Source of the DNA: a virus
Taxonomy: Duplodnaviria > Caudoviricetes
IMG/VR virus record: IMGVR_UViG_3300021962_005968
Location: 491 to 64,490 of that record
Reading direction: 5' to 3' (one strand)
Length of the DNA: 64,000 nt
Part shown: in pieces, positions 1 to 64,000 of the stretch
Position numbering within the stretch: the first letter of the stretch is position 1
Layout of the letters: each line of letters starts with the position of its first letter
Notes under the pieces: generated by a model
The model's input: only the letters and a program-made list of their open reading frames with translations
Database searches by the model: none
What the model was told of the DNA's origin: nothing
Made by a program: the position numbers and the translations under genes

Positions 1-1
1 A

Positions 2-697
2 GATTTCAAAGCTAAAGCAACATCTATTTTCGAAGCAGCAGTTATTGCTCGCGTAAATGCAGAAATGGATAAAGTTGCAGCATCTCTAGAAGAGAAATAT
101 GCGACTGATGTTGCAGAATACAAAGACGGTATCGTCGAAAAGATTGATTCATATCTCAACTATGTTGTTGAGAATTGGATGAAAGAAAATGAACTAGCCT
201 TAGAAAACGGTCTTCGCACTGAGATTGCTGAAGACTTTATGGCTGGGTTAAAAGTACTATTCAAAGAGCACTACATTGAAGTGCCTGAAGAGAAATACGA
301 TGTAATCGGTGAACTACAAGCCAAAGCTGCTGAACTCGAAGCAAAACTAGACGAAGCAATTGGCAGCAATGTAGACCTTAACAAAGAAGTCACTTCTTTA
401 AAGCGTCAAGCAGTTGTAGAAGAATTGTCCAAGGATTTAGCTGACACAGAAGCTGCAAAATTGGGCAAGCTATTAGAGGGTGTTGATTTTGAAAATGAAG
501 ATCTTTACAGAGAAAAAGTTTCTGTAATTAAAGAGAATTATTTTCCAAAGAATGTAGTAACAGAAGGCACTAGCCAATCTGTTCAAGCACAACAGACTTT
601 AACAGAAGAAACAGATGTTCCAACTGAATTTACAGATGGTTCGTCAGTAGTTTCTGCATATGCTAAAGCACTTTCAAGATCAATTAAAAGAGCGTAA
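2..697 (+). CDS. gp22: T4 gp22-like prohead core scaffold protein (5' truncated by window)
   Basis: Frame is open from position 2 (DFKAKATSIFEAAV...). Motif YLNYVVENWMKENELALENGLRTEIAEDF. Directly upstream of the major capsid gene. Confidence 0.93.
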   Translation, partial: DFKAKATSIFEAAVIARVNAEMDKVAASLEEKYATDVAEYKDGIVEKIDSYLNYVVENWMKENELALENGLRTEIAEDFMAGLKVLFKEHYIEVPEEKYDVIGELQAKAAELEAKLDEAIGSNVDLNKEVTSLKRQAVVEELSKDLADTEAAKLGKLLEGVDFENEDLYREKVSVIKENYFPKNVVTEGTSQSVQAQQTLTEETDVPTEFTDGSSVVSAYAKALSRSIKRA

Positions 698-726
698 TTT
701 TACGACATTCCATCAAGGAGAAAAAA

Positions 727-2040
727 ATGTTTTTATCTGAAAACCTACAACAAAAATGGCAAGCCATTTTAGAGCACCCTGATCTTCCAGAGATCAAGGA
801 TTCCTACAAGCGTGCAGTTACATCTGTATTGTTAGAGAACCAAGAGCGTTCACTACGTGAAGAGCGTAGCGCAATGTTTGAGGCAGCTCCAGCAAACAAT
901 ATTTCCGCAACAAACGGTATTGACAAGTATGATCCAATCATGATTGGTCTAGTACGCCGTGCAATGCCTAACCTAATGGCTTATGACATTTGCGGTGTTC
1001 AACCAATGACTGGCCCAACAGGCTTGATCTTCGCAATGCGTTCTACTTACGGCGGTGCTCGTACACCTTCAACAAGAACAGAAGCATTGTACAACGAAGC
1101 AAACACAGCATTCTCAGGCACAGGCGTTGCTCAAACACCAGCAGCAGGAACTTCTTTAGATCCTACAGGTACATTTACTTCTACAACAGCTGGTGGCGTA
1201 GCTACAGCAACAGCTGAAGCATTAGGTACTTCTGGTTCTGCAGCGTTCAACGAAATGTCTTTCTCTATTGATAAGACAACAGTTACTGCAAAATCACGTG
1301 CATTGAAAGCAGAATACACAGTTGAATTAGCACAAGACTTGAAAGCTATTCACGGTCTTGACGCTGAAGCAGAATTATCAAACATCTTGTCACAAGAATT
1401 TATGTTTGAAATTAATCGTGAAGTTGTTCGTACAATTTACAAAGTTGCTAAGCCTGGTTCACCAGCAACAGCAACTGCAGGTACATTCGACTTAGACGTT
1501 GACTCTAACGGACGTTGGTCTGTTGAGCGTTTCAAAGGTCTATTGTTCAACATTGAGCGCGATGCTAATCACATTGCTCAAGACACACGTCGTGGTAAAG
1601 GTAACTTCATCGTTTGCTCTGCAGACGTTGCAAGTGCATTAGCTATGTCAGGTGTTCTAGACTACGCTCCAGCTTTGAGCACAGGTCTAAATGTTGACGA
1701 TACAGGTAACACATTCGCAGGTGTATTGAATGGCCGTTACAGAGTTTACATTGATCCGTATTCCAGCAACCTAGGTGCAGCAAATCAGTTTTACATGGTT
1801 GGTTATAAGGGTTCTTCTCCTTATGACGCAGGTATGTTCTACTGCCCATATGTTCCTTTACAAATGGTTCGCGCAGTTGATCCTAACAGCTTCCAGCCAA
1901 AGATTGGTTTCAAGACACGTTATGGTTTAATTGCTAACCCATACGTTGTACAATCAGACGGTTATACAAATGATGCAGACACATTTACGGCTGATCGTAA
2001 TCAGTACTATCGTCGTACACGTGTATTGAACTTAATGTAA
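727..2040 (+). CDS. gp23: T4 gp23-like major capsid protein
   Basis: Motifs GVQPMTGPTGLIFAMR, AKSRALKAEYTVELAQDLKAIHGLDAE and YCPYVPLQM...FQPKIGFKTRYG. AAGGAG RBS. Confidence 0.99.
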   Translation: MFLSENLQQKWQAILEHPDLPEIKDSYKRAVTSVLLENQERSLREERSAMFEAAPANNISATNGIDKYDPIMIGLVRRAMPNLMAYDICGVQPMTGPTGLIFAMRSTYGGARTPSTRTEALYNEANTAFSGTGVAQTPAAGTSLDPTGTFTSTTAGGVATATAEALGTSGSAAFNEMSFSIDKTTVTAKSRALKAEYTVELAQDLKAIHGLDAEAELSNILSQEFMFEINREVVRTIYKVAKPGSPATATAGTFDLDVDSNGRWSVERFKGLLFNIERDANHIAQDTRRGKGNFIVCSADVASALAMSGVLDYAPALSTGLNVDDTGNTFAGVLNGRYRVYIDPYSSNLGAANQFYMVGYKGSSPYDAGMFYCPYVPLQMVRAVDPNSFQPKIGFKTRYGLIANPYVVQSDGYTNDADTFTADRNQYYRRTRVLNLM

Positions 2041-2091
2041 TCTATACATTATTAAACCGACATTAAGATCGGTACAGTCCTAGACTGATTT

Positions 2092-2118
2092 AAAGGGGGA
2101 AGAAATTCCCCCTTTTTT
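2092..2118 (+). terminator. Rho-independent terminator after gp23
   Basis: AAAGGGGGAA-GAAA-TTCCCCCTTT hairpin followed by a T-run. Confidence 0.9.
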
Positions 2119-2123
2119 GCCTT

Positions 2124-2131
2124 TATAAATA
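2124..2131 (+). promoter_or_regulatory. T4-type late promoter (gp55-dependent)
   Basis: TATAAATA upstream of the gp3-like gene. Confidence 0.8.
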
Positions 2132-2154
2132 TTAATGTTAGCAAAGGATGTTAA

Positions 2155-2739
2155 ATGTACACTGCAAATATAGATGTTTTACAACAGAACTATAATAGTT
2201 CTCTTCCTAAGACATACGATTTTCTAAGACCAAACGCGTTTAAATTTTCGGTAAAAGATTTACCTGGTACTTCTTTTACTTGTCAATCGGCAAATTTACC
2301 GCAATTGTCTTTGGGTTTTGCAGTACAGCCAACACCCTTTGTTGATGTTCCTCGTATTGGTGATAAATTAGATTTCGGAGAATTCACTATTAGATTTATT
2401 ATATCTGAAGATATGTCAAATTATTTAGAATTATATAGATGGCTAATTGCATTGGGATTTCCTCAAGACTACACGCAATTTGGACAATTTGTTAAGAATA
2501 GACCAAGTGCATTTCCATTTAAAACAAACTTAAAAGGTGAATCAGAAGTTTTGGCATACTCGGATGGTACTTTAACGATTTTAGACTCGACAAATACCCC
2601 TAAAGTAAATATAATATATAAAGACATATTCCCGGTGTCTTTGGAAGCTTTGGATTTTGATATAGCTTCAGCAAGCGTTGAATATTTTACGGCAATCGCT
2701 TCATTTAAATATACCCTGTTTGAGGTGGAGCAACTTTAA
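2155..2739 (+). CDS. gp3: T4 gp3-like tail tube terminator/sheath stabilizer
   Basis: Motifs FLRPNAFKF...FTCQSANLP, GDKLDFGEFTIRF and FPVSLEALDFD. Synteny after gp23. Confidence 0.85.
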   Translation: MYTANIDVLQQNYNSSLPKTYDFLRPNAFKFSVKDLPGTSFTCQSANLPQLSLGFAVQPTPFVDVPRIGDKLDFGEFTIRFIISEDMSNYLELYRWLIALGFPQDYTQFGQFVKNRPSAFPFKTNLKGESEVLAYSDGTLTILDSTNTPKVNIIYKDIFPVSLEALDFDIASASVEYFTAIASFKYTLFEVEQL

Positions 2740-2756
2740 TTAACTATGGAGATTTT

Positions 2757-3656
2757 ATGGCAAATAATAAAACTGGTTTGAAAAACATTCCAAAAATTCC
2801 GGTACCAAAATTTAACAAACCGGCCGCAGCACCAGCTGCTCCTCAACAACCTCAACAAGGACAATTGCAAATCAACATTGATGATTTGCGTAAAGAGAAA
2901 ATCTTTATTGCTACTCCCTGTTACGGCGGCATGCTTACAGAAGCATATTTCCGTTCAATGGTTCGCACATTGACCTTCTTTAACCAACACCAAATTCCTA
3001 TTGCGTTTGGTACTATTGCGAATGAGTCTTTAGTTACTCGTGCCCGTAATGTGTTGGTTGCTTACTTCCTTCAAAGCAATTACACACGTTTATTATTCAT
3101 TGACGCAGACATTGAATTTCAAGTTGAAGATGTGTTGAAGCTAATTGCTCACAACAAAGAAGTTTGTGTTGGTGCATATCCTAAGAAGGGTGTTAACTGG
3201 CAACGTATTAAAGATAGCATTAATTCTAAACAAGGCAAAGAAATTTCTGATCGCGAAATTGCGGCTGCTGGTTCAGACTATGCAATTAACTTCAAATTCG
3301 TTAATCGCGACTTGAAACAAATTGCTATTGAGAATGGTGTTATTAAATTGCACGATGGAGCTACAGGCTTTATGATGATTAAGCGTGAAGCAGTCGACAA
3401 GATGATCGCAGCATATCCTGAGTTGAAGTATAACAATGACTTGAATACTCCTCCAGATTTGCAAGACTTCTTCTATGCATTCTTCGACACTATGATCGAT
3501 CCGAAAGACAAGCGTTATTTGTCTGAGGACTACACATTCAGCAGACGCTGGCAAGATATTGGTGGAGATATTTGGCTCGACCCAACAATCTCATTGAACC
3601 ACTATGGTTCTTTTAACTTCCAGGGTAATCCTGCACAAATTATTCAAATTGGGTAA
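2757..3656 (+). CDS. GT-A fold glycosyltransferase-like protein
   Basis: Motifs IFIATPCYGG, ESLVTRARN, LLFIDADI (DxD) and YLSEDYTF. Low-complexity P/A/Q N-terminus. Confidence 0.7.
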   Translation: MANNKTGLKNIPKIPVPKFNKPAAAPAAPQQPQQGQLQINIDDLRKEKIFIATPCYGGMLTEAYFRSMVRTLTFFNQHQIPIAFGTIANESLVTRARNVLVAYFLQSNYTRLLFIDADIEFQVEDVLKLIAHNKEVCVGAYPKKGVNWQRIKDSINSKQGKEISDREIAAAGSDYAINFKFVNRDLKQIAIENGVIKLHDGATGFMMIKREAVDKMIAAYPELKYNNDLNTPPDLQDFFYAFFDTMIDPKDKRYLSEDYTFSRRWQDIGGDIWLDPTISLNHYGSFNFQGNPAQIIQIG

Positions 3657-3663
3657 TTAAAAT

Positions 3664-4104
3664 ATGAAGCTCACAGATTTACAAAATCTGTGGGCAGATG
3701 ATTGCAAGATTGACGAAACTAATCTAGGTCATGAATCTGCTCGCACACCCACCTTACATTCTAAGTATTTAAATTTTTTATCATCTACTCGACTTAATTT
3801 ACGAAAAGCTGAGTCTGACTACTTAAACCTTCGCCGCAAAAAGTACAAATATTTCAGAGGAGAAATGACTCAACTGGAATTAACTGACGAAGGCTGGGAA
3901 CAATGGCAAGGAAATAAACCATTAAAAAATGAAATGGATGAATTTCTACAAGTAGATCCTGATCTAATTATTTTGCAAGACAAAATTGAATATTTTAAAA
4001 CAGTCATGTATCAGCTTGAACAAATTATTAGATCATTGAACAGTCGAACATGGGATATTAAAAATGCAATCGAATGGACTAAATTTACTAACGGTATGAT
4101 GTAA
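3664..4104 (+). CDS. uvsY: UvsY recombination mediator
   Basis: Motifs WADDCKID, LHSKYL and RTWDIKNAIEWTKF. Precedes uvsW. Confidence 0.9.
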   Translation: MKLTDLQNLWADDCKIDETNLGHESARTPTLHSKYLNFLSSTRLNLRKAESDYLNLRRKKYKYFRGEMTQLELTDEGWEQWQGNKPLKNEMDEFLQVDPDLIILQDKIEYFKTVMYQLEQIIRSLNSRTWDIKNAIEWTKFTNGMM

Positions 4105-5588
4105 TGTCTGATATAAGAATAAGAAAAAAGAATGAAGTATATTTAAATGTTGATGCTGAACCTTCAATTGCACAAGAATTGAACGATCATTTTTCATTTG
4201 AAGTACCCGGCGCAAAATTCCATCCTCTTTATAGATCAAAGATGTGGGATGGCCGTGTCCGTCTTTTTTCGATGTTCACAAAAGAACTGTATGTTGGTTT
4301 AAAAGATTATGTTGAACATTTTGCTAAAGAACGTGGATATACTGTGGATTATTCCGAGTATGTTCATACTGCTGACACCTGCACCCTTGAAGAAATACGA
4401 GAGTTTATTGCAAACTTAAATATTGGTTCAAAGGGCCAACCTCTTGAGATGAGAGATTATCAGGTTGAAGCTGTTTATAAAGCTATTAGCGATGGTAGAC
4501 GTTTGCTTTTATCCCCTACAGGTTCTGGTAAATCGTATATCATTTACTGTATTATGCGTTGGCACGAACAATTTAATCGTAGACAATTAGTTCTTGTTCC
4601 TACTACATCGCTTGTTGAGCAGATGTATTCCGATTTTCAAGATTATTCTTGTTTAAATGGATGGAAAGCATCTACCCATTGTCATCGTATTTACGGCGGC
4701 CATGAGAAGTCTAACGAATATGATGTTGTTATTAGTACTTGGCAATCAATCTATAAATTACCTAAAAAATTCTTTGATGATTTTCAGGCAATTTACGGAG
4801 ACGAAGCCCACTTATTTAAGGCAAAATCGTTAACGGGTATTCTAAATAAATGTCCCGGTGCACCGTATCGTGTAGGTACTACTGGCACATTGGATGGTAC
4901 TCAAACGCACAAACTAGTATTAGAGGGTTTATTTGGACCCGTGTATAAAGTTACTACAACTAAGAAACTTATTACAAGTAAGACCTTAGCAGATCTGCAA
5001 ATATATAATTTAATATTAGATTATTCGGATGAAATTAAAAAGGCACTTAAAGGAAAGACATATCAAGAAGAAATGGACTTTCTAGTACAGCATGAACCTC
5101 GAAATAAATTTATCCGCAATTTAACATTAAAGCAAGAGGGCAACAGTCTTGTACTATTTCAGTATGTTGAAAAACACGGTAAAGTATTATATGAGATGAT
5201 TAATTCGAAAGCCGAAAATCGAAAGGTGTTTTTTGTGTACGGAGGTACAGATACTGAACAGAGAGAACAAATTCGAGCATTGACAGAAACCGAAAAGGAT
5301 GCTATAATAGTAGCATCATATGGAACTTTCTCTACAGGAATAAATATTAAAAACCTACATAATATTATTTTTGCATCTCCCTCTAAATCTCGTATTAGAA
5401 ATTTGCAATCTATTGGTAGGGGATTGAGAACAAGTGAGACTAAAAGTAGTTGTAACTTATATGATATAGGCGATGATTTGACTTGGAAGTCTAAAAAGAA
5501 TTATACTTTATTACACATGATAGAACGAATCAAAATCTATAACGATGAACATTTTGAATACAAACTAATAAAAGTAAAACTACAATGA
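4104..5588 (+). CDS. uvsW: UvsW SF2 DNA helicase
   Basis: Walker A SPTGSGKS, DEAH, and LQSIGRGLR. Confidence 0.97.
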   Translation: MSDIRIRKKNEVYLNVDAEPSIAQELNDHFSFEVPGAKFHPLYRSKMWDGRVRLFSMFTKELYVGLKDYVEHFAKERGYTVDYSEYVHTADTCTLEEIREFIANLNIGSKGQPLEMRDYQVEAVYKAISDGRRLLLSPTGSGKSYIIYCIMRWHEQFNRRQLVLVPTTSLVEQMYSDFQDYSCLNGWKASTHCHRIYGGHEKSNEYDVVISTWQSIYKLPKKFFDDFQAIYGDEAHLFKAKSLTGILNKCPGAPYRVGTTGTLDGTQTHKLVLEGLFGPVYKVTTTKKLITSKTLADLQIYNLILDYSDEIKKALKGKTYQEEMDFLVQHEPRNKFIRNLTLKQEGNSLVLFQYVEKHGKVLYEMINSKAENRKVFFVYGGTDTEQREQIRALTETEKDAIIVASYGTFSTGINIKNLHNIIFASPSKSRIRNLQSIGRGLRTSETKSSCNLYDIGDDLTWKSKKNYTLLHMIERIKIYNDEHFEYKLIKVKLQ

Positions 5589-6013
5589 ACCAAACATATA
5601 AACTATTAAAACTTAACAGCGGTGAAGACATAGTTTGTAAAACTGAAGAAAACTTATCATTAACGGATAAACAGAGTATATTCATTCAAGATCCAATGGT
5701 TTTGAATCAAGTAAGGACTCAGTTTGGAGCAGGGGTAATGGAATCATATACATTGTCCCCTTGGCTTGCTTTATCCGATGATGAGTTTTATGAAATACCT
5801 GTACATTATATTATATTAGCTGCTAATGTTAAAGACACATTGAAAGATAATTATATCAAGTATGTACAAGATCGTAAAGAAGCTGAATTAAATGAAAGAA
5901 TGACAGCCGAAGATCTTGAAGTTGAAGAATCTGATAACCAAATTGAAAAAGAAGATAACCATGAAAACAGTAGCAACACCCCCAGAATTAGACGCGGAAA
6001 ACTTGTCCACTAA
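5585..6013 (+). CDS. Conserved T4-like phage hypothetical protein (Sm-like fold candidate)
   Basis: KLLKLNSGEDIVC N-terminus. Usual position between uvsW and gp55. Confidence 0.6.
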   Translation: MNQTYKLLKLNSGEDIVCKTEENLSLTDKQSIFIQDPMVLNQVRTQFGAGVMESYTLSPWLALSDDEFYEIPVHYIILAANVKDTLKDNYIKYVQDRKEAELNERMTAEDLEVEESDNQIEKEDNHENSSNTPRIRRGKLVH

Positions 6014-6566
6014 AAAGGCAATGCCTGTATCGTCGCATTATGTAGATAATAAAAAGTTTCTACAGGCACTTATAGAATATAGACAACTTGTAGATGAAGC
6101 CGCAGCTAGAGGCGAGGAAGCCCCGGTAGTTTCTAGATATATCGGTGAATGTTTTATTAAGATTGCTACGCACTTATCATATAAATCTAATTTTATTAAT
6201 TACACATTTAAAGATGATATGATTTCAGACGGCATTGAAAACTGTCTAACAGCTGTTGTAAAATTTGATCCTTCAAAATCTTCAAACCCATTTGCATACT
6301 ACACACAAATTATTTACTTTGCTTTTATTCGTCGTATCCAAAAAGAGAAAAAGCAACAGGCTACTAAATATAAATTGATTGAGAATATGGATATTGATTC
6401 ATTAATCTTACAAGAACATGACAATGGTGAATTTGGCACACAATTCCTAGATTACCTAAAACGACAAATGGACACAGTCGATATTGAGAAACGGGTAATG
6501 AACATTCCGAAAAAGGCTAAAAAAGTTCAAGATGATATCGAAAATCCGCTTGACCTTGATGACTAA
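5961..6566 (+). CDS. gp55: gp55 late-transcription sigma factor (start could be 6021)
   Basis: Motifs HYVDNKKFLQAL, DDMISDGIENC and NPFAYYTQIIYFAFIRRIQKEKKQ. Confidence 0.96.
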   Translation: MKTVATPPELDAENLSTKKAMPVSSHYVDNKKFLQALIEYRQLVDEAAARGEEAPVVSRYIGECFIKIATHLSYKSNFINYTFKDDMISDGIENCLTAVVKFDPSKSSNPFAYYTQIIYFAFIRRIQKEKKQQATKYKLIENMDIDSLILQEHDNGEFGTQFLDYLKRQMDTVDIEKRVMNIPKKAKKVQDDIENPLDLDD

Positions 6567-6578
6567 ACACTATATAAT
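6550..6578 (+). promoter_or_regulatory. Sigma70-like early promoter for the queE operon
   Basis: TTGACC-17 nt-TATAAT. Confidence 0.75.
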
Positions 6579-6604
6579 ATGTAGTATAAATTCTCGGAGA
6601 TGTT

Positions 6605-6775
6605 ATGGAAGTACAACCTAAAGATACGAGCAAGGGACATTTTTATGTTAGCCTTGCAAAAAGTTTTATTCGCATAGGAGCAGGCATTGCTCTTATTTGG
6701 CCAGAAAGTATTTTACTTGCTGGTTTTTTGTTAATTGTTGCAGAGATGCTCGGCATTCTTGAGGAGCTAGTATAA
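6605..6775 (+). CDS. Small membrane protein (56 aa, not in ORF track)
   Basis: GGAG RBS. MEVQPKDTSKGHFYVSLAKSFIRIGAGIALIW...LGILEELV is hydrophobic. Stop overlaps the queE start. Confidence 0.7.
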   Translation: MEVQPKDTSKGHFYVSLAKSFIRIGAGIALIWPESILLAGFLLIVAEMLGILEELV

Positions 6776-7644
6776 TGGCAAAATTGAAAGTATCAGAATT
6801 ATTTTATAGTATTCAGGGTGAAGGTAGGTACATGGGAGTACCTTCCGTGTTCTTGAGAACGTTCGGTTGCAACTTTACTTGCGACGGTTTTGGAATGCCG
6901 AAAGGTGAAAAAAGCGATGAAAGAAATGTTATTGCGATTAAGGCTGATAGCTTTAAAAATTATAATGACTTGCCTCTTGTACATACTGGTTGTGATTCCT
7001 ATGCTAGTTGGGATCCTCGTTTTAAGCATCTTAGCCCTGTACTCGACATTGAAGCTGTTGTGGAAGCAATCGTCGATTCCCTCCCAGGAAAAGAATGGCA
7101 AGACGAACACCTAGTAATTACAGGTGGTGAACCTTTATTGGGTTGGCAAAAACAATATCCCGAATTATTGAATCACTCTAAAATGTTAGCATTGAAAGAA
7201 CTAACATTTGAGACAAATGGCACTCAGCCACTGACATCTGATTTTAAACAATATCTTTTAAATTGGACTTTGAATAATAAAGGGCGTACTAGTAGAAGAG
7301 GAGCAGATGCTTTAACATTCTCAGTATCTCCTAAGTTATCAGTATCAGGTGAAAAATGGGAAGATGCTATTTGCCCTGAAATTGTAGCAGGTTATGAGTG
7401 GTGTGGATACACATATCTTAAATTTGTAATCGCATCACCTCAAGATGCAGAAGAAGCAGAAGAAGCAGTAAATGCATATCGTAAAGCTGGTTTTTCGGGT
7501 CCTGTGTATCTTATGCCTCTCGGCGGTACTGAGCAGTTGTACTCTATTAATAATCGCAATGTTGCAGAACTCGCAATGCGAAAAGGTTGGAGATATTCAG
7601 ATAGACTCCAAATTCCATTGTTTAAAAATGCCTGGGGCACTTGA
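6775..7644 (+). CDS. queE: 7-carboxy-7-deazaguanine synthase (radical SAM)
   Basis: Motifs ELFYSIQGEG, FLRTFGCNFTC...GCDS, VITGGEPLL, ETNGT and SVSPKL. Confidence 0.93.
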   Translation: MAKLKVSELFYSIQGEGRYMGVPSVFLRTFGCNFTCDGFGMPKGEKSDERNVIAIKADSFKNYNDLPLVHTGCDSYASWDPRFKHLSPVLDIEAVVEAIVDSLPGKEWQDEHLVITGGEPLLGWQKQYPELLNHSKMLALKELTFETNGTQPLTSDFKQYLLNWTLNNKGRTSRRGADALTFSVSPKLSVSGEKWEDAICPEIVAGYEWCGYTYLKFVIASPQDAEEAEEAVNAYRKAGFSGPVYLMPLGGTEQLYSINNRNVAELAMRKGWRYSDRLQIPLFKNAWGT

Positions 7645-8558
7645 TGATCAATATAAACACCGATAAAGATCTTTATAGGTGTGACCCTGAAGATTATATT
7701 TTTAAGTCTTTAGACTTTGCGAAGTCTTTGCCTATAGTAGAAGCAAACGATGTAAATATTCATTTCTTCTGGAAAGTGCCAGGGGTGTTCGGCCGTAAAC
7801 AATTATTGCCTATTAAATCTGCAATAGCAACTCAAAATTTAAATACTACAAAAATTATACTATGGTCTAATGTAGATTTAAGTGACAATGAATATTTAAA
7901 ACCATATCTTAAATATATTGATTTGAAAATATGGGATTTGCAAGCTGAGGCAAAAAATACTATTTTAGAAGATTGTCAATTTTTAAATAATGCGGAAGAT
8001 GGACTTAGATATTTAGATAGCGATATTTTTAGACTTTTATGTCTGCACAAGTATGGCGGTTTCTATTGCGATATGGACATGGTATTGTTGAGAGATTTTA
8101 ATCCGTTGACACCATATCAATTTGCTTATCAGTGGTCTGCGTCAGGTGTTGAATCTAAAATTAAATGGGCAGAATGGGATACAACTGTTTTAAATGTGAA
8201 CAATGCAATTGTTAATATTCACAGAGGCAGCAAGTTGTCGTTGGACTTATTGAATACGTTGAAACATACCAGACCGCAATCTCAATCAAATTGTTGGGGA
8301 AGAGATTTGCTTAACAGAGTAATCATTGGAAGAGATGATTGTGTTGTTTTCCCGTGTGCTTGGTTTAACACCGAATGGTTATATGTGGACAAACCAATAT
8401 TGTCATTTAGTGCATCATATGAGGCTAAGGATAAAGAATTTGATGGGGCGTTTACATGGCATTGGCATAATCAATGGGGCGCTGAAATTGAAGAGCACAG
8501 TAAGTTTTATAATTTAGAACAAAAAATTGAAAGACTTTTTATTGAAAAGGGGTTATAA
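7644..8558 (+). CDS. Glycosyltransferase, DxD sugar-binding (GT32/OCH1-like)
   Basis: SDIFRLLCLHKYGGFYCDMD motif. Confidence 0.8.
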   Translation: MININTDKDLYRCDPEDYIFKSLDFAKSLPIVEANDVNIHFFWKVPGVFGRKQLLPIKSAIATQNLNTTKIILWSNVDLSDNEYLKPYLKYIDLKIWDLQAEAKNTILEDCQFLNNAEDGLRYLDSDIFRLLCLHKYGGFYCDMDMVLLRDFNPLTPYQFAYQWSASGVESKIKWAEWDTTVLNVNNAIVNIHRGSKLSLDLLNTLKHTRPQSQSNCWGRDLLNRVIIGRDDCVVFPCAWFNTEWLYVDKPILSFSASYEAKDKEFDGAFTWHWHNQWGAEIEEHSKFYNLEQKIERLFIEKGL

Positions 8559-8559
8559 T

Positions 8560-8766
8560 ATGAATAGAATGAAATGGGATGTTGAAGAAATGGGACGCGA
8601 AATGCGTTCACCATATAACGATGGATTTTATACATTTGAAATTAAAAAGAAATTGTATGAAATTAAATGGGCAGTAGATAAACAACTAGAAAATTCGCCA
8701 ACATATGTAGGTGAACCAGAATGGTTAGAAGAAAACAATATAAATAATAAAGTTACACAACGGTAA
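8560..8766 (+). CDS. Hypothetical protein
   Basis: ORF in operon, contiguous with neighbours. Confidence 0.6.
   Translation: MNRMKWDVEEMGREMRSPYNDGFYTFEIKKKLYEIKWAVDKQLENSPTYVGEPEWLEENNINNKVTQR
8739..8746 (+). promoter_or_regulatory. T4-type late promoter upstream of folE
   Basis: TATAAATA about 60 nt before the folE start. Confidence 0.55.
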
Positions 8767-8807
8767 CGAATTTCAATTATCATATCCGAGTTAGGAAGGA
8801 TTCTAAA

Positions 8808-9494
8808 ATGTCATATAACAAAACAAAATGCGACCCCGAGTTAGGTCTTAAAGTTCACGAACATCTAGTTAAAATGGGAGTCGAAACTCCTATTAAAGAA
8901 ACAGGTCAATTAATTGATCGTAAGGGTAAGATCGATGTTATCGAATCTTTATTTACAGATATTATGAAAACACTTGGACTAGATCTTACAGATGATAGTC
9001 TAATTGAAACACCTAAGCGTGTTGCTAAAATGTATGTGAATGAAATTTTTTGGGGACTCGATTATGAGGCATTCCCAAAATGTACTACTGTAGATAACAA
9101 AATGCAGTATAACGAAATGGTATGTGAACGAAATGTTAATGTTCAAAGTAATTGTGAGCATCACTTTGTTGTAATTGATGGATTAGCTACTGTTGCTTAT
9201 GTTCCAAAGACTAGAGTACTTGGTTTGTCTAAGATCAATCGCATTGTAGAATATTTTAGTAAACGTCCTCAGATTCAAGAACGTCTAACAGAACAAGTAT
9301 TCCACACACTACAATATATTCTTGAGACTGAAGATGTTGCTGTATTAATCGATGCGCAGCATTACTGTGTTAAATCTCGAGGTGTTGAAGATACAGGTAG
9401 TTCAACAGTAACAGTTCGTCTAGGCGGCGGTTTTAAAAATGATCCAGCAGTAAGAAATGAATTTTATCAGATTGCTAGACAAGGTTGCAAATGA
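8808..9494 (+). CDS. folE: GTP cyclohydrolase I
   Basis: Motifs ETPKRVAKMY, SNCEHHF, GLSKINRIV, RPQIQERLT and HYCVKSRGV. Confidence 0.97.
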   Translation: MSYNKTKCDPELGLKVHEHLVKMGVETPIKETGQLIDRKGKIDVIESLFTDIMKTLGLDLTDDSLIETPKRVAKMYVNEIFWGLDYEAFPKCTTVDNKMQYNEMVCERNVNVQSNCEHHFVVIDGLATVAYVPKTRVLGLSKINRIVEYFSKRPQIQERLTEQVFHTLQYILETEDVAVLIDAQHYCVKSRGVEDTGSSTVTVRLGGGFKNDPAVRNEFYQIARQGCK

Positions 9495-9667
9495 TGGATT
9501 ATATTAATTTCAATTATTTGGCAATTGGTATTATAATTGGATATATTGCTAATCCACTAATGGCTGCGTTTTCAGCAATTATAATGAAGATATTATTCGA
9601 AACTAATTCTAATTGTACGCATAATTGCAATCAAGGGCGTAACTGCACTTGTAAGGAAAATAAATGA
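9491..9667 (+). CDS. Small membrane protein with Cys-rich tail
   Basis: Hydrophobic segment followed by CTHNCNQGRNCTC. Confidence 0.55.
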   Translation: MMDYINFNYLAIGIIIGYIANPLMAAFSAIIMKILFETNSNCTHNCNQGRNCTCKENK

Positions 9668-10173
9668 CAGTGAATGTAATGGTTGACTTGGAAACAATGT
9701 CAACAAGATCTAATGCAGCAATTTGTTCTATTGGTGCAGTAAAATTTGAAGGTGGAAAAATCATTGATAAGTTCTACTGCACAATAGATCTTGCTAGCTG
9801 CAAAGAAGCTGGTATGCATATCTCTAAAGATACTGTCGAATGGTGGTCTAAACAAAATAAAGAAGCATTGCGCGAATTAACTAAAAACAATATCTCATTA
9901 CAAGAAGCTCTTGATAAATTTGAATTGTGGTTTGGCCCTAAGAGTTTGCCTATTTGGGGCAATGGTGCAGTATTTGATAATACTATCTTAGGGAATGCTT
10001 ATTTTATTACAGGTAGAGAACCACCGTGGAAGTGCTGGGATGATCGTTGCTATAGAACAGCCAAAGCAATGTTTAATTGGATTCCTGCAGATGCGCGCGA
10101 AGGCACATACCATAACGCATTAGATGATGCGATTTATCAGACAAAACACTTAATTAAAATTCTTGGTGAGTAA
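9664..10173 (+). CDS. DEDDh 3'-5' exonuclease (Rv2179c/exonuclease VIII-like)
   Basis: Motifs VMVDLET, WGNGAVFDNTIL and HNALDDAIYQ. Confidence 0.85.
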   Translation: MTVNVMVDLETMSTRSNAAICSIGAVKFEGGKIIDKFYCTIDLASCKEAGMHISKDTVEWWSKQNKEALRELTKNNISLQEALDKFELWFGPKSLPIWGNGAVFDNTILGNAYFITGREPPWKCWDDRCYRTAKAMFNWIPADAREGTYHNALDDAIYQTKHLIKILGE

Positions 10174-10174
10174 T

Positions 10175-11536
10175 ATGCGACTTTATAAAAAGAGAGTTGC
10201 GTTTTGTATTAGCGATCAACACCTTGTTCCTCACGGTGGCATCGGACAATTCGCAAAAGGTTTTGTTGAAATGGCAAATATTATTAACTGGAAAGTTGAT
10301 ATTATTACAGACAAACCAACAACAAATGAATTTGCTAAATTGGTAGAATCTTTAGGGGCTAATTTAATTGCTCCGAAAAATGCCATGTCTTATAAGAATC
10401 ATACTGGCACATTTGCATTTACAGATTCAATTAATTTTGAAAAGATGATTAACTTCAGAGATGCAGTTATGAATGCGTTTCATACTAACATCTATGATAT
10501 GGTTGTTTGTAATTCATTAGAAGCAATGCCTGCAGTATTAAGTTTTGATCTTAATAATTACATCCCAGTAGTTCTATACACGCATGAAGAAAGCATGGTC
10601 TTCCGTGATACTCGCAAATTTAAAGGTGTGTTTTTAGAAAGTTGTAATGAGTTCTTTAATAATTTAATGAACCTTGAGAACTGTCATATTGGTACACAAT
10701 CTGCACGTAATGTAGCTGAGATTAAAAACAATGGCGGAGTTAATGTAGAGCATTTAAGTATGCCTATGTCTGAAAGAGAATTACTCACAGGCGGTTATAC
10801 AGAACGAAAAGGTGTCTTGTATATTGGTCGTTGGGAAGATCGTAAAAACCCCGAAGCATTTTTAAAGGTAATTAAAGAGACGGGATTGCCTGCAAAAATC
10901 ATGACCAATGCCAACGGCAAAAAGAAATTTGAAGCTCGTCTTGCAGAATTGGGTATTACAGATTATGAAATTAAAGCAAGTATTGTGGGCAAAGAAAAAG
11001 TTGATTTTATCAAATCTGCTAAGGTGCACTTCAATCCCTCTTTAAGAGAAAATTATCCATTTACTTTCTTTGAATGTTTGGGTCATATGCCCTGCATTGT
11101 AATCGATAAATCTGAATGGGTTACAAATTTTGATAGTAAATATTATATTCGTTTGCCATTAAATGAAGTTGCTGCAACATTAAAAATTGAATATGATGCT
11201 GATCGAAAAGATCGTAATCATGATGCGCTTCAGTATATTAAACATTTGGATTTCCAAACATCTGATAGATGGGTTAAATTCTTAAATTCATATAATCAAA
11301 CATCTTTGGCCCGATCCGATTCTGCAAAAATTAATGATTATTCCGAAATTAAATATGCGGAATTTATTCGTATACTAAATAGAACACAATTGGCTATCGA
11401 CGATGTTAAAAGTGTATTGACAAATAAGTCTAAATATAATATAATCTATACAGACAACGACACATACTTAACTAAAGATCCTAATTTTATACCAAAAGAA
11501 GAAGCAACTTCTTCATTAGAAAGCCTATTTGAATGA
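10175..11536 (+). CDS. GT-B (GT4-like) glycosyltransferase
   Basis: Motifs PHGGIGQF, LYIGRWEDRKNP and PSLRENYPFTFFE (Ex7E-like). Confidence 0.8.
   Translation: MRLYKKRVAFCISDQHLVPHGGIGQFAKGFVEMANIINWKVDIITDKPTTNEFAKLVESLGANLIAPKNAMSYKNHTGTFAFTDSINFEKMINFRDAVMNAFHTNIYDMVVCNSLEAMPAVLSFDLNNYIPVVLYTHEESMVFRDTRKFKGVFLESCNEFFNNLMNLENCHIGTQSARNVAEIKNNGGVNVEHLSMPMSERELLTGGYTERKGVLYIGRWEDRKNPEAFLKVIKETGLPAKIMTNANGKKKFEARLAELGITDYEIKASIVGKEKVDFIKSAKVHFNPSLRENYPFTFFECLGHMPCIVIDKSEWVTNFDSKYYIRLPLNEVAATLKIEYDADRKDRNHDALQYIKHLDFQTSDRWVKFLNSYNQTSLARSDSAKINDYSEIKYAEFIRILNRTQLAIDDVKSVLTNKSKYNIIYTDNDTYLTKDPNFIPKEEATSSLESLFE
11417..11445 (+). promoter_or_regulatory. Sigma70-like promoter inside the GT gene, upstream of the dpdA-like gene
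   Basis: TTGACA-17 nt-TATAAT perfect consensus. Confidence 0.7.
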
Positions 11537-12819
11537 GAACATATGAATATGTAATTTCTGGTCCAGCATATTTGCGCCTCGGTGCAGAACAATGTAATGA
11601 TCCAGATGTATTAGAAATGATGCTTGACATGATTGGTCGAGTATGTCACAACCAAAATAATCATACATTCTCATTATTGTATAATGGTTTTACTGAAAAG
11701 AACTTTGGACCCAAGTTACAAAAGTTTCGCCCCTCAATTAATAACATTCATGCTGACTCTGGTGGTTTGCAGATTATTACTCGCGGATTGAAAAATACTC
11801 CAGAAGTCAGAGAAAAGGTATATTCGAATCAAGGCACATACGCAGACATTGGTATGGCATTTGACGAGATTCCGGTTAAGACAACTTCTACAAGTGGCGT
11901 ATCATCTAAGATTGATACCAAGCGTAGATATGCGGATATGGATAATTTTGACGAGTATGCAAGACAAACGGGTCGAAATGTAAAAGCACAAATTGAAACA
12001 TTTGATAGAATGGGTAGTTCTTGCAGACCATTTGTTATTATGCAGGGATCATCTCAAGAATCATATTCTCGTTGGGCGGAATTAGTTCTAGAAGAAATTA
12101 CTCCCGCATTGCATCATCGTATCGGTGGTCTTGCTATGGGATCAGCTGCACTAGGTATGGGTCAATTGGAAGATGTTAAACGGGCATTCTATGTTACACA
12201 GATGCCGTACACAAGACCATTTCATTTACACGTCTTAGGCGTAGGTGCATTACGTCGTATTCTTCCTTATATTTGTTTTAGTCAATCTGGTCTATATGAA
12301 GGCATTGATATTTCATATGACTCAACAACTCATTCTATGTCATTGGATAATGGATTGTTTTATTTCTCATTTGCTAAAAAAGCAGCTGGCTCACCGTATG
12401 GTGGCACATCTGTAAAAATGGGTAGAGAGTATTCTAACATTTATAGAACAGTTACTACAGAAATTAATACAGTATGCGGAACAAATTATACTCCTGAAGA
12501 ATATCATATATTAATGAACAGAGGTGTTGGTGTTCATTTAGAAGCAGGTGGAAAATTTGTAGATATTATGCGTGCTCGTCTTGCCTTTATTTTAACAAAC
12601 GTACACAATTTTACTCACGATGTAAATGCTTTAACAGAATCTAAAGAATTGTTTTTAAAATTCTGTAGAGAAAAAGATTGTGAAAATGAATATGCTACAT
12701 TATTTGATGTTAAGACTCTTTCCGATTTCGAAGACTGGGAAAAGAATGTAGGCAGGTATATGGAGTCTGAACCAGTTAACACACAACCACCAGTTTCACT
12801 TGAGGATTTATTTGCATGA
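11533..12819 (+). CDS. TGT-family base-exchange enzyme, probable DNA 7-deazaguanine transglycosylase (DpdA-like)
   Basis: TGT motifs ADSGGLQ, MAFDEIP, IMQG, HLHVLGVG and SYDSTT. Clustered with queE/folE/queD. Confidence 0.8.
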   Translation: MRTYEYVISGPAYLRLGAEQCNDPDVLEMMLDMIGRVCHNQNNHTFSLLYNGFTEKNFGPKLQKFRPSINNIHADSGGLQIITRGLKNTPEVREKVYSNQGTYADIGMAFDEIPVKTTSTSGVSSKIDTKRRYADMDNFDEYARQTGRNVKAQIETFDRMGSSCRPFVIMQGSSQESYSRWAELVLEEITPALHHRIGGLAMGSAALGMGQLEDVKRAFYVTQMPYTRPFHLHVLGVGALRRILPYICFSQSGLYEGIDISYDSTTHSMSLDNGLFYFSFAKKAAGSPYGGTSVKMGREYSNIYRTVTTEINTVCGTNYTPEEYHILMNRGVGVHLEAGGKFVDIMRARLAFILTNVHNFTHDVNALTESKELFLKFCREKDCENEYATLFDVKTLSDFEDWEKNVGRYMESEPVNTQPPVSLEDLFA

Positions 12820-13268
12820 GCACTATTATTTCAGACGATACAGTATTTTTTACAGATACAATTATACATAGTAAATTAGTTAAAAAGAAAAGTTCTATTT
12901 GGGTTACCTTTCAGAAAGAAGGTATTCATAAATATCCACAAGCGGCAACTGATCCTAAATTAGCAACAGGTGATTGGCTTGATGTTTCATTCTTAGGAAC
13001 ACCTCATAGACATATATTTCATTTCCGAGTAGAGATGGAAGTATTTCATGATGATCGAGATGTAGAATTTATTCAGGCAAAACGTATTATGGAAAGATGG
13101 TATTCCGATGGTACATTACAATTAGATTTTAAATCTTGTGAGATGATGGCAAATGATCTATATGACAAATGTAGTGTTCAATGGCCTAATAGAGATTATA
13201 CTATTGAAGTATCAGAAGACGGTGAAAACGGGTGTAGAATTAGTTTTGAAAGGGTAGCAGGTGAGTAA
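12816..13268 (+). CDS. QueD-like T-fold protein with LxxxHRHxF motif (DpdL-like)
   Basis: Motifs EGIHKYP, FLGTPHRHIF, SCEMMA and VSEDGEN. Translationally coupled to the dpdA-like gene. Confidence 0.7.
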   Translation: MSTIISDDTVFFTDTIIHSKLVKKKSSIWVTFQKEGIHKYPQAATDPKLATGDWLDVSFLGTPHRHIFHFRVEMEVFHDDRDVEFIQAKRIMERWYSDGTLQLDFKSCEMMANDLYDKCSVQWPNRDYTIEVSEDGENGCRISFERVAGE

Positions 13269-14430
13269 ATTATATTATATGGGTTTAGAACCCTATGAAG
13301 GTCGGTATACTCTACAGTTGCAACAATGGAGTGAAGCTGCATTTAAACGTAGAGGTATTGACTATGAAGTAATTCATGGTGATATTCTAGATGACTCTAA
13401 AGCAATTGTAACAGGTCAAGTACTTGATGCACACGGCCGTAGTTATTATTCGTTGACACAGATGGCTAATCTTATTAAGAAGATGAAAGCTGGTGAAATT
13501 ACTTGGCAGGATACAATCTTTTTTGAAGATATGTTTACCCCTGGAATTGAAGCATTACCCTATATAATGGATCAAGTAAGCTATGAATATCAACCTCGCA
13601 TCTTTGTTCGTTGTCTTGCACAATCTATTGACCCTGATGATTTTGTTCACGTATGGGATATGCAGAAGTGGATGGGTATGTACGAGAAGATGACAGATCA
13701 ATTTGTTACAGGTGTACTTGCATCTAACGAAGAGATGGTTGCTCATATGAAAATTGCAGGTTGGGAAGCACCAATCTTTAATATCTCTGGACTTGCATTT
13801 GATAAAGATGAAGTTCGTAGTCGTGTAGCAAATCGTATTCCATTTAATCAGCGCAAACAGCGTGTAGTCTTTGCTGCAAGATTCGATCAAGAGAAACAAC
13901 CCGATTTCTTTATGGATTTAATTGAACGCTATTATACAATTAATCCAAATGTAGAATTTGCTGTTCTTTCAGGCGGCCCTTTGCGTAGTAACAATGAAAA
14001 GTATTTGACTCGCGCGCGAGCATTGGAAAAGACTCATAATTTTAAAATCTATGAGAATCTTAAAAAGAATGAATACTATGAATTGTTAGGCGATTCTCGA
14101 GTATTATTTAATTGTGCATTGCAGGATTGGGTAAGCAATACCGCATCAGAAGCAGATGCATTAGGTACAAATTGTTTATATCCTGCATATAGATCATTCC
14201 CAGAATCATTTGCTAATGATCGTGAATGTCTTTATATTCCATGGTCACAAGATGATGCAGTATTTAAATTAAATACATTGCTGTTTCAAGAGCGAACTAA
14301 TCTAGGTAAGTTGTCTGATTGGACATCTGGTACTATTGATCGTTGCTTAGATATTATGTTTGAAGATAATGCTAAATGGTATCGTAGCGGTAAGGATTAC
14401 AGAGATTATGTCCCAGCAGCCAAGTACTAA
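13261..14430 (+). CDS. GT-B glycosyltransferase
   Basis: Motifs VVFAARFDQEKQPDFF and FNCALQDWVSNTASEADALG. Confidence 0.75.
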   Translation: MSKLYYMGLEPYEGRYTLQLQQWSEAAFKRRGIDYEVIHGDILDDSKAIVTGQVLDAHGRSYYSLTQMANLIKKMKAGEITWQDTIFFEDMFTPGIEALPYIMDQVSYEYQPRIFVRCLAQSIDPDDFVHVWDMQKWMGMYEKMTDQFVTGVLASNEEMVAHMKIAGWEAPIFNISGLAFDKDEVRSRVANRIPFNQRKQRVVFAARFDQEKQPDFFMDLIERYYTINPNVEFAVLSGGPLRSNNEKYLTRARALEKTHNFKIYENLKKNEYYELLGDSRVLFNCALQDWVSNTASEADALGTNCLYPAYRSFPESFANDRECLYIPWSQDDAVFKLNTLLFQERTNLGKLSDWTSGTIDRCLDIMFEDNAKWYRSGKDYRDYVPAAKY

Positions 14431-15430
14431 ATTAGTTGTTGTCACCGGTTCCGCTGGTTATATCGGCGGACAGACTTGTATCGAATTAAAGAAACAAGGA
14501 TACGAAGTTATCGGCATTGATAACAGACATAACGAACATCTTGATGCATTTCAAGATGAATATTTGCAATGCGACTTTACAGACTTAGAGGCATTTAGTC
14601 TTTATAAAAAGGTGTATCCTGTTGCAATTATACATTGTGCTGGTACTAGTCTAGTTGGTCCTAGTATGAAAAATCCAGGACATTACTTTCATAATAATGT
14701 ATCTAAAACAAATTTACTTTTAGACTTTGTTGCTAAACAAATCCCAAAGACTAAAATTATTTTTAGTAGTAGCGCATCTGTTTATGGTATTCCTAAAACA
14801 AAAACACCGTTGAGAGAAAACGATAAGGTTGATCCTATTTCCCCATACGGTGAATCTAAATTGATGGTCGAGCATCTATTAGAATGGTATCATAGGTGTC
14901 ACAATTTAAACTATACAGCATTTAGATATTTTAATGCTTGCGGTGCAGATGATAACGGTCAACATGGCCAAGAACCAGATGCAACACATATCTTTGCCAA
15001 ACTATTTGAAGCAGCTAAAAACAACACATCATTTACTTTAAATGGTGCAGACTATGGCACACCAGACGGAACTTGTATTAGAGATTATATTCATGTTCAA
15101 GATATTGCACTTGCACACATAAAAGCTATTGACAAATCTATTCAAGGCATATATAATTTAGGAATGCTTCAGGGACATTCTAATCTACAAATTCAAATGC
15201 TTGTAGAAAAAATTACCAATAAAGAAATTGTAACATTTATTAATAGACGACGCGAGGGCGATCCGCCATCGTTAGTTGCTGATAGTACAATGTTTAAACG
15301 TCTTGCAGATTGGAATCCTGTATATGATATGTCAGATATTTTAACATCTTTAAATACATGGTATAATTCTCCGACATATGATGCTTTAACAAAGCAGCGG
15401 TCTTATTCGAACATTCACCCCGCTTTATAA
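14408..15430 (+). CDS. galE: UDP-glucose 4-epimerase
   Basis: Motifs VTGSAGYIG, FSSSASVYG, YGESK, RYFNACGA and DGTCIRDYIHV. Confidence 0.9.
   Translation: MSQQPSTKLVVVTGSAGYIGGQTCIELKKQGYEVIGIDNRHNEHLDAFQDEYLQCDFTDLEAFSLYKKVYPVAIIHCAGTSLVGPSMKNPGHYFHNNVSKTNLLLDFVAKQIPKTKIIFSSSASVYGIPKTKTPLRENDKVDPISPYGESKLMVEHLLEWYHRCHNLNYTAFRYFNACGADDNGQHGQEPDATHIFAKLFEAAKNNTSFTLNGADYGTPDGTCIRDYIHVQDIALAHIKAIDKSIQGIYNLGMLQGHSNLQIQMLVEKITNKEIVTFINRRREGDPPSLVADSTMFKRLADWNPVYDMSDILTSLNTWYNSPTYDALTKQRSYSNIHPAL
15129..15157 (+). promoter_or_regulatory. Sigma70-like promoter inside galE, upstream of queD
   Basis: TTGACA-17 nt-TATAAT perfect consensus. Confidence 0.65.
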
Positions 15431-15468
15431 ATTCTGCATGTCGTCAAACTTACTTAAAGAGGCAAGAG

Positions 15469-15951
15469 ATGGCAAATAAAAAATTCTTCTCAACAAAAAC
15501 ATATAGACAAATAGGTCCCGTAGCTTATAGGCAATGGCGCGCTGATTCACATTGCAATTTAATTCATGGTTATGCTATGAGTTTTCACTTTGAATTTGAA
15601 GCAGATACGTTGGATGCTCGTAACTGGGTAACTGATTTTGGTGGACTGCGCCCACTTAAAGACAAGCTAGAAGAATGGTTTGACCATACTCTTTTGGTTG
15701 CACAAGATGATCCTATGCGTGAACATCTATTGGAACTAGGTAGATTAAAACTAGCAAAGATTACAGAAGTAGAACGTACGGGGTGTGAGGGTCTAGCTGA
15801 CTTCTTATACGAATATATTAACACTATTTTCTTACCTAACTGCGGTAGCGAAGAAGCAAAACGTGTTTGGTGTTGCAGAGTAGAAGTTCGAGAGACTGAT
15901 AGCAATATGGCTGGTCGTTCTGGTCATAGAGAAGATAGAGAATTTGAATAG
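15469..15951 (+). CDS. queD: 6-carboxytetrahydropterin synthase-like (QueD variant)
   Basis: Motifs SHCNLIHGY, WVTDFG, FDH and EVRET. Two Zn-ligand His positions are Tyr. Confidence 0.8.
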   Translation: MANKKFFSTKTYRQIGPVAYRQWRADSHCNLIHGYAMSFHFEFEADTLDARNWVTDFGGLRPLKDKLEEWFDHTLLVAQDDPMREHLLELGRLKLAKITEVERTGCEGLADFLYEYINTIFLPNCGSEEAKRVWCCRVEVRETDSNMAGRSGHREDREFE

Positions 15952-16540
15952 AATAATGACAATGCTGCCCCAGATTGGCGACATTGATGTATTTGATAGT
16001 ATATCTTCAGATGATCTTTGGTGCGTAGATAAATTAATCTTATCAAAAAAATTAGGTTACAAATGTGGCCCGGCAGGAATACCTCCGTCTGTGCCAGGAC
16101 AGTATATAGTGCGCCCTATTGTAAATCTAAAAATGATGGGGGTAGGTGCCACAATAAAATACCTAGACTCTGACTCAATTCCAGATGGTTATTTCTGGTG
16201 TGAGATGTTTACTGGCCGTCATTTGAGTTTTGATTATCATTGGGGCAAACAAACATTAGCGGTTGAAGGATTTAGATCCGATACAAATCGACTAGATCGA
16301 TTTAGTCGATGGACCCGTGTTGTTGATATGTTTGTATTACCAGAGGTACTGCAAAATGTTGCAGATCGATATGCTTGGTTCAACGTAGAAGTTATAGGCG
16401 ATAAAGTGATTGAAGTACATTTTAGATATAATGATGACTTTGCTAACCACAACGCAAATACTATTATACCTGTTTGGCAGGAAGAGTTTTACCCCAGTCC
16501 TGCAGGAGATAGATTAGGATTTATTTTAAAATATGAATAG
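15944..16540 (+). CDS. Hypothetical phage protein (possible truncated ATP-grasp-like)
   Basis: ORF with YIVRPIVNL, FWCEMFTGRHLSFDY and NVEVIGDKVIEVHFR. Confidence 0.55.
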   Translation: MNRIMTMLPQIGDIDVFDSISSDDLWCVDKLILSKKLGYKCGPAGIPPSVPGQYIVRPIVNLKMMGVGATIKYLDSDSIPDGYFWCEMFTGRHLSFDYHWGKQTLAVEGFRSDTNRLDRFSRWTRVVDMFVLPEVLQNVADRYAWFNVEVIGDKVIEVHFRYNDDFANHNANTIIPVWQEEFYPSPAGDRLGFILKYE

Positions 16541-16552
16541 TTTAGAAAAAGT

Positions 16553-17608
16553 ATGAAAATCTGTTTATTAGGTGATACCCATTTTGGTGTTAGGAATGAT
16601 TCTAAAGCATTTCACGCATACTATGAGAAATTTTACAGCGAGATATTTGTTCCATATTTGTTGGAACATAATATTGATACTGTAATTCAATTAGGTGATT
16701 TGTTTGATCGTCGAAAATATATTAACTTTAATTCACTTGCTGAAGCAAGAAGATACTTCTTTGACGCTTTAGAAACGCACGGTATTAAATTAGTAACTTT
16801 AATTGGAAACCATGACATTTTCTGGAAAGAAAGTCTCAATGTTAATTCGCCCGATCTTTTATTAAAAGACTATGGCAACATTACTATCTATCAAGAACCA
16901 GGTAAATTTGTTTATGACAATATTACCTTTGATATTATTCCTTGGATATGTAAAGAAAATGAAGCAGCAATTGCAACATTTATGGATACAAGTTCTGCAG
17001 ATTATTGTATAGGTCATTTTGAGATTGCAGGGTTTCAGATGATGAAAGGTATTGACAATCATGAAGGCGTTGATCGTAGTTATTTTAAACAATATAAACA
17101 AGTACTAAGCGGACATTTTCATACTAAATCATCTGAAGGAAACATCACATACTTAGGTACTCCTTACGAGCTAACATGGAATGATGAAAGTGACCCTAAA
17201 GGGTTTTTCATATTTGATACCGAGACACATGGGTTAGAATTTATTCAAAATCCATATACGATTTTTACAAAGTTTTATTACGATGATGATAAGTTTGATC
17301 CTGACAGTATAGATGTTAGTGAATTTTCAAATCAACATATTAAACTCATTGTTGTTAAAAAGAAAGACTTTGTTAAATTTGAGAAGTTTATAGAAAGAAT
17401 CTATAAACAAGATCCCTTAGAACTAAAAATTATTGAAGACTTTTCTGAGTTTGAATCTGAAGCATTAGATGATTCTATTGATTTAGAAGATACTATGACT
17501 CTGTTATCTAATTATGTAGATAGCGTTGAGACTGATGTGGATAAAGAAAGACTTAAGACATTGCTAAAGACATTATACGTTGAAGCACAACATTACGAAC
17601 AAGCATGA
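16553..17608 (+). CDS. gp47: gp47 recombination endonuclease subunit (Mre11/SbcD-like)
   Basis: Metallophosphoesterase motifs GDTHFG, LGDLFDRR, GNHD and SGHFH. Confidence 0.96.
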   Translation: MKICLLGDTHFGVRNDSKAFHAYYEKFYSEIFVPYLLEHNIDTVIQLGDLFDRRKYINFNSLAEARRYFFDALETHGIKLVTLIGNHDIFWKESLNVNSPDLLLKDYGNITIYQEPGKFVYDNITFDIIPWICKENEAAIATFMDTSSADYCIGHFEIAGFQMMKGIDNHEGVDRSYFKQYKQVLSGHFHTKSSEGNITYLGTPYELTWNDESDPKGFFIFDTETHGLEFIQNPYTIFTKFYYDDDKFDPDSIDVSEFSNQHIKLIVVKKKDFVKFEKFIERIYKQDPLELKIIEDFSEFESEALDDSIDLEDTMTLLSNYVDSVETDVDKERLKTLLKTLYVEAQHYEQA

Positions 17609-19317
17609 TTAGATTTACAAAGATCAGATGGAAAAACTTCCTTTCAACGGGCGGCCAATTTACAGAGATTGATTTTGAGAGTTCACCGTCAACTTTAATT
17701 GTTGGTGAAAATGGTGCGGGTAAAAGTACAATACTAGATGCTATTTGTTTTGTGTTATTTAATAAACCGTTTAGGAATATTAATAAACCGCAATTAATGA
17801 ATACAATTAATGGTAAGAATCTTCTTGTTGAAGTTGAATTTAGTATCGGCAAAAAAGACTATAAAGTAGTTCGAGGAATGAAACCCGGTATATTTGAAAT
17901 ATACTGTGACGGTGACATTCTTAATCAAGATGCTGCTGCAAAAGACTATCAAAAGTATCTTGAAGAAGCAATTTTAAAATTAAACTATAAATCATTTACA
18001 CAGATTGTTATTCTTGGATCTGCTTCATTTACTCCCTTTATGCAATTGTCTTTAGGTAATAGGCGTGAAATTATTGAAGACATTTTGGATATCCAAGTAT
18101 TTTCAGTAATGAATTCTGTATTAAAGGATAAGTCTTCAGAATTAAAATCTAAAATAACTGACATTGAAACTGTTATTGAAATTGGTAAAAACAAGGTTAA
18201 GTTGCAGCAACAATACATTGCAACGCTTGAAAGTGATAAACAAAAGAAAGTAGAAGATGTACAAAAGCGCATACTTGAATCGAATGCTGAGATATCACAA
18301 CTTAATGCAGGAATGTTGGGAGAGCAAGAAAAAGAAGCGGGTTGTAAATCCTCTATATCTGACGCCGATGAGAAGCGTAACAAGCGTACGGAGATGGGAG
18401 CTTTGCTTAGAAAGCTTTCCGAAAGAATTACTGCTCAAGAAACAAGCATACAATTTTACCACGACAATGATGTTTGTCCAACGTGTAGCCAGAATCTTGA
18501 CGAACATCTCAAAGGATCCGCAATCGAACTTCATACACATAAACGTGAAGAAGTGCAATCTGCGATTGAATCCCTTACCTCGCAACTTGAAGGTATTGAA
18601 ATTAGACTTAATGAGATTGATGCGATCGAAAAGGAAATCTCTCAACATAAGAGCAACATCATTACCTACAGCTCAAAAATCATTGCGGCGCAAAATTATA
18701 TTCAAAAGTTACAGGCGGACCTGGCAGGTAACACTAATGACACGGCAAATATTGTCGATGAAACGAGTAAGCTTAAAGCGCTCGCTAAGGAAGTTGTCAC
18801 TCATGCAGGCGAGAAGAGTAAGTTATCGGAGGATAAACATTATTTAGATATTGCCGCAGTATTGTTAAAAGACACAGGTATTAAAACAAAGATCATTAGA
18901 CAATACTTGCCTGTTATAAATAAATTAGTAAATAAGTATTTAACAGCAATGGACTTCTTTGTTCACTTTGAATTAGATGAATCATTTAATGAAGTAATTA
19001 AATCGAGACACAGAGATGAATTTAGTTATGCTTCATTTAGTGAAGGTGAGAAGCAAAGAATAGATTTAGCTTTATTGTTTACATGGCGTACTATTGCTAA
19101 AATGAAAAACAGTGCAAGTACAAACTTGTTATTGTTAGATGAAGTGTTTGATTCTTCATTAGATGCAAATGGTACAGACTATGTTATGAATTTGTTAAAT
19201 ACTATAGGTGACGATACAAATGTGTTTGTTATTTCGCATAAAGGCGATCAATTGATAGACAAATTTAAGTCGGTTATTAAATTTCAAAAGTATCAAAATT
19301 TTAGTAGACTAGTATGA
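17605..19317 (+). CDS. gp46: gp46 recombination endonuclease subunit (Rad50/SbcC-like)
   Basis: GENGAGKST, CPTC zinc hook, FSEGEK signature, LLDEVFD and ISH. Confidence 0.97.
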   Translation: MIRFTKIRWKNFLSTGGQFTEIDFESSPSTLIVGENGAGKSTILDAICFVLFNKPFRNINKPQLMNTINGKNLLVEVEFSIGKKDYKVVRGMKPGIFEIYCDGDILNQDAAAKDYQKYLEEAILKLNYKSFTQIVILGSASFTPFMQLSLGNRREIIEDILDIQVFSVMNSVLKDKSSELKSKITDIETVIEIGKNKVKLQQQYIATLESDKQKKVEDVQKRILESNAEISQLNAGMLGEQEKEAGCKSSISDADEKRNKRTEMGALLRKLSERITAQETSIQFYHDNDVCPTCSQNLDEHLKGSAIELHTHKREEVQSAIESLTSQLEGIEIRLNEIDAIEKEISQHKSNIITYSSKIIAAQNYIQKLQADLAGNTNDTANIVDETSKLKALAKEVVTHAGEKSKLSEDKHYLDIAAVLLKDTGIKTKIIRQYLPVINKLVNKYLTAMDFFVHFELDESFNEVIKSRHRDEFSYASFSEGEKQRIDLALLFTWRTIAKMKNSASTNLLLLDEVFDSSLDANGTDYVMNLLNTIGDDTNVFVISHKGDQLIDKFKSVIKFQKYQNFSRLV

Positions 19318-19895
19318 TTATATTAAGAAAAGACAAACTGAATCTTGTTGAACCCTCAGATCCAGCAATGACTAAAGCGCCTGCACCGTATGACTTTGAG
19401 ACAGAAGGTGAAAGCGCCCCGGGTGTTGCTAGTGTTTTATTTGAAAGAATGAAACAATTAGGGGGCGTTGGTCTAAGCGCAAACCAAGTGGGTTTAGATA
19501 TGCGATTATTTGTAATGGGTCTCGGCGAAACTAAAATTGCAGTATTTAATCCCATCATAATTAAATATAGTAAAACAGAAGAATTGTTCAATGAGGGATG
19601 TTTATCTTATCCCGGTATTATGTTATCTATTAATAGACCAACTAAAATCACAGCTACATATCAAGATGAAACTGGTAAATTTGTTGAGCAAGAATTTAAT
19701 GGATTGACTGCAAGAATTTTTCAACATGAATATGATCATATGAATGGCACTGATTTTACAAAGAAGGCATCTAAATTTAAATTAGATTTTGCTAAAAAGA
19801 AATTTGAAAATAAACGTAAAAAGATTATTAAAAAATACGCAGTAAAAACAATGGTAGAGGCATTAAATGACAGTAAAGATACCAACAGAATATAA
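19314..19895 (+). CDS. def: Peptide deformylase
   Basis: Motifs GVGLSANQVG, EGCLS and QHEYDH. Confidence 0.93.
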   Translation: MIILRKDKLNLVEPSDPAMTKAPAPYDFETEGESAPGVASVLFERMKQLGGVGLSANQVGLDMRLFVMGLGETKIAVFNPIIIKYSKTEELFNEGCLSYPGIMLSINRPTKITATYQDETGKFVEQEFNGLTARIFQHEYDHMNGTDFTKKASKFKLDFAKKKFENKRKKIIKKYAVKTMVEALNDSKDTNRI

Positions 19896-20280
19896 TGATT
19901 TATTTGATTTTGGATTTACAGCAGTAGAATCAGAAGAATCTATTGTAGAAAAACCGGTAGTTAATACTGCTCCAATGGTGGATGGATTATCTGCGGTTGA
20001 AAATAAAGTCTCTATTATATTAAATAAAATCGATTATCTAGAAGAGATAATCAAAGCAAGCGCGGGAGTTAATAATAATTTTGATATTGATGCATATAAA
20101 GCATTAGTAGAAAAGGATGTTAATGATAAACTCAAAAAGGTTGAAGCATTAATAATGCCATTATTTGCTAATTTATTAAAAAATCCAGATAAAGATTTTA
20201 TTAAATGGCCTAATAGAAAACCGATAATCGAAGCGCAAATTGCCAAATTATTAGCCATAACAAGGCCACCAGAAGGCTAA
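19867..20280 (+). CDS. Conserved phage hypothetical protein
   Basis: FDFGFTAV...NLLKNPDKDFIKWPNR. Confidence 0.65.
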   Translation: MTVKIPTEYNDLFDFGFTAVESEESIVEKPVVNTAPMVDGLSAVENKVSIILNKIDYLEEIIKASAGVNNNFDIDAYKALVEKDVNDKLKKVEALIMPLFANLLKNPDKDFIKWPNRKPIIEAQIAKLLAITRPPEG

Positions 20281-20287
20281 AAAGTGC

Positions 20288-20316
20288 TTGACCTTTGTGC
20301 CTAACGATGTTATAAT
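20288..20316 (+). promoter_or_regulatory. Sigma70-like early promoter
   Basis: (GC)TTGACC-17 nt-(TGT)TATAAT. Confidence 0.8.
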
Positions 20317-20337
20317 ATAGCATCAGCAAGGAAATTT

Positions 20338-22467
20338 ATGGCACTAGCAAACTCAAAATCAGTACTCGCAAAGCTACTCGCACAAGAGAACATCTCTGTC
20401 GAGCATCGCAAAACACAAACCGCATACTTTGATCCCAAGAATCGTGTTCTTGTTCTTCCAATATGGAAAGACATGAGCACCGATCTGTATGACTTACTTG
20501 TAGGTCACGAAGTAGGTCATGCTTGGGAAACACCCGCCGAAGGCTGGCACAATGCCCTTAATGGTCAAAAGCGAGGTTTCAAATCTTATCTTAACGTAGT
20601 CGAAGATGCACGTATTGAGCGTTGCATCAAGTCTCGCTATCCTGGTCTGCGTTCATGTTTTTATAAAGCATACAAAGATTTAGCAGACAAAGACTTCTTT
20701 GGTATTGCAGAACGAGAAATCTCAACACTTAATTTAATTGATCGTATCAATCTTCATTTTAAAATTGGTCCGTTTCTTGCGGTTCCGTTTAGCATTGAAG
20801 AACAATTCTATGTTAAACAAATTGAAAATCTTTTATCGTGGGATGATGTAGTTCGTATTGCTACAGAATTATATAATCGTCGTAAACAAGAATTGGAAGA
20901 AGAATATGAAGACAATCATGGCCGCTCGGCCCTCGGTGAAATTCAAGATTATGAGGATGGTGATGGTGATGAGTATGATATTGATTCTGAGTATGACTAC
21001 GCCAAAGATACAATGGCAGACGATGATGCCGGAGGCGTAGGTGCAGGTGGCGAACCCGACTTTGATCCTAAATCGTTAACAGATGAAGAATTCCGCAAGC
21101 GTGAATCTGAATTAGTATCCGATGAAATCAAACCATATCGTTATGCTACATTGCCAGTAATTAAAACTGAAAATTTTATTATTCCACATAAGAAACTTTA
21201 CTCTAAAACAGATTGGTCAATTATTGACGATGATTATAGTCAAACTGACCCATATTATGCAGATTATAATGTTCCTGCCGGTGATGCATTATATGCAGAA
21301 TATAAACAAACAAACTCTAAATTTATTCAATACCTTATAAAAGAATTTGAATTGAAGCGCAATGCTGCTCAATTTGCTAGAGCACACGTTTCTAAAACAG
21401 GCGAGCTTGATATTGATAAAGTATTTGGTTATAAATTTAAAACAGATTTATTCAAGCGTGTTACTGTTATCCCTGGTGGCAAGAATCATGGCATGGTAAT
21501 GTTTATTGATTGGTCAGGTTCAATGACTGATATTATTAAGCAAACAATTGAACAGACTTTGATACTTGCGGATTTCTGTAAGAAAGTAAATATCCCATTC
21601 CGAGTATTTGCTTTTTCAGACTCAAGCCAAAACGATAAAGAATTAGATTCTACTATTAGAAAAACTAAATATTCTCAACGTATTGGTGATTTATCTTTAG
21701 AAAATAATAGCACATTTATGCTTGAACTATTATCTAATACTATGACAAGTTCTCAATATCATTATGCTCAGAAACGATTATTGCAGATTGGTCATGTATT
21801 TGGTCGTGCTCATCGTAGGCATTATGTTCCTCATGGTTGGAATTTAAGCGGAACTCCTTTAAATGAGGCACTAGTATTTGCTAATTATTATATTCCAGAA
21901 TTTAAAGAAATGCATCGATTAGATATTGTCAATACAATTGTATTAACTGACGGTGAGGCAAATGAGACCGAAGAAATTATTGCAACAGATGGTCGTCGTA
22001 GACATATGAATTCAGTATATGGAATTGGTTGGAAAGGTAAAGCAAATACTGTTATTACAGATAAACAAACCGGTAAAACCGGTTTTGCTAAACCCGGTCA
22101 ACCGGTAACAGCAGCTCTTTTAGATTTATTGAAAAATAGAACTGGAACTAATTTAATTGGTTATTATATTCTAAATAGTCTTTCTAAATATCGAATTAAT
22201 GGTTTTATTATGGGGCAAGGATTAATCAATGAAGATACTCAAAATATTATCCATAAAATAAAGAAAGAAAAGTTTTATGCGATTAACTCTTATGTTTATG
22301 ATAAATATTTTCTGGTTAAATCAGATGATTTAAATATTAATGATGAAGAATTAAAAGTAAAATCAGATTCTTCTAAAAAGGATATTCTAAAATCATTCAT
22401 GCAAAGCCAAAGATCAAAGATCGTGAACCGTGTACTTTTGAACAAGTTTATTGCAGAAATTGCTTGA
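20338..22467 (+). CDS. CobT-like protein with N-terminal HExxH domain and C-terminal vWA/MIDAS domain
   Basis: HEVGH and NVVEDARIE, acidic linker, then IDWSGSM, GTPL and LTDGE. Confidence 0.85.
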   Translation: MALANSKSVLAKLLAQENISVEHRKTQTAYFDPKNRVLVLPIWKDMSTDLYDLLVGHEVGHAWETPAEGWHNALNGQKRGFKSYLNVVEDARIERCIKSRYPGLRSCFYKAYKDLADKDFFGIAEREISTLNLIDRINLHFKIGPFLAVPFSIEEQFYVKQIENLLSWDDVVRIATELYNRRKQELEEEYEDNHGRSALGEIQDYEDGDGDEYDIDSEYDYAKDTMADDDAGGVGAGGEPDFDPKSLTDEEFRKRESELVSDEIKPYRYATLPVIKTENFIIPHKKLYSKTDWSIIDDDYSQTDPYYADYNVPAGDALYAEYKQTNSKFIQYLIKEFELKRNAAQFARAHVSKTGELDIDKVFGYKFKTDLFKRVTVIPGGKNHGMVMFIDWSGSMTDIIKQTIEQTLILADFCKKVNIPFRVFAFSDSSQNDKELDSTIRKTKYSQRIGDLSLENNSTFMLELLSNTMTSSQYHYAQKRLLQIGHVFGRAHRRHYVPHGWNLSGTPLNEALVFANYYIPEFKEMHRLDIVNTIVLTDGEANETEEIIATDGRRRHMNSVYGIGWKGKANTVITDKQTGKTGFAKPGQPVTAALLDLLKNRTGTNLIGYYILNSLSKYRINGFIMGQGLINEDTQNIIHKIKKEKFYAINSYVYDKYFLVKSDDLNINDEELKVKSDSSKKDILKSFMQSQRSKIVNRVLLNKFIAEIA

Positions 22468-22492
22468 CATCAAACGAAAACGGTGTTATAAT
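22464..22492 (+). promoter_or_regulatory. Sigma70-like early promoter
   Basis: (GC)TTGACA-17 nt-(TGT)TATAAT. Confidence 0.8.
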
Positions 22493-22524
22493 TAATTGTT
22501 GAACAAACATTTTAGGACTATATT

Positions 22525-23700
22525 ATGAATTCTACTGACATCCAAAAGAAACAGCTTGTATCCGATTTGATTCAAGCATTCGGCAAAACAGCATCACGCA
22601 AAGATGTAATTGCATTCGTTAAGCAAAAAGACTTGAAGATGCCTAATTGGCTAATCAACGGTGCGGTATATCGAGCAGCTCGTGGTCTAATTAATCTTGA
22701 CGCATTTGGCAGTGATAAAGTGAACAACATCCCAGCAATCCCACAACCTCAGATTCAAGATGTTCCTGCATTACAAGCTCAGGTTGTACAACTCCGACAA
22801 AAACGTATGGTATCAGAAGTAGAAGATTTGGTTCCCGTTAAAGACACAAATTATGTACCATTTGGTTTTTACAAAGACTTAGAATCAATTATTAAATCTA
22901 AAGTATTTTATCCTGTATTCGTTACTGGTCTTACCGGTAACGGTAAAACTACAATGGTAGAACAGGTTTGTTCTAAATTGAAACGTGAGTGTGTTCGTGT
23001 TAATGTATCAATCGAGACTGATGAGGATGACCTTGTAGGTGGTTCTACATTGATTGACGGTAACGTAACATTCCGTGAAGGTCCCGTTATTCTAGCTATG
23101 CGACGTGGCGCTGTTTTGTTGATTGACGAAATTGATCGTGGTTCAAATAAGTTGATGTGTATTCAGGGTATTCTTGAAGGCAAGCCATACTTCAATAAAA
23201 AGAATGGTGATGTAATTCATCCTGCTCCTGGTTTCACAGTAATTGCTACAGCAAACACTAAAGGTCAAGGTTCTGATAGCGGCAAGTATATTGCAGCACA
23301 AATTCTTGACGAAGCGTTCTTAGAGCGTTTCCCAATTACAGTTGAACAAGAATATCCGTCAGCTAAAGTTGAGCGCACAATTATTATGAATAATATGGAA
23401 CAGCATAGTTGTGTGGATGAAGAGTTTGCGGACAAGCTTGTAACATGGGCTGAGGTTATTCGTAAGACATATCTTGAAGATGCGGTTGATGAATTGATTT
23501 CTACTCGACGGCTTGTTCATATTGTGAAGGCATTCTCAATGTTCAAAGACCGTCAAAAGGCAATTGAACTTTGTATTAATCGTTTCGATTCAGATACAAA
23601 GAATGCGTTCTTAGACTTATACAAAAAAATGGAATCGCCTGTAGAAGAACCAGTTGCACCGATTCAAGAACAGATTGTAGATGACGAGATTCCATTCTAA
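22525..23700 (+). CDS. CobS/MoxR-like AAA+ ATPase
   Basis: Motifs GLTGNGKT, LLIDEID, ATANTKG and LDEAFLERF. Confidence 0.92.
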   Translation: MNSTDIQKKQLVSDLIQAFGKTASRKDVIAFVKQKDLKMPNWLINGAVYRAARGLINLDAFGSDKVNNIPAIPQPQIQDVPALQAQVVQLRQKRMVSEVEDLVPVKDTNYVPFGFYKDLESIIKSKVFYPVFVTGLTGNGKTTMVEQVCSKLKRECVRVNVSIETDEDDLVGGSTLIDGNVTFREGPVILAMRRGAVLLIDEIDRGSNKLMCIQGILEGKPYFNKKNGDVIHPAPGFTVIATANTKGQGSDSGKYIAAQILDEAFLERFPITVEQEYPSAKVERTIIMNNMEQHSCVDEEFADKLVTWAEVIRKTYLEDAVDELISTRRLVHIVKAFSMFKDRQKAIELCINRFDSDTKNAFLDLYKKMESPVEEPVAPIQEQIVDDEIPF

Positions 23701-23719
23701 TACATTATTAATTTAACCG

Positions 23720-23744
23720 AAGGGCGCATTTACTGTGCCCTTTA
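23720..23744 (+). terminator. Probable terminator after the AAA ATPase
   Basis: AAGGGCGCA-TTTAC-TGTGCCCTTT hairpin. Confidence 0.6.
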
Positions 23745-23756
23745 CCTACGTAAGCA

Positions 23757-23764
23757 TATAAATA
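23757..23764 (+). promoter_or_regulatory. T4-type late promoter heading the glycan island
   Basis: TATAAATA just after the terminator and before gmd. Confidence 0.75.
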
Positions 23765-23799
23765 AAAAGTATATTATAAATTCATTATAGGGATTGAAA

Positions 23800-24807
23800 A
23801 TGAAAACAGCACTAATTACTGGCATCACAGGCCAGGACGGGTCTTATCTAGCAGAACTGTTACTTGAAAAAGGTTACATGGTTCATGGCATTATTAGACG
23901 TAGCTCGTCAATCAACACAGGTCGTATTGACCACATCTACAGTCACCCCAATTTAAAATTACATTATGGCGATGTTACTGATTCTTTATCTTTGATGAAC
24001 GTATTGAAAAAATACGAACCAGACGAGATTTATAATCTAGCAGCGCAAAGTCATGTTAAAGTTTCTTTTGAGACCCCCGAATATACCGCAATGGTTGACG
24101 CTCTAGGAACTTTGAAAATTTTAGAATCGGTTAGACTGTTAAACCTAGAACATAAAACAAAAATTTATCAAGCATCTACATCTGAGCTTTATGGTCTAGT
24201 TCAAGAAATTCCACAAAAAGAAACAACACCTTTTTACCCTCGTTCACCATACGGGGTAGCTAAATTGTATGGATACTGGATTGTTAAAAACTATCGAGAG
24301 TCATATAATATGTTTGCTTGTTCTGGAATTTTATTTAATCACGAATCACCACGTCGTGGACATAATTTTGTAACAAAGAAAATTGTCAATGGTTTAGAGG
24401 CAATTAGCTCTGGTCGTCAAGAGTGTTTGTATTTGGGTAATCTAAATGCTAAACGCGATTGGGGACACGCAAAGGATTATGTTAAAGCAATGTGGTTAAT
24501 GTTGCAACAAGATACTCCGGATGACTATGTTATTTCTACAGGTGAGCAGTATTCAGTAAAAGAGTTTGTAGAAAAATGTTCGCCATATTATCACTTACCC
24601 ATTCGTTGGGAAGGTGAAGGCCTTGATGAAGTAGGTATTAATACACTTACTAACAAAGTAGTTATTCGAGTAGATCCGAAATACTTCCGCCCCGCAGAAG
24701 TAGAAACATTATTGGGAGATTCATCTAAGGCTAGGAGTGTGCTCGGTTGGGTACCTGAGTACTCTTTTGATGCTTTGGTTGATGATATGTGTACTAATTT
24801 TGAGTGA
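23800..24807 (+). CDS. gmd: GDP-mannose 4,6-dehydratase
   Basis: Motifs [29 protein letters not shown] and RDWGHA. Confidence 0.97.
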
Positions 24808-24815
24808 GAACAAAA

Positions 24816-25751
24816 ATGGAGAAAAACAGTAAAATATTTGTAGCAGGTCATCGTGGACTAGTTGGTTCTTCGATTGTGCGAAAACTAAAACAAGAAGGTT
24901 ATACTAACCTTATTCTTCGTACGAGACAAGAATTGGATCTACGAGATCAACGGGCAGTTAAAAACTTCTTTAGCACGGAAAGACCAGATTATGTCTTTTT
25001 AGCTGCTGCTAAAGTTGGCGGTATTAATTATAATGCAACTCATCCTGCAGAGTTTATTTATGATAACCTTGCTATTCAGACTAACGTAATTGATGCAGCA
25101 TATAGAAACAATTGTAGTAAATTGTTGTTCTTGGGTTCAGCCTGCATTTATCCTAAGGTTACACCGCAACCGATTAAAGAGGAATACTTGTTAACAGCAC
25201 CGTTGGAGCCATCGAATGAAGGTTACGCATTAGCTAAAATTACAGGTATGCGTATGTGCGAATATTACAGACGTCAATATGGCTTCAACGCTATTAGTTT
25301 GATGCCTGCAAATTTGTATGGACCGCATGACAATTTTATTCCTGAGCAAGGTCACGTTATCCCCGGTATCATTACTAAGTTCTTTAACGCAATGAAGAAC
25401 AATGAAGATAGTATTTTGTGCTGGGGCGATGGATCACCTACACGAGAATTTTTATATGTAGATGATTTAGCTGATGCTTGTTTGTTCCTGATGAATAATT
25501 ACGATCAAGCTGAATTTATTAATGTAGGCAGTGACGTTGAAATTCCTATTAAAGAACTTTCAGAGTTAATTAAAGATGCTGTTGGTTTCAAGGGTGAAAT
25601 TAAGTGGGATACGACCCTACCTAATGGCACACCTAGACGCAAAATGGAAAACACAAGATTGTTTGACATGGGATGGAAACCAAAGGTATCCTTTGAGGAA
25701 GGACTCAAGCGTACGATTGATTGGTATAAAACAGAAAAAGGTATACTATGA
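24816..25751 (+). CDS. fcl: GDP-L-fucose synthase (or ColC-type reductase)
   Basis: Motifs VAGHRGLVGS, AAAKVGGI, LGSACIYP and YALAK. Confidence 0.93.
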   Translation: MEKNSKIFVAGHRGLVGSSIVRKLKQEGYTNLILRTRQELDLRDQRAVKNFFSTERPDYVFLAAAKVGGINYNATHPAEFIYDNLAIQTNVIDAAYRNNCSKLLFLGSACIYPKVTPQPIKEEYLLTAPLEPSNEGYALAKITGMRMCEYYRRQYGFNAISLMPANLYGPHDNFIPEQGHVIPGIITKFFNAMKNNEDSILCWGDGSPTREFLYVDDLADACLFLMNNYDQAEFINVGSDVEIPIKELSELIKDAVGFKGEIKWDTTLPNGTPRRKMENTRLFDMGWKPKVSFEEGLKRTIDWYKTEKGIL

Positions 25752-26917
25752 GATGGCCGTTGATGGGTGAGACAATCACCTTTATGGACAGATTGAAGAT
25801 GGCGCATTTTGCGCTGACAGCTAAGAAATTCACGTTCGGCGAAAAGGTAAAACAATTCGAAAACGAATGGAGTGAATGGCTTGGTGCGAAACATTCTTTA
25901 TATGTTTCTAGCGGAAGTACTGCAAACTTCTTATTAGTTGCGGCAGTTAAAGAGTTATACAAATTAAAAGCGGGCGACAAAGTATTAGTTCCTGCTTGCA
26001 CTTGGATGACGAATGTTGCACCTATTATGCAGCTTGGTCTTGAACCAGTATTTTGCGATGTTAATCTAGATAATTTTAGTTTTGATCTCGAAGAAGCTAG
26101 ATTGATTGCGTTGAAGCATGATATTAAAATGGTATTCATTACTCATTTGTTGGGCTTCTCTGCAAACAATGAAGGTATTAAACGCATCTTCCCAAGAGCA
26201 ATTATATTAGATGACATCTGCGAATCACATGGTTGCAAAACACCATATGGTGAAAAACGTGGTTCAAATAGTTTAGGCGCAACATTCAGTTTCTATTTTG
26301 GACATCATATGTCTACAGTAGAAGGTGGAATGATTTCTACAAATAATACTAAGCTTTATGACTTGATGAAAGTTAAACGAAGCCATGGTATGGCAAGAGA
26401 ATCAATTAAATTTGATGAGTATGCTAAAAAATATCCCGAAGTAGATAAACAATTCTTGTTTGTTACTGATGGATACAACTTTAGAAATCATGAGATTTGT
26501 GCTGTACTAGGTATCTCACAATTGAAGCGTTTGGACAAAATGGTTGAGATTCGAAATAGAAATCACAAACTATTTACAGAAATTATTGACAAATATCCTA
26601 ATCTGTTTTATAATATTAAAAATCCCAAAACAATTAGCAGCTTCTGTTTTCCTTTTATCTGCAGATCAAACGAGATCATGCTAGCTATGAAGGATACATT
26701 CACTAAACACAATATTGAATACAGACCAGTTGTTGCGGGCAATTTATTGTCACAACCTTTCCTTAAAGATTATAAAATAGAAACGACTAAGAAAAAAACC
26801 AATGCTGACATTATTCAGACACAAGGTGTTTATATCGGTAACAATCATTTTGTTACTGAATCAGACATGAAATTTTTAGATAAAGTAGTAGGAGAAATTA
26901 ATGACCAATTTAGGTGA
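25748..26917 (+). CDS. PLP-dependent GDP-4-keto-6-deoxymannose 3-dehydratase (ColD-like)
   Basis: DegT/DnrJ fold with His in place of the catalytic Lys (FSFYFGHHMST). No WGRxCxC Fe-S motif. Follows gmd/fcl. Confidence 0.8.
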   Translation: MRWPLMGETITFMDRLKMAHFALTAKKFTFGEKVKQFENEWSEWLGAKHSLYVSSGSTANFLLVAAVKELYKLKAGDKVLVPACTWMTNVAPIMQLGLEPVFCDVNLDNFSFDLEEARLIALKHDIKMVFITHLLGFSANNEGIKRIFPRAIILDDICESHGCKTPYGEKRGSNSLGATFSFYFGHHMSTVEGGMISTNNTKLYDLMKVKRSHGMARESIKFDEYAKKYPEVDKQFLFVTDGYNFRNHEICAVLGISQLKRLDKMVEIRNRNHKLFTEIIDKYPNLFYNIKNPKTISSFCFPFICRSNEIMLAMKDTFTKHNIEYRPVVAGNLLSQPFLKDYKIETTKKKTNADIIQTQGVYIGNNHFVTESDMKFLDKVVGEINDQFR

Positions 26918-27260
26918 AAGCATTGAGGAAGTTATCAAAAGAACAGTTAACGATGTTTTAGATAATGCTAAAGACTTTGGTATGCCAGATTCTAATTATA
27001 TCGCAACTGACAATCTAGGTGAGATTGTTGAGAAGCTTGCTATCATTCATATTAGAATGTGGATGCTTGAAGATGCATTTCAAACTGCAAAATCAGATGA
27101 AGAGATGGCTGATCTAAAACGCAAAGTTGATATTTGCTTCAAGGTTAAGCGTCCTAAGTATGTTCAAGCTATTAACTTGCTAGTTGATGATGCTATTAAA
27201 AATGAAAAATCTTTGAGAGAAGATTCTGTTAAATTGTATAAAGGTATTGATAATGTCTAA
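26901..27260 (+). CDS. Small helical protein associated with sugar clusters (DUF4254-like)
   Basis: LGEIVEKLAIIHIRMWMLED. Confidence 0.5.
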   Translation: MTNLGESIEEVIKRTVNDVLDNAKDFGMPDSNYIATDNLGEIVEKLAIIHIRMWMLEDAFQTAKSDEEMADLKRKVDICFKVKRPKYVQAINLLVDDAIKNEKSLREDSVKLYKGIDNV

Positions 27261-28167
27261 AATTGTTTTCTTTAATCATTATCACAAAGGTGATCTACAT
27301 ACGCATAAAGAATTTATTCGTCACATTCAATCACAATTACCAGAATTCACATTCGAATATCTGCATAAAAATGCAGAAAAGTTAACTGCAGAATTAGGTA
27401 TTCCTTTAATGGGGTCGCCCGATAATTTAGATAATAAGACTCCATTCTATCAGGATGAGGATACCTTGTTTGTTAATACTTGGGTTGGATGTAACTGGGA
27501 TGTGTTCTGTAAGTATGGCGGTATTAATATGAATACTATCTACGAAGAATGGGAAGGCATTGTAGATACAATTAATGAGACATTCGGTACTTCTGTTAAA
27601 TTACATAAAGATAAAGAAGATTATTTGCCTCGTATCAGCTACAATGCTTTAAGTATTGCAGGTGTAGATCAATATGTTAATTCTACAATTGGTGTTCGAA
27701 AAGTATTAGTCTGTAATAATGTACCTCAATCTAATCAATCATTCTCTTCAGATATGAGGGAACACATTTTGCCATTTGCTGAAATGTACCCTGAAACACA
27801 TTTTATCTGCACTAATAAGTTTGATACTGAAGGTGCTAAAAATATTTTATTCACCGGTGATGTTGTAGGTCCTGTTACCGATGGAGATCTACAGGAGATT
27901 TCTTATCTAAGTACATACTGCGATGTTATTGTTGGTAAGAACTCTGGCCCTTATGTATTCTGCGAGACTTATGATAATTATATGGATGACACAAAAACAT
28001 TTGTATCATTTAATACTAAGCATCCAGATTATGAAGACGTTCATGAGACAATGTCAAAAGATTTGAAGATCAACTGTAAGTATCATGCAGTCCCAATCTT
28101 TAGCAATTCGTTGACTGACAAAGATCACGAAAACATTATGTCTGTATTGAATGAGGCATTTGCATGA
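27253..28167 (+). CDS. Hypothetical glycosyltransferase-like protein
   Basis: HKGD N-terminal motif and DVIVGKNSGP (GT9-like GxxSGP). Island context. Confidence 0.5.
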   Translation: MSKIVFFNHYHKGDLHTHKEFIRHIQSQLPEFTFEYLHKNAEKLTAELGIPLMGSPDNLDNKTPFYQDEDTLFVNTWVGCNWDVFCKYGGINMNTIYEEWEGIVDTINETFGTSVKLHKDKEDYLPRISYNALSIAGVDQYVNSTIGVRKVLVCNNVPQSNQSFSSDMREHILPFAEMYPETHFICTNKFDTEGAKNILFTGDVVGPVTDGDLQEISYLSTYCDVIVGKNSGPYVFCETYDNYMDDTKTFVSFNTKHPDYEDVHETMSKDLKINCKYHAVPIFSNSLTDKDHENIMSVLNEAFA

Positions 28168-29039
28168 AGCCACTGAGAATAGCATTTGCAGATACACATG
28201 AACATCTTGCAACGTTCTTCATCTATCTTCTTCAGACTAGGTATGAAGTAGATATTGTAGGCATGCTTGATTCTCCGGACTTTTTATTGTTCGGAGATGA
28301 TAACTTTGGTCGCAATAATTTAAATATTACCAGAGATCAATGCACTAAGATATTTTTCACAGGTGAAAATCGTAGACCTGAGAATTTTGATTGTGATTAT
28401 GCTATTAGTTTTGACCATACGTTTGAACCATGGCATTACAGGTTGCCATTGTATGTAATTTATATGTGGGCATTAGAACACATTCATGAAACAAGATTCG
28501 ATTTCAACTATATCTTTAATCCTGAGATTAAAAAGAAAACAGACTTTTGTACGTTTGTAGTATCAAATCCTAATTGCACTGAGCGTAATGAGTTCTTCCA
28601 AAAGCTAAATGCTATTAAACGAGTAGATAGTGGTGGCAAATTGTTTAACAACATCAATGTCAATTTAACAGGCGAAGAGAGCAAAATAGATTTCCTTTCA
28701 ACAAGAAAATTTAATATTTGTTTTGAACACACTTCACATCCTGGTTATACTACGGAGAAAATTCTTCACGCATTCTATGCAGGAACTGTTCCAATTTATT
28801 GGGGATCTGAAACTATTGCAAATGATTTTAATCCTGCCGCATTCATAAATGTACACGATTTCAATAGCCAGGAAGAGGCTATTGCACATATAATGAAGGT
28901 TGATCAAGATGACGAACTATATGCATCTTATGTTAATGCTCCAAAATTTTTAAACGGAATCCCTCCGTCATTTGTAATATTGGACAACTTCCTTAATTGG
29001 TTTGATGCTATAGTTTATAATAAAATTTTAAAACGATGA
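28164..29039 (+). CDS. Alpha-1,3-fucosyltransferase (GT10)
   Basis: FTGEN, plus KFNICFEHT..GYTTEKILHAFYAGTVPIYWG, the alpha-1,3-FucT motif. Confidence 0.88.
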   Translation: MKPLRIAFADTHEHLATFFIYLLQTRYEVDIVGMLDSPDFLLFGDDNFGRNNLNITRDQCTKIFFTGENRRPENFDCDYAISFDHTFEPWHYRLPLYVIYMWALEHIHETRFDFNYIFNPEIKKKTDFCTFVVSNPNCTERNEFFQKLNAIKRVDSGGKLFNNINVNLTGEESKIDFLSTRKFNICFEHTSHPGYTTEKILHAFYAGTVPIYWGSETIANDFNPAAFINVHDFNSQEEAIAHIMKVDQDDELYASYVNAPKFLNGIPPSFVILDNFLNWFDAIVYNKILKR

Positions 29040-29746
29040 AAATACAAACATTTATCTTTAACTGGTGTGGTCAGTATGAGAAGACAAAAGAAAAGCAAAA
29101 GCAACTGAGTGCCATTGGGGTTGTGCCTGTCGTTATTAATAGTGACGACACTCACCGTGAGGACGATCCTAATTGGCACAACATTGGCGAGGACAGTTAC
29201 TTTACAGCACAATTTTTAAAAGCAATTGAGTTGTTTGATGCGGATGTAATGTTCCACATTCAGGCAGATGCATCATATGATAATTGGACTGAAATTTATG
29301 CAGGTGCTGAAGAATGTTTCGATACTTATAATTGGGGAATATATGCCCCTAATGTAGATTATACATGGTATAATTCTGACAGAACAGACCTCAAATCGTT
29401 TGAATTGGATGAACCTCATTTTAGAATGGTTGCTAATCCAGATTGCACTTGTTGGTTCATTCATAAAGATATTATAAATGAGGCAAAGAATAGGGGTGTA
29501 GATTTTGCACCATACCAAATGGGATGGAGTTTTGATATTGTTTATACTGCTTTAGGATATATTAATAAAAGACCAGTTATCCGAGATTACCGATATACTA
29601 TTGACCATCCGCCCGGAACCAATTATAATAAGGCTCAAGCTGAAAAAGAGATGTATACGTTATATGCATCTTTGCCTACAGATATTCAGCAAGCATTCAG
29701 AAGTATTAAACAAGATAAAGAACAATTAGGAAAATATTACGCATGA
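29036..29746 (+). CDS. Hypothetical GT-A-like protein
   Basis: FHIQADAS. Island context. Confidence 0.45.
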   Translation: MKIQTFIFNWCGQYEKTKEKQKQLSAIGVVPVVINSDDTHREDDPNWHNIGEDSYFTAQFLKAIELFDADVMFHIQADASYDNWTEIYAGAEECFDTYNWGIYAPNVDYTWYNSDRTDLKSFELDEPHFRMVANPDCTCWFIHKDIINEAKNRGVDFAPYQMGWSFDIVYTALGYINKRPVIRDYRYTIDHPPGTNYNKAQAEKEMYTLYASLPTDIQQAFRSIKQDKEQLGKYYA

Positions 29747-30666
29747 CACATAACTTCTTTCAATTAAATGAACTAATAGGTGATTTGCTTAAAGCAAATG
29801 AACCGTTTTCGTTATTGCGTATTGATAATACAATGGGATACGTATTAGATTCTTTGCAGAAAAATACTACTCCTGTTAGAGAATTTTTCAATGAGAATGC
29901 TTTAATTGAGGGTGGCATATATCCTAATAATATGGATTATGCATATGATGTTGTTATACCAAAAACATTAGAAGCAATGACCTATTGCGATATTCTTGGG
30001 TTTGTTGACCTATCAGGTGAAATACAACGTAATACAGAATTTATTAATTTATTTGGTGAGAAGCCTAAGTTCTATGGGCATGATAGTATATTAGTTCTTG
30101 ATCCATGTGCATTGTTAAATGTGGATGGTATTCATGAATTAGAGAATCCTTGGCCTACATATTTGAGGGGTAAAAAGGTATTAGTTGTTTCTACCCATGC
30201 GGAAACAATTAAACATCAATGGAAAAACATAGATAGCATCTGGGGCTGGAATAAACACCGGGTTGTTCCTTTTGAATTGGTGGATGTTATTAAATCCCCA
30301 TACCATCCTATTATGGATCCTAATCAATATCCTGGATGTAATACGTGGGAAGATACTGTTGAATATATAAAAGCAAAGATTGATACATATGACTACGATG
30401 TATTAATTGCAGGATCATCAACGTCTTCTCCTATGTATGCAGAACATGCTAAACAACAAGGCAAAATAGGAATACAAACTGGCGGCGTGCATCAGTTGTT
30501 CTTTGGTATTCTAGGATATCGTTGGTCACCTGAAGCAAACAACGGTTATAGACCTTGGGCAAAATTATACAATGAGCATTGGATGTATCCTATGCAAATA
30601 GATGAACCCATGAACAGAGACAAATATAACTCTTTAGAAACTAACTACGCATACTGGAAAAAATGA
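29743..30666 (+). CDS. Hypothetical glycosyltransferase-like protein (GT-D-like)
   Basis: PFSLLRID, GKKVLVVS, DYDVLIAG and QLFFGILG. Island context. Confidence 0.5.
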   Translation: MTHNFFQLNELIGDLLKANEPFSLLRIDNTMGYVLDSLQKNTTPVREFFNENALIEGGIYPNNMDYAYDVVIPKTLEAMTYCDILGFVDLSGEIQRNTEFINLFGEKPKFYGHDSILVLDPCALLNVDGIHELENPWPTYLRGKKVLVVSTHAETIKHQWKNIDSIWGWNKHRVVPFELVDVIKSPYHPIMDPNQYPGCNTWEDTVEYIKAKIDTYDYDVLIAGSSTSSPMYAEHAKQQGKIGIQTGGVHQLFFGILGYRWSPEANNGYRPWAKLYNEHWMYPMQIDEPMNRDKYNSLETNYAYWKK

Positions 30667-31985
30667 ATAAACAAGATATTATTAAAAGTGTTGCTGAATT
30701 TATTCAAGAGAAAAACAGCAAAAAGACTTGGGTTGCAGGCAAAGACTTCGTTAACTATGCAGGCCCATATTTTGATGAACACGAAATTACGGCGGCAGTC
30801 TCTACATTGTTAGATAGCTGGCTTGTAATGGGTGATCAATCAATAAAATTTGAGAAACAATTTCCTAAGCAATTTCAAAAGAACTTTGGAATTCTTACTA
30901 ATTCAGGATCAAGCTCTAATCTATTAATGATGTCTACGCTTACATCTAAGCGGGGATATAACTTGCCTAAAGGTACAAAGGTATTGATGCCTATTGCAGG
31001 CTTTCCCACAACATTAAATCCTACATTGCAAGTAGGGTTTGAGCCTGTATTTTTAGATATCGAATTAGACACACTTAATTTAGATTTAACTAGAGCAGAA
31101 GAATTAATTAAGAAACATGATATTAAAGTTATTACATTTGCTCACGTGTTAGGCAATCCCCCTAATATGCGTTGGGTAATGGAATTAGTTAATCGGTATG
31201 ATTTGATTTTATTAGAAGATTGTTGCGATGCGTTAGGTTCCACATATGGTGGTCAACCACTAGGATCATTTGGTGAAATGGCATCTTGCTCATTCTATCC
31301 TGCGCATCATATGACAATGGGCGAAGGCGGGTTTGTAGCATGTAAGTCGTATGAGACAGAAGTTATCCTTCGTTCATTTAGAGAATGGGGACGCGGTTGT
31401 TATTGCGTAGGACCCGAAGCTAATAAATTAAAATGTGGTTCCTGCGGCAAGAGATTTCAAGAATGGATTCCTGAAATGCCAGGAGAAATTTTTGACCATA
31501 AATATGTATATGATGAAATTGGTTATAACCTTAAACCCATCGAATTGCAAGGCGCAATGGGTATGGTACAATTAGAAAAATTGGAGACTATTCATGCCCT
31601 ACGTCGTCGTAATTATAGTTTGCTTTTTGATATCTACAGCAAGTACGAGGAGTACTTCCATTTACCTAGAGCACAAGAATACTCAGACCCAAGCTGGTTC
31701 GCGTTCCCCTTAACAATTCGTGCAGGGTCTCCGTTTAAGAGAAGCGACATTGTAGACTATCTCGAGGATAAATTAATTCAGACAAGACCTTATTTTGCTG
31801 GCAATATTATGTTACAGCCTGCATATTCACATTTGATGAATCCCGCAGAAGCACGAGATAATTTCCCTGTTGCTACAATGACAATGACTAATACTTATTT
31901 CCATGGTACAAGTCCTGTTATTACTCCTGAGCAAATTAAATATATCGGCGAAATAGTAGATAGTTTTATGAGTCTGTTTAGATAG
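30663..31985 (+). CDS. rfbH: NDP-4-keto-6-deoxyglucose 3-dehydratase (RfbH/DdhC, E1)
   Basis: Motifs NSGSSSNLL, EDCCDALG, SFYPAHHMTMGEGG, WGRGCYC (Fe-S) and DHKYVYDEIGYNLK. Confidence 0.92.
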   Translation: MNKQDIIKSVAEFIQEKNSKKTWVAGKDFVNYAGPYFDEHEITAAVSTLLDSWLVMGDQSIKFEKQFPKQFQKNFGILTNSGSSSNLLMMSTLTSKRGYNLPKGTKVLMPIAGFPTTLNPTLQVGFEPVFLDIELDTLNLDLTRAEELIKKHDIKVITFAHVLGNPPNMRWVMELVNRYDLILLEDCCDALGSTYGGQPLGSFGEMASCSFYPAHHMTMGEGGFVACKSYETEVILRSFREWGRGCYCVGPEANKLKCGSCGKRFQEWIPEMPGEIFDHKYVYDEIGYNLKPIELQGAMGMVQLEKLETIHALRRRNYSLLFDIYSKYEEYFHLPRAQEYSDPSWFAFPLTIRAGSPFKRSDIVDYLEDKLIQTRPYFAGNIMLQPAYSHLMNPAEARDNFPVATMTMTNTYFHGTSPVITPEQIKYIGEIVDSFMSLFR

Positions 31986-32050
31986 TAAATATATGGGAAA
32001 TAAATTCATGCGCCATTTCGGTGCTTAATTTTTAATTAAAGGAAAATAAA

Positions 32051-32860
32051 ATGAACTTAAAAGAACGACAAATGCTAGATATACTCAAAAAGGGTAAAAA
32101 TGAATTTGGTTATGTTGCAGTTAAAGCTGAATTTGAAGCAGAAGGTACTAGAGTAGATGAGCTATTACGTTTAATAGAATTGGCTCGTCGAGCAAATCTT
32201 AAAATTGCACTTAAGGTTGGCGGTTGTGAGGCTATGACGGATCTAATGATAGCTAAGCAAATCGGGGTTGATTATGTAATTGGGCCTATGATTGAGACTC
32301 CATATGCTTTATGGAAATTTATTGATGCAAAAAATAAAGTCTTTAACAAGGAAGAACAGGAAAGCACAGAATTCTTATATAACTTAGAAACACACACCGG
32401 TTATATCAATCGTGAAGGTATGAGCAAGCAGGCCACGGTCGAGGGGGGTGTTAACGGGGTAGTGTTTGGTCGCGTAGATTTTAGCATGAGCCGCCGAGAA
32501 GAAGGCTGGGACCGTGATGATATTAATCTGCCTAAGGTCACTGAATGTGTTTTAGACGTAGCACAGATTGCCAAGGATGCAGGTCAAGCTATTGTTGTGG
32601 GTGGCGGCATAAGTTCAGATAGTATTGATGTGCTGAAACAAATTCGGCAAATACATCTAACACGCTTTGAGACCCGTAAGATTGTGTTTGATGGATCTGC
32701 TACTGAAGTCACTGATCTTGCACAGGGATTAGTAAACGGTATTCACTTTGAACTTCTGTGGTTGCAAAACAAACGCGATTACTATGGCTCAATCTTTACT
32801 GAGGATGACAAGCGTATCAAGATGTTAGATGACCGTTGGAAAATTTTGGCCGCACAATGA
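32051..32860 (+). CDS. HpcH/HpaI aldolase / citrate lyase beta-like protein
   Basis: Motifs VKAEFEAEG, KVGGCEA, PMIETPYA, NLET and VFGRVDF. Confidence 0.75.
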   Translation: MNLKERQMLDILKKGKNEFGYVAVKAEFEAEGTRVDELLRLIELARRANLKIALKVGGCEAMTDLMIAKQIGVDYVIGPMIETPYALWKFIDAKNKVFNKEEQESTEFLYNLETHTGYINREGMSKQATVEGGVNGVVFGRVDFSMSRREEGWDRDDINLPKVTECVLDVAQIAKDAGQAIVVGGGISSDSIDVLKQIRQIHLTRFETRKIVFDGSATEVTDLAQGLVNGIHFELLWLQNKRDYYGSIFTEDDKRIKMLDDRWKILAAQ

Positions 32861-33549
32861 AAGTTCTTGTAACTGGCGCTACTCGGGGAATAGGTAAAAG
32901 TATTGCAAGTTTATTCCACCTCCAGGGACATAAAGTTATTGGTACGGGTACACCGGGTACTGCTAAACCCGATTATTTAGATTATTATTTTGAGGCAAAT
33001 TTTACTAAAAAGGATCAAGTAGAGTCGTTAGCAAGTATAATTAACGATTTGCAAATTGATGCGTTAGTTAATAATGCAGGTATTAATCGTATTAAACCTT
33101 TTCTTGAAATTACGCCCGACGATTGGAACGATCAACATATGGTTAATGTATATGCGCCATATAGATTCTGCCAAGCAGCATTACCTCATATGATTGAAAA
33201 TGGGGGACATATTGTAAATATTGCTAGCGTATGGAGTAAAATAAGTAAATCGGGAAGAGCGGCATATAGTGCAAATAAATTTGCATTAGAGGGCATGACC
33301 AAATCCTTAGCTGCAGAATTTAGTTCTCATAATATACGTATTAACTGCGTTAGTCCAGGTTTTATAGATACTGATCTTACGAGAAAAAATTTGGGAGAGG
33401 CAGGCATTAAAAAAATACTAGAGAGAGTTCCTATTAATAGGTTAGGACATACTGCTGATATTTCGGAATATGTATATTGGCTGTGTACTCAAAATAGTTA
33501 TATCACTGGGCAAAATATTGTAATTGACGGGGGATTTACCTGTGCTTGA
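32857..33549 (+). CDS. Short-chain dehydrogenase/reductase (FabG-like)
   Basis: Motifs TGATRGIG, VNNAG, YSANK and SPGFIDT. Confidence 0.92.
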   Translation: MKVLVTGATRGIGKSIASLFHLQGHKVIGTGTPGTAKPDYLDYYFEANFTKKDQVESLASIINDLQIDALVNNAGINRIKPFLEITPDDWNDQHMVNVYAPYRFCQAALPHMIENGGHIVNIASVWSKISKSGRAAYSANKFALEGMTKSLAAEFSSHNIRINCVSPGFIDTDLTRKNLGEAGIKKILERVPINRLGHTADISEYVYWLCTQNSYITGQNIVIDGGFTCA

Positions 33550-34549
33550 TTTTGAAGTAAAAAGTAAATTTGGTAATTATAACGTAGAATTTTGTAGTAT
33601 AAATACTATCAATATTGCTAAAATTGGCACTCACTTTATTATTGACAAAACTGTAGTAGACTATTATAATATAAACTTTAATAATGCTATTATTATTAAT
33701 GCAAACGAATCCGAAAAAAGCTATCAGGCGGCGGATAGTATTATAGATAATTTGGTTAAAATGAATATGCGAAGAGATAGTCATTTGATTGCAATAGGTG
33801 GGGGTATTACCCAGGATATAACTTGTTGGATTGCCTCAACTTTTATGAGAGGGATACCCTGGAGTTTTGTCCCAACTACTTTACTTGCGCAAACGGATAG
33901 TTGTATTGGTAGTAAAAGTTCAATTAATTTTAATCAATATAAAAATCTGTTAGGTACATTTAATCCTCCAAGAAATGTTTACATTGATAATAAGTTTCGT
34001 AATACATTGGAAAATCGAGATATAAAAAGCGGATTGTCGGAATTAATTAAACTTATGATAATTAATAATTGCGATAAAAAAGAAATTTTTAAAGTAGCAT
34101 CCTCTAGACCAGTTACAGATGAGCATATAGCTAAAGCATTACTCATCAAAAAATATTTTATTGAGACAGATGAATTTGATAAAGGTATTCGTAATTTATT
34201 AAATTACGGACATTGTTTTGGGCATGCAATAGAAAGTGCTAGTAACTATGATATACCGCACGGCATAGCTGTTGCAATGGGAATGGATTTAGCAAATGCA
34301 TTAACTAATAAAGAGTGGTATGATAAATACCATAACATCTTATATATTCTATATGCAGAATTTTTAGATATTTTAAATAATATAGAATTAGATAAAGTAT
34401 TTGAAGCTATGAATAAAGACAAAAAGAATATTGGTGGTAAATTAAGTATTATTGCCCCAACTAATTTTGGTTTAGAAAAACAACAATTTATAAATGATTT
34501 TAAGTTTAGAACGAAATGCATTGATATATTTAAAATGCTAAAGGATTAA
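33542..34549 (+). CDS. 3-dehydroquinate synthase-like sugar phosphate cyclase
   Basis: Motifs IGGGITQD, PTTLLAQTDSCIGSK, LNYGHCFGHAIE and HGIAV. Confidence 0.88.
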   Translation: MLDFEVKSKFGNYNVEFCSINTINIAKIGTHFIIDKTVVDYYNINFNNAIIINANESEKSYQAADSIIDNLVKMNMRRDSHLIAIGGGITQDITCWIASTFMRGIPWSFVPTTLLAQTDSCIGSKSSINFNQYKNLLGTFNPPRNVYIDNKFRNTLENRDIKSGLSELIKLMIINNCDKKEIFKVASSRPVTDEHIAKALLIKKYFIETDEFDKGIRNLLNYGHCFGHAIESASNYDIPHGIAVAMGMDLANALTNKEWYDKYHNILYILYAEFLDILNNIELDKVFEAMNKDKKNIGGKLSIIAPTNFGLEKQQFINDFKFRTKCIDIFKMLKD

Positions 34550-34551
34550 AA

Positions 34552-36330
34552 ATGCGAGTATGTGATTATATTGCTAAAAAGTTAAATGATATAGGTGTAA
34601 CTAAAGTATATGGGTTAGTTGGCGGAAGTACTGCCGGTCTAAATGATGGATTTATCAGCAATCCACATATTGACTACATTGCATTTCACCACGAACAAGG
34701 TGCAGGCCATGCTGCAGTAGGATCTGCGAGAACTAATAAGCAACTTAGTGTTTGTAATGTTACTGCAGGCTGCGGTGTAACTAATGCAATGACTAGTTTG
34801 TTAAATGCTTATGAGGAAAGTGCTCCTGTATTATTCTTAAGTGGAAATACCGGCATGTCTAATCAGGCAAAGTACATTAATAAGGAAAAAGGAATACATC
34901 TTCGTAAATATGGTATTCAAGATCTCGATGCTATTAAAACGGTTGAGGGAATTTGTAAATATTCTATAGCTATAGAAAATGCTAAAGATATACCATATGA
35001 ATTAACCAAAGCCATACATATTGCACAAGACGGGCGCCCAGGACCAGTGTGGATTGATGTTCCGGGAAATATACAGACTGCGCAAATTCCAGAAGGTTGC
35101 GAAGAATACGTTGAGGATAAAATAGACCACGCATCCAAACACATCGATGGCGCGCTGGATGCTTTACAAGTTTTATTTAAATCTGAACGCCCTGTTATTG
35201 TGGCAGGCAATGGAATTGCCCTGGGCAATGCTAGAGAATTGTTTAGAAATATTGTTGACAAATATAATATTCCTTTTGTTACGACATTTCTTTCTAGGGA
35301 TTTAATTGAATATGAACATGATCAGAATTTAGGAATGATGGGCATCAAAGGTGCACGCTCTGCAAATTTTGCATTACAAAATGCAGACTGTTTGCTTATT
35401 TTAGGTTGTTCAATGAACGTAACACATATAGGGTATGATTCAAAAACCTTTAGTCCGTATAGTACAAAAATCATGGTTGATATTGATCCTAGTGAACTTA
35501 AAAAAGATATCTTTAAAGTTGATAACGCAATTAACTGTAACGTATACGATTTTCTATATACAATGCAACTTAACCCGAGCGATTATAAATTAAACACTTG
35601 GACCAATAAATGTTTGTATTGGAAAAATAAATGGCCACTATATCAACCAGAAGTTCATCGTCCAGATATAGGGGGATTAAATCTATATGAAATTGTAGAA
35701 AGTATTAATCGTAACATGGAACCGAAGGATTGTTTTGTTGTAGACGCAGGGCAACCATGTTATATACTTTCTACTAACGGTAAGTATAAAAAAGACTGCC
35801 GTTATATGGCTCAATCTGCCCAGGGTGATATGGGGTATGCTTTGCCCGCGAGTGTCGGGGTTCACTTTGCGGATCCTAGTCTAAATATTGTTTTAGTTAT
35901 TGGAGAAGGTAGTTTTTATACTAATATGCAGGAACTTGCTGTAATCAGACAACATAATATTCCTATTAAGATTTTTGTTATTAATAACGATGGTTATATG
36001 AGTATTAAACAAACACAAAATAAAATGTTCGGCGGACGTCAATGGGGAGTTAGTAATTCAACCGGCGTATATTTTGCAGATATTTCTAAGATTGCAGATG
36101 CATTTGAAATTCCTTATTTTAAAATAACTAATAATCAAAGTTTAGACACATACATGTCGAGTGTTATGCGCGGAAATAATCCTGTTATTGTTGAGTTTAT
36201 GAGTCAGCACGAACTAGACGTACAGCCAGCACAGGCAATGAAACCAAATGGGAAACAGGGTGGTCTACATGAAATGAGTCCTTTCTTAAGTCAGGAAGAG
36301 CTTGACGCAGAGATGATTGTTAAGATATGA
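34552..36330 (+). CDS. ThDP-dependent acetolactate synthase-like carboligase (YerE-like)
   Basis: Motifs HHEQGAGHAA, RPGPVWIDVP, MGYALPASVG and GEGSFYTN...NNDGY. Confidence 0.88.
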   Translation: MRVCDYIAKKLNDIGVTKVYGLVGGSTAGLNDGFISNPHIDYIAFHHEQGAGHAAVGSARTNKQLSVCNVTAGCGVTNAMTSLLNAYEESAPVLFLSGNTGMSNQAKYINKEKGIHLRKYGIQDLDAIKTVEGICKYSIAIENAKDIPYELTKAIHIAQDGRPGPVWIDVPGNIQTAQIPEGCEEYVEDKIDHASKHIDGALDALQVLFKSERPVIVAGNGIALGNARELFRNIVDKYNIPFVTTFLSRDLIEYEHDQNLGMMGIKGARSANFALQNADCLLILGCSMNVTHIGYDSKTFSPYSTKIMVDIDPSELKKDIFKVDNAINCNVYDFLYTMQLNPSDYKLNTWTNKCLYWKNKWPLYQPEVHRPDIGGLNLYEIVESINRNMEPKDCFVVDAGQPCYILSTNGKYKKDCRYMAQSAQGDMGYALPASVGVHFADPSLNIVLVIGEGSFYTNMQELAVIRQHNIPIKIFVINNDGYMSIKQTQNKMFGGRQWGVSNSTGVYFADISKIADAFEIPYFKITNNQSLDTYMSSVMRGNNPVIVEFMSQHELDVQPAQAMKPNGKQGGLHEMSPFLSQEELDAEMIVKI

Positions 36331-37115
36331 GAATAGCCGTTTTAGGTGCAAAGGGTTTTGTTGGGCGAAACCTTGCGAGACATTTAATAAGCAATCACCA
36401 TGTGACTCCTGTAACCAGGGACATATTAGATATGCTTAATCCTAATGCGGTTACAATGTTTTTAAAAGAAGGACACTTTGATGTAGTTATCAATTGTGCG
36501 GCAATTATGACTAATGACGAGTTATTAAATGATGCTAGAAATAACCTAAGTATCTTTATGAACTTCTATAATAATAGAGAATTATTTGGTAAATTTATTA
36601 ATACTGCGTCGGGCGCGGAGTTTGATAGGTCCACAAATATTGATTGTGCAATAGAATCGGATATTTTTAATCATATGCCTAAAGACAGTTACGGTTGGGG
36701 GCAAAATATAAAAGCAAGATTGTCTGCAAAAACTGATAATTTTTATAATATTCGTATCTTTAATTGTTTTGGATATGGCGAATTAGAAACAAGATTGTTT
36801 TCACGATTTCTAAAACAAAGATATCTAGAAATTAGTAACGATAGATATTTTGATTATTTTAGTATAAATGATTTATGTAAAGTAGTTGATTATTATATAA
36901 AGCAAACATTGCCAATCAGTGATGTTAATGCTGTTTATGAAAATAAAATTAAAATTAGTGAGGCATTAGAACTGTTTTGCAAAGTTTGTAACATAGAACC
37001 AACCTTCAAAGTTATCAGTACTAGTTTTAATAACTACACTGGGAGTAGTTCGAGGTTAAAAACTTTGGGAATTGAACTGGATGGTTTAGAAAAAGGGTTT
37101 GAGGATTATATATGA
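36327..37115 (+). CDS. NAD-dependent epimerase/reductase
   Basis: VLGAKGFVG Rossmann motif and SGAEFD. Confidence 0.8.
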   Translation: MRIAVLGAKGFVGRNLARHLISNHHVTPVTRDILDMLNPNAVTMFLKEGHFDVVINCAAIMTNDELLNDARNNLSIFMNFYNNRELFGKFINTASGAEFDRSTNIDCAIESDIFNHMPKDSYGWGQNIKARLSAKTDNFYNIRIFNCFGYGELETRLFSRFLKQRYLEISNDRYFDYFSINDLCKVVDYYIKQTLPISDVNAVYENKIKISEALELFCKVCNIEPTFKVISTSFNNYTGSSSRLKTLGIELDGLEKGFEDYI

Positions 37116-38059
37116 AAATACTTTATGTTACAGGGTGTTTAGGGTTTATAGGTTATCATGTAACTAAAAAATTCTTAGATAAAGGCCACTATGTTTATGG
37201 TATAGATAGTAAAACGTATGCTAGTAATAAAGACTTCCTTTATAAATTACTAGAATATAAAAATTTTACATTTGGCGGGTGCGATATAAACGATATCGAC
37301 CGCTTGGTTGACTGTGACTACTTTATTAATACTGCCGCAGAGACACATGTGGACAATAGTATTGTCAGCTCAGATGTTTTTCTGCGTAGCAACATCAACG
37401 GAGTTCATAAGATATTAGAACTCATCAAACAAAAACCAAAATCAAGAAGACCGACATTACTACACTTCAGTACCGATGAAGTGTATGGCGATATTGTAGA
37501 TGGTTTTCATACTGAAACAGATTTACTAAAACCAAGCAATCCCTATTCGGCAACAAAAGCAGCAGCTGATATGTTGGTAAGTGCCTGGGCAAGAACATAT
37601 GACGTTCCCTATGTTATTGTTAGACCAACTAATAATTATGGTATAGGTCAATATGTTGAGAAGTTCATTCCTAAAGCAATAAAGAATTTGTCTTTAGGTC
37701 GACCTATTATAATGCACGATAATGGGTCCCCGAAGAGAACTTGGTTGCACGTGTCCGATACAGCAAACGCAGTATTGACAATTATTGAATCAGGTGTTGT
37801 AAACGAGACCTATAATATTTCAGGCAACTATGAAGAACAAAATATTGTTGTTGCTAAGCATTTAATAGATTTGTTCTCCAATTATACTGTTACAACCTAT
37901 CTGAAATATATGGATTTTTCAGAGAAACGTATAGGTCAAGATGTTAGATATGCTATAGATGATTCGAAACTAAAAGCATTAGGATGGAAACCTGAAGCAG
38001 ACTTTGGTAAAGAATTAATTGAGATTGTTAAGTATTATAAAGAAAATTTCATATGGTAA
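37112..38059 (+). CDS. rmlB: dTDP-glucose 4,6-dehydratase-like
   Basis: Motifs AAETHVDNSI, FSTDEVYG, YSATKAAAD and NNYG. Confidence 0.88.
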   Translation: MKILYVTGCLGFIGYHVTKKFLDKGHYVYGIDSKTYASNKDFLYKLLEYKNFTFGGCDINDIDRLVDCDYFINTAAETHVDNSIVSSDVFLRSNINGVHKILELIKQKPKSRRPTLLHFSTDEVYGDIVDGFHTETDLLKPSNPYSATKAAADMLVSAWARTYDVPYVIVRPTNNYGIGQYVEKFIPKAIKNLSLGRPIIMHDNGSPKRTWLHVSDTANAVLTIIESGVVNETYNISGNYEEQNIVVAKHLIDLFSNYTVTTYLKYMDFSEKRIGQDVRYAIDDSKLKALGWKPEADFGKELIEIVKYYKENFIW

Positions 38060-38754
38060 AGAAGATTATATCATTAAGCGTTTGGGGCAATGATTCTAGA
38101 TATATTACAGGCGCAAATCGACAATATGCTTTGGCAAAACAGTTCTATCCTGATTGGGAATTTAGAATTTACACAGATGACAAAAACAAATTCGCCAATT
38201 TAACAGATGCCAATATTATAGAAGTGACCGATGGTTCATATGGTATGTACTGGCGATTCCGAGCAATGTTTGAAGATGAAAACAATATTGTAATTGTTCG
38301 AGATTCTGATAGCAGAATTACTTTCAGAGAACATCGAGCAGTCAATCAATGGTTAGAATCTGATAAGAAGTTTCACACATTCCGAGATCACGAAGCACAT
38401 TTTGAATTTCCTATTATCGGATGTGCATTTGGATACAAAGGTAAATTTGGAACACCTATATTAAATTTAATGAATTCTTATACAACAAAATTAAATTATT
38501 ATGTAGGTGATCAAATATTTTTAAAAGAAGTCATTTGGCCGTTAGTTGAAGATAGCGCAATGATCCATTGCATGAAGGATGGATGGTTCAAAGAAACAAG
38601 AGCACAATTAGCCAATCCATACGATTTTTGTGGTAACGGATATGACGAAAATGATATGCCGTTATATCCACCTACACTAGCAGAATGCGCAGGATTTGAT
38701 CCTAAGAATACCCCTAAAGAATTTAAATTTAACAAAGGCATTTTAACACAATGA
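38053..38754 (+). CDS. Glycosyltransferase-like hypothetical protein
   Basis: IISLSVWG...YWRF...IVRDSDSR (DxD) and DQIFL. Confidence 0.55.
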   Translation: MVKKIISLSVWGNDSRYITGANRQYALAKQFYPDWEFRIYTDDKNKFANLTDANIIEVTDGSYGMYWRFRAMFEDENNIVIVRDSDSRITFREHRAVNQWLESDKKFHTFRDHEAHFEFPIIGCAFGYKGKFGTPILNLMNSYTTKLNYYVGDQIFLKEVIWPLVEDSAMIHCMKDGWFKETRAQLANPYDFCGNGYDENDMPLYPPTLAECAGFDPKNTPKEFKFNKGILTQ

Positions 38755-39545
38755 AAAGCTATTTTATTACTCCCGTATTCAATAAAGAGAATATGATTGG
38801 GAAAGTACTTGAAGGAATCGCGCAATCCGTTGCAGGTGATTATACTGCAATTTTTATTATTGATGGATGCACTGACAACAGCTTAGAAGTTATTAAAAGC
38901 TATAACAATCCAAATGTTATTATATTGCACGCACCGAATGTTCATGAGATTAAAAGTCTAAACATTGGTCTATCCTACATTAGAGATAATTGTAACCCAG
39001 ACCCAGATGACTTAATCTTCACAGTGCAAGATGATGTAATCATCGAAGAAGAAAATATTGATATACTATTTGCTAATTTGTTTGAAGAATATACTGATCT
39101 CGGTTATATGTCTTTTAGACTAGGCATTAGTATGCAGTTAGCAGGCGATGGGATTTCCGAATATAATTTTGCAGAGTCTGAGTTCGGCCATTGGAAACAA
39201 TTGGGAATGAATCATTTTCAAGAAATTAAACACGGTGAATTAGTTGAAGCCGAAGCAGTTATTAGAAGTCCGACCTGTGTACTATGGAAGCGATATCAGG
39301 AAATAGGATTCTATAATGATGATCTTGCACCATGCGGTTACGACTGCCAAGATTTTAGTATTCGTATGAATATGCACGGTTATCGCAATGGAGTGTATGC
39401 TTTAAAATATAGAAGCGATATTGATTGGGGTTCGACAAGAGAAAAATCTGAAACAGAAGTTAATTCTAAAATAGGACAGATTCAAGAACGTAATAGACAA
39501 TATTTGGCAAAAACATATAGAAATTATTTTGAGGGAAAACGATGA
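38751..39545 (+). CDS. GT2 glycosyltransferase
   Basis: Motifs ITPVFNKE, IIDGCTDNS and QDD. Confidence 0.8.
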   Translation: MKSYFITPVFNKENMIGKVLEGIAQSVAGDYTAIFIIDGCTDNSLEVIKSYNNPNVIILHAPNVHEIKSLNIGLSYIRDNCNPDPDDLIFTVQDDVIIEEENIDILFANLFEEYTDLGYMSFRLGISMQLAGDGISEYNFAESEFGHWKQLGMNHFQEIKHGELVEAEAVIRSPTCVLWKRYQEIGFYNDDLAPCGYDCQDFSIRMNMHGYRNGVYALKYRSDIDWGSTREKSETEVNSKIGQIQERNRQYLAKTYRNYFEGKR

Positions 39546-40267
39546 GTAAAGTGACTATTATAACAGCAACAACTGGTTCTGATTATCTTCACGATAATAT
39601 TAAATCAGTTCAATTGCAGACACATAAAGATGTTCAACATCTGATTGTGGTTGACGGCGAAGAACATTTTGAAAAGGTTGCTGCTATATTAGCGGAACAT
39701 GATTTTCCAAATATAGATATGGTTGTTCTACCTTACGCTACGGGCAAAGAACAATATAATGGTCATCGAATTTATGGCGGGTTTACACATATTGCCAAAG
39801 GCGACTACATTGGTTACCTTGATGAAGATAACTGGTTAGAGCCAGAACATGTGGAAGTATTACTTGATACTGTAAAAGATAATCAATGGGCAGCAACCTT
39901 GCGTAAAATCGTAGATAATGAAGGTAAGTTCATTTGTAATGATGATTGCGAAAGTCTGTGTAATTGGGAATCGGTTATCCGAGATTATTTTGTAGATGTA
40001 AATTGTTTCTTTTTCTCTAAACCACTTGCACTTCAATTAAGTCCTATTTGGTATAGACGTGCAAGACATCCAGACGATCAACCTGAAGTAGATCGAGCAT
40101 TGACGTACACGCTAAAAGATAATAAAATAGTATGTGAGGTGACGGGAAAGTATACTGTAAACTACAGAGCAGGAAATAGAGCAGATTCGGTTCAAGCTAA
40201 ATTTTTCCTGCAAGGCAATGAAATAATGAAACAAAAATATAATGGAGCGCTACCATGGCGGAAATAG
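39542..40267 (+). CDS. GT2 glycosyltransferase
   Basis: Motifs SVQLQT, LIVVDG and GDYIGYLDEDNW. Confidence 0.8.
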   Translation: MSKVTIITATTGSDYLHDNIKSVQLQTHKDVQHLIVVDGEEHFEKVAAILAEHDFPNIDMVVLPYATGKEQYNGHRIYGGFTHIAKGDYIGYLDEDNWLEPEHVEVLLDTVKDNQWAATLRKIVDNEGKFICNDDCESLCNWESVIRDYFVDVNCFFFSKPLALQLSPIWYRRARHPDDQPEVDRALTYTLKDNKIVCEVTGKYTVNYRAGNRADSVQAKFFLQGNEIMKQKYNGALPWRK

Positions 40268-40572
40268 ACTACAAATATAATGAAGGTGAGTTAATTAAAG
40301 AATTTCAAGAATACATTGATGCAACATACGGCCAACATTATTCAATGAATAGATTCCAGGCATCTGAGTTTATTATTGATAATGGACATGGTGTAGGATT
40401 TACTGCAGGCAATGTAATGAAATACGTACAACGATATGGCAAAAAAGCCGGTCGTAACAGACAAGACTTGTTAAAGGTTCTACACTACGCATTGATGTTG
40501 TTATATGTGCATGATCTTGAAACAGGCAAAGGCAATACTGATAATTTTGAAATCCGTAAGGTAAATAAATGA
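40255..40572 (+). CDS. DUF3310-like (T7 gp1.7-related) phage protein
   Basis: TYGQHYS...GFTAGNVMKYVQRYGKKAG..DLLKVLHY. Confidence 0.75.
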   Translation: MAEIDYKYNEGELIKEFQEYIDATYGQHYSMNRFQASEFIIDNGHGVGFTAGNVMKYVQRYGKKAGRNRQDLLKVLHYALMLLYVHDLETGKGNTDNFEIRKVNK

Positions 40573-41444
40573 GTACTATTCTTCTAGGTTCAAGCGGGTT
40601 TCTAGGCCCACAAATATTAGAAAAATATCCTGATATTGTTTCTGTTGGTCGCACAAAACCCGCAACAGGCATGAAACACGTGGATTGCCCTACATTAGAA
40701 CATCTACCTGAAGTTCTAGACAAATTAGATTTTGATAAAGTGATTATGATGATTGGTAGTTCTAATCATACAGAATTAAATTGTCAGAATATGTTAGCGA
40801 TTGAAAAAAATGTAATTCCTTTGAAAAAGGTATTTGCATATTTCAAGAATAGACCAATTAAAAAGCTATTAAGTTTTAGTTCTATTCTTTTATATGATCG
40901 CAGTAAAATGACTTTGCCGGTTGACGAATCTCAACCATTAAGTACTTATCAGAATGAATACATTTTCAGTAAGTTCTTAGGCGAAGAAGTAGCAAAATTT
41001 TATTCTGATGTGCCCAACATCATTGTGAGATTAACAAACATTTACGGACCAACCACTGCATTGAATCGACCAGATTTGGTAAATCAATTAGTCGAAGGTT
41101 TAGTCATTCGTAAAAAAGCACGAGTATTAAATTTAAGACCACAGCGAGATTTTATTTATACTGCAGATGCTTCTGACGCAATTGTAAAATTATTGGATAC
41201 TGATTATACAGGTCCCGTTAATGTTGCAACGGGTCAAATGCACTCCGTGGGTGACGTTGTTAGAATTTTAGAAAAACTTTCTGGAATTAAAATTGAAATA
41301 GGTGACGGTCCAGCAACTGGACATATGCAATTTGTTTCGGACAACACATTGATTAAGAAATTAATTAACTGGGAACCGAAATACAATTTGGAAGAAGGTC
41401 TAACGGAGACCTATGAAAAAATGATGGCTATGTATGGGAAATAG
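40569..41444 (+). CDS. NAD-dependent epimerase/dehydratase
   Basis: Motifs LGSSGFLG, YIFSK, RLTNIYGP and RDFIY. Confidence 0.85.
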   Translation: MSTILLGSSGFLGPQILEKYPDIVSVGRTKPATGMKHVDCPTLEHLPEVLDKLDFDKVIMMIGSSNHTELNCQNMLAIEKNVIPLKKVFAYFKNRPIKKLLSFSSILLYDRSKMTLPVDESQPLSTYQNEYIFSKFLGEEVAKFYSDVPNIIVRLTNIYGPTTALNRPDLVNQLVEGLVIRKKARVLNLRPQRDFIYTADASDAIVKLLDTDYTGPVNVATGQMHSVGDVVRILEKLSGIKIEIGDGPATGHMQFVSDNTLIKKLINWEPKYNLEEGLTETYEKMMAMYGK

Positions 41445-41446
41445 TA

Positions 41447-41475
41447 TAGACTTATCCTTGCGTAGGTGTTATAAT
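41447..41475 (+). promoter_or_regulatory. Sigma70-like promoter for replication genes
   Basis: TAGACT-17 nt-(TGT)TATAAT. Confidence 0.7.
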
Positions 41476-41514
41476 ATATTTTTATGTAAATGATATTGCA
41501 ATTTAGGAGATATA

Positions 41515-42171
41515 ATGCAAATTAGTAATGAAACGATCCAACTCTTGAAGAATTTTGCTGCAGTTAACAGCAATATTCTAATTCGTAAAGGTAAGACTTT
41601 ATCTACAATCAGCACAGCAAAGAACATCTTTGCTAAGGCAACAGTAGCAGAAGACTTCCCAGTTGAGGTTGCTGTGTATGATTTGAATTCATTGTTGGCA
41701 TTGTTGACATTGATGGAAAATCAAGATGTTGAGTTTGGTGAGAAGTCATTGACTATCTCTAAGAACAATGGTAAGTTTGAGTACTTCTACTCTAACGCAA
41801 ACGTAATTGTTGCAGCACCAGACAAATCTATTGAGATTGATAATCACTTTCAATTCCAGTTGTCAGCAGAAGATGTTAACATGATTATGAAGGCAGCAAA
41901 TATTACAGCAGCGCCTACAATTTCAGTAACAGCTAAAGATGGAACAGTTGTATTGACTATCGGTGATAAGAAAAACGATACTGCAAATACTTATAAGAAA
42001 ACAATTGGTGCAAGTGACGAATCATTTGAATGCCATATGTCTGTAGACAATTTTAAAATTGTTCCTGATGCTTATACAGTAACAGTCTCTAAAAAGAAAT
42101 TGTTCCACTTCCAACATGCTACAAAGGCATTGGAATATTTTATCGCAATGGAACCCGATTCAGTAGTATGA
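41515..42171 (+). CDS. gp45: gp45 sliding clamp
   Basis: Motifs MQISNETIQLLKNFAAVN, YDLNSLL and YFIAMEPDS. Confidence 0.93.
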   Translation: MQISNETIQLLKNFAAVNSNILIRKGKTLSTISTAKNIFAKATVAEDFPVEVAVYDLNSLLALLTLMENQDVEFGEKSLTISKNNGKFEYFYSNANVIVAAPDKSIEIDNHFQFQLSAEDVNMIMKAANITAAPTISVTAKDGTVVLTIGDKKNDTANTYKKTIGASDESFECHMSVDNFKIVPDAYTVTVSKKKLFHFQHATKALEYFIAMEPDSVV

Positions 42172-42518
42172 ATCCCGTAAATCGTAGATCATTTGCTAAA
42201 GGCCTAGGTATTCTGGGCCTTGTGGGTGCAGGTGTTGCGGGCTATAAAGAAACCAAAGAGCGACTTATGCCCGCACCTGATGAATTAGCATCTAAAGAAG
42301 TTGTTGCCGTATTAGAAGATCAAATTGCAACTCTCGCACTTAACGCAACATACGGTGAAAAGTTGCCACCTACATACACCCCCTACGGTCAATTTTATGT
42401 TACGGGCATAGGCCCTAATTATAAACCGGGAACTGAAAAACAAGTGCAAGCTAGAATGCAGGTTGGACCTGACGGAAAGCTATACGTTAAAGAGAATGAC
42501 ATTTGGCGTAAAATTTAA
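42168..42518 (+). CDS. Hypothetical protein with twin-arginine signal/anchor
   Basis: NRRSFAKGLGILGLVGAGVAG. Confidence 0.6.
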   Translation: MNPVNRRSFAKGLGILGLVGAGVAGYKETKERLMPAPDELASKEVVAVLEDQIATLALNATYGEKLPPTYTPYGQFYVTGIGPNYKPGTEKQVQARMQVGPDGKLYVKENDIWRKI

Positions 42519-42533
42519 TATTATGGAGTTATT

Positions 42534-43475
42534 ATGGATATTCGTGAACAAGAGTTTTTGTGGGTTGAGAAGTATCGCCCACGCACATTAGCCGATTGTA
42601 TTCTTCCTGCAGATCAAAAGAAGATCTTTCAGGAAATGCTCTCTAAAGGAGAGATTCAAAATATGCTATTGTGCGGTGGCGCAGGCATGGGCAAGACCAC
42701 AATTGCTCGAGCATTATGTGAAGAATTACAAACAGACTATATCATCATTAACGGTTCAGAAGAATCTGGTATTGATGTTCTTCGTACAAAGATTAAACAG
42801 TTTGCTTCTACTGTTTCATTCAGCGGTAAGCCAAAAGTTGTTATTCTAGACGAAGCTGATTATTTGAATCCCAATTCTACTCAACCTGCTCTTAGAGCAT
42901 TTATGGAAGAGTTCTCATCGAATTGCAGATTTATCTTTACTTGTAACTTTAAGAATCGTATCATCCCTCCGCTTCATTCTAGAACTGCAGTGGTTGAATT
43001 TAAGTTGCCTAAGTCTGAGAAGCCAAGAATCGCAGCTGCATTCTTTAAGCGTGTACTTGAAATTCTTAAGCATGAGGGTGTTCAAGCAGACGATAAAGTT
43101 ATTGCAAAAGTAATTGAAAAGCATTTCCCCGATTATCGTCGTATTCTAAATGAATTACAGCGTTATAGTTCTTCGGGCAATATTGATGAAGGTATCCTTG
43201 TCAATATGGGTGAGATCAATATGCAAGAACTTACAGCTGCTCTTAAAGATAAAGACTGGAAGAAGATGCGCACATGGGTTGTTAATAATATTGACAATGA
43301 CCCGCAGACGTTATTTAGAAAATTCTATGATACATTGAGTGATAACGTAGTACAGGTTCCTCAGCTTGTTTTATTACTTGCAGACTATCAGTATAAATCA
43401 GCATTTTGTGCAGACCAAGAAATTAATCTTGTTGCGTGTTTAACAGAAATTATGGCAGCGGTAGAGTTCAAATGA
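42534..43475 (+). CDS. gp44: gp44 clamp loader large subunit
   Basis: Motifs LWVEKYRP, GGAGMGKTT, ILDEAD and LHSR. Confidence 0.96.
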   Translation: MDIREQEFLWVEKYRPRTLADCILPADQKKIFQEMLSKGEIQNMLLCGGAGMGKTTIARALCEELQTDYIIINGSEESGIDVLRTKIKQFASTVSFSGKPKVVILDEADYLNPNSTQPALRAFMEEFSSNCRFIFTCNFKNRIIPPLHSRTAVVEFKLPKSEKPRIAAAFFKRVLEILKHEGVQADDKVIAKVIEKHFPDYRRILNELQRYSSSGNIDEGILVNMGEINMQELTAALKDKDWKKMRTWVVNNIDNDPQTLFRKFYDTLSDNVVQVPQLVLLLADYQYKSAFCADQEINLVACLTEIMAAVEFK

Positions 43476-43759
43476 TTGAACTATTAAAACCTACATTTGA
43501 TTGGATTAAAGATGACTATACTAGCAATCGCTTTCGTTTTATCATTGAGTTTATTGCTTGGGGTATTTCTATTGGCTGTTCAATTACCATGGCTCTCACA
43601 GTCCCCAATCCGCCCTTACTTACTCTTTATCCTATTTGGATCATCGGCTGTGGTCTCTATGCTTGGGCTGCTTGGACTAGGAAATCTTTTGGGATGCTGG
43701 CTAACTACATGCTATTGGTAACGATTGATTCAGTTGGACTAATTAGGATGCTAGCATGA
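43472..43759 (+). CDS. Small multi-pass membrane protein
   Basis: Three hydrophobic segments. ATGA overlap with gp44. Confidence 0.65.
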   Translation: MIELLKPTFDWIKDDYTSNRFRFIIEFIAWGISIGCSITMALTVPNPPLLTLYPIWIIGCGLYAWAAWTRKSFGMLANYMLLVTIDSVGLIRMLA

Positions 43760-44196
43760 GTTTATTTGGAACCCCTGTAGAAAGACCAGCAGAAGTTCCA
43801 TATAAGGCTCCTGCGATTTCACCCTTCGACTTCATTAATGCTATACATTATAGCAAAGATAACCTCATCGTAGATGATTGGTCGGAGAAACAGTATAACC
43901 CGTTTATCATTAATAAAGGACTATCTTACGGACACGACACAGTAATCCCTGCGAATGAGATGAATTCCCGCCCGCATCTTGAGAAAAAGATGCAGTTTTC
44001 GTTTCTTATAAATACAATTAGGCCCCGTAAAAGATTCAACAAATGGATCAAAGCGGACAAACTTGAATCGATCGAAGTAATTAAAGAATACTATGGATAT
44101 AGCACAGAAAAAGCCCGCCAAGTACTCCCTCTTCTCGACGACTCAAAATTAGATTATTTAAGAACAAAACTAATAAAAGGTGGTCGTAATGGCTGA
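43756..44196 (+). CDS. gp62: gp62 clamp loader small subunit
   Basis: Motifs PFDFINAI, YNPFIINKGLS, ANEMN and IKEYYGYS. Confidence 0.92.
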   Translation: MSLFGTPVERPAEVPYKAPAISPFDFINAIHYSKDNLIVDDWSEKQYNPFIINKGLSYGHDTVIPANEMNSRPHLEKKMQFSFLINTIRPRKRFNKWIKADKLESIEVIKEYYGYSTEKARQVLPLLDDSKLDYLRTKLIKGGRNG

Positions 44197-44620
44197 AGAT
44201 ATTTTTCACATTGATTATCCTGGGTACACTCCGCTAGAAGTAACCTTGGTACAACCTGACGATTTTTTGAAGGTCAGGGAAACTCTTACACGTATCGGTG
44301 TAGCATCTAGAAAAGATAAAGTACTATATCAATCTTGTCATATCCTACATAAACAAGGTAGATATTTTATTGTACATTTTAAAGAATTATTTGCGTTAGA
44401 TGGCAAGTCTGCAGATCTAACAGAAAACGATTTACAAAGACGTAACACAATTGCTAAACTGCTAATAGATTGGGGTTTAGTACAAATTATAAATCCGGAG
44501 AAATTTACTGATTTGGCGCCATTATCGCAGATCAAAGTAATCGCATTCAAAGATAAAAACGAATGGTCTCTGCAAACAAAATATAATATTGGTAAGAAAA
44601 AACAAACTACAGATCAATAA
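44189..44620 (+). CDS. regA: RegA translational repressor
   Basis: DDFLKVRETLTRIGVAS and QSCHILHKQGRYFIVHFKELFALDG. Confidence 0.97.
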   Translation: MAEDIFHIDYPGYTPLEVTLVQPDDFLKVRETLTRIGVASRKDKVLYQSCHILHKQGRYFIVHFKELFALDGKSADLTENDLQRRNTIAKLLIDWGLVQIINPEKFTDLAPLSQIKVIAFKDKNEWSLQTKYNIGKKKQTTDQ

Positions 44621-44624
44621 TCTG

Positions 44625-44632
44625 TATAAATA
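44625..44632 (+). promoter_or_regulatory. T4-type late promoter
   Basis: TATAAATA preceding a structured leader. Confidence 0.75.
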
Positions 44633-44637
44633 ATTAT

Positions 44638-44820
44638 ATCCCCGGGATGGGAAACGCAGCAATCGGTGTGGGCTGTATAAACCAGAAGCCGAACTAATTT
44701 AAGTCCCACTACCTTGGGAACGTCTAAAGCTGGTACAACGTATGGTACCCCTGTAGTCAGTAAGCAGGATCACGCTATGCCTTCGGGGTAGCAAAATTAT
44801 AAACTCGCTTAATAGGAGAA
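44638..44820 (+). ncRNA. Putative structured RNA / 5' leader
   Basis: GC-enriched non-coding stretch with several hairpins: CCCGGG.TGGGA/TCCCA..CTTGGG, GGTAC/GTACC, CCTG/CAGG and GCTATGCC-TTCG-GGGTAGC. Confidence 0.5.
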
Positions 44821-44824
44821 CTAT

Positions 44825-45049
44825 ATGTTTTACTCAAACATGGCTATCGATTCAATTCAAAACGCCAAAATCAACTTCCTTAAACAAACAGTTAAGGATT
44901 CTACTCTTCAAAAACCCCTAGTCGATTTTGTTGAAGCACAACGTGTTTTTACAAAACAGATTTTCAAATCTGCGTCTGATGTAATGAATATTGCTTCAGA
45001 AACAGTTGCAAATACAATTAGCGGTATTACAAGTAAAAAAGGAGAGTAA
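44825..45049 (+). CDS. Small amphipathic helical protein, phasin-like
   Basis: AGGAG RBS. IDSIQNAK...FVEAQRVFTKQ amphipathic pattern. Family call is from memory only. Confidence 0.5.
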   Translation: MFYSNMAIDSIQNAKINFLKQTVKDSTLQKPLVDFVEAQRVFTKQIFKSASDVMNIASETVANTISGITSKKGE

Positions 45050-45050
45050 T

Positions 45051-45572
45051 ATGACATTTGTTAAAGATGTTTTTGGTCGTGATTTATTCAAAGACTTTGA
45101 TAAACTATATGTTGGCTTTGACGATCAATTTAATAAGATGGCAAAAATTCATGATGATCTAACAAAGAGCATTCCAAACTACCCACCTTATAATATTAAG
45201 AAAACTGGCGATAACACTTATGTTATCGAAGTAGCGGTTGCTGGCTTTGCAAGACAAGATATTGAAATTGAACTTGATAATGGCAAAATGATTATTAAGG
45301 GTAACGTACATAATACAGAAGCAGAAGAAAACTTCTTATTTAAAGGTATTGCTAATAGAGCATTTACCCGTACATTTGCACTTGAAGATCAAATTGAAGT
45401 TAAAGATGCTGAAATGTTCAATGGCATGCTTAAAGTATGTTTAGAAAGAATTATTCCAGAACATAAAAAGCCTAAGAAAATTGAAGTTAAAGATGCTGAA
45501 GCAAGCGTAAAGCCTGCAAAGAAATCTAAACCGCAATTACTTATGGAAGATCCAGTCGGAAGAGATCTTTAA
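45051..45572 (+). CDS. Small heat shock protein Hsp20 (IbpA-like)
   Basis: Motifs NYPPYNI, EVAVAGF, KGIANRAFTRTF and NGMLKV. Confidence 0.95.
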   Translation: MTFVKDVFGRDLFKDFDKLYVGFDDQFNKMAKIHDDLTKSIPNYPPYNIKKTGDNTYVIEVAVAGFARQDIEIELDNGKMIIKGNVHNTEAEENFLFKGIANRAFTRTFALEDQIEVKDAEMFNGMLKVCLERIIPEHKKPKKIEVKDAEASVKPAKKSKPQLLMEDPVGRDL

Positions 45573-45758
45573 ATGAATAATGATTTGAAAGCATTTGGAG
45601 GAGTCCATGTTCCTTCAATAAAAGACTTTTGGAAATGGGTTGAAAAAGCATTCACTCCATCATATCAAAAAGAAATTGATATGTATTTGAAAGATTCTGT
45701 AGATCATAAAGATTTGCAGGCCAGAATGGATGTATTAATGCGGAGAGGCCTATTATGA
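45573..45758 (+). CDS. Small protein, DUF3563-like
   Basis: EIDMYLKDSVDHKDLQARM motif. Confidence 0.5.
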   Translation: MNNDLKAFGGVHVPSIKDFWKWVEKAFTPSYQKEIDMYLKDSVDHKDLQARMDVLMRRGLL

Positions 45759-45847
45759 AATTCATTAAAGCCTTTATAGCATTAGTTCATGAAGTTCGAC
45801 AACGATTAGCCACACGTAGGGGTAAATATCCTAATACGGGCTCTTAA
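45755..45847 (+). CDS. Possible 30-aa peptide
   Basis: ATGA overlap with the upstream stop. Ends just before the terminator. Confidence 0.35.
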   Translation: MKFIKAFIALVHEVRQRLATRRGKYPNTGS

Positions 45848-45851
45848 AAAT

Positions 45852-45877
45852 ACTGGGGATTAAAAATCCCCAGTTGT
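45852..45877 (+). terminator. Hairpin terminator after the hsp20 operon
   Basis: ACTGGGGATT-AAA-AATCCCCAGT perfect 10-bp stem. Confidence 0.65.
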
Positions 45878-45955
45878 CCATTATACATATAAGTATAGCA
45901 ATTAAATGCTAATTATAATATAATGTGACATAGCTTATAAATTTGCGGAGATAAT

Positions 45956-46273
45956 ATGACTACTAAAATTTTAAAATTAAAAACAGGTGAAGAACTTGTT
46001 GCTGATATTACATTCAAAGGCCAGGTATATACATTGGTAAAACCATTTATGTTACAAATGGCGCGTGATCCTTCGGGGCAGAAACAGGAATTGCAACTAG
46101 CATTATTCCCATATGCACCATATACAAAAGATCACATAATTCATGTTTCTAAAGAAAACGTAATTTGGTTTGAAGATTTGCCTGAGTCTATGATTCGAGA
46201 CTACAATACTGCATTAGTTAATCTTGCAGTTACATTGAAAAAACACGAAGACTCTGATATTACTGACGTATGA
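45956..46273 (+). CDS. Conserved phage hypothetical protein (Sm-like fold candidate)
   Basis: KILKLKTGEELVA. GGAG RBS. Confidence 0.65.
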   Translation: MTTKILKLKTGEELVADITFKGQVYTLVKPFMLQMARDPSGQKQELQLALFPYAPYTKDHIIHVSKENVIWFEDLPESMIRDYNTALVNLAVTLKKHEDSDITDV

Positions 46274-46560
46274 AAAAACAGTTGAATGGCCCGGTAATTT
46301 ATATTGATCCTAAAACAGGTCAACCGGTTTGCGATTCTGAAAAATGTAAAAAGAAGTTTACTATTGGTAAATATTCTATTAAAGAGACAAATTACAAATG
46401 GTCTGGCGGACCGGTTGTACATAAATTCTTTTATTCATTATGTGAAGAATGTGGAAGAAGCAACTCTACTAGTAAAGATAAAGGCTTAACTGGACAGAGT
46501 TTTAGACGTGGTACTATGAACGCAGGTGTTGATCCTGAAATTAAGGAAACAGAATTATGA
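46270..46560 (+). CDS. Hypothetical zinc-ribbon protein
   Basis: CDSEKC...CEECG. Confidence 0.5.
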   Translation: MKKQLNGPVIYIDPKTGQPVCDSEKCKKKFTIGKYSIKETNYKWSGGPVVHKFFYSLCEECGRSNSTSKDKGLTGQSFRRGTMNAGVDPEIKETEL

Positions 46561-46679
46561 GCGCTAAAAAAGTTACAAATTTTAAAAAACGGACTTGCCA
46601 AGGTGGCAAGGCAAAAACATCGTCGATGAATAAAACACAGAAACGATCATATAAGGCTTATCGAGGGCAAGGTAAATAA
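46557..46679 (+). CDS. Small basic protein (40 aa, not in ORF track)
   Basis: MSAKKVTNFKKRTCQGGKAKTSSMNKTQKRSYKAYRGQGK. A YRGQG ending is typical of T4-like phage peptides. Confidence 0.65.
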   Translation: MSAKKVTNFKKRTCQGGKAKTSSMNKTQKRSYKAYRGQGK

Positions 46680-46684
46680 AAGAC

Positions 46685-46692
46685 TATAAATA
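46685..46692 (+). promoter_or_regulatory. T4-type late promoter for tRNA-Met and downstream genes
   Basis: TATAAATA ending 10 nt before the tRNA. Confidence 0.75.
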
Positions 46693-46701
46693 AATTATTG
46701 C

Positions 46702-46775
46702 CGCGGATTGGTGAAATGGTATCACAAAGGACTCATAATCCTTAGTTCCTAGTTCAACTCTGGGGTCCGCATCCA
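46702..46775 (+). tRNA. tRNA-Met (CAT), initiator-like acceptor stem
   Basis: Cloverleaf with anticodon arm AAGGA-CTCATAA-TCCTT, C1:A72 mismatch and encoded CCA. Confidence 0.88.
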
Positions 46776-46777
46776 TT

Positions 46778-47080
46778 ATGAAAAAACTTATATTATCACT
46801 GCTATTAGCTGTATCTACAATTGCTTGTAGTAAAGAAACAAACAAACCTGTTATCTGTTTAGATGCAAAGGAAATGTTTGACGCAATTTTTGAGGAATAT
46901 CGCGAGACAATACTTATGGTATTTGATCAAGATTCATTCTCCACAAAAATTGTTTTAACAGTTAATCCTGCAACAAAGACATGGTCAATAGTCGAATATA
47001 ATACTGAGATAGCTTGTTTGCTAGGTTCAGGAAACAATTATAAGATAATGGGTCGTGTACCAAGTAAAGATTACTTATGA
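46778..47080 (+). CDS. Putative lipoprotein/secreted protein
   Basis: MKKLILSLLLAVSTIAC signal peptide with a lipobox-like Cys. Confidence 0.6.
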   Translation: MKKLILSLLLAVSTIACSKETNKPVICLDAKEMFDAIFEEYRETILMVFDQDSFSTKIVLTVNPATKTWSIVEYNTEIACLLGSGNNYKIMGRVPSKDYL

Positions 47081-47787
47081 AGTCTATATTATTATTGGCA
47101 TTACTTATAACGGGTAATGCCTTTTCCATGAAAGTAACAGCGCATTCCTGGCTTGTTACTGATGGGAACGGAAAAATTATTGAAGGGCAAAGTATTGATG
47201 AATCTCGTTCAATTGCCAGTATCACAAAACTTATGACTGCAATGGTTATAATTGATGCCGGTCAAGACCCAAAACAAATGCTCGGCAAATTTACAAGAGA
47301 ACAACACATAAAGTTATCACTTGTAAACTCGAGTAATGAATCTTCAATTATACTATGTGACAACTACCCTGGCGGTAAATCTAATTGTATACGAGATATG
47401 AATTTAAAAGCTATGGCAATTAATATGCCCAATACTAAATTTGTAGAGGCGTCTGGATTGAGTCCAATGAACATTAGTACAGCTAGAGATTTATTGGAAC
47501 TAACTCTTTCTGCAAGGTATTATCCTGAGATTGTTGAGGCAAGTAAAACACCGCAAGTAAAAATTCAGATTAAAAAGAGATGGTTCTTTTTTAATAATAC
47601 TAATCCTATTATTGGAAAGAGACACGATTTTATTGTGAGTAAAACTGGAACAACAAATGCTGCGGGTGGTTGCATCGTTATGATGCTTGATACCGATATC
47701 GGCAGACGAATCGTTGTTGTTCTTGGTAGTAGAAATGGAAAGACTAGAATACCCGAAGCGGAATTTATCGCACTCCGGGAATACTAA
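47077..47787 (+). CDS. Peptidase S11 D-Ala-D-Ala carboxy/endopeptidase (PBP7-like)
   Basis: Signal peptide, SITK (SxxK), SSN (SxN) and KTG. Confidence 0.9.
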   Translation: MKSILLLALLITGNAFSMKVTAHSWLVTDGNGKIIEGQSIDESRSIASITKLMTAMVIIDAGQDPKQMLGKFTREQHIKLSLVNSSNESSIILCDNYPGGKSNCIRDMNLKAMAINMPNTKFVEASGLSPMNISTARDLLELTLSARYYPEIVEASKTPQVKIQIKKRWFFFNNTNPIIGKRHDFIVSKTGTTNAAGGCIVMMLDTDIGRRIVVVLGSRNGKTRIPEAEFIALREY

Positions 47788-48336
47788 TTAGAGAACAATA
47801 GGTAACCAAAGCCATATACCCTGACTCATTAACAACGCGGATAATGCGCCAACAGCAATACTTGCAATATATAATGCAGGTGCAACAGCTAATATACTAG
47901 CTGACAATAACACAATCGCAATTTGAAATCCAGAACCGGCAAATGTCATCCATGGACCTGACTTGCGTATCTCATCGCGCTCAGCTTCCAATGCTCGTGC
48001 TTTAGCCATAAGTTCTTTTTTGCCTTCCCCTGTTGCAGGCTCAGATTCGTATCTATTAATTTTCGCAGTTAACTTGTCTGCCTTCTCAAATTGTTTTCTT
48101 TCAATTGCATCATCTCTTGCCATTTCAGCAAGAGTCTGTTTAATAGATTTTGCTTGAAAGAATGCCCAAGTATCATTAGCTTTAATTGTATTGTTTAATA
48201 CTTTAGAACTATTGCCTGACGCAATATAAGTATTAATTGCTAAAAGAGCAGCAAGCACAGTAATTAACCAACCTGCTTTGTCTTTAATCTGTGCTTCTCT
48301 TTCGCTTCTGCTAAGAGGTTTCTTTTCTTCTGTCAT
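47788..48336 (-). CDS. Membrane protein, DUF4337-like
   Basis: TM segment, ANDTWAFFQAKSIKQ, coiled coil, then two C-terminal TMs. Confidence 0.7.
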   Translation of the reverse strand: MTEEKKPLSRSEREAQIKDKAGWLITVLAALLAINTYIASGNSSKVLNNTIKANDTWAFFQAKSIKQTLAEMARDDAIERKQFEKADKLTAKINRYESEPATGEGKKELMAKARALEAERDEIRKSGPWMTFAGSGFQIAIVLLSASILAVAPALYIASIAVGALSALLMSQGIWLWLPIVL

Positions 48337-48337
48337 T

Positions 48338-48607
48338 TTACTTTCCTTTTTGTTTCAATTCTAAAACTTCTTTACGAAGGTACTCAAAATCCTTTTTCAA
48401 CAGTTCGAGATCCGCTGTATTTCTTCCAGGTTGCTTTATGTAGGAAGAAAATCTTTCGTCTGATAACATTAACGAATGTTCTAAGTCTGTAATTCTAGCC
48501 TGTGTAGTAAACACATACCAGCTGGCTATAACAATAGCACTCACTACCGAAAGCAAAGTTTTTAATGGAACAGTTACTTCTGTCTTTTCATCTATTTGTA
48601 CAGCCAT
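48338..48607 (-). CDS. Hypothetical single-TM coiled-coil protein
   Basis: Hydrophobic segment followed by a coiled coil. Confidence 0.6.
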   Translation of the reverse strand: MAVQIDEKTEVTVPLKTLLSVVSAIVIASWYVFTTQARITDLEHSLMLSDERFSSYIKQPGRNTADLELLKKDFEYLRKEVLELKQKGK

Positions 48608-49333
48608 TTAGTTGTTCTTTGACTTCTCTAATTTAGCAATGTAATTAGCCATTAAGTGATCGAATACTCCGATAAACTTTTGTCCCTTTGCTCTTGCTCT
48701 TAACCTACTTCGAACCATATCTTTTATACGTTGCCACGGTGTCAAATCTCTAAACTCACCATAGAAATTCATATACTTATGAGTCCCGTGATGTCTAAAT
48801 CCCATAAGTCTAAAAGGAACCTTAGTTACATCATCGCAGTTGTTTTGCACTCTATAATGAGTAACATTTAAACTGCTTACAAACTCTTGATTTCCTACTC
48901 TAGGAGAACCAAACGTTATTAATGCTGCAACTTTTGATTGCATTCTACTAGCAGCAATAGTTGCCATTGCCGCTCCTAGGCTATGGCCTGTTACATACAA
49001 CGTATCAATATTCGCAATTGCTTTTTCTATCGCAGGCCAAACTTTATTAATCTCGCCTTTAAATCCTACGTGTACCTTACCACCGCATGCTTCGATATTT
49101 TTGCCTGACTTTAGATCGGCCAGTATATCTGACTTCTGTGTTACTTCAGTGCCTCTAAAACTTAAAACGTGTATGCCGTTCATGTCTTTTAGCAAATATG
49201 CTTGAGCACCCTCAATATCAAAAAATTCAACAATATTAAATCCAAAAGATTTAAATTTGTTTTTGGAATCTTTCGGATTATCGTATGTGATTGCAGATAT
49301 GTTAGCAAACATTATTAGTTGATTTAGTTCCAT
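48608..49333 (-). CDS. Class 3 lipase (alpha/beta hydrolase)
   Basis: Motifs SFRGTE, VHVGF, TGHSLGAA, TFGSPRVG and DH. Confidence 0.92.
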   Translation of the reverse strand: MELNQLIMFANISAITYDNPKDSKNKFKSFGFNIVEFFDIEGAQAYLLKDMNGIHVLSFRGTEVTQKSDILADLKSGKNIEACGGKVHVGFKGEINKVWPAIEKAIANIDTLYVTGHSLGAAMATIAASRMQSKVAALITFGSPRVGNQEFVSSLNVTHYRVQNNCDDVTKVPFRLMGFRHHGTHKYMNFYGEFRDLTPWQRIKDMVRSRLRARAKGQKFIGVFDHLMANYIAKLEKSKNN

Positions 49334-49367
49334 GATTTTATCCTATGTTTAATTTTAATATTTATTA

Positions 49368-49517
49368 TCAAGGTAAAAATCTACCTATTAGACCATTAAC
49401 GATTTTATCAGATAAATCATTTGGTAAAAATTTAAGAAATCCTAAAAAGTACATTGCCACCGAACCATATACAAATATCTTTAAACACATATCAAATGTT
49501 TTTTGGTATTCGTTCAT
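49368..49517 (-). CDS. Small membrane protein (49 aa, not in ORF track)
   Basis: MNEYQKTFDMCLKIFVYGSVAMYFLGFLKFLP... Overlaps the upstream stop. Confidence 0.55.
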   Translation of the reverse strand: MNEYQKTFDMCLKIFVYGSVAMYFLGFLKFLPNDLSDKIVNGLIGRFLP

Positions 49518-50011
49518 CTTCCGCACCTATTACCTGTTTGGCAAAACTGCATTAGTTCATATCCACCTATAAACAATACAAATAAAACAAATGCAGCTCC
49601 ACCAATTATCATGGCCCATTCGTTTAATTCTTCTTCTTTTTGTTTACGTTTACGCTCTTGGTCGTTGAACATTCTTATATCATTAGCATCGTCTGCATCC
49701 ATTTCTGCTTGACGGGCTTTGATCTTATTCCATACGTCAATCTTGCCTGTTTGCATAAACAACATTTTAAGTTCTTCTTCAAATGCTCTGGCCTGTTCTA
49801 ATGCCATTTCAATCTGAAGTGCGGTTCCCATGTTGGAACCTTTCTTAGATTTTTTAGCCTCCATTAATGCTTTAGTAGCAGTACTCTTAGCATCAAACAT
49901 CTTGCCAATCATAGGAGCAAGTGAACCTAAGTCATTGGCTACTTTACTAGCCTTTTTAACCATGCTTATTGCAGACTGTATACCTGCAAGTGCCGTTATT
50001 GGATCTATCAT
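49514..50011 (-). CDS. Hypothetical protein with C-terminal TM helix
   Basis: MIDPITALAGIQSAI..., coiled coil, C-terminal hydrophobic segment. Confidence 0.7.
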   Translation of the reverse strand: MIDPITALAGIQSAISMVKKASKVANDLGSLAPMIGKMFDAKSTATKALMEAKKSKKGSNMGTALQIEMALEQARAFEEELKMLFMQTGKIDVWNKIKARQAEMDADDANDIRMFNDQERKRKQKEEELNEWAMIIGGAAFVLFVLFIGGYELMQFCQTGNRCGR

Positions 50012-50154
50012 TTTTGTTTACCTTTTTTTTCTTCTTTTTCTTTTCTCCACTCAAGGCAAATCACTTTTCTATTATAGACATCTCCACCCCATGTCCATCG
50101 TATACATTCTGGTTTTTGAATGTACATATACATAGCAAGGGCAGTAGCAAACAT
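50008..50154 (-). CDS. Small protein (48 aa, not in ORF track)
   Basis: MFATALAMYMYIQKPECIRWTWGGDVYNRKVICLEW... Coupled to neighbours by overlaps. Confidence 0.55.
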   Translation of the reverse strand: MFATALAMYMYIQKPECIRWTWGGDVYNRKVICLEWRKEKEEKKGKQK

Positions 50155-50741
50155 TATTTATTCGCCAATGGATTATCAATAGCTTTTTGAATTTTATTAT
50201 CAACTTCCTTCTTCAACACTTCAACTTCTCTGCTAATCTCTCTACGAGCATCTGCCATCTCTTTACGTATAGCATTTACTTCGCCTCTAGCTTTATCTAA
50301 ATCTTCTCGTATATCTTTGCGAGCCTGGCGCATTTCTTGCTCCGTCTCTCTTTGTGCTTGTTTAACACTACGCTCTACCTGTTCTGTAACTGATTCATTA
50401 CGACGAATATCATTCTTTAAGTCAGTCTTAATATCGCGAGTGTAGTCGGATGTTTTGGAACTGTTTTCTTCAATAACTGCTAATCGTTTATCAAATCCCG
50501 ATAAGTCAGGTGCCTCATATGAAGCAATCTTTTTCTTCATACCGATGTAATCTTTATATACTTCAAATGTTCCATACAATCCACCTAATACAGAACTAAC
50601 AATAGTTGCAGCTACCATAAGTTTTGCTGGGGTAAATTCATATCCGCCTATGCTAATAACAGTATCTTTACTTGCATACTTCTTCATTGCCGCTTCTGCT
50701 TCGTCAATCTTAGCATTAACGTTTTTAATTTCTTCTGACAT
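50154..50741 (-). CDS. Single-TM long coiled-coil protein
   Basis: TM LMVAATIVSSVLGGLYG, heptad-rich C-terminus, ending IQKAIDNPLA. Confidence 0.7.
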   Translation of the reverse strand: MSEEIKNVNAKIDEAEAAMKKYASKDTVISIGGYEFTPAKLMVAATIVSSVLGGLYGTFEVYKDYIGMKKKIASYEAPDLSGFDKRLAVIEENSSKTSDYTRDIKTDLKNDIRRNESVTEQVERSVKQAQRETEQEMRQARKDIREDLDKARGEVNAIRKEMADARREISREVEVLKKEVDNKIQKAIDNPLANK

Positions 50742-50846
50742 TTTACTTCCTTTTTTTATTGTAAAACTATAAGACATACCACTGCGATTATTCCCAAAAC
50801 TACTATGGTTCCGCACACAAAATCATATATGTGCTGTCCGTTCATT

Positions 50847-52784
50847 TCATTCTCCTAGTTTGTATTGTCGATTAACCATTTCTTGATGGAGTCTATCGCT
50901 TCCCAATCCTCTTAATAGTCTAACATTATCTGTAACCGTTTGATTTTTATAAATTTCCTTTGGTGCATAAAATGCAACATCTGGCATCATAAAGAAATAT
51001 TGTGAATAATTTGCAGGTTGTTTTGCAATTGATTCTATTGTTATATTCCCCGCCAATTCATTATTGTTCACATTTCTTACAACAGTGTTATTTTGCTGAG
51101 AGTTATCATTTGTGGAAGGCATAAAGGGTTTTGCATCTATTGCATTGTCAACTACACTTTTATTTCCAAATTTTATACCTTCATTCGAGGGCATATCAAT
51201 TTGTATTTGCGGAGTATAACGTATTGGTGCGTTTAAATTATACGATAATGTTGGCGATGCTATTGATACAGTTAATTCTTGTCTTATAACCGGAGGTTGA
51301 TATTGCACAGAATTCACTGTAGGTTGAGTATAAAAAGACTCTACCTTAGGAGGTTCATATTTAGGAGTAGGTAAACTAAATTGACCTACATTTACATTAT
51401 CTTGTTTTGTAGCAGAAGGTGTGTTTTGTTGACTGTTACCAAAAGAATTAGAAGTCTGTTGACCCGCTGAACTACTTGCCATTGATTGCTCTAATCTGGT
51501 AGTATTAACTACAGTATTAGATTGTAGATTGCCTTGTAATGCTAAAGCACCACTTTGCATTGGATTTGAGAATGATTGAGCAGATCCGGGTTGTACTACA
51601 CTTGTTGCTTGAGAACTATTAGCTGCAGCACTTTGCGACTGTGCATCTCCTGCAATTTTTTCTGCTTGTTGTTTAGCAGTTTCCCCTGCGGAAAATGCTT
51701 GTGCATCCGCGGCCTGCACTACAGACTTTTCTAACGCCGCAGTCTTTTCTTGATTTGCCCCAATCATACTAAGAACCGAAGATAAAGATACTGTTGATTT
51801 AGAACCACCTGAAGAATCTGACACCTCACCGGCTTTAGTTTGTTGGCCACCCGGTGCTGGTTGTGTAGATGCAACTTGGGGTGCTGGACCTGATGGAGGA
51901 GGAGGTTGCGAACCTTGTGGTGGAGGACTTCCAGGAGGAGGTTGCGAACCTTGTGGTGGTGGAGGACTTCCAGGAGGAGGTGCAATTCCAGTTGTCGTAA
52001 TTGTAACATTATCAATCGTAGTTTGAACTCCCATTAGTGTTGGTTCTGTAACTATTGTAGTTGTTAATGTTTGTGGAGTCAATTTAGCAAGTGCCTCAAA
52101 ATAACCAGGACACGTTGGGCTACTCAATACATTACCAGCACATGGGTCTACAGAATACTTCAGACTGAAATTTACATTGTAAATTTCAGGACCATACGGA
52201 CCTGCCCAAAAGTTATTGTCTCTTCCCACAAAACCATATTGAACACTACCCAAATCTTTAGATGCAAAAGGACTATTGAATGTTTCAGAATAATTGAAGG
52301 TAGTCCAGTTAAATCTAGAATTCAAATCATAATTTTTATTGAATACAGTAGAACCTTTTGGATCATAGAAACTGACATATGCAGTAAGATAGTCCAGTCT
52401 ACCATCATCCCACCCATTTCCATTCTTAGCAGTAAATCCAAAATTATATCCATCTACTCTAAGTCCTGTTCCTGTATTTGAAAGAACATTTGCAATTGTT
52501 TGCATCTGATAAAGATTAGTCATACCATATGAAAAGTTAATGCTATCACCAGGTCGAACGATTGGATTTGGTCCACAGTAACCTGGATCGCCATATCCCC
52601 AACAAGTGAGATTGTTCTGATAGACACCATTTACCCAAGGCGTAGGTCCACCTTGGGGAGTTGTCTGGACAATATTCCCTGTACTGTATACTTGTCCAGC
52701 TTCTAGTGTTTGCGCTTTACTTAAAAGCGGCGTGAACAAGAATGCCGAGCAAAGAGCCAACGCCAATGTTTTTAGCAGTTTCAT
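50847..52784 (-). CDS. Large secreted/virion-associated protein with Pro-rich linker
   Basis: Signal peptide MKLLKTLALALCSAFL, beta-rich N-domain, DPC..SPTCPGY and PPGSPPPPQGSQ repeats. Confidence 0.7.
   Translation of the reverse strand: MKLLKTLALALCSAFLFTPLLSKAQTLEAGQVYSTGNIVQTTPQGGPTPWVNGVYQNNLTCWGYGDPGYCGPNPIVRPGDSINFSYGMTNLYQMQTIANVLSNTGTGLRVDGYNFGFTAKNGNGWDDGRLDYLTAYVSFYDPKGSTVFNKNYDLNSRFNWTTFNYSETFNSPFASKDLGSVQYGFVGRDNNFWAGPYGPEIYNVNFSLKYSVDPCAGNVLSSPTCPGYFEALAKLTPQTLTTTIVTEPTLMGVQTTIDNVTITTTGIAPPPGSPPPPQGSQPPPGSPPPQGSQPPPPSGPAPQVASTQPAPGGQQTKAGEVSDSSGGSKSTVSLSSVLSMIGANQEKTAALEKSVVQAADAQAFSAGETAKQQAEKIAGDAQSQSAAANSSQATSVVQPGSAQSFSNPMQSGALALQGNLQSNTVVNTTRLEQSMASSSAGQQTSNSFGNSQQNTPSATKQDNVNVGQFSLPTPKYEPPKVESFYTQPTVNSVQYQPPVIRQELTVSIASPTLSYNLNAPIRYTPQIQIDMPSNEGIKFGNKSVVDNAIDAKPFMPSTNDNSQQNNTVVRNVNNNELAGNITIESIAKQPANYSQYFFMMPDVAFYAPKEIYKNQTVTDNVRLLRGLGSDRLHQEMVNRQYKLGE
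51895..51981. repeat. Tandem ~36-39 bp repeat encoding PPGSPPP(P)QGSQ
   Basis: GGAGGAGGTTGCGAACCTTGTGGTGG(TGG)AGGACTTCCA twice plus a partial copy. Confidence 0.85.
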
Positions 52785-54087
52785 ATTTGTCTTCTTTAGG
52801 TGTTTGTGGGATTTTATCTTTATTATCTTCCCATGCAAGTTTAGCTTGTTCGCCAATTTTACCTTCAATAGGACAAGGGGTGCCTGCATTTAACATTGCT
52901 CTAAACACTCGATCGTCCTGACACATGACTGCTACTGCAGCAACTTTCATTCCCATATCATAAAGGGTTTTAGAAAGTTTTAATCTTTCACAATTTAAAT
53001 CTCTTATTGTTCCGCCAGATGAAACACCAAATACTTGTGTTTGAACTGAACCAGATGATCCCGTACTACATAAATCATTGTTACCTCCACTCATCATTGC
53101 TGGAGCAACGGCTGTCGGCGGGGGTTGAATTACTTTCTGCGTAATAGTAGTTTCATTAATATTCCTATTTGTCATATCACCAGAATTAATGTTTTGATTT
53201 ATATTGGCATTTTGATTAACGTTTGTATTATTGCTAGTACTTGTTGATGTGTTAATATTACGATTTGTCATATCACCAGTATTGACATTATTATTCTGAT
53301 TTGTAGACGTACTTACATTATTATTTTGATTTGTAGATGTACTTACATTATTATTGTTGTAAGTCATTGTACCAGTATTTTCGTTTTTGTTAACATTAGT
53401 AGATGTACTAACACTATTGTTATTGTTATTAAACGTCTGAGTACCGCTATTTACATTGTAGTTTGTATTGGTATTTGATGATGTGGATGTATTAATATTA
53501 CGATTCGTCATATCACCAGTGTTCACATTGTTGTTTGTATTAACGTTCGTACTGGTGCTTGCATTAGTGTTTTGATTAACATTCGTTAGCGTACCGCTTT
53601 GAATATTATTGTTAGTGTTAACATTATTGTTTGAGCTGGTGCTCGTATTGACGTTATTATTATTGTTCGTCATTGTACCAGAATTAACGTTGTTATTATT
53701 GTACGTCATTGTACCAGAATTAACGTTGTTATTATTAAACGTCTGCGTACCGCTATTTATGTTATTATTTGTATTAACATTGGTACTTGTGCTAGTACTT
53801 GCGTTGTTGTTATTGTTAGTATTTGTAGATGTACTATTTACTGTTGAATTGCTTGTAGCAGTTGATGTGCTTGTAGCAGTACTGTTACTATTTACTGTGC
53901 TAACACTATTTGAAGTGCTATTTGTGTCTACTAACGTTTTGCTGTCGTAAGTTCCTTGATTTATGAGACTTGTAGTCCCCGTTGTCGTTCCCCCTGTTGT
54001 ACTAGAGGTTCCACTTGTAGTTTGCGCTAAAGTGCTACCAAACATCATAACAAAAAGTGCCAGTGCGGCCGCCTTTTTGTTGAACAT
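52717..54087 (-). CDS. Secreted Asn/Thr/Ser-repeat protein with Cys-rich C-terminal domain
   Basis: Signal peptide, long N/T/S repeat region, then PPPTAVAP...DLNCERLKLSKTLYDMGMKVAAV..GTPCP. GGAG RBS. Confidence 0.8.
   Translation of the reverse strand: MFNKKAAALALFVMMFGSTLAQTTSGTSSTTGGTTTGTTSLINQGTYDSKTLVDTNSTSNSVSTVNSNSTATSTSTATSNSTVNSTSTNTNNNNNASTSTSTNVNTNNNINSGTQTFNNNNVNSGTMTYNNNNVNSGTMTNNNNNVNTSTSSNNNVNTNNNIQSGTLTNVNQNTNASTSTNVNTNNNVNTGDMTNRNINTSTSSNTNTNYNVNSGTQTFNNNNNSVSTSTNVNKNENTGTMTYNNNNVSTSTNQNNNVSTSTNQNNNVNTGDMTNRNINTSTSTSNNTNVNQNANINQNINSGDMTNRNINETTITQKVIQPPPTAVAPAMMSGGNNDLCSTGSSGSVQTQVFGVSSGGTIRDLNCERLKLSKTLYDMGMKVAAVAVMCQDDRVFRAMLNAGTPCPIEGKIGEQAKLAWEDNKDKIPQTPKEDKYETAKNIGVGSLLGILVHAAFK
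53150..53900. repeat. Degenerate coding repeats (NNNNVNSGTMT / GDMTNRNIN)
   Basis: CGTCATTGTACCAGAATTAACGTTGTTATTATT repeated with a 36-nt period, and GTCATATCACCAG three times. Confidence 0.8.
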
Positions 54088-54143
54088 TTTATCTCCTTTG
54101 ATTGTTATTTAATTATATTTGGTCATCTTAATAAATAATTTTA

Positions 54144-54172
54144 TTGACATTTCATTGGGTTTGCTATATAAT
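54144..54172 (+). promoter_or_regulatory. Sigma70-like promoter for gp43
   Basis: TTGACA-17 nt-TATAAT. Confidence 0.8.
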
Positions 54173-54180
54173 GATACAAT

Positions 54181-54188
54181 TATTTATA
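54181..54188 (-). promoter_or_regulatory. T4-type late promoter for the minus-strand module
   Basis: TATTTATA on plus equals TATAAATA on minus, about 95 nt upstream of the 54087 start. Confidence 0.6.
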
Positions 54189-54207
54189 ATGTCTAAGAAA
54201 GTTTTTA

Positions 54208-56697
54208 ATGAAGTTTTATACAAACGTGAATCAGTATGGCAATCGGATTCTAGTTCGAGGCGTAAATAACGGCAAAACGGTTCAAGATAAGATTGAATTT
54301 AAGCCAAGTTTATATACGAAATCTCAAAAACAAACTCAGCATAAGTCGTTATTCGGAGATTTTCTTGAGGAAATCGAGTTCGCAGATATCAATGACGCCA
54401 AAGATTATGTCAGTCGATATAAAGAAGTTGAGAATTTCCCCATCTTCGGTAACACGAATTATGCTTATCAGTATATCACAAAGACGTTTCCTGGCGAAGT
54501 AGAGTTCGATATTTCGCAAATTAAAATATGGTCTCTTGATATTGAGACATCTGCAGAACTTGGATTCCCTGATGTGCGCGATCCAAAAGAAGCATTACTA
54601 TTAATTACTATTCAAGATGCAAATACCAAAGAACTTACTACATTCGGAACAAAGCATTTCAATGTAACCAAACAGAATCATACATATATCCAATGTAGGG
54701 ATGAGTATGATCTATTACAGAAGTTTGTTCTATATACTCAAGAAAATTGTCCTCACATTCTAACAGGTTGGAATCTAGAGTTTTTCGATATTCCATATTT
54801 GTGTTCTCGTATTGCCCGTATTCTTGGAGATGAGTATGTTCGCAAGCTATCACCTTGGGGTGTAGTAAAGGCAAAAGAGTTTACCCGTATGAATCGTACA
54901 GAACTTACATACGATATCCTAGGTGTAGCTATTCTAGACTATCTTGATCTGTATAAGAAGTTTACATACTCGGCGCAAGAATCATATAAGTTGGATCACA
55001 TTGCCAAAGTAGAATTGGGCAAAGAGAAGTTATCGTATGCAGAATATACTTCATTTCGAGACTTCTATAAAAATGATTGGCAAAAGTTTGTTGAGTATAA
55101 CGTAATTGACGTAGAGCTTGTTGACCAACTTGAAGATAAGATGAAGTTAATTGAGCTGATTCTAACAATGGCGTATGATGCTAAGTGTAATTATGTAGAT
55201 GTATTCTCAGCTGTAAGAACATGGGATTGTATCTTGTGGAATCATTTGTGGAATCAGAATATTGTTGTTCATCAGCGAGAAGGGTTGCCTGGTAGACCAA
55301 TCGTCGGAGCATTTGTTCAAGAGCCAAAGCCTGGACAGTATGATTGGGTTGTATCGTTTGATGCAACAAGTCTATATCCAAGTATTATTATGCAGTACAA
55401 TCTATCTCCAGAAACTCAGGTTAAGAGAGAAACAAAGAGTACTACTGTTGAACAATTGCTACAGAACAAGTATAATTTAGATGATCTAAAAGAAAAGAAC
55501 TTGTGTATGTCGGCAAATGGGTTCTGTTACACTAGAGAAAAGCAAGGCCTGTTTCCTGAGATTGTACAAAAGTTATTTGACGATCGACAAAAATATAAGA
55601 AACTAATGTTGGCCGCTCAATCTAAATATGAAGAGACAAAAGATAAGAAATGGCAAAAAGAGATTGCGAAGTTTAATAACTTTCAGATGGCTCGTAAGAT
55701 TCAATTGAACTCGTTGTTTGGCGCATGGGGTAATGAGTTTTTCCGATTCTATGATGCTAACATTGCTGAAGGCATTACTATGTCAGGGCAATATATTATT
55801 CAGACAGTCGGCGCAGCATTGGATGAATATTTAAATAAAGTATGTGGTACAAAAGATCGCGTATATTCATTCTATTCAGATACAGATGCTTGTTATATTA
55901 CACTTGATCCATTGGTTCAAAAGTTCTATAAAGATCAACCAAAAGAAAAGATTGTTGAAATTCTAGATAAAATTTGTAATGAGAAGATTGAAAAAGCAAT
56001 TAACAAGGCATGCGACGGACTTGCTGATTACACTAATGCGTTTGAAACAAAGATTTATTTTAAGCGTGAGGTTATTGCAGATCGAGGTATTTGGGTTGCT
56101 AAGAAACGATATGCGTTGAATGTTTATAATAATGAGGGAGTTCAATATAAAGAACCAAAGTTAAAGGTCATGGGATTGGAGATTGTTAGATCTTCTACCC
56201 CCGAACCTGTTCGAGATGCTTTAAAGGCAGCAGTTAAATTGGCATTGACAGGAACTGAACAACAGCTACAAGATTATATCAGAGAGTTCGAATCCAAGTA
56301 TCGTAAGATGGCACCCGAATTAATTGCGTTCCCGAGAGGCGTAAACGGAGTCGATAAATATACAGACAGAGGTAGCATTTATAAACAAGGCACACCGATG
56401 CACGTTCGAGGTGCTCTGTTGTATAACTTCTATCTAAAAGAAAAACAAATCGATAAAAAGTATGAACTTATAAATGAAGGCGATAAGATCAAATTCATTT
56501 ACTTGAAAGAACCAAACTTGATTAAAGAAAATTGCATTGCCTTTATCAATGTTATTCCCGAAGAGTTCAATTTGAAGCAGTATGTAGATTATGACATTAT
56601 GTTTGAGAAATCATTTCTTGAACCATTAACAACAATTTTAAATGGCGTAGGTTGGTCGGCAAAACCACAAGCAACATTAGAAGGATTATTCGCATGA
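54208..56697 (+). CDS. gp43: gp43 family B DNA polymerase
   Basis: Exonuclease motifs LDIET and GWNLEFFD. Polymerase motifs FDATSLYPSI, KIQLNSLFG, YSDTDA and KKRYAL. Confidence 0.98.
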   Translation: MKFYTNVNQYGNRILVRGVNNGKTVQDKIEFKPSLYTKSQKQTQHKSLFGDFLEEIEFADINDAKDYVSRYKEVENFPIFGNTNYAYQYITKTFPGEVEFDISQIKIWSLDIETSAELGFPDVRDPKEALLLITIQDANTKELTTFGTKHFNVTKQNHTYIQCRDEYDLLQKFVLYTQENCPHILTGWNLEFFDIPYLCSRIARILGDEYVRKLSPWGVVKAKEFTRMNRTELTYDILGVAILDYLDLYKKFTYSAQESYKLDHIAKVELGKEKLSYAEYTSFRDFYKNDWQKFVEYNVIDVELVDQLEDKMKLIELILTMAYDAKCNYVDVFSAVRTWDCILWNHLWNQNIVVHQREGLPGRPIVGAFVQEPKPGQYDWVVSFDATSLYPSIIMQYNLSPETQVKRETKSTTVEQLLQNKYNLDDLKEKNLCMSANGFCYTREKQGLFPEIVQKLFDDRQKYKKLMLAAQSKYEETKDKKWQKEIAKFNNFQMARKIQLNSLFGAWGNEFFRFYDANIAEGITMSGQYIIQTVGAALDEYLNKVCGTKDRVYSFYSDTDACYITLDPLVQKFYKDQPKEKIVEILDKICNEKIEKAINKACDGLADYTNAFETKIYFKREVIADRGIWVAKKRYALNVYNNEGVQYKEPKLKVMGLEIVRSSTPEPVRDALKAAVKLALTGTEQQLQDYIREFESKYRKMAPELIAFPRGVNGVDKYTDRGSIYKQGTPMHVRGALLYNFYLKEKQIDKKYELINEGDKIKFIYLKEPNLIKENCIAFINVIPEEFNLKQYVDYDIMFEKSFLEPLTTILNGVGWSAKPQATLEGLFA

Positions 56698-57149
56698 AAA
56701 CAATTAAATTACTGTCTATTTTGTTAGCTACACTTAGCTTTGCATCTTATGCACAAAAGACACCGCAAGGCGCTACATATGACGCACAAATTTTACGAGT
56801 GAGCGATGGCGACACAGTTGTGATCGCCGCGCCCTTTCTACCCAAGCCGCTCAAACCAGAATTGGCTGTCCGAATCTTTGGCGTTGACACTCCTGAAAAA
56901 GGACACAGAGCAATGTGCCCTAGCGAAGCTCAGCGAGGAGAAGCAGCATCAGCTTTCACTAAAAATGCGATTGCTACAGCAGCAGCACAAGGCGGCAAGT
57001 TTCAGGCAACTCTTTATGGATGGGACAAGTTTGGAGGTCGTATTCTTGGCGACATTCTAATTAATGGACAAAGTCTACGTGCTGGATTGATTGCAAATGG
57101 ATTCGCTCGTGAGTATTATGGTGAAGCCAAACAAAGTTGGTGCAATTAA
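56694..57149 (+). CDS. Thermonuclease (SNase-like) with signal peptide
   Basis: Motifs VSDGDTV, VRIFGVDTPE, DKFGGRILG and GFAREY. N-terminal signal ending ASYA. Confidence 0.9.
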   Translation: MKTIKLLSILLATLSFASYAQKTPQGATYDAQILRVSDGDTVVIAAPFLPKPLKPELAVRIFGVDTPEKGHRAMCPSEAQRGEAASAFTKNAIATAAAQGGKFQATLYGWDKFGGRILGDILINGQSLRAGLIANGFAREYYGEAKQSWCN

Positions 57150-57152
57150 GTA

Positions 57153-57181
57153 TAGACTTTTTGCCTAGAATATATTATAAT
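57153..57181 (+). promoter_or_regulatory. Sigma70-like promoter for uvsX
   Basis: TAGACT-17 nt-TATAAT. Confidence 0.65.
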
Positions 57182-57205
57182 ATTGAAATTACTTAAGGAG
57201 TTATT

Positions 57206-58285
57206 ATGTCGTTACTTGAAAAATTAAAAAAGAATTCTACAATTAAAGAAACCGAAATTCTAAACAAATCTAAATTCTTTGCAAAGAAGGATATGATTCA
57301 GACTTCGGTTCCTATGATGAATGTGGCATTGTCGGGATCTCTTGAAGGTGGATTGACTCCTGGTCTAACAGTATTTGCAGGTCCATCTAAGCATTTTAAA
57401 ACAGCATTTTCCTTGTTGCTTGCTAAAGCATACACTGACAAATATCCCGATGCTGTTATTTTATTTTATGATTCAGAGTTTGGTTCACCTCAAGCATACT
57501 TTGATAACTTTGGAATTGATACAGGTCGCATTCTTCATACACCTATTACAGACATTGAGCAATTAAAATTTGATCTAATGTCTCAGGTTAATAATATTGA
57601 GCGCGGTGAGCATATCATTATTGTTATTGACTCTGTAGGTAACCTAGCTTCTAAGAAAGAAGTTGATGATGCACTAGAAGGCAAGTCTGTTGCAGATATG
57701 ACTCGTGCTAAACAGATGAAGTCGTTGTTTAGAATGGTAACACCTCATTTGACTATTAAAGATATTCCAATGGTTGTTGTTAATCATACTTATTCTGAAA
57801 TTGGTTTATTCCCTAAACAAATTGTTTCGGGTGGTACGGGTTTGTATTATTCTGCAGATAACATCTTTATCATTGGTCGTCAGCAAGAAAAAGAAGGCAC
57901 AGAAGTTGTTGGATATAACTTCATTGTTAATGTTGAGAAGTCTAGATTTGTTCGTGAGAAGTCTAAGATTCCAGTTGAGGTAACGTTTGAGGGTGGTATT
58001 AGCAAATGGTCTGGTCTATTAGATGTAGCAATTGCTGGCGGGTTTGTTATTAAACCATCTAACGGTTGGTACTCAGCAGTTAATAAAGCAACCGGCGAAG
58101 TATCTGATAAGAAGTTTAGACTCAAAGATACTTACACTAAAGAATTCTGGATTCCTATTATCACATCTGATTTGTTTAGAACTTATATCGAAGACAGCTA
58201 TCGCATTGCAGGTTCAAATATGTTAGGTACAAGTTTTGATGAAGCAATTATTGATGAGGAGTTTGATAATGCCAGTGAAGTATAA
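57206..58285 (+). CDS. uvsX: UvsX RecA-like recombinase
   Basis: Motifs AGPSKHFKT, FYDSEFG, DSVGNLASKKE and VNHTY. Confidence 0.97.
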   Translation: MSLLEKLKKNSTIKETEILNKSKFFAKKDMIQTSVPMMNVALSGSLEGGLTPGLTVFAGPSKHFKTAFSLLLAKAYTDKYPDAVILFYDSEFGSPQAYFDNFGIDTGRILHTPITDIEQLKFDLMSQVNNIERGEHIIIVIDSVGNLASKKEVDDALEGKSVADMTRAKQMKSLFRMVTPHLTIKDIPMVVVNHTYSEIGLFPKQIVSGGTGLYYSADNIFIIGRQQEKEGTEVVGYNFIVNVEKSRFVREKSKIPVEVTFEGGISKWSGLLDVAIAGGFVIKPSNGWYSAVNKATGEVSDKKFRLKDTYTKEFWIPIITSDLFRTYIEDSYRIAGSNMLGTSFDEAIIDEEFDNASEV

Positions 58286-58568
58286 ACCTTGGTCAATTCA
58301 AAATGAAAAAACTGATTTATGGGGCTTTGAACTTTTGGAAGGTGAGTTTGCCGGAACAACCATTGCAATTACTTCCCTCTCGATGGAAAATAGTGATGAC
58401 GGGACAATCGCACTCGACTTCACGGTTTTTAAACAACCCGAAGGAAAAGAAATAGATACACAATCTGATAGTTTTAATGAAGCCCTTAATGGGGTAGTGA
58501 ATGATGTTTTGACAAAGGCTATTAATGAATTCGAAAATCGAAAAAGTAATTCTACAAAATCTGATTAA
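58269..58568 (+). CDS. Hypothetical protein in the T4 gp40 position
   Basis: Synteny between uvsX and gp41 only. Confidence 0.5.
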   Translation: MPVKYKPWSIQNEKTDLWGFELLEGEFAGTTIAITSLSMENSDDGTIALDFTVFKQPEGKEIDTQSDSFNEALNGVVNDVLTKAINEFENRKSNSTKSD

Positions 58569-59937
58569 TGATGATGAGTATATGAGAAAAGTAATCCCGT
58601 TCTTAAAACGGGAGTATTTTATTGACAACAATGAAAAGATAATTTACGATAGAATTAAAGATTTTATTGATCTATATAATGCAGTACCAAACAAAGATGC
58701 TTTGGTTATTGCTGTTCAAAATGATAAAAATCTAACAGAAGATCAGTATAAAGAGATCGTAGATACAGTTAATTTACTTGATCCAACTGAACATAACCGG
58801 GATTGGTTATATAAAGAAACAGAGAAGTTCTGTAAAGACAAAGCAATTTATAATGCAATCCTCTCATCCATTGCTATTATTGATGGTAGAGACAAAGGAA
58901 AGTCTGAAGATGGAATCCCTTCATTATTACAAGAAGCACTAGGAGTGTGTTTTGACAACAATGTTGGACATGATTATTTACAAAGTGCTGAATCTCGATA
59001 TGAATTTTATCATCGTGTAGAATCAAGAACACCATTTGATCTTGAGTATTTTAACAAAATTACTAACGGCGGTTTGCCTAACAAGACATTGAATGTTGTT
59101 CTTGCAGGTACGGGCGTTGGTAAATCGTTGTTTATGTGTCACGTGGCAGCATCTACTTTATCTCAAGGTAAGAATGTTTTGTATATTACTCTTGAGATGG
59201 CGGAAGAAAGAATTGCAGAACGTATTGATGCAAACTTGATGAACATTACTATGGATCAATTAAAAGATTTACCGAAGTCTATGTTTGAATCTCGTATTGA
59301 AAAGATTCGTAACAAGACTGAAGGCAATCTAATTATTAAAGAATATCCTACAGCTGGTGCGCACGTTGGCCACTTTAAAGCATTGTTAAATGAATTGCAA
59401 TTGAAAAAACAATTTAAACCAGCAATGATTATTATTGATTATTTAAATATTTGTGCAAGCTCAAGATTCAAAGCAGGGTCTAATATTAATTCTTATACTT
59501 TGATTAAGTCTATTGCTGAAGAACTTCGTGGGTTGGCGGTTGAAGAGAATGTGCCTATTTTATCCGCTACACAGACAACTCGAGGTGGTTATGGTAACAC
59601 AGACGTTGAACTTACAGATACATCTGAATCTTTTGGTTTGCCTGCAACAGTTGACTTTATGTTTGCTTTGATTTCGACTGAAGAACTTGAGCAATTGAAT
59701 CAGCTTATGGTTAAGCAATTGAAGAATAGATATAATGATCCAACAGCGAATAAACGATTTATGATTGGCGTGGATAGAGCTAAGATGAAGCTATATGATT
59801 TAGAACAATCTGCTCAAAAGGGTCTTAGCGATGCTAATTTGGATATTGATAGGGTTGACAGGCAACCTAAAAGCACTTATAATATGAATGATATTATAAG
59901 TAAAGGCAAACGAGACTTCTCGTCAATTAAGGTCTAA
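58525..59937 (+). CDS. gp41: gp41 DnaB-like replicative helicase
   Basis: Motifs AGTGVGKSLFMC, YITLEMAEE, IDYLNI, ATQTTR and SESFGLPATVD. Confidence 0.97.
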   Translation: MNSKIEKVILQNLINDDEYMRKVIPFLKREYFIDNNEKIIYDRIKDFIDLYNAVPNKDALVIAVQNDKNLTEDQYKEIVDTVNLLDPTEHNRDWLYKETEKFCKDKAIYNAILSSIAIIDGRDKGKSEDGIPSLLQEALGVCFDNNVGHDYLQSAESRYEFYHRVESRTPFDLEYFNKITNGGLPNKTLNVVLAGTGVGKSLFMCHVAASTLSQGKNVLYITLEMAEERIAERIDANLMNITMDQLKDLPKSMFESRIEKIRNKTEGNLIIKEYPTAGAHVGHFKALLNELQLKKQFKPAMIIIDYLNICASSRFKAGSNINSYTLIKSIAEELRGLAVEENVPILSATQTTRGGYGNTDVELTDTSESFGLPATVDFMFALISTEELEQLNQLMVKQLKNRYNDPTANKRFMIGVDRAKMKLYDLEQSAQKGLSDANLDIDRVDRQPKSTYNMNDIISKGKRDFSSIKV

Positions 59938-59938
59938 A

Positions 59939-60751
59939 ATGAAAACATATTGGTCAAACACAAAAATTGCAGATTGGATTAGAGGCACAGCAAAGCCTAC
60001 ATCCGCAACTAGTGGCGGGTGGCATACATGGGAGAAAAATGCAAAAGAAACTCATCCAATTCGTTATTGGATTGTAGAAGAAGCCTTTGATAAAATTCAA
60101 ACCTTTATTCGTTTACCAATAGATACATTATACAATGCAAAATATTACGTTAACAATCGTTGGGTTACTCGCACTCATAGCCTCACTGCTCATCCCCGTG
60201 ACATCAAGCCTGGCAATTGGTGCGATGTCGGTAATCGTTTTTTGCCTTGTCTCTTTAACGAGTTAGTTGATTTTGTTGAAGTAGAAACAGCTTGGTTACA
60301 CATTGCATGGGATGACGATGCAACTAAGAAATATAATCCTCCATTCTATGCTAAAGGTTGGTTCCGTTGGAGAACATGGCGAAGTGCTCAAGCAGGTCTA
60401 GAGCATCTTGATTGGGCAGCAACACTTACGCATGAGGATGAAAATGGCAAAGTGGAGGATACAAGTCAAGCATCTTCTGCAAAAGAAATTAAAGAGCTTT
60501 ATTTGTGGTGGACTACCGTATATCGCAATAGACCAGATGCACATGAAGCAAGCGGATGGTCTGCATACTGTGAAAAACGCCGACTAAAATCTGGAGGTGA
60601 TTTTTGGGGGCATGAGAATGAGACAGAAGAAGAACGAAAAGAATGTATGGATGCTTTAGATCTATCTCATAAAATTGAAGCAGAGTATATGGCAGAGGAT
60701 GAAGCAATGTTGATTCGCCTCATTAAAATTAGACAATCGCTTTGGACTTAA
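59939..60751 (+). CDS. Conserved phage hypothetical protein (Trp-rich)
   Basis: 270-aa ORF contiguous with gp41. Confidence 0.7.
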   Translation: MKTYWSNTKIADWIRGTAKPTSATSGGWHTWEKNAKETHPIRYWIVEEAFDKIQTFIRLPIDTLYNAKYYVNNRWVTRTHSLTAHPRDIKPGNWCDVGNRFLPCLFNELVDFVEVETAWLHIAWDDDATKKYNPPFYAKGWFRWRTWRSAQAGLEHLDWAATLTHEDENGKVEDTSQASSAKEIKELYLWWTTVYRNRPDAHEASGWSAYCEKRRLKSGGDFWGHENETEEERKECMDALDLSHKIEAEYMAEDEAMLIRLIKIRQSLWT

Positions 60752-60765
60752 GGAAATATATTAGG

Positions 60766-60773
60766 TATAAATA
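60766..60773 (+). promoter_or_regulatory. T4-type late promoter
   Basis: TATAAATA before a GGAGG RBS. Confidence 0.7.
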
Positions 60774-60792
60774 AAATTAGAGGAGGACAAAA

Positions 60793-61296
60793 ATGATTGT
60801 TTCCGTAAGAAATGCAAGAGATAGAACGCTAGTATATTTGTTAAAATTAGCAGCCGAATCATTTGCCAAGAATTTAATGTCCCCTCAATTGTCTAAAAAC
60901 ATATCTATTAAAATTATTGTACGTGATAAGCTAGATGCCGGAGGCTTTTGTGATTACGAAATTGATCGAGATGGCAATCCAAGAGAATTTAATATTGAAC
61001 TATTAAGAACACGAAAAAAGATTAATATGTTCAAAGTGCTCGCACATGAAATGGTTCATGTGAAACAGCATGCCAAAGGCGAAGCTAAAGATAAGTTTAA
61101 AAAAGATAAGTATATTACATTATGGTTTGGCGAGAAGTATGATGATGATACTTCTTACTGGGATCAACCCTGGGAAATAGAAGCCTATGGTTTGGAAAAC
61201 AGTCTTGTTGCAAAATTCCTAGTGGAACATGACCAGTTCAAAAATCTAAGACAGAAACACGCAGATTGGTTCGCAGAGGAGTTGACAAAAGAATAA
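60793..61296 (+). CDS. Zincin-like metallopeptidase domain protein
   Basis: LAHEMVHVKQ...PWEIEAY. Confidence 0.8.
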   Translation: MIVSVRNARDRTLVYLLKLAAESFAKNLMSPQLSKNISIKIIVRDKLDAGGFCDYEIDRDGNPREFNIELLRTRKKINMFKVLAHEMVHVKQHAKGEAKDKFKKDKYITLWFGEKYDDDTSYWDQPWEIEAYGLENSLVAKFLVEHDQFKNLRQKHADWFAEELTKE

Positions 61297-61314
61297 TTAC
61301 AAAAGGAGCGATAC

Positions 61315-61470
61315 ATGGAAAATATTACATTCACTCTATATGATTTAATACAAATAGGATTAATGTTAGCAGCTTGCTTTGCATGCTACAAATGGGGACA
61401 CAATAAAGGCGTAGATGACGCAATCGACTTTTTTGAAGCAGAAGGAATTATCGAAAAGGAAAATGCTTAA
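61315..61470 (+). CDS. Small membrane protein (51 aa, not in ORF track)
   Basis: AAGGAG RBS. MENITFTLYDLIQIGLMLAACFACYKWG... Confidence 0.65.
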   Translation: MENITFTLYDLIQIGLMLAACFACYKWGHNKGVDDAIDFFEAEGIIEKENA

Positions 61471-61510
61471 TTTTTAAGCAAATTTAATCCGTTGTACTAG
61501 AACAACACTT

Positions 61511-61542
61511 AGAACCCGAGCATTTGACTCGGGTTCTTTTTT
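61511..61542 (+). terminator. Rho-independent terminator
   Basis: AGAACCCGAG-CATTTGA-CTCGGGTTCT followed by a T-run. Confidence 0.85.
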
Positions 61543-61552
61543 CTGTTATAAT
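61524..61552 (+). promoter_or_regulatory. Sigma70-like promoter overlapping the terminator
   Basis: TTGACT-17 nt-(TGT)TATAAT. ATG lies 6 nt downstream, so the mRNA may be leaderless. Confidence 0.7.
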
Positions 61553-61558
61553 AAGCAC

Positions 61559-61942
61559 ATGATAAAGAACTTTTCAATCGGTGCAGAAGTCGAGATTCAA
61601 ACTCGATGGAAGTCGAATATATTAGGTGAAGAATATCAGTATAATATATTCAAGGGCAAAGTCGTTAATAATCCTAAATGGTTAGATAATGATTATGTCT
61701 CTGTATATACAGGTAATCCAGAATATCCTACATCTCATATTAATAAGCGATTTATCGTTGGATTTGATTTTCCGGATAATCGAGTAGAAACTCGGATATT
61801 CAAAGTTAAATCTAAATCGAAAGGGCATATCTATAATGTCGTTTCGGATAATGGTATTGTTTCCTGCAGTTGTGTAGGATTTCAATTCCGCAGGACTTGC
61901 AAGCATGCAAATAAAGTTAAAGAATTTATCCAAAATGCTTGA
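61559..61942 (+). CDS. SWIM zinc-finger protein
   Basis: YNV...CSCVGFQFRRTCKH (CxC-x-CxH). Confidence 0.75.
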   Translation: MIKNFSIGAEVEIQTRWKSNILGEEYQYNIFKGKVVNNPKWLDNDYVSVYTGNPEYPTSHINKRFIVGFDFPDNRVETRIFKVKSKSKGHIYNVVSDNGIVSCSCVGFQFRRTCKHANKVKEFIQNA

Positions 61943-61967
61943 CAAGGTAGTCGAAAGGCTATATAAT
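61939..61967 (+). promoter_or_regulatory. Sigma70-like early promoter
   Basis: (GC)TTGACA-17 nt-TATAAT. Confidence 0.8.
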
Positions 61968-62015
61968 ATGAATTGTGAAGTTGTTAATTTTTACATTTTT
62001 TGAAGGATCTTTATT

Positions 62016-62429
62016 ATGAGTACATTCACAGTAGTCGGCGTTTCCACACAGTATGGCGTCACAAAAGTTCGTTTTGCTAATGACTTGGCATCACGCGTTA
62101 AACTCTTGTCTAAGGGTGGTCACTCACCTCTTGAGTTAATTGAGTTGCCTAAGGCAATGACCAAAGCAGAAGCATGCCAACATCTTCTTGATGTAGGCGG
62201 TATCTTCAAACAATGGGCACCTCTCATTACTGAGACAATGGGAAAGAAACAAGGTACAGTTATTAGCAAGCCAGTCAAGGTAAAAGCTAAAGCAGCACCA
62301 GTAAAGACAAAGGCAGTTGCTCCTAAGAAAGTAGCAGCACCTAAAGTAGTCAAGGCAAAGGTTGTTGATGATGACCTCGAACTTGAAGAATTGAAGCAAT
62401 TGGCTGAGTTGGAAGACGCGCCAATGTAA
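62016..62429 (+). CDS. Hypothetical protein with K/A/P-rich basic region and acidic tail
   Basis: KVRFAND...IELPKAMTKAEA, then KAKAAPVKTKAVAPKKVAAPK. Confidence 0.7.
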   Translation: MSTFTVVGVSTQYGVTKVRFANDLASRVKLLSKGGHSPLELIELPKAMTKAEACQHLLDVGGIFKQWAPLITETMGKKQGTVISKPVKVKAKAAPVKTKAVAPKKVAAPKVVKAKVVDDDLELEELKQLAELEDAPM

Positions 62430-62464
62430 TTTTAACAAAGCACCACTAGTTTGGTGCCGAGATG

Positions 62465-62472
62465 TATAAATA
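62465..62472 (+). promoter_or_regulatory. T4-type late promoter upstream of the tRNA array leader
   Basis: TATAAATA. The predicted +1 (about 62478) coincides with the ATG. Confidence 0.75.
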
Positions 62473-62477
62473 TTTTT

Positions 62478-62585
62478 ATGGGAAATAATTTTAACCTTTT
62501 CTGTCAGCATCAAGAACCGACTTCTTATATTAGAATGTCAGAGCGCTTTGCAGACAAAAATTCATGGAGTGTGCTCCAGGGTTAA
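62478..62585 (+). CDS. Putative leaderless leader peptide (35 aa, all 20 amino acids)
   Basis: MGNNFNLFCQHQEPTSYIRMSERFADKNSWSVLQG*. The 3' end is complementary to the terminator left arm. Confidence 0.55.
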   Translation: MGNNFNLFCQHQEPTSYIRMSERFADKNSWSVLQG

Positions 62586-62614
62586 AATTTAAATTTTTCA
62601 TACAAGTTTATCTT

Positions 62615-62654
62615 AGAACCCTCGGCACTCCAACAGTCCGAGGGTTTTCCTTTT
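62615..62654 (+). terminator. Terminator hairpin (candidate attenuator)
   Basis: AGAACCCTCGG...CCGAGGGTTTT followed by CCTTTT. Confidence 0.75.
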
Positions 62655-62679
62655 GTGGCATGCTTTAATACCCCTTTGC

Positions 62680-62708
62680 TTGACAAGGGTATTAAAAGAT
62701 GTTATAAT
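62680..62708 (+). promoter_or_regulatory. Sigma70-like promoter for the tRNA array
   Basis: (GC)TTGACA-17 nt-(TGT)TATAAT. The -35 is flanked by the inverted repeat TTTAATACCC/GGGTATTAAA. Confidence 0.8.
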
Positions 62709-62766
62709 ATAGTTTAAATAGATCGTTATTTAAGCTAAGTTCTTTAATAAATTAGCATACCATTGT

Positions 62767-62840
62767 ATCCGGTTAGCTCAATAGTAGAGCACTCGACTGA
62801 TAATCGAAAGACAGAGGAGCGTTACCTCTACTGGATACCA
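62767..62840 (+). tRNA. tRNA-Ile (GAT), atypical T-loop
   Basis: Acceptor ATCCGGT/ACTGGAT, anticodon loop CTGATAA, T-loop AGCGTTA and CCA. Confidence 0.8.
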
Positions 62841-62843
62841 ATT

Positions 62844-62919
62844 GTCCCGTTCGTCTAGAGGCCTAGGACATTACCCTTTCACGGTAAGTACACCAGTTCG
62901 AATCTGGTACGGGACGCCA
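62844..62919 (+). tRNA. tRNA-Glu (TTC)
   Basis: Canonical cloverleaf with loop CTTTCAC, TTCGAAT and CCA. Confidence 0.95.
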
Positions 62920-63038
62920 TTAATTTGTGATCTGCAGGCTCAGAGGCACAGATCATGCGTTATGTAAGCATAACAATAAACAGTAATCGATCGTAAAGCT
63001 GTTGAGTTAGCTAGATAGTGCAGATCACAAATTAATGG
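62917..63038 (+). ncRNA. Inter-tRNA element closed by a 20-bp perfect inverted repeat
   Basis: CCATTAATTTGTGATCTGCA ... TGCAGATCACAAATTAATGG. Confidence 0.6.
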
Positions 63039-63042
63039 TTAC

Positions 63043-63120
63043 GCCTGGGTGGCAGAGTGGTCAAATGCAACGGATTGCAAATCCGTAAGATCGTCAGTTC
63101 GAATCTGACCCCAGGTTCCA
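63043..63120 (+). tRNA. tRNA-Cys (GCA)
   Basis: Anticodon arm ACGGA-TTGCAAA-TCCGT, TTCGAAT, U73 and CCA. Confidence 0.93.
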
Positions 63121-63130
63121 AAAATAATGC

Positions 63131-63159
63131 TTGACACAAGTGTGTTAAGGTGTTATAAT
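63131..63159 (+). promoter_or_regulatory. Sigma70-like promoter within the tRNA array
   Basis: (GC)TTGACA-17 nt-(TGT)TATAAT. Confidence 0.8.
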
Positions 63160-63171
63160 AAGACATATTAA

Positions 63172-63372
63172 AAGAATCCCGTTACTATTTTCGTTAAAAT
63201 AGCGTTTGATTAGCGATAGAGATCCGGTGGCAGAAAACCGTTAGCGTGAGGATTAAAAATACCCTCGCAGGCTCTGATAGGCAGAATCTCACTGCACACA
63301 GACTTTGAATAAATGAGATGGACAGAGTAACCGCTCAATTAAGGGCTCGCCTGGAAACGAGTAGCTTATCTA
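63172..63372 (+). ncRNA. Putative ~200 nt structured RNA
   Basis: Has its own promoter. Hairpins CTATTTT/AAAATAG, CGGT/ACCG, ATCTCA/TGAGAT and CTCG/CGAG. No tRNA fold. Confidence 0.5.
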
Positions 63373-63378
63373 TATTTT

Positions 63379-63454
63379 GGTCTGTTAGTGTTAGCGGTAA
63401 GCACGCGAGCCTGTCACGCTTGTAGGAGGGATTCGAATTCCCTACAGACCGCCA
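63379..63454 (+). tRNA. tRNA-Asp (GTC)
   Basis: Acceptor GGTCTGT/ACAGACC, loop CTGTCAC, TTCGAAT and G73-CCA. Confidence 0.93.
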
Positions 63455-63530
63455 AGTTATGGTCTTAGTCTATAAATGCATAAAGAAAGTCTAAGTTAAA
63501 TGGCAACCCAAAGTGGGACCAACCATTTTA

Positions 63531-63756
63531 GAACCCGCCGGAGTAACGTCTGGCTACTGTGACCCGCAGAAAGTGAAGTAAGTTCGTAACTTACGGGTGG
63601 TAGTCTTTAAACCTAAAGGCCGTTGGCAGCACGAGAGCGGTCCTTGTCGAGAAGCGGGTGGAAGGTGTGTGCTACAAGGCGTTGAACCAAACGGGGAGCC
63701 AAAGTAACAACGGTGCAAGCCAACATACTAAATTACCGCCGGAGGATGCAGAGCAT
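63531..63756 (+). ncRNA. Putative ~225 nt structured RNA
   Basis: GC-rich, with stems GCCGGA/TCTGGC, GTAAGT/ACTTAC, CGTTG/CAACG and GGTGTGT/ACATACT. Confidence 0.5.
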
Positions 63757-63758
63757 TT

Positions 63759-63835
63759 GCCTAGGTGACGGAATTGGTATACGTGTTGGTCTTAGAAGCC
63801 AAATTTTGAGAGTTCGAGTCTCTCCTTAGGCACCA
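63759..63835 (+). tRNA. tRNA-Leu (TAG) with short variable loop
   Basis: Anticodon arm TTGGT-CTTAGAA-GCCAA, TTCGAGT and A73-CCA. 77 nt. Confidence 0.9.
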
Positions 63836-63929
63836 TATTGAAACATTCTAAACTGGACGCAGGTTCTGAGAAGTAAGACCTTGGATTGATCCTCAAGAAG
63901 GTATGGAGAACAAGAGTGTTTCAATATGG
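63833..63929 (+). ncRNA. Inter-tRNA element closed by a 17-bp inverted repeat
   Basis: CCATATTGAAACATTCT ... AGAGTGTTTCAATATGG (one G-U pair). Confidence 0.55.
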
Positions 63930-64000
63930 GGGTGTAGCTCAGTTGGGAGAGCGGTTGCTTTGCAAGCAATAGGTCGCAGGTTCGATCCCTGTCTCCTCCA
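63928..64000 (+). tRNA. tRNA-Ala (TGC), CCA would lie beyond the window edge
   Basis: GGGGGTG..TAGCTCAG, loop TTTGCAA, G3:U70 pair and TTCGATC. Confidence 0.93.

What the first reader, a model, noticed from the sequence alone, without database searches (positions are those of the whole stretch)
62465..62654. Candidate 'all-20-amino-acid' leader-peptide attenuator gating the phage tRNA array
Seen: the late promoter TATAAATA (62465-62472) would place +1 at about 62478, the A of an ATG, implying a leaderless mRNA. The ORF 62478-62585 encodes MGNNFNLFCQHQEPTSYIRMSERFADKNSWSVLQG, which contains every one of the 20 amino acids in only 35 residues. Uniform random sampling needs about 72 residues on average to collect all 20. 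The last codons (GGAGTG-tgctcc-AGGGTT, 62566-62583) are complementary to AACCCT-cgg-CACTCC (62617-62631), the left arm and loop of the terminator hairpin at 62615-62648, so the two folds are mutually exclusive. The tRNA array follows. Established: trp/his-type attenuators couple ribosome stalling on a leader peptide to antiterminator formation, and phage tRNAs can offset host anticodon nucleases. Inference: a ribosome reaching the stop masks the antiterminator, causing termination. A stall caused by shortage or cleavage of almost any tRNA frees it and allows late read-through into the tRNA genes. This would be a general translation-stress sensor rather than a single-amino-acid sensor. Caveats: Trp and Val codons lie on the antiterminator itself, and a separate sigma70-like promoter at 62680 can transcribe the array independently.
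Basis: partly seen in the sequence, partly recalled or inferred. Interest (0 to 1): 0.92.

Follow-up and report, generated by a model that had tools for sequence, protein, structure and literature searches.

The report
All-amino-acid leader gating phage tRNAs
Just ahead of its tRNA genes, this uncultured T4-like phage carries a tiny late-expressed gene that evolution keeps stocked with nearly all 20 amino acids. The gene ends inside an RNA switch that can stop transcription or let it pass, so it probably lets the phage make more tRNA when ribosomes decode slowly.

Summary
There is a TATAAATA box, an ATG 5 nt later and a 35-codon ORF with all 20 amino acids. The ORF's last 18 nt can pair with the 5' arm and loop of a strong terminator (-22.2 against -19.6 kcal/mol).

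In the window alone, the all-20 property is not beyond chance (1 of 176 comparable peptides). It becomes compelling in relatives. I found the same unit in 36 DNA variants from uncultured T4-like phages: late promoter, 29-42-codon ORF, antiterminator, terminator, sigma70 promoter(s), tRNA array.
- Of 32 distinct peptides, 23 hold all 20 amino acids, 8 hold 19 and 1 holds 18.
- Column shuffling predicts 1.4 of 32 complete. Neutral drift at matched divergence predicts 4% against 73% observed.
- Val, Asp, His and Lys occupy 8-11 different alignment columns, so presence is conserved, not position.
- The antiterminator strand keeps its place at the stop codon in all three codon phases and co-varies with the terminator.
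- Long relatives carry 21-28 tRNAs for 18-20 amino acids.

My best reading (0.6) is a ribosome-read attenuator that senses general decoding capacity. It has not been tested at the bench. The closest precedent in print is the whiB7 uORF attenuator. This scan has noted the same family on other DNA at least 11 times.

The parts
62465..62472 (+). T4-type late promoter box TATAAATA
   Evidence: Read. A TATA[AT]ATA box stands at the same place in 32 of 32 family variants and in the 4 variants of the L040 lineage. The motif is not enriched in the window as a whole: 12 found against 10.2 expected.
62478..62585 (+). Leader ORF of 35 codons plus stop, containing all 20 amino acids. It starts 5 nt after the promoter box and is probably leaderless here.
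   Evidence: The ORF is kept open, with length changes in whole codons, in 36 DNA variants.
62519..62539 (+). Mid-ORF hairpin P1
   Evidence: It appears in the minimum-energy folds. A hairpin stands at the homologous place in 31 of 31 variants, built from different stem sequences. It is weak in the window itself: -5.3 kcal/mol, with 17.5% of shuffles as good.
62566..62583 (+). Region 2, the upstream strand of the antiterminator. It covers the last six codons and the first base of the stop codon.
   Evidence: It is the exact complement of 62617-62622 and 62626-62631.
62615..62654 (+). Intrinsic terminator: 11-bp interrupted stem (arms 62615-62625 and 62638-62648) and a T-run to 62654. Its 5' arm and the first loop bases form region 3.
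   Evidence: -19.6 kcal/mol. RNAalifold keeps 9 pairs in 31 sequences, one of them changed on both sides in 15 sequences.
62680..62708 (+). Sigma70-type promoter of the tRNA array (TTGACA-17-TATAAT with TG)
   Evidence: One or two such promoters lie 45-74 nt after the terminator in 30 of 32 variants. The other 2 are cut short by contig ends.
62767..64000 (+). Start of the tRNA array. It comprises an Ile(GAU)-like tRNA, then Glu, Cys, Asp, Leu and Ala, with inter-tRNA RNAs. It runs off the window.
   Evidence: Relatives have 21-28 tRNAs for 18-20 amino acids.

Best explanation
This is a ribosome-read transcription attenuator at the head of the phage's tRNA array.

Proposed mechanism (inferred):
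- Late in infection, RNA polymerase starts at the TATAAATA box and transcribes a leader of about 170 nt.
- A ribosome translates the 35-codon ORF, which contains each of the 20 amino acids at least once.
- If the ribosome reaches the last codons or the stop in time, it covers region 2. The terminator then folds and the transcript ends before the tRNA genes.
- If the ribosome is slowed anywhere before roughly the last four codons, region 2 pairs with the 5' arm and loop of the terminator. Slowing could come from lack of any charged tRNA, from tRNA cleavage, or from a general fall in elongation or initiation. Transcription then runs on through the sigma70 promoter into the tRNA genes.
- The element would give negative feedback from decoding capacity to late tRNA supply.

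Shown here: the anatomy, its conservation, selection for a complete amino-acid set, and co-variation of the two alternative helices.

Inferred: use of the late promoter, translation of the ORF, and the regulatory outcome.
For: Anatomy
- The anatomy in the window is confirmed.
- The same unit occurs in 32 DNA variants found through the neighbouring gene and a terminator pattern. It also occurs in 4 variants of a lineage with a different terminator loop, found through the neighbouring gene only.
- A tRNA starts 144-310 nt after the terminator in 29 of 32 variants, and the other 3 are cut short. The upstream neighbour varies instead, with gaps of 36 nt to about 1.6 kb.

Selection for a complete amino-acid set
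- Of 32 distinct peptides, 23 have all 20 amino acids, 8 have 19 and 1 has 18. Column shuffling gives a mean of 1.38 complete, with a maximum of 6 in 3,000 shuffles.
- One representative per cluster gives 9.5 of 13 complete, against 0.64 after shuffling (first version).
- Neutral drift from a complete member at matched divergence gives 4.3% complete, against 72.7% observed.
- In 11 cluster representatives, Val sits in 11 different alignment columns, Lys in 9, Asp in 8 and His in 8.
- Own C-termini complete own N-termini better than swapped ones do (last 9 codons P=0.0003, last 7 P=0.015). This is not so for the last 3-4 codons (P=0.29 and 0.08). That fits a blind zone under the terminating ribosome.

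The ORF is kept open but the peptide is weakly constrained
- The three codon positions are about equally conserved (0.70, 0.70, 0.66).
- Within clusters, 50 of 77 variable codon columns change the amino acid.
- The AlphaFold model has mean pLDDT 57 and no secondary structure.

RNA switch
- The region 2 to region 3 duplex scores -12.8 to -20.1 kcal/mol outside three clusters (the L014, L089 and L040 groups). It is comparable to each terminator and ends at the stop codon.
- 18 of 31 variants beat at least 95% of shuffles.
- The ungapped helix is 6-11 bp and begins in codon phase 0, 1 or 2.
- Terminators with three C's face GGG in region 2, and those with two C's face GG.
- The helix extension into the loop uses three unrelated sequence pairs, in the window cluster, in L103 and in L040.
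- A ribosome-mask partition model gives a step in 8 of 13 representatives. Region 3 is sequestered with P 0.6-1.0 until the last 4-7 codons, then P falls to 0.2-0.4.

Target genes
- 5 of 8 long relatives carry tRNAs for all 20 amino acids. The other three carry 19, 19 and 18 by ARAGORN.

Precedent
- In the whiB7 uORF attenuator, removing the single Trp codon weakens the response to Trp starvation (PMC10274678; abstract and passages read).

Weak hint
- An exact 237-nt contig from an RNA library spans 62522-62758, across the terminator.
Against: - There is no experiment. The RNA-library contig may come from DNA, and contigs cannot show transcript ends.
- One or two consensus sigma70 promoters lie between the terminator and the first tRNA, and more lie inside the array. 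The array is therefore expressed without the leader, and the size of any late contribution is unknown.
- The L014-L027 cluster (6 variants) has only a 4-5 bp region 2 helix. Its duplex energies are no better than shuffles (20-72% of shuffles as good), and its mask profile is flat. Yet it keeps the ORF with 19-20 amino acids.
- The L089 cluster is also weak (21-33% of shuffles as good).
- 9 of 32 peptides lack one or two amino acids.
- In some members an amino acid occurs only in the last four codons. This includes the window's only Val, and also Asp in L005, Val in L047 and Gly in L056. The model cannot sense those.
- Each amino acid occurs about once, whereas classical attenuators use runs of codons.
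- The block around the conserved Ala-Arg codons and the Trp codon is conserved at all three codon positions. Some function beyond polling is therefore present.
- TATAAATA is not enriched in the window.
- Relatives such as L020 and L045 have tRNA arrays without the element.
- The window's own P1 hairpin is weak.
Confidence: 0.6

Rival explanations
1. The ORF is an ordinary small late gene. The peptide would be the functional product, for example a virion-associated or regulatory micro-protein. The hairpin would simply end its transcript and insulate the tRNA promoters from upstream late transcription. The full amino-acid set would be a by-product of some other constraint.
For: - The unit has its own promoter and terminator.
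- A motif around Cys, Tyr-Gly, Pro, Phe-Ala-Arg and Trp is conserved.
- Third codon positions change somewhat more often within clusters (55, against 37 and 32 for positions 1 and 2).
- The array has its own promoters.
Against: - Completeness is kept by relocating residues, not by conserving positions.
- Codon positions are equally conserved across clusters, and 50 of 77 variable codon columns change the residue.
- The 3' end is conserved as nucleotides in three codon phases and co-varies with the terminator.
- No fold is predicted.
- No Pfam or PHROG family matches.
- The element is always linked to the tRNA array, while its upstream neighbours change.
Confidence: 0.15
2. The element senses translation, but the output is not termination control of the tRNA genes. 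For example, ribosome position on the leader could set the stability or processing of the roughly 170-nt late RNA. The RNA could also act as a dual-function small RNA, or the switch could tune occlusion of the downstream sigma70 promoter.
For: - The mid-ORF hairpin P1 and the block conserved at all codon positions are not explained by simple polling.
- One cluster keeps the ORF and P1 without a convincing antiterminator.
- The whole leader folds better than shuffles do (z -4.28).
Against: - Region 2 competes for exactly the terminator's 5' arm in most lineages, with co-variation.
- The only genes downstream on this strand are tRNAs, and they cover 18-20 amino acids. This matches what the ORF samples.
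Confidence: 0.15
3. The element is a non-coding structured RNA or terminator region, and the open frame is never translated.
For: - RNA-level conservation is strong.
- The window and the L005 cluster have no Shine-Dalgarno sequence.
- Gene callers rarely predict the ORF. A profile search of 1.84 billion proteins found only 6 proteins.
Against: - The frame stays open in all 36 variants, although most positions differ between clusters. Lengths of 29-42 codons differ by whole codons, with the motifs staying in frame.
- Most clusters have an AAGGA/AGGAG-type Shine-Dalgarno sequence 5-9 nt before the start.
- The amino-acid completeness signal has no meaning for an untranslated RNA.
Confidence: 0.05

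Closest known systems
whiB7 (wblC) uORF attenuator of mycobacteria and other Actinobacteria (PMC10274678: abstract and passages read)
   Same: - A short upstream ORF is followed by a Rho-independent terminator with an alternative antiterminator.
- Efficient translation gives termination, and impaired translation gives read-through.
- The uORF is compositionally diverse. The M. smegmatis uORF has every amino acid except Cys.
- It senses starvation for many amino acids, and a single Trp codon matters.
   Different: - The whiB7 uORF is variable, enriched in Ala, and lacks several amino acids in M. tuberculosis. Here Ala is 5.8% of residues, the ORF is only 29-42 codons, and completeness itself appears to be selected.
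- The regulated gene there is a transcription factor. Here it is a tRNA array.
- The setting there is a cellular chromosome. Here it is a T4-like phage with a late promoter.
- No sequence relationship was found.
Classical leader-peptide attenuators of amino-acid operons (trp, his, leu, thr, ilvGMEDA, pheA). Named from established knowledge; no paper on them was read here.
   Same: - The leader is about 170 nt and holds a short ORF.
- A terminator and an antiterminator share one strand.
- A ribosome at the stop codon masks the antiterminator strand.
- The stop-to-terminator spacing is similar.
   Different: - Those sense one to three amino acids through tandem codons and control biosynthetic enzymes. 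Here there are no codon runs: every amino acid occurs about once, and the target is tRNA genes.
- In most lineages there is no clear region 1. Without a ribosome, the model favours the read-through fold.
- No Rfam leader family matched.
Anabaena trn operon of 26 tRNA genes, induced by translational stress (PMC8421152: term search only; PMC10272220: abstract read)
   Same: A large tRNA gene array is switched on when translation is impaired.
   Different: According to the abstract, control there is by a protein repressor, TrcR. The words 'attenuat', 'leader peptide' and 'terminator' do not occur in PMC8421152. That system is cellular, not phage.
Phage tRNAs as a counter to tRNA-targeting defences (PMC10264068, PMC11464382, PMC11555353: search listings and abstract starts only; PMC10264068 was also term-searched)
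   Same: They give a reason why a phage would want its own tRNA supply to respond to loss of host tRNAs.
   Different: Those papers concern the tRNAs themselves. 'Attenuat', 'leader' and 'terminator' have 0 occurrences in PMC10264068, and 'attenuat', 'leader', 'terminator' and 'promoter' have 0 occurrences in the opinion article PMC11025619.

Membership tests
Leader-peptide (ribosome-mediated) transcription attenuator | A short ORF with translation signals lies in the leader, between the promoter and the terminator. | tested here: met
   The ORF is 29-42 codons and is kept open in 36 variants, with whole-codon length changes. Most clusters have a Shine-Dalgarno sequence. The window and L005 clusters have their ATG at the predicted +1. 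Translation itself is not shown.
Leader-peptide (ribosome-mediated) transcription attenuator | An intrinsic terminator (GC-rich hairpin plus U-run) lies between the ORF and the regulated genes. | tested here: met
   In the window the terminator scores -19.6 kcal/mol and is followed by a T-run. Across the family it scores -12.8 to -18.8 kcal/mol. Nine pairs are conserved.
Leader-peptide (ribosome-mediated) transcription attenuator | An antiterminator helix excludes the terminator, and its upstream strand is covered by a ribosome at the end of the ORF. | tested here: met
   In the window it scores -22.2 kcal/mol, and region 2 spans -17 to +1 around the stop codon. It is conserved with co-variation in most clusters and weak in the L014 and L089 clusters.
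Leader-peptide (ribosome-mediated) transcription attenuator | Regulatory codons are runs or an excess of codons for the sensed amino acid(s). | tested here: not met
   There are no runs. Instead, nearly every amino acid occurs once or twice, with 7-12 singletons per peptide. This is the feature that makes it a variant.
Leader-peptide (ribosome-mediated) transcription attenuator | Read-through rises when the ribosome stalls in the ORF. | not testable with these tools
   Only a thermodynamic mask model was run. RNA-library contigs cannot show transcript ends.
whiB7/wblC uORF attenuator | It lies upstream of a whiB7-family gene in Actinobacteria, and the uORF is enriched in Ala. | tested here: not met
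   The downstream genes are tRNAs in a T4-like phage. Ala is 5.8% of family residues. The element works like this family but is not a member.
Rfam leader or attenuator families, or any other Rfam family | A covariance-model match. | tested here: not met
   A cmscan of 61900-64000 at E<=1 gave only tRNAs and one sub-threshold CRISPR-repeat hit elsewhere.
T4-type late promoter | A TATAAATA box lies about 6 nt before the start site, in a phage with T4-type late transcription. | tested here: inconclusive
   The box is present and conserved in all variants. The window encodes T4-like core proteins: major head protein, DNA polymerase, UvsX-like recombinase, a DnaB-like helicase and an SbcC-like nuclease subunit. 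The late sigma factor was not looked for, and promoter activity was not tested.

The most novel reading that the evidence does not exclude
The leader is a universal decoding gauge. In about 33 codons it polls every amino acid, and often both codon families of Ser, Arg, Leu and Ile. It converts the ribosome's transit time into a yes-or-no decision on late transcription of a complete, self-sufficient phage tRNA set. The phage could thereby detect and repair loss of any host tRNA, whether from decay of the host pool or from tRNA-cleaving defence nucleases.
Probability: 0.5. Interest if true: 0.9.

Novelty: new variant of a known kind. Interest (0 to 1): 0.85.

Why it matters
Attenuation by leader peptides is a textbook mechanism, but it is known for amino-acid operons and for whiB7. 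My searches did not find it described for tRNA genes, or with a leader selected to contain the whole amino-acid alphabet.

If the reading is right, three things follow:
- It explains how phages with complete tRNA sets regulate them late in infection.
- It links phage tRNA arrays to sensing of tRNA depletion, including depletion caused by defence systems.
- It offers a compact natural sensor of overall translation capacity that can be tested directly with reporters.

The family-wide statistical signal is unusual in itself. Selection here acts on the presence of each residue, not on its position.

Tried and rejected
Searches that found nothing useful
- DNA search of 62000-62850 against 50,697 phage records: no match.
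- tblastn of a family peptide against the same records at E<=1: no match.
- The nearest isolates by major capsid protein are only 60-66% identical: Methylophilales phage Melnitz, Synechococcus phage S-SKS1 and Pelagibacter phage HTVC008M.
- Rfam: no family other than tRNA.
- Pfam and PHROGs: nothing for the peptide.
- Profile search of 1.84 billion proteins: 6 hits, all members of this family. One new variant has all 20 amino acids and one has 19.
- Three-block pattern scan of viral contigs: 27 hits, 26 of them family members and 1 false positive, L282.
- Search with 12 tRNAs of a relative: only generic tRNA similarity.

Checks with weak or no result
- In Aeromonas phage 65, I looked only at the annotation upstream of its 15-tRNA region. 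No small leader ORF is annotated there. This was not a systematic check.
- Coverage of isoacceptor classes (two codon families each for Ser, Arg, Leu and Ile) is only modestly above synonymous resampling: 6.82 against 6.03 of 8. I do not lean on it.
- I looked for a link between an amino acid missing from the peptide and a tRNA missing from the array. L005 lacks Phe and its array (L086) shows no tRNA-Phe. However, L133 and L283 also lack a called tRNA-Phe while their peptides contain Phe, and L103 lacks Val in the peptide but has tRNA-Val. The idea is rejected as inconsistent.
- I did not test whether leader codons match phage anticodons, because the phage set can read all codons and the host is unknown.
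- MAFFT misaligns region 2 by a column between clusters. I therefore analysed region 2 per sequence instead of by column counts.
- RNA-library contigs cover parts of the leader. They cannot show transcript starts, ends or strand, and parts without cover mean nothing.
- Supplementary files of papers were not available. The uORF tables of PMC10274678 might refine the comparison.
Full report
1. The observation

Every coordinate in the finding checks out:
- TATAAATA at 62465-62472.
- ATG at 62478, five bases after the box.
- A 35-codon ORF ending with TAA at 62583-62585.
- The two six-base segments at 62566-62571 and 62578-62583 are exact complements of 62626-62631 and 62617-62622. These belong to the loop and the 5' arm of a hairpin (arms 62615-62625 and 62638-62648), which is followed by a T-run.

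The peptide has all 20 amino acids. Folded alone, the antiterminator state (62555-62634) scores -22.2 kcal/mol (z -4.96). The terminator (62610-62660) scores -19.6 kcal/mol (z -3.80).

The minimum-energy fold of the whole leader keeps the terminator. It also pairs the first 20 nt with the stop-codon region and spacer. A perfect sigma70-type promoter lies at 62680-62708 and tRNAs follow from 62767. The simple terminator scan did not flag this hairpin.

The window comes from a 64.5-kb fragment of an uncultured virus. It encodes T4-like core proteins.

2. Is all-20 more than chance?

In the window alone it is not. The chance for one 35-residue peptide is 0.0016 with the window's own composition, and 21 of 16,107 windows of its real proteins are complete. 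But the window offers 176 ATG-to-stop peptides of 29-42 residues, and exactly one is complete. The question had to be put to relatives.

3. Relatives

- The 137-residue protein encoded just upstream has 99 relatives in viral contigs, of which 80 loci were kept. Of those 80, 45 carry the same terminator motif within 3 kb.
- A pattern scan for the terminator added more loci.
- Together these give 32 distinct DNA variants, of which 31 are distinct over the promoter-to-terminator stretch.

All 32 variants have:
- a TATA[AT]ATA box;
- an ORF of 29-42 codons;
- a stop codon 21-29 nt before the terminator stem.

Where the contig allows, they also have:
- one or two consensus sigma70 promoters (30 of 32);
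- a tRNA within 144-310 nt (29 of 32).

Four further variants (L033, L040, L073, L076) have a different terminator loop and a differently ordered array. They turned up only through the neighbouring gene and show the same unit. They are a replicate that neither the terminator motif nor the ORF selected.

The upstream neighbour is not constant. The gap to the 137-residue gene ranges from 36 nt to about 1.6 kb. So the element travels with the tRNA array. Some relatives (L020, L045) have arrays without it.

4. The amino-acid set is under selection

Start codons were assigned by a fixed rule, and the longer alternative starts change no count.

- Of 32 distinct peptides, 23 have all 20 amino acids, 8 have 19 and 1 has 18.
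- Shuffling residues within alignment columns keeps conservation and composition. It gives on average 1.38 complete peptides, with a maximum of 6 in 3,000 shuffles.
- With one random representative for each of 13 clusters at 70% identity, 9.5 are complete against 0.64 after shuffling (21 of 28 and 0 of 5,000 in the first version).
- To allow for inheritance from a complete ancestor, I mutated complete members to the observed divergence using column-specific residues. This leaves 4.3% complete, against 72.7% observed.

The reason is visible in the alignment. In 11 cluster representatives, Val occupies 11 different columns, Lys 9, Asp 8 and His 8. Presence is conserved, not position.

Within clusters, 50 of 77 variable codon columns change the residue. 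Across clusters the three codon positions are equally conserved (0.70, 0.70, 0.66). AlphaFold gives no structure (pLDDT 57). This is not how a folded micro-protein evolves.

5. The RNA switch

For each variant I computed the best duplex between the ORF's 3' part and the terminator's 5' arm plus the first loop bases.

- Outside three clusters (the L014, L089 and L040 groups) the duplex scores -12.8 to -20.1 kcal/mol, similar to the terminator itself. It ends at the stop codon.
- 18 of 31 variants beat at least 95% of shuffles. 4 fall at 6-13% of shuffles as good. 9 variants (the L014 and L089 clusters) fall at 20-72%.
- The ungapped core helix is 6-11 bp in 22 of 28 representatives. It starts in codon phase 0, 1 or 2, so it is conserved as nucleotides and not as amino acids.

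Co-variation:
- Terminators with a three-C arm face a GGG core, and those with a two-C arm face GG. The matching change in the 3' arm shows as 16 C-G and 15 A-U at one pair in RNAalifold.
- The helix extends into the terminator loop through three unrelated sequence pairs: in the window cluster, in L103 and L147, and in the L040 lineage.

A second conserved feature is a hairpin in mid-ORF (P1). It is present in 31 of 31 variants with many different stems, and 18 of 31 beat 95% of shuffles. It is weak in the window. Its role is open. It could be a pause hairpin, or it could sequester a second G-rich strand.

6. What a ribosome would do

I masked 25 nt around each A-site codon and computed how far region 3 is already paired before region 4 exists.

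- In 8 of 13 representatives, including the window, region 3 is sequestered (P 0.6-1.0) for every ribosome position up to the last 4-7 codons. P then drops to 0.2-0.4 at the final codons and the stop.
- In four representatives (L028, L032, L047, L075), sequestration is high only with the ribosome on the first 8-12 codons. This suggests a competing region 1.
- L021 shows no switch.
- In most lineages the unoccupied leader favours read-through.

The statistics agree with a short blind zone. Swapping C-terminal segments between lineages destroys completeness for the last 7-9 codons (P=0.015 and 0.0003) but not for the last 3-4 (P=0.29 and 0.08). Exceptions exist. The window's only Val is at codon -4.

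7. The target

Arrays that fit inside fetched loci have 21-28 tRNAs. Five of eight cover all 20 amino acids. Three lack a called tRNA-Phe, and one of those also lacks tRNA-Ile, which ARAGORN also missed in the window. The leader samples what the array supplies.

8. Expression

Only contigs of metatranscriptome runs were available. One exact 237-nt contig spans 62522-62758, that is, the ORF's 3' half, the terminator and the promoter. Another spans 62259-62501. DNA carry-over cannot be excluded, so this is a weak hint at most.

9. Comparison with what is known

The architecture and logic are those of ribosome-mediated attenuation.

The nearest case in print is the whiB7 uORF attenuator. There, efficient uORF translation gives termination and translation stress gives read-through. 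The M. smegmatis uORF has every amino acid but Cys, and removing its single Trp codon blunts the response to Trp starvation (PMC10274678; abstract and passages read). That paper removes my main mechanistic worry, that one codon per amino acid is too few.

The differences are the size of the ORF, the evident selection for completeness, the absence of Ala enrichment, the phage late promoter and the regulated genes. The Anabaena trn operon shows that a tRNA array can be stress-induced, but it uses a protein repressor (PMC10272220, abstract).

Searches for a leader-peptide attenuator on tRNA genes or an all-20 leader found nothing. These were, and term searches inside PMC10264068, PMC11025619 and PMC8421152. 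The library lacks most subscription journals.

10. Earlier notes of this scan

After forming my reading (stated), I found at least 11 earlier notes on the same family in other genomes. I also found a wider set of notes on codon-matched leaders before tRNA blocks in giant phages. They are unchecked AI notes and I do not count them as evidence. Two of them gave me the whiB7 and Anabaena papers, which I read. One earlier follow-up seems to doubt the all-20 property, although its text was cut off. My tests on 32 peptides speak for the property.

11. Verdict

The leaderless start is clade-specific. There is a short blind zone. One or two clusters have a weak switch. The array has independent promoters.
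- Function is inferred, not shown.
- I put 0.6 on the attenuator reading.
- It is a new variant of a known kind, of high interest.

Noticed in passing
window 46685-46830: A TATAAATA box (46685-46692) lies 9 nt before a tRNA-Met gene (46702-46775). An ORF with a lipoprotein-like signal sequence follows at once, starting at 46779. This looks like a late promoter driving a tRNA directly.
   Followed up: partly
window 63206-63353 and 63576-63723: The non-tRNA stretches between tRNA-Cys and tRNA-Asp and between tRNA-Asp and tRNA-Leu are very deep in metatranscriptome contigs. Word depth reaches about 320-330 in X19 and 83 in X17. The first stretch lies behind a second perfect sigma70 promoter at 63131-63159. 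They are probably abundant stable RNAs. No Rfam family matches.
   Followed up: partly
window 62767-62837: The first tRNA of the array is Ile(GAU)-like by its anticodon loop and has an unusual T-loop. Rfam finds it (54.7 bits) but ARAGORN misses it. ARAGORN does call the homologue in most relatives.
   Followed up: partly
L133 7987-8065, L086 6720-6798, and L283: Three relatives have no called tRNA-Phe. In two of them, a 79-nt gene called 'Tyr(gta)' sits just after tRNA-His, where tRNA-Phe(gaa) sits in other arrays. It is either a miscall or an altered tRNA.
   Followed up: no
L074/L083, L089/L129/L150 and L103/L147 leaders: In these three clusters, an in-frame ATG lies 5-6 nt after the late box, six codons before the start that has a Shine-Dalgarno sequence. 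The window's leaderless start may be the same ATG after loss of that 18-nt segment.
   Followed up: partly
window 62440-62457: A hairpin lies between the upstream gene and the late box. Its loop varies among close relatives. The motif CGAGATG is conserved just before TATAAATA in several clusters. It has no T-run and its function is unknown.
   Followed up: no
L020 3387-3626 and L045 3381-3465: These relatives have the same upstream gene but their tRNA arrays lack the leader unit. In L020 an extra ORF replaces the leader, the promoter and tRNA-Ile. They are natural 'deletion' comparators.
   Followed up: partly
tRNA arrays of relatives, e.g. L151 2614-2705 and L103 12342-12433: ARAGORN calls genes of 90-92 nt as tRNA-Ile with anticodon 'tat' recurrently in these arrays. 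They may contain an intron or have an unusually long variable region.
   Followed up: no
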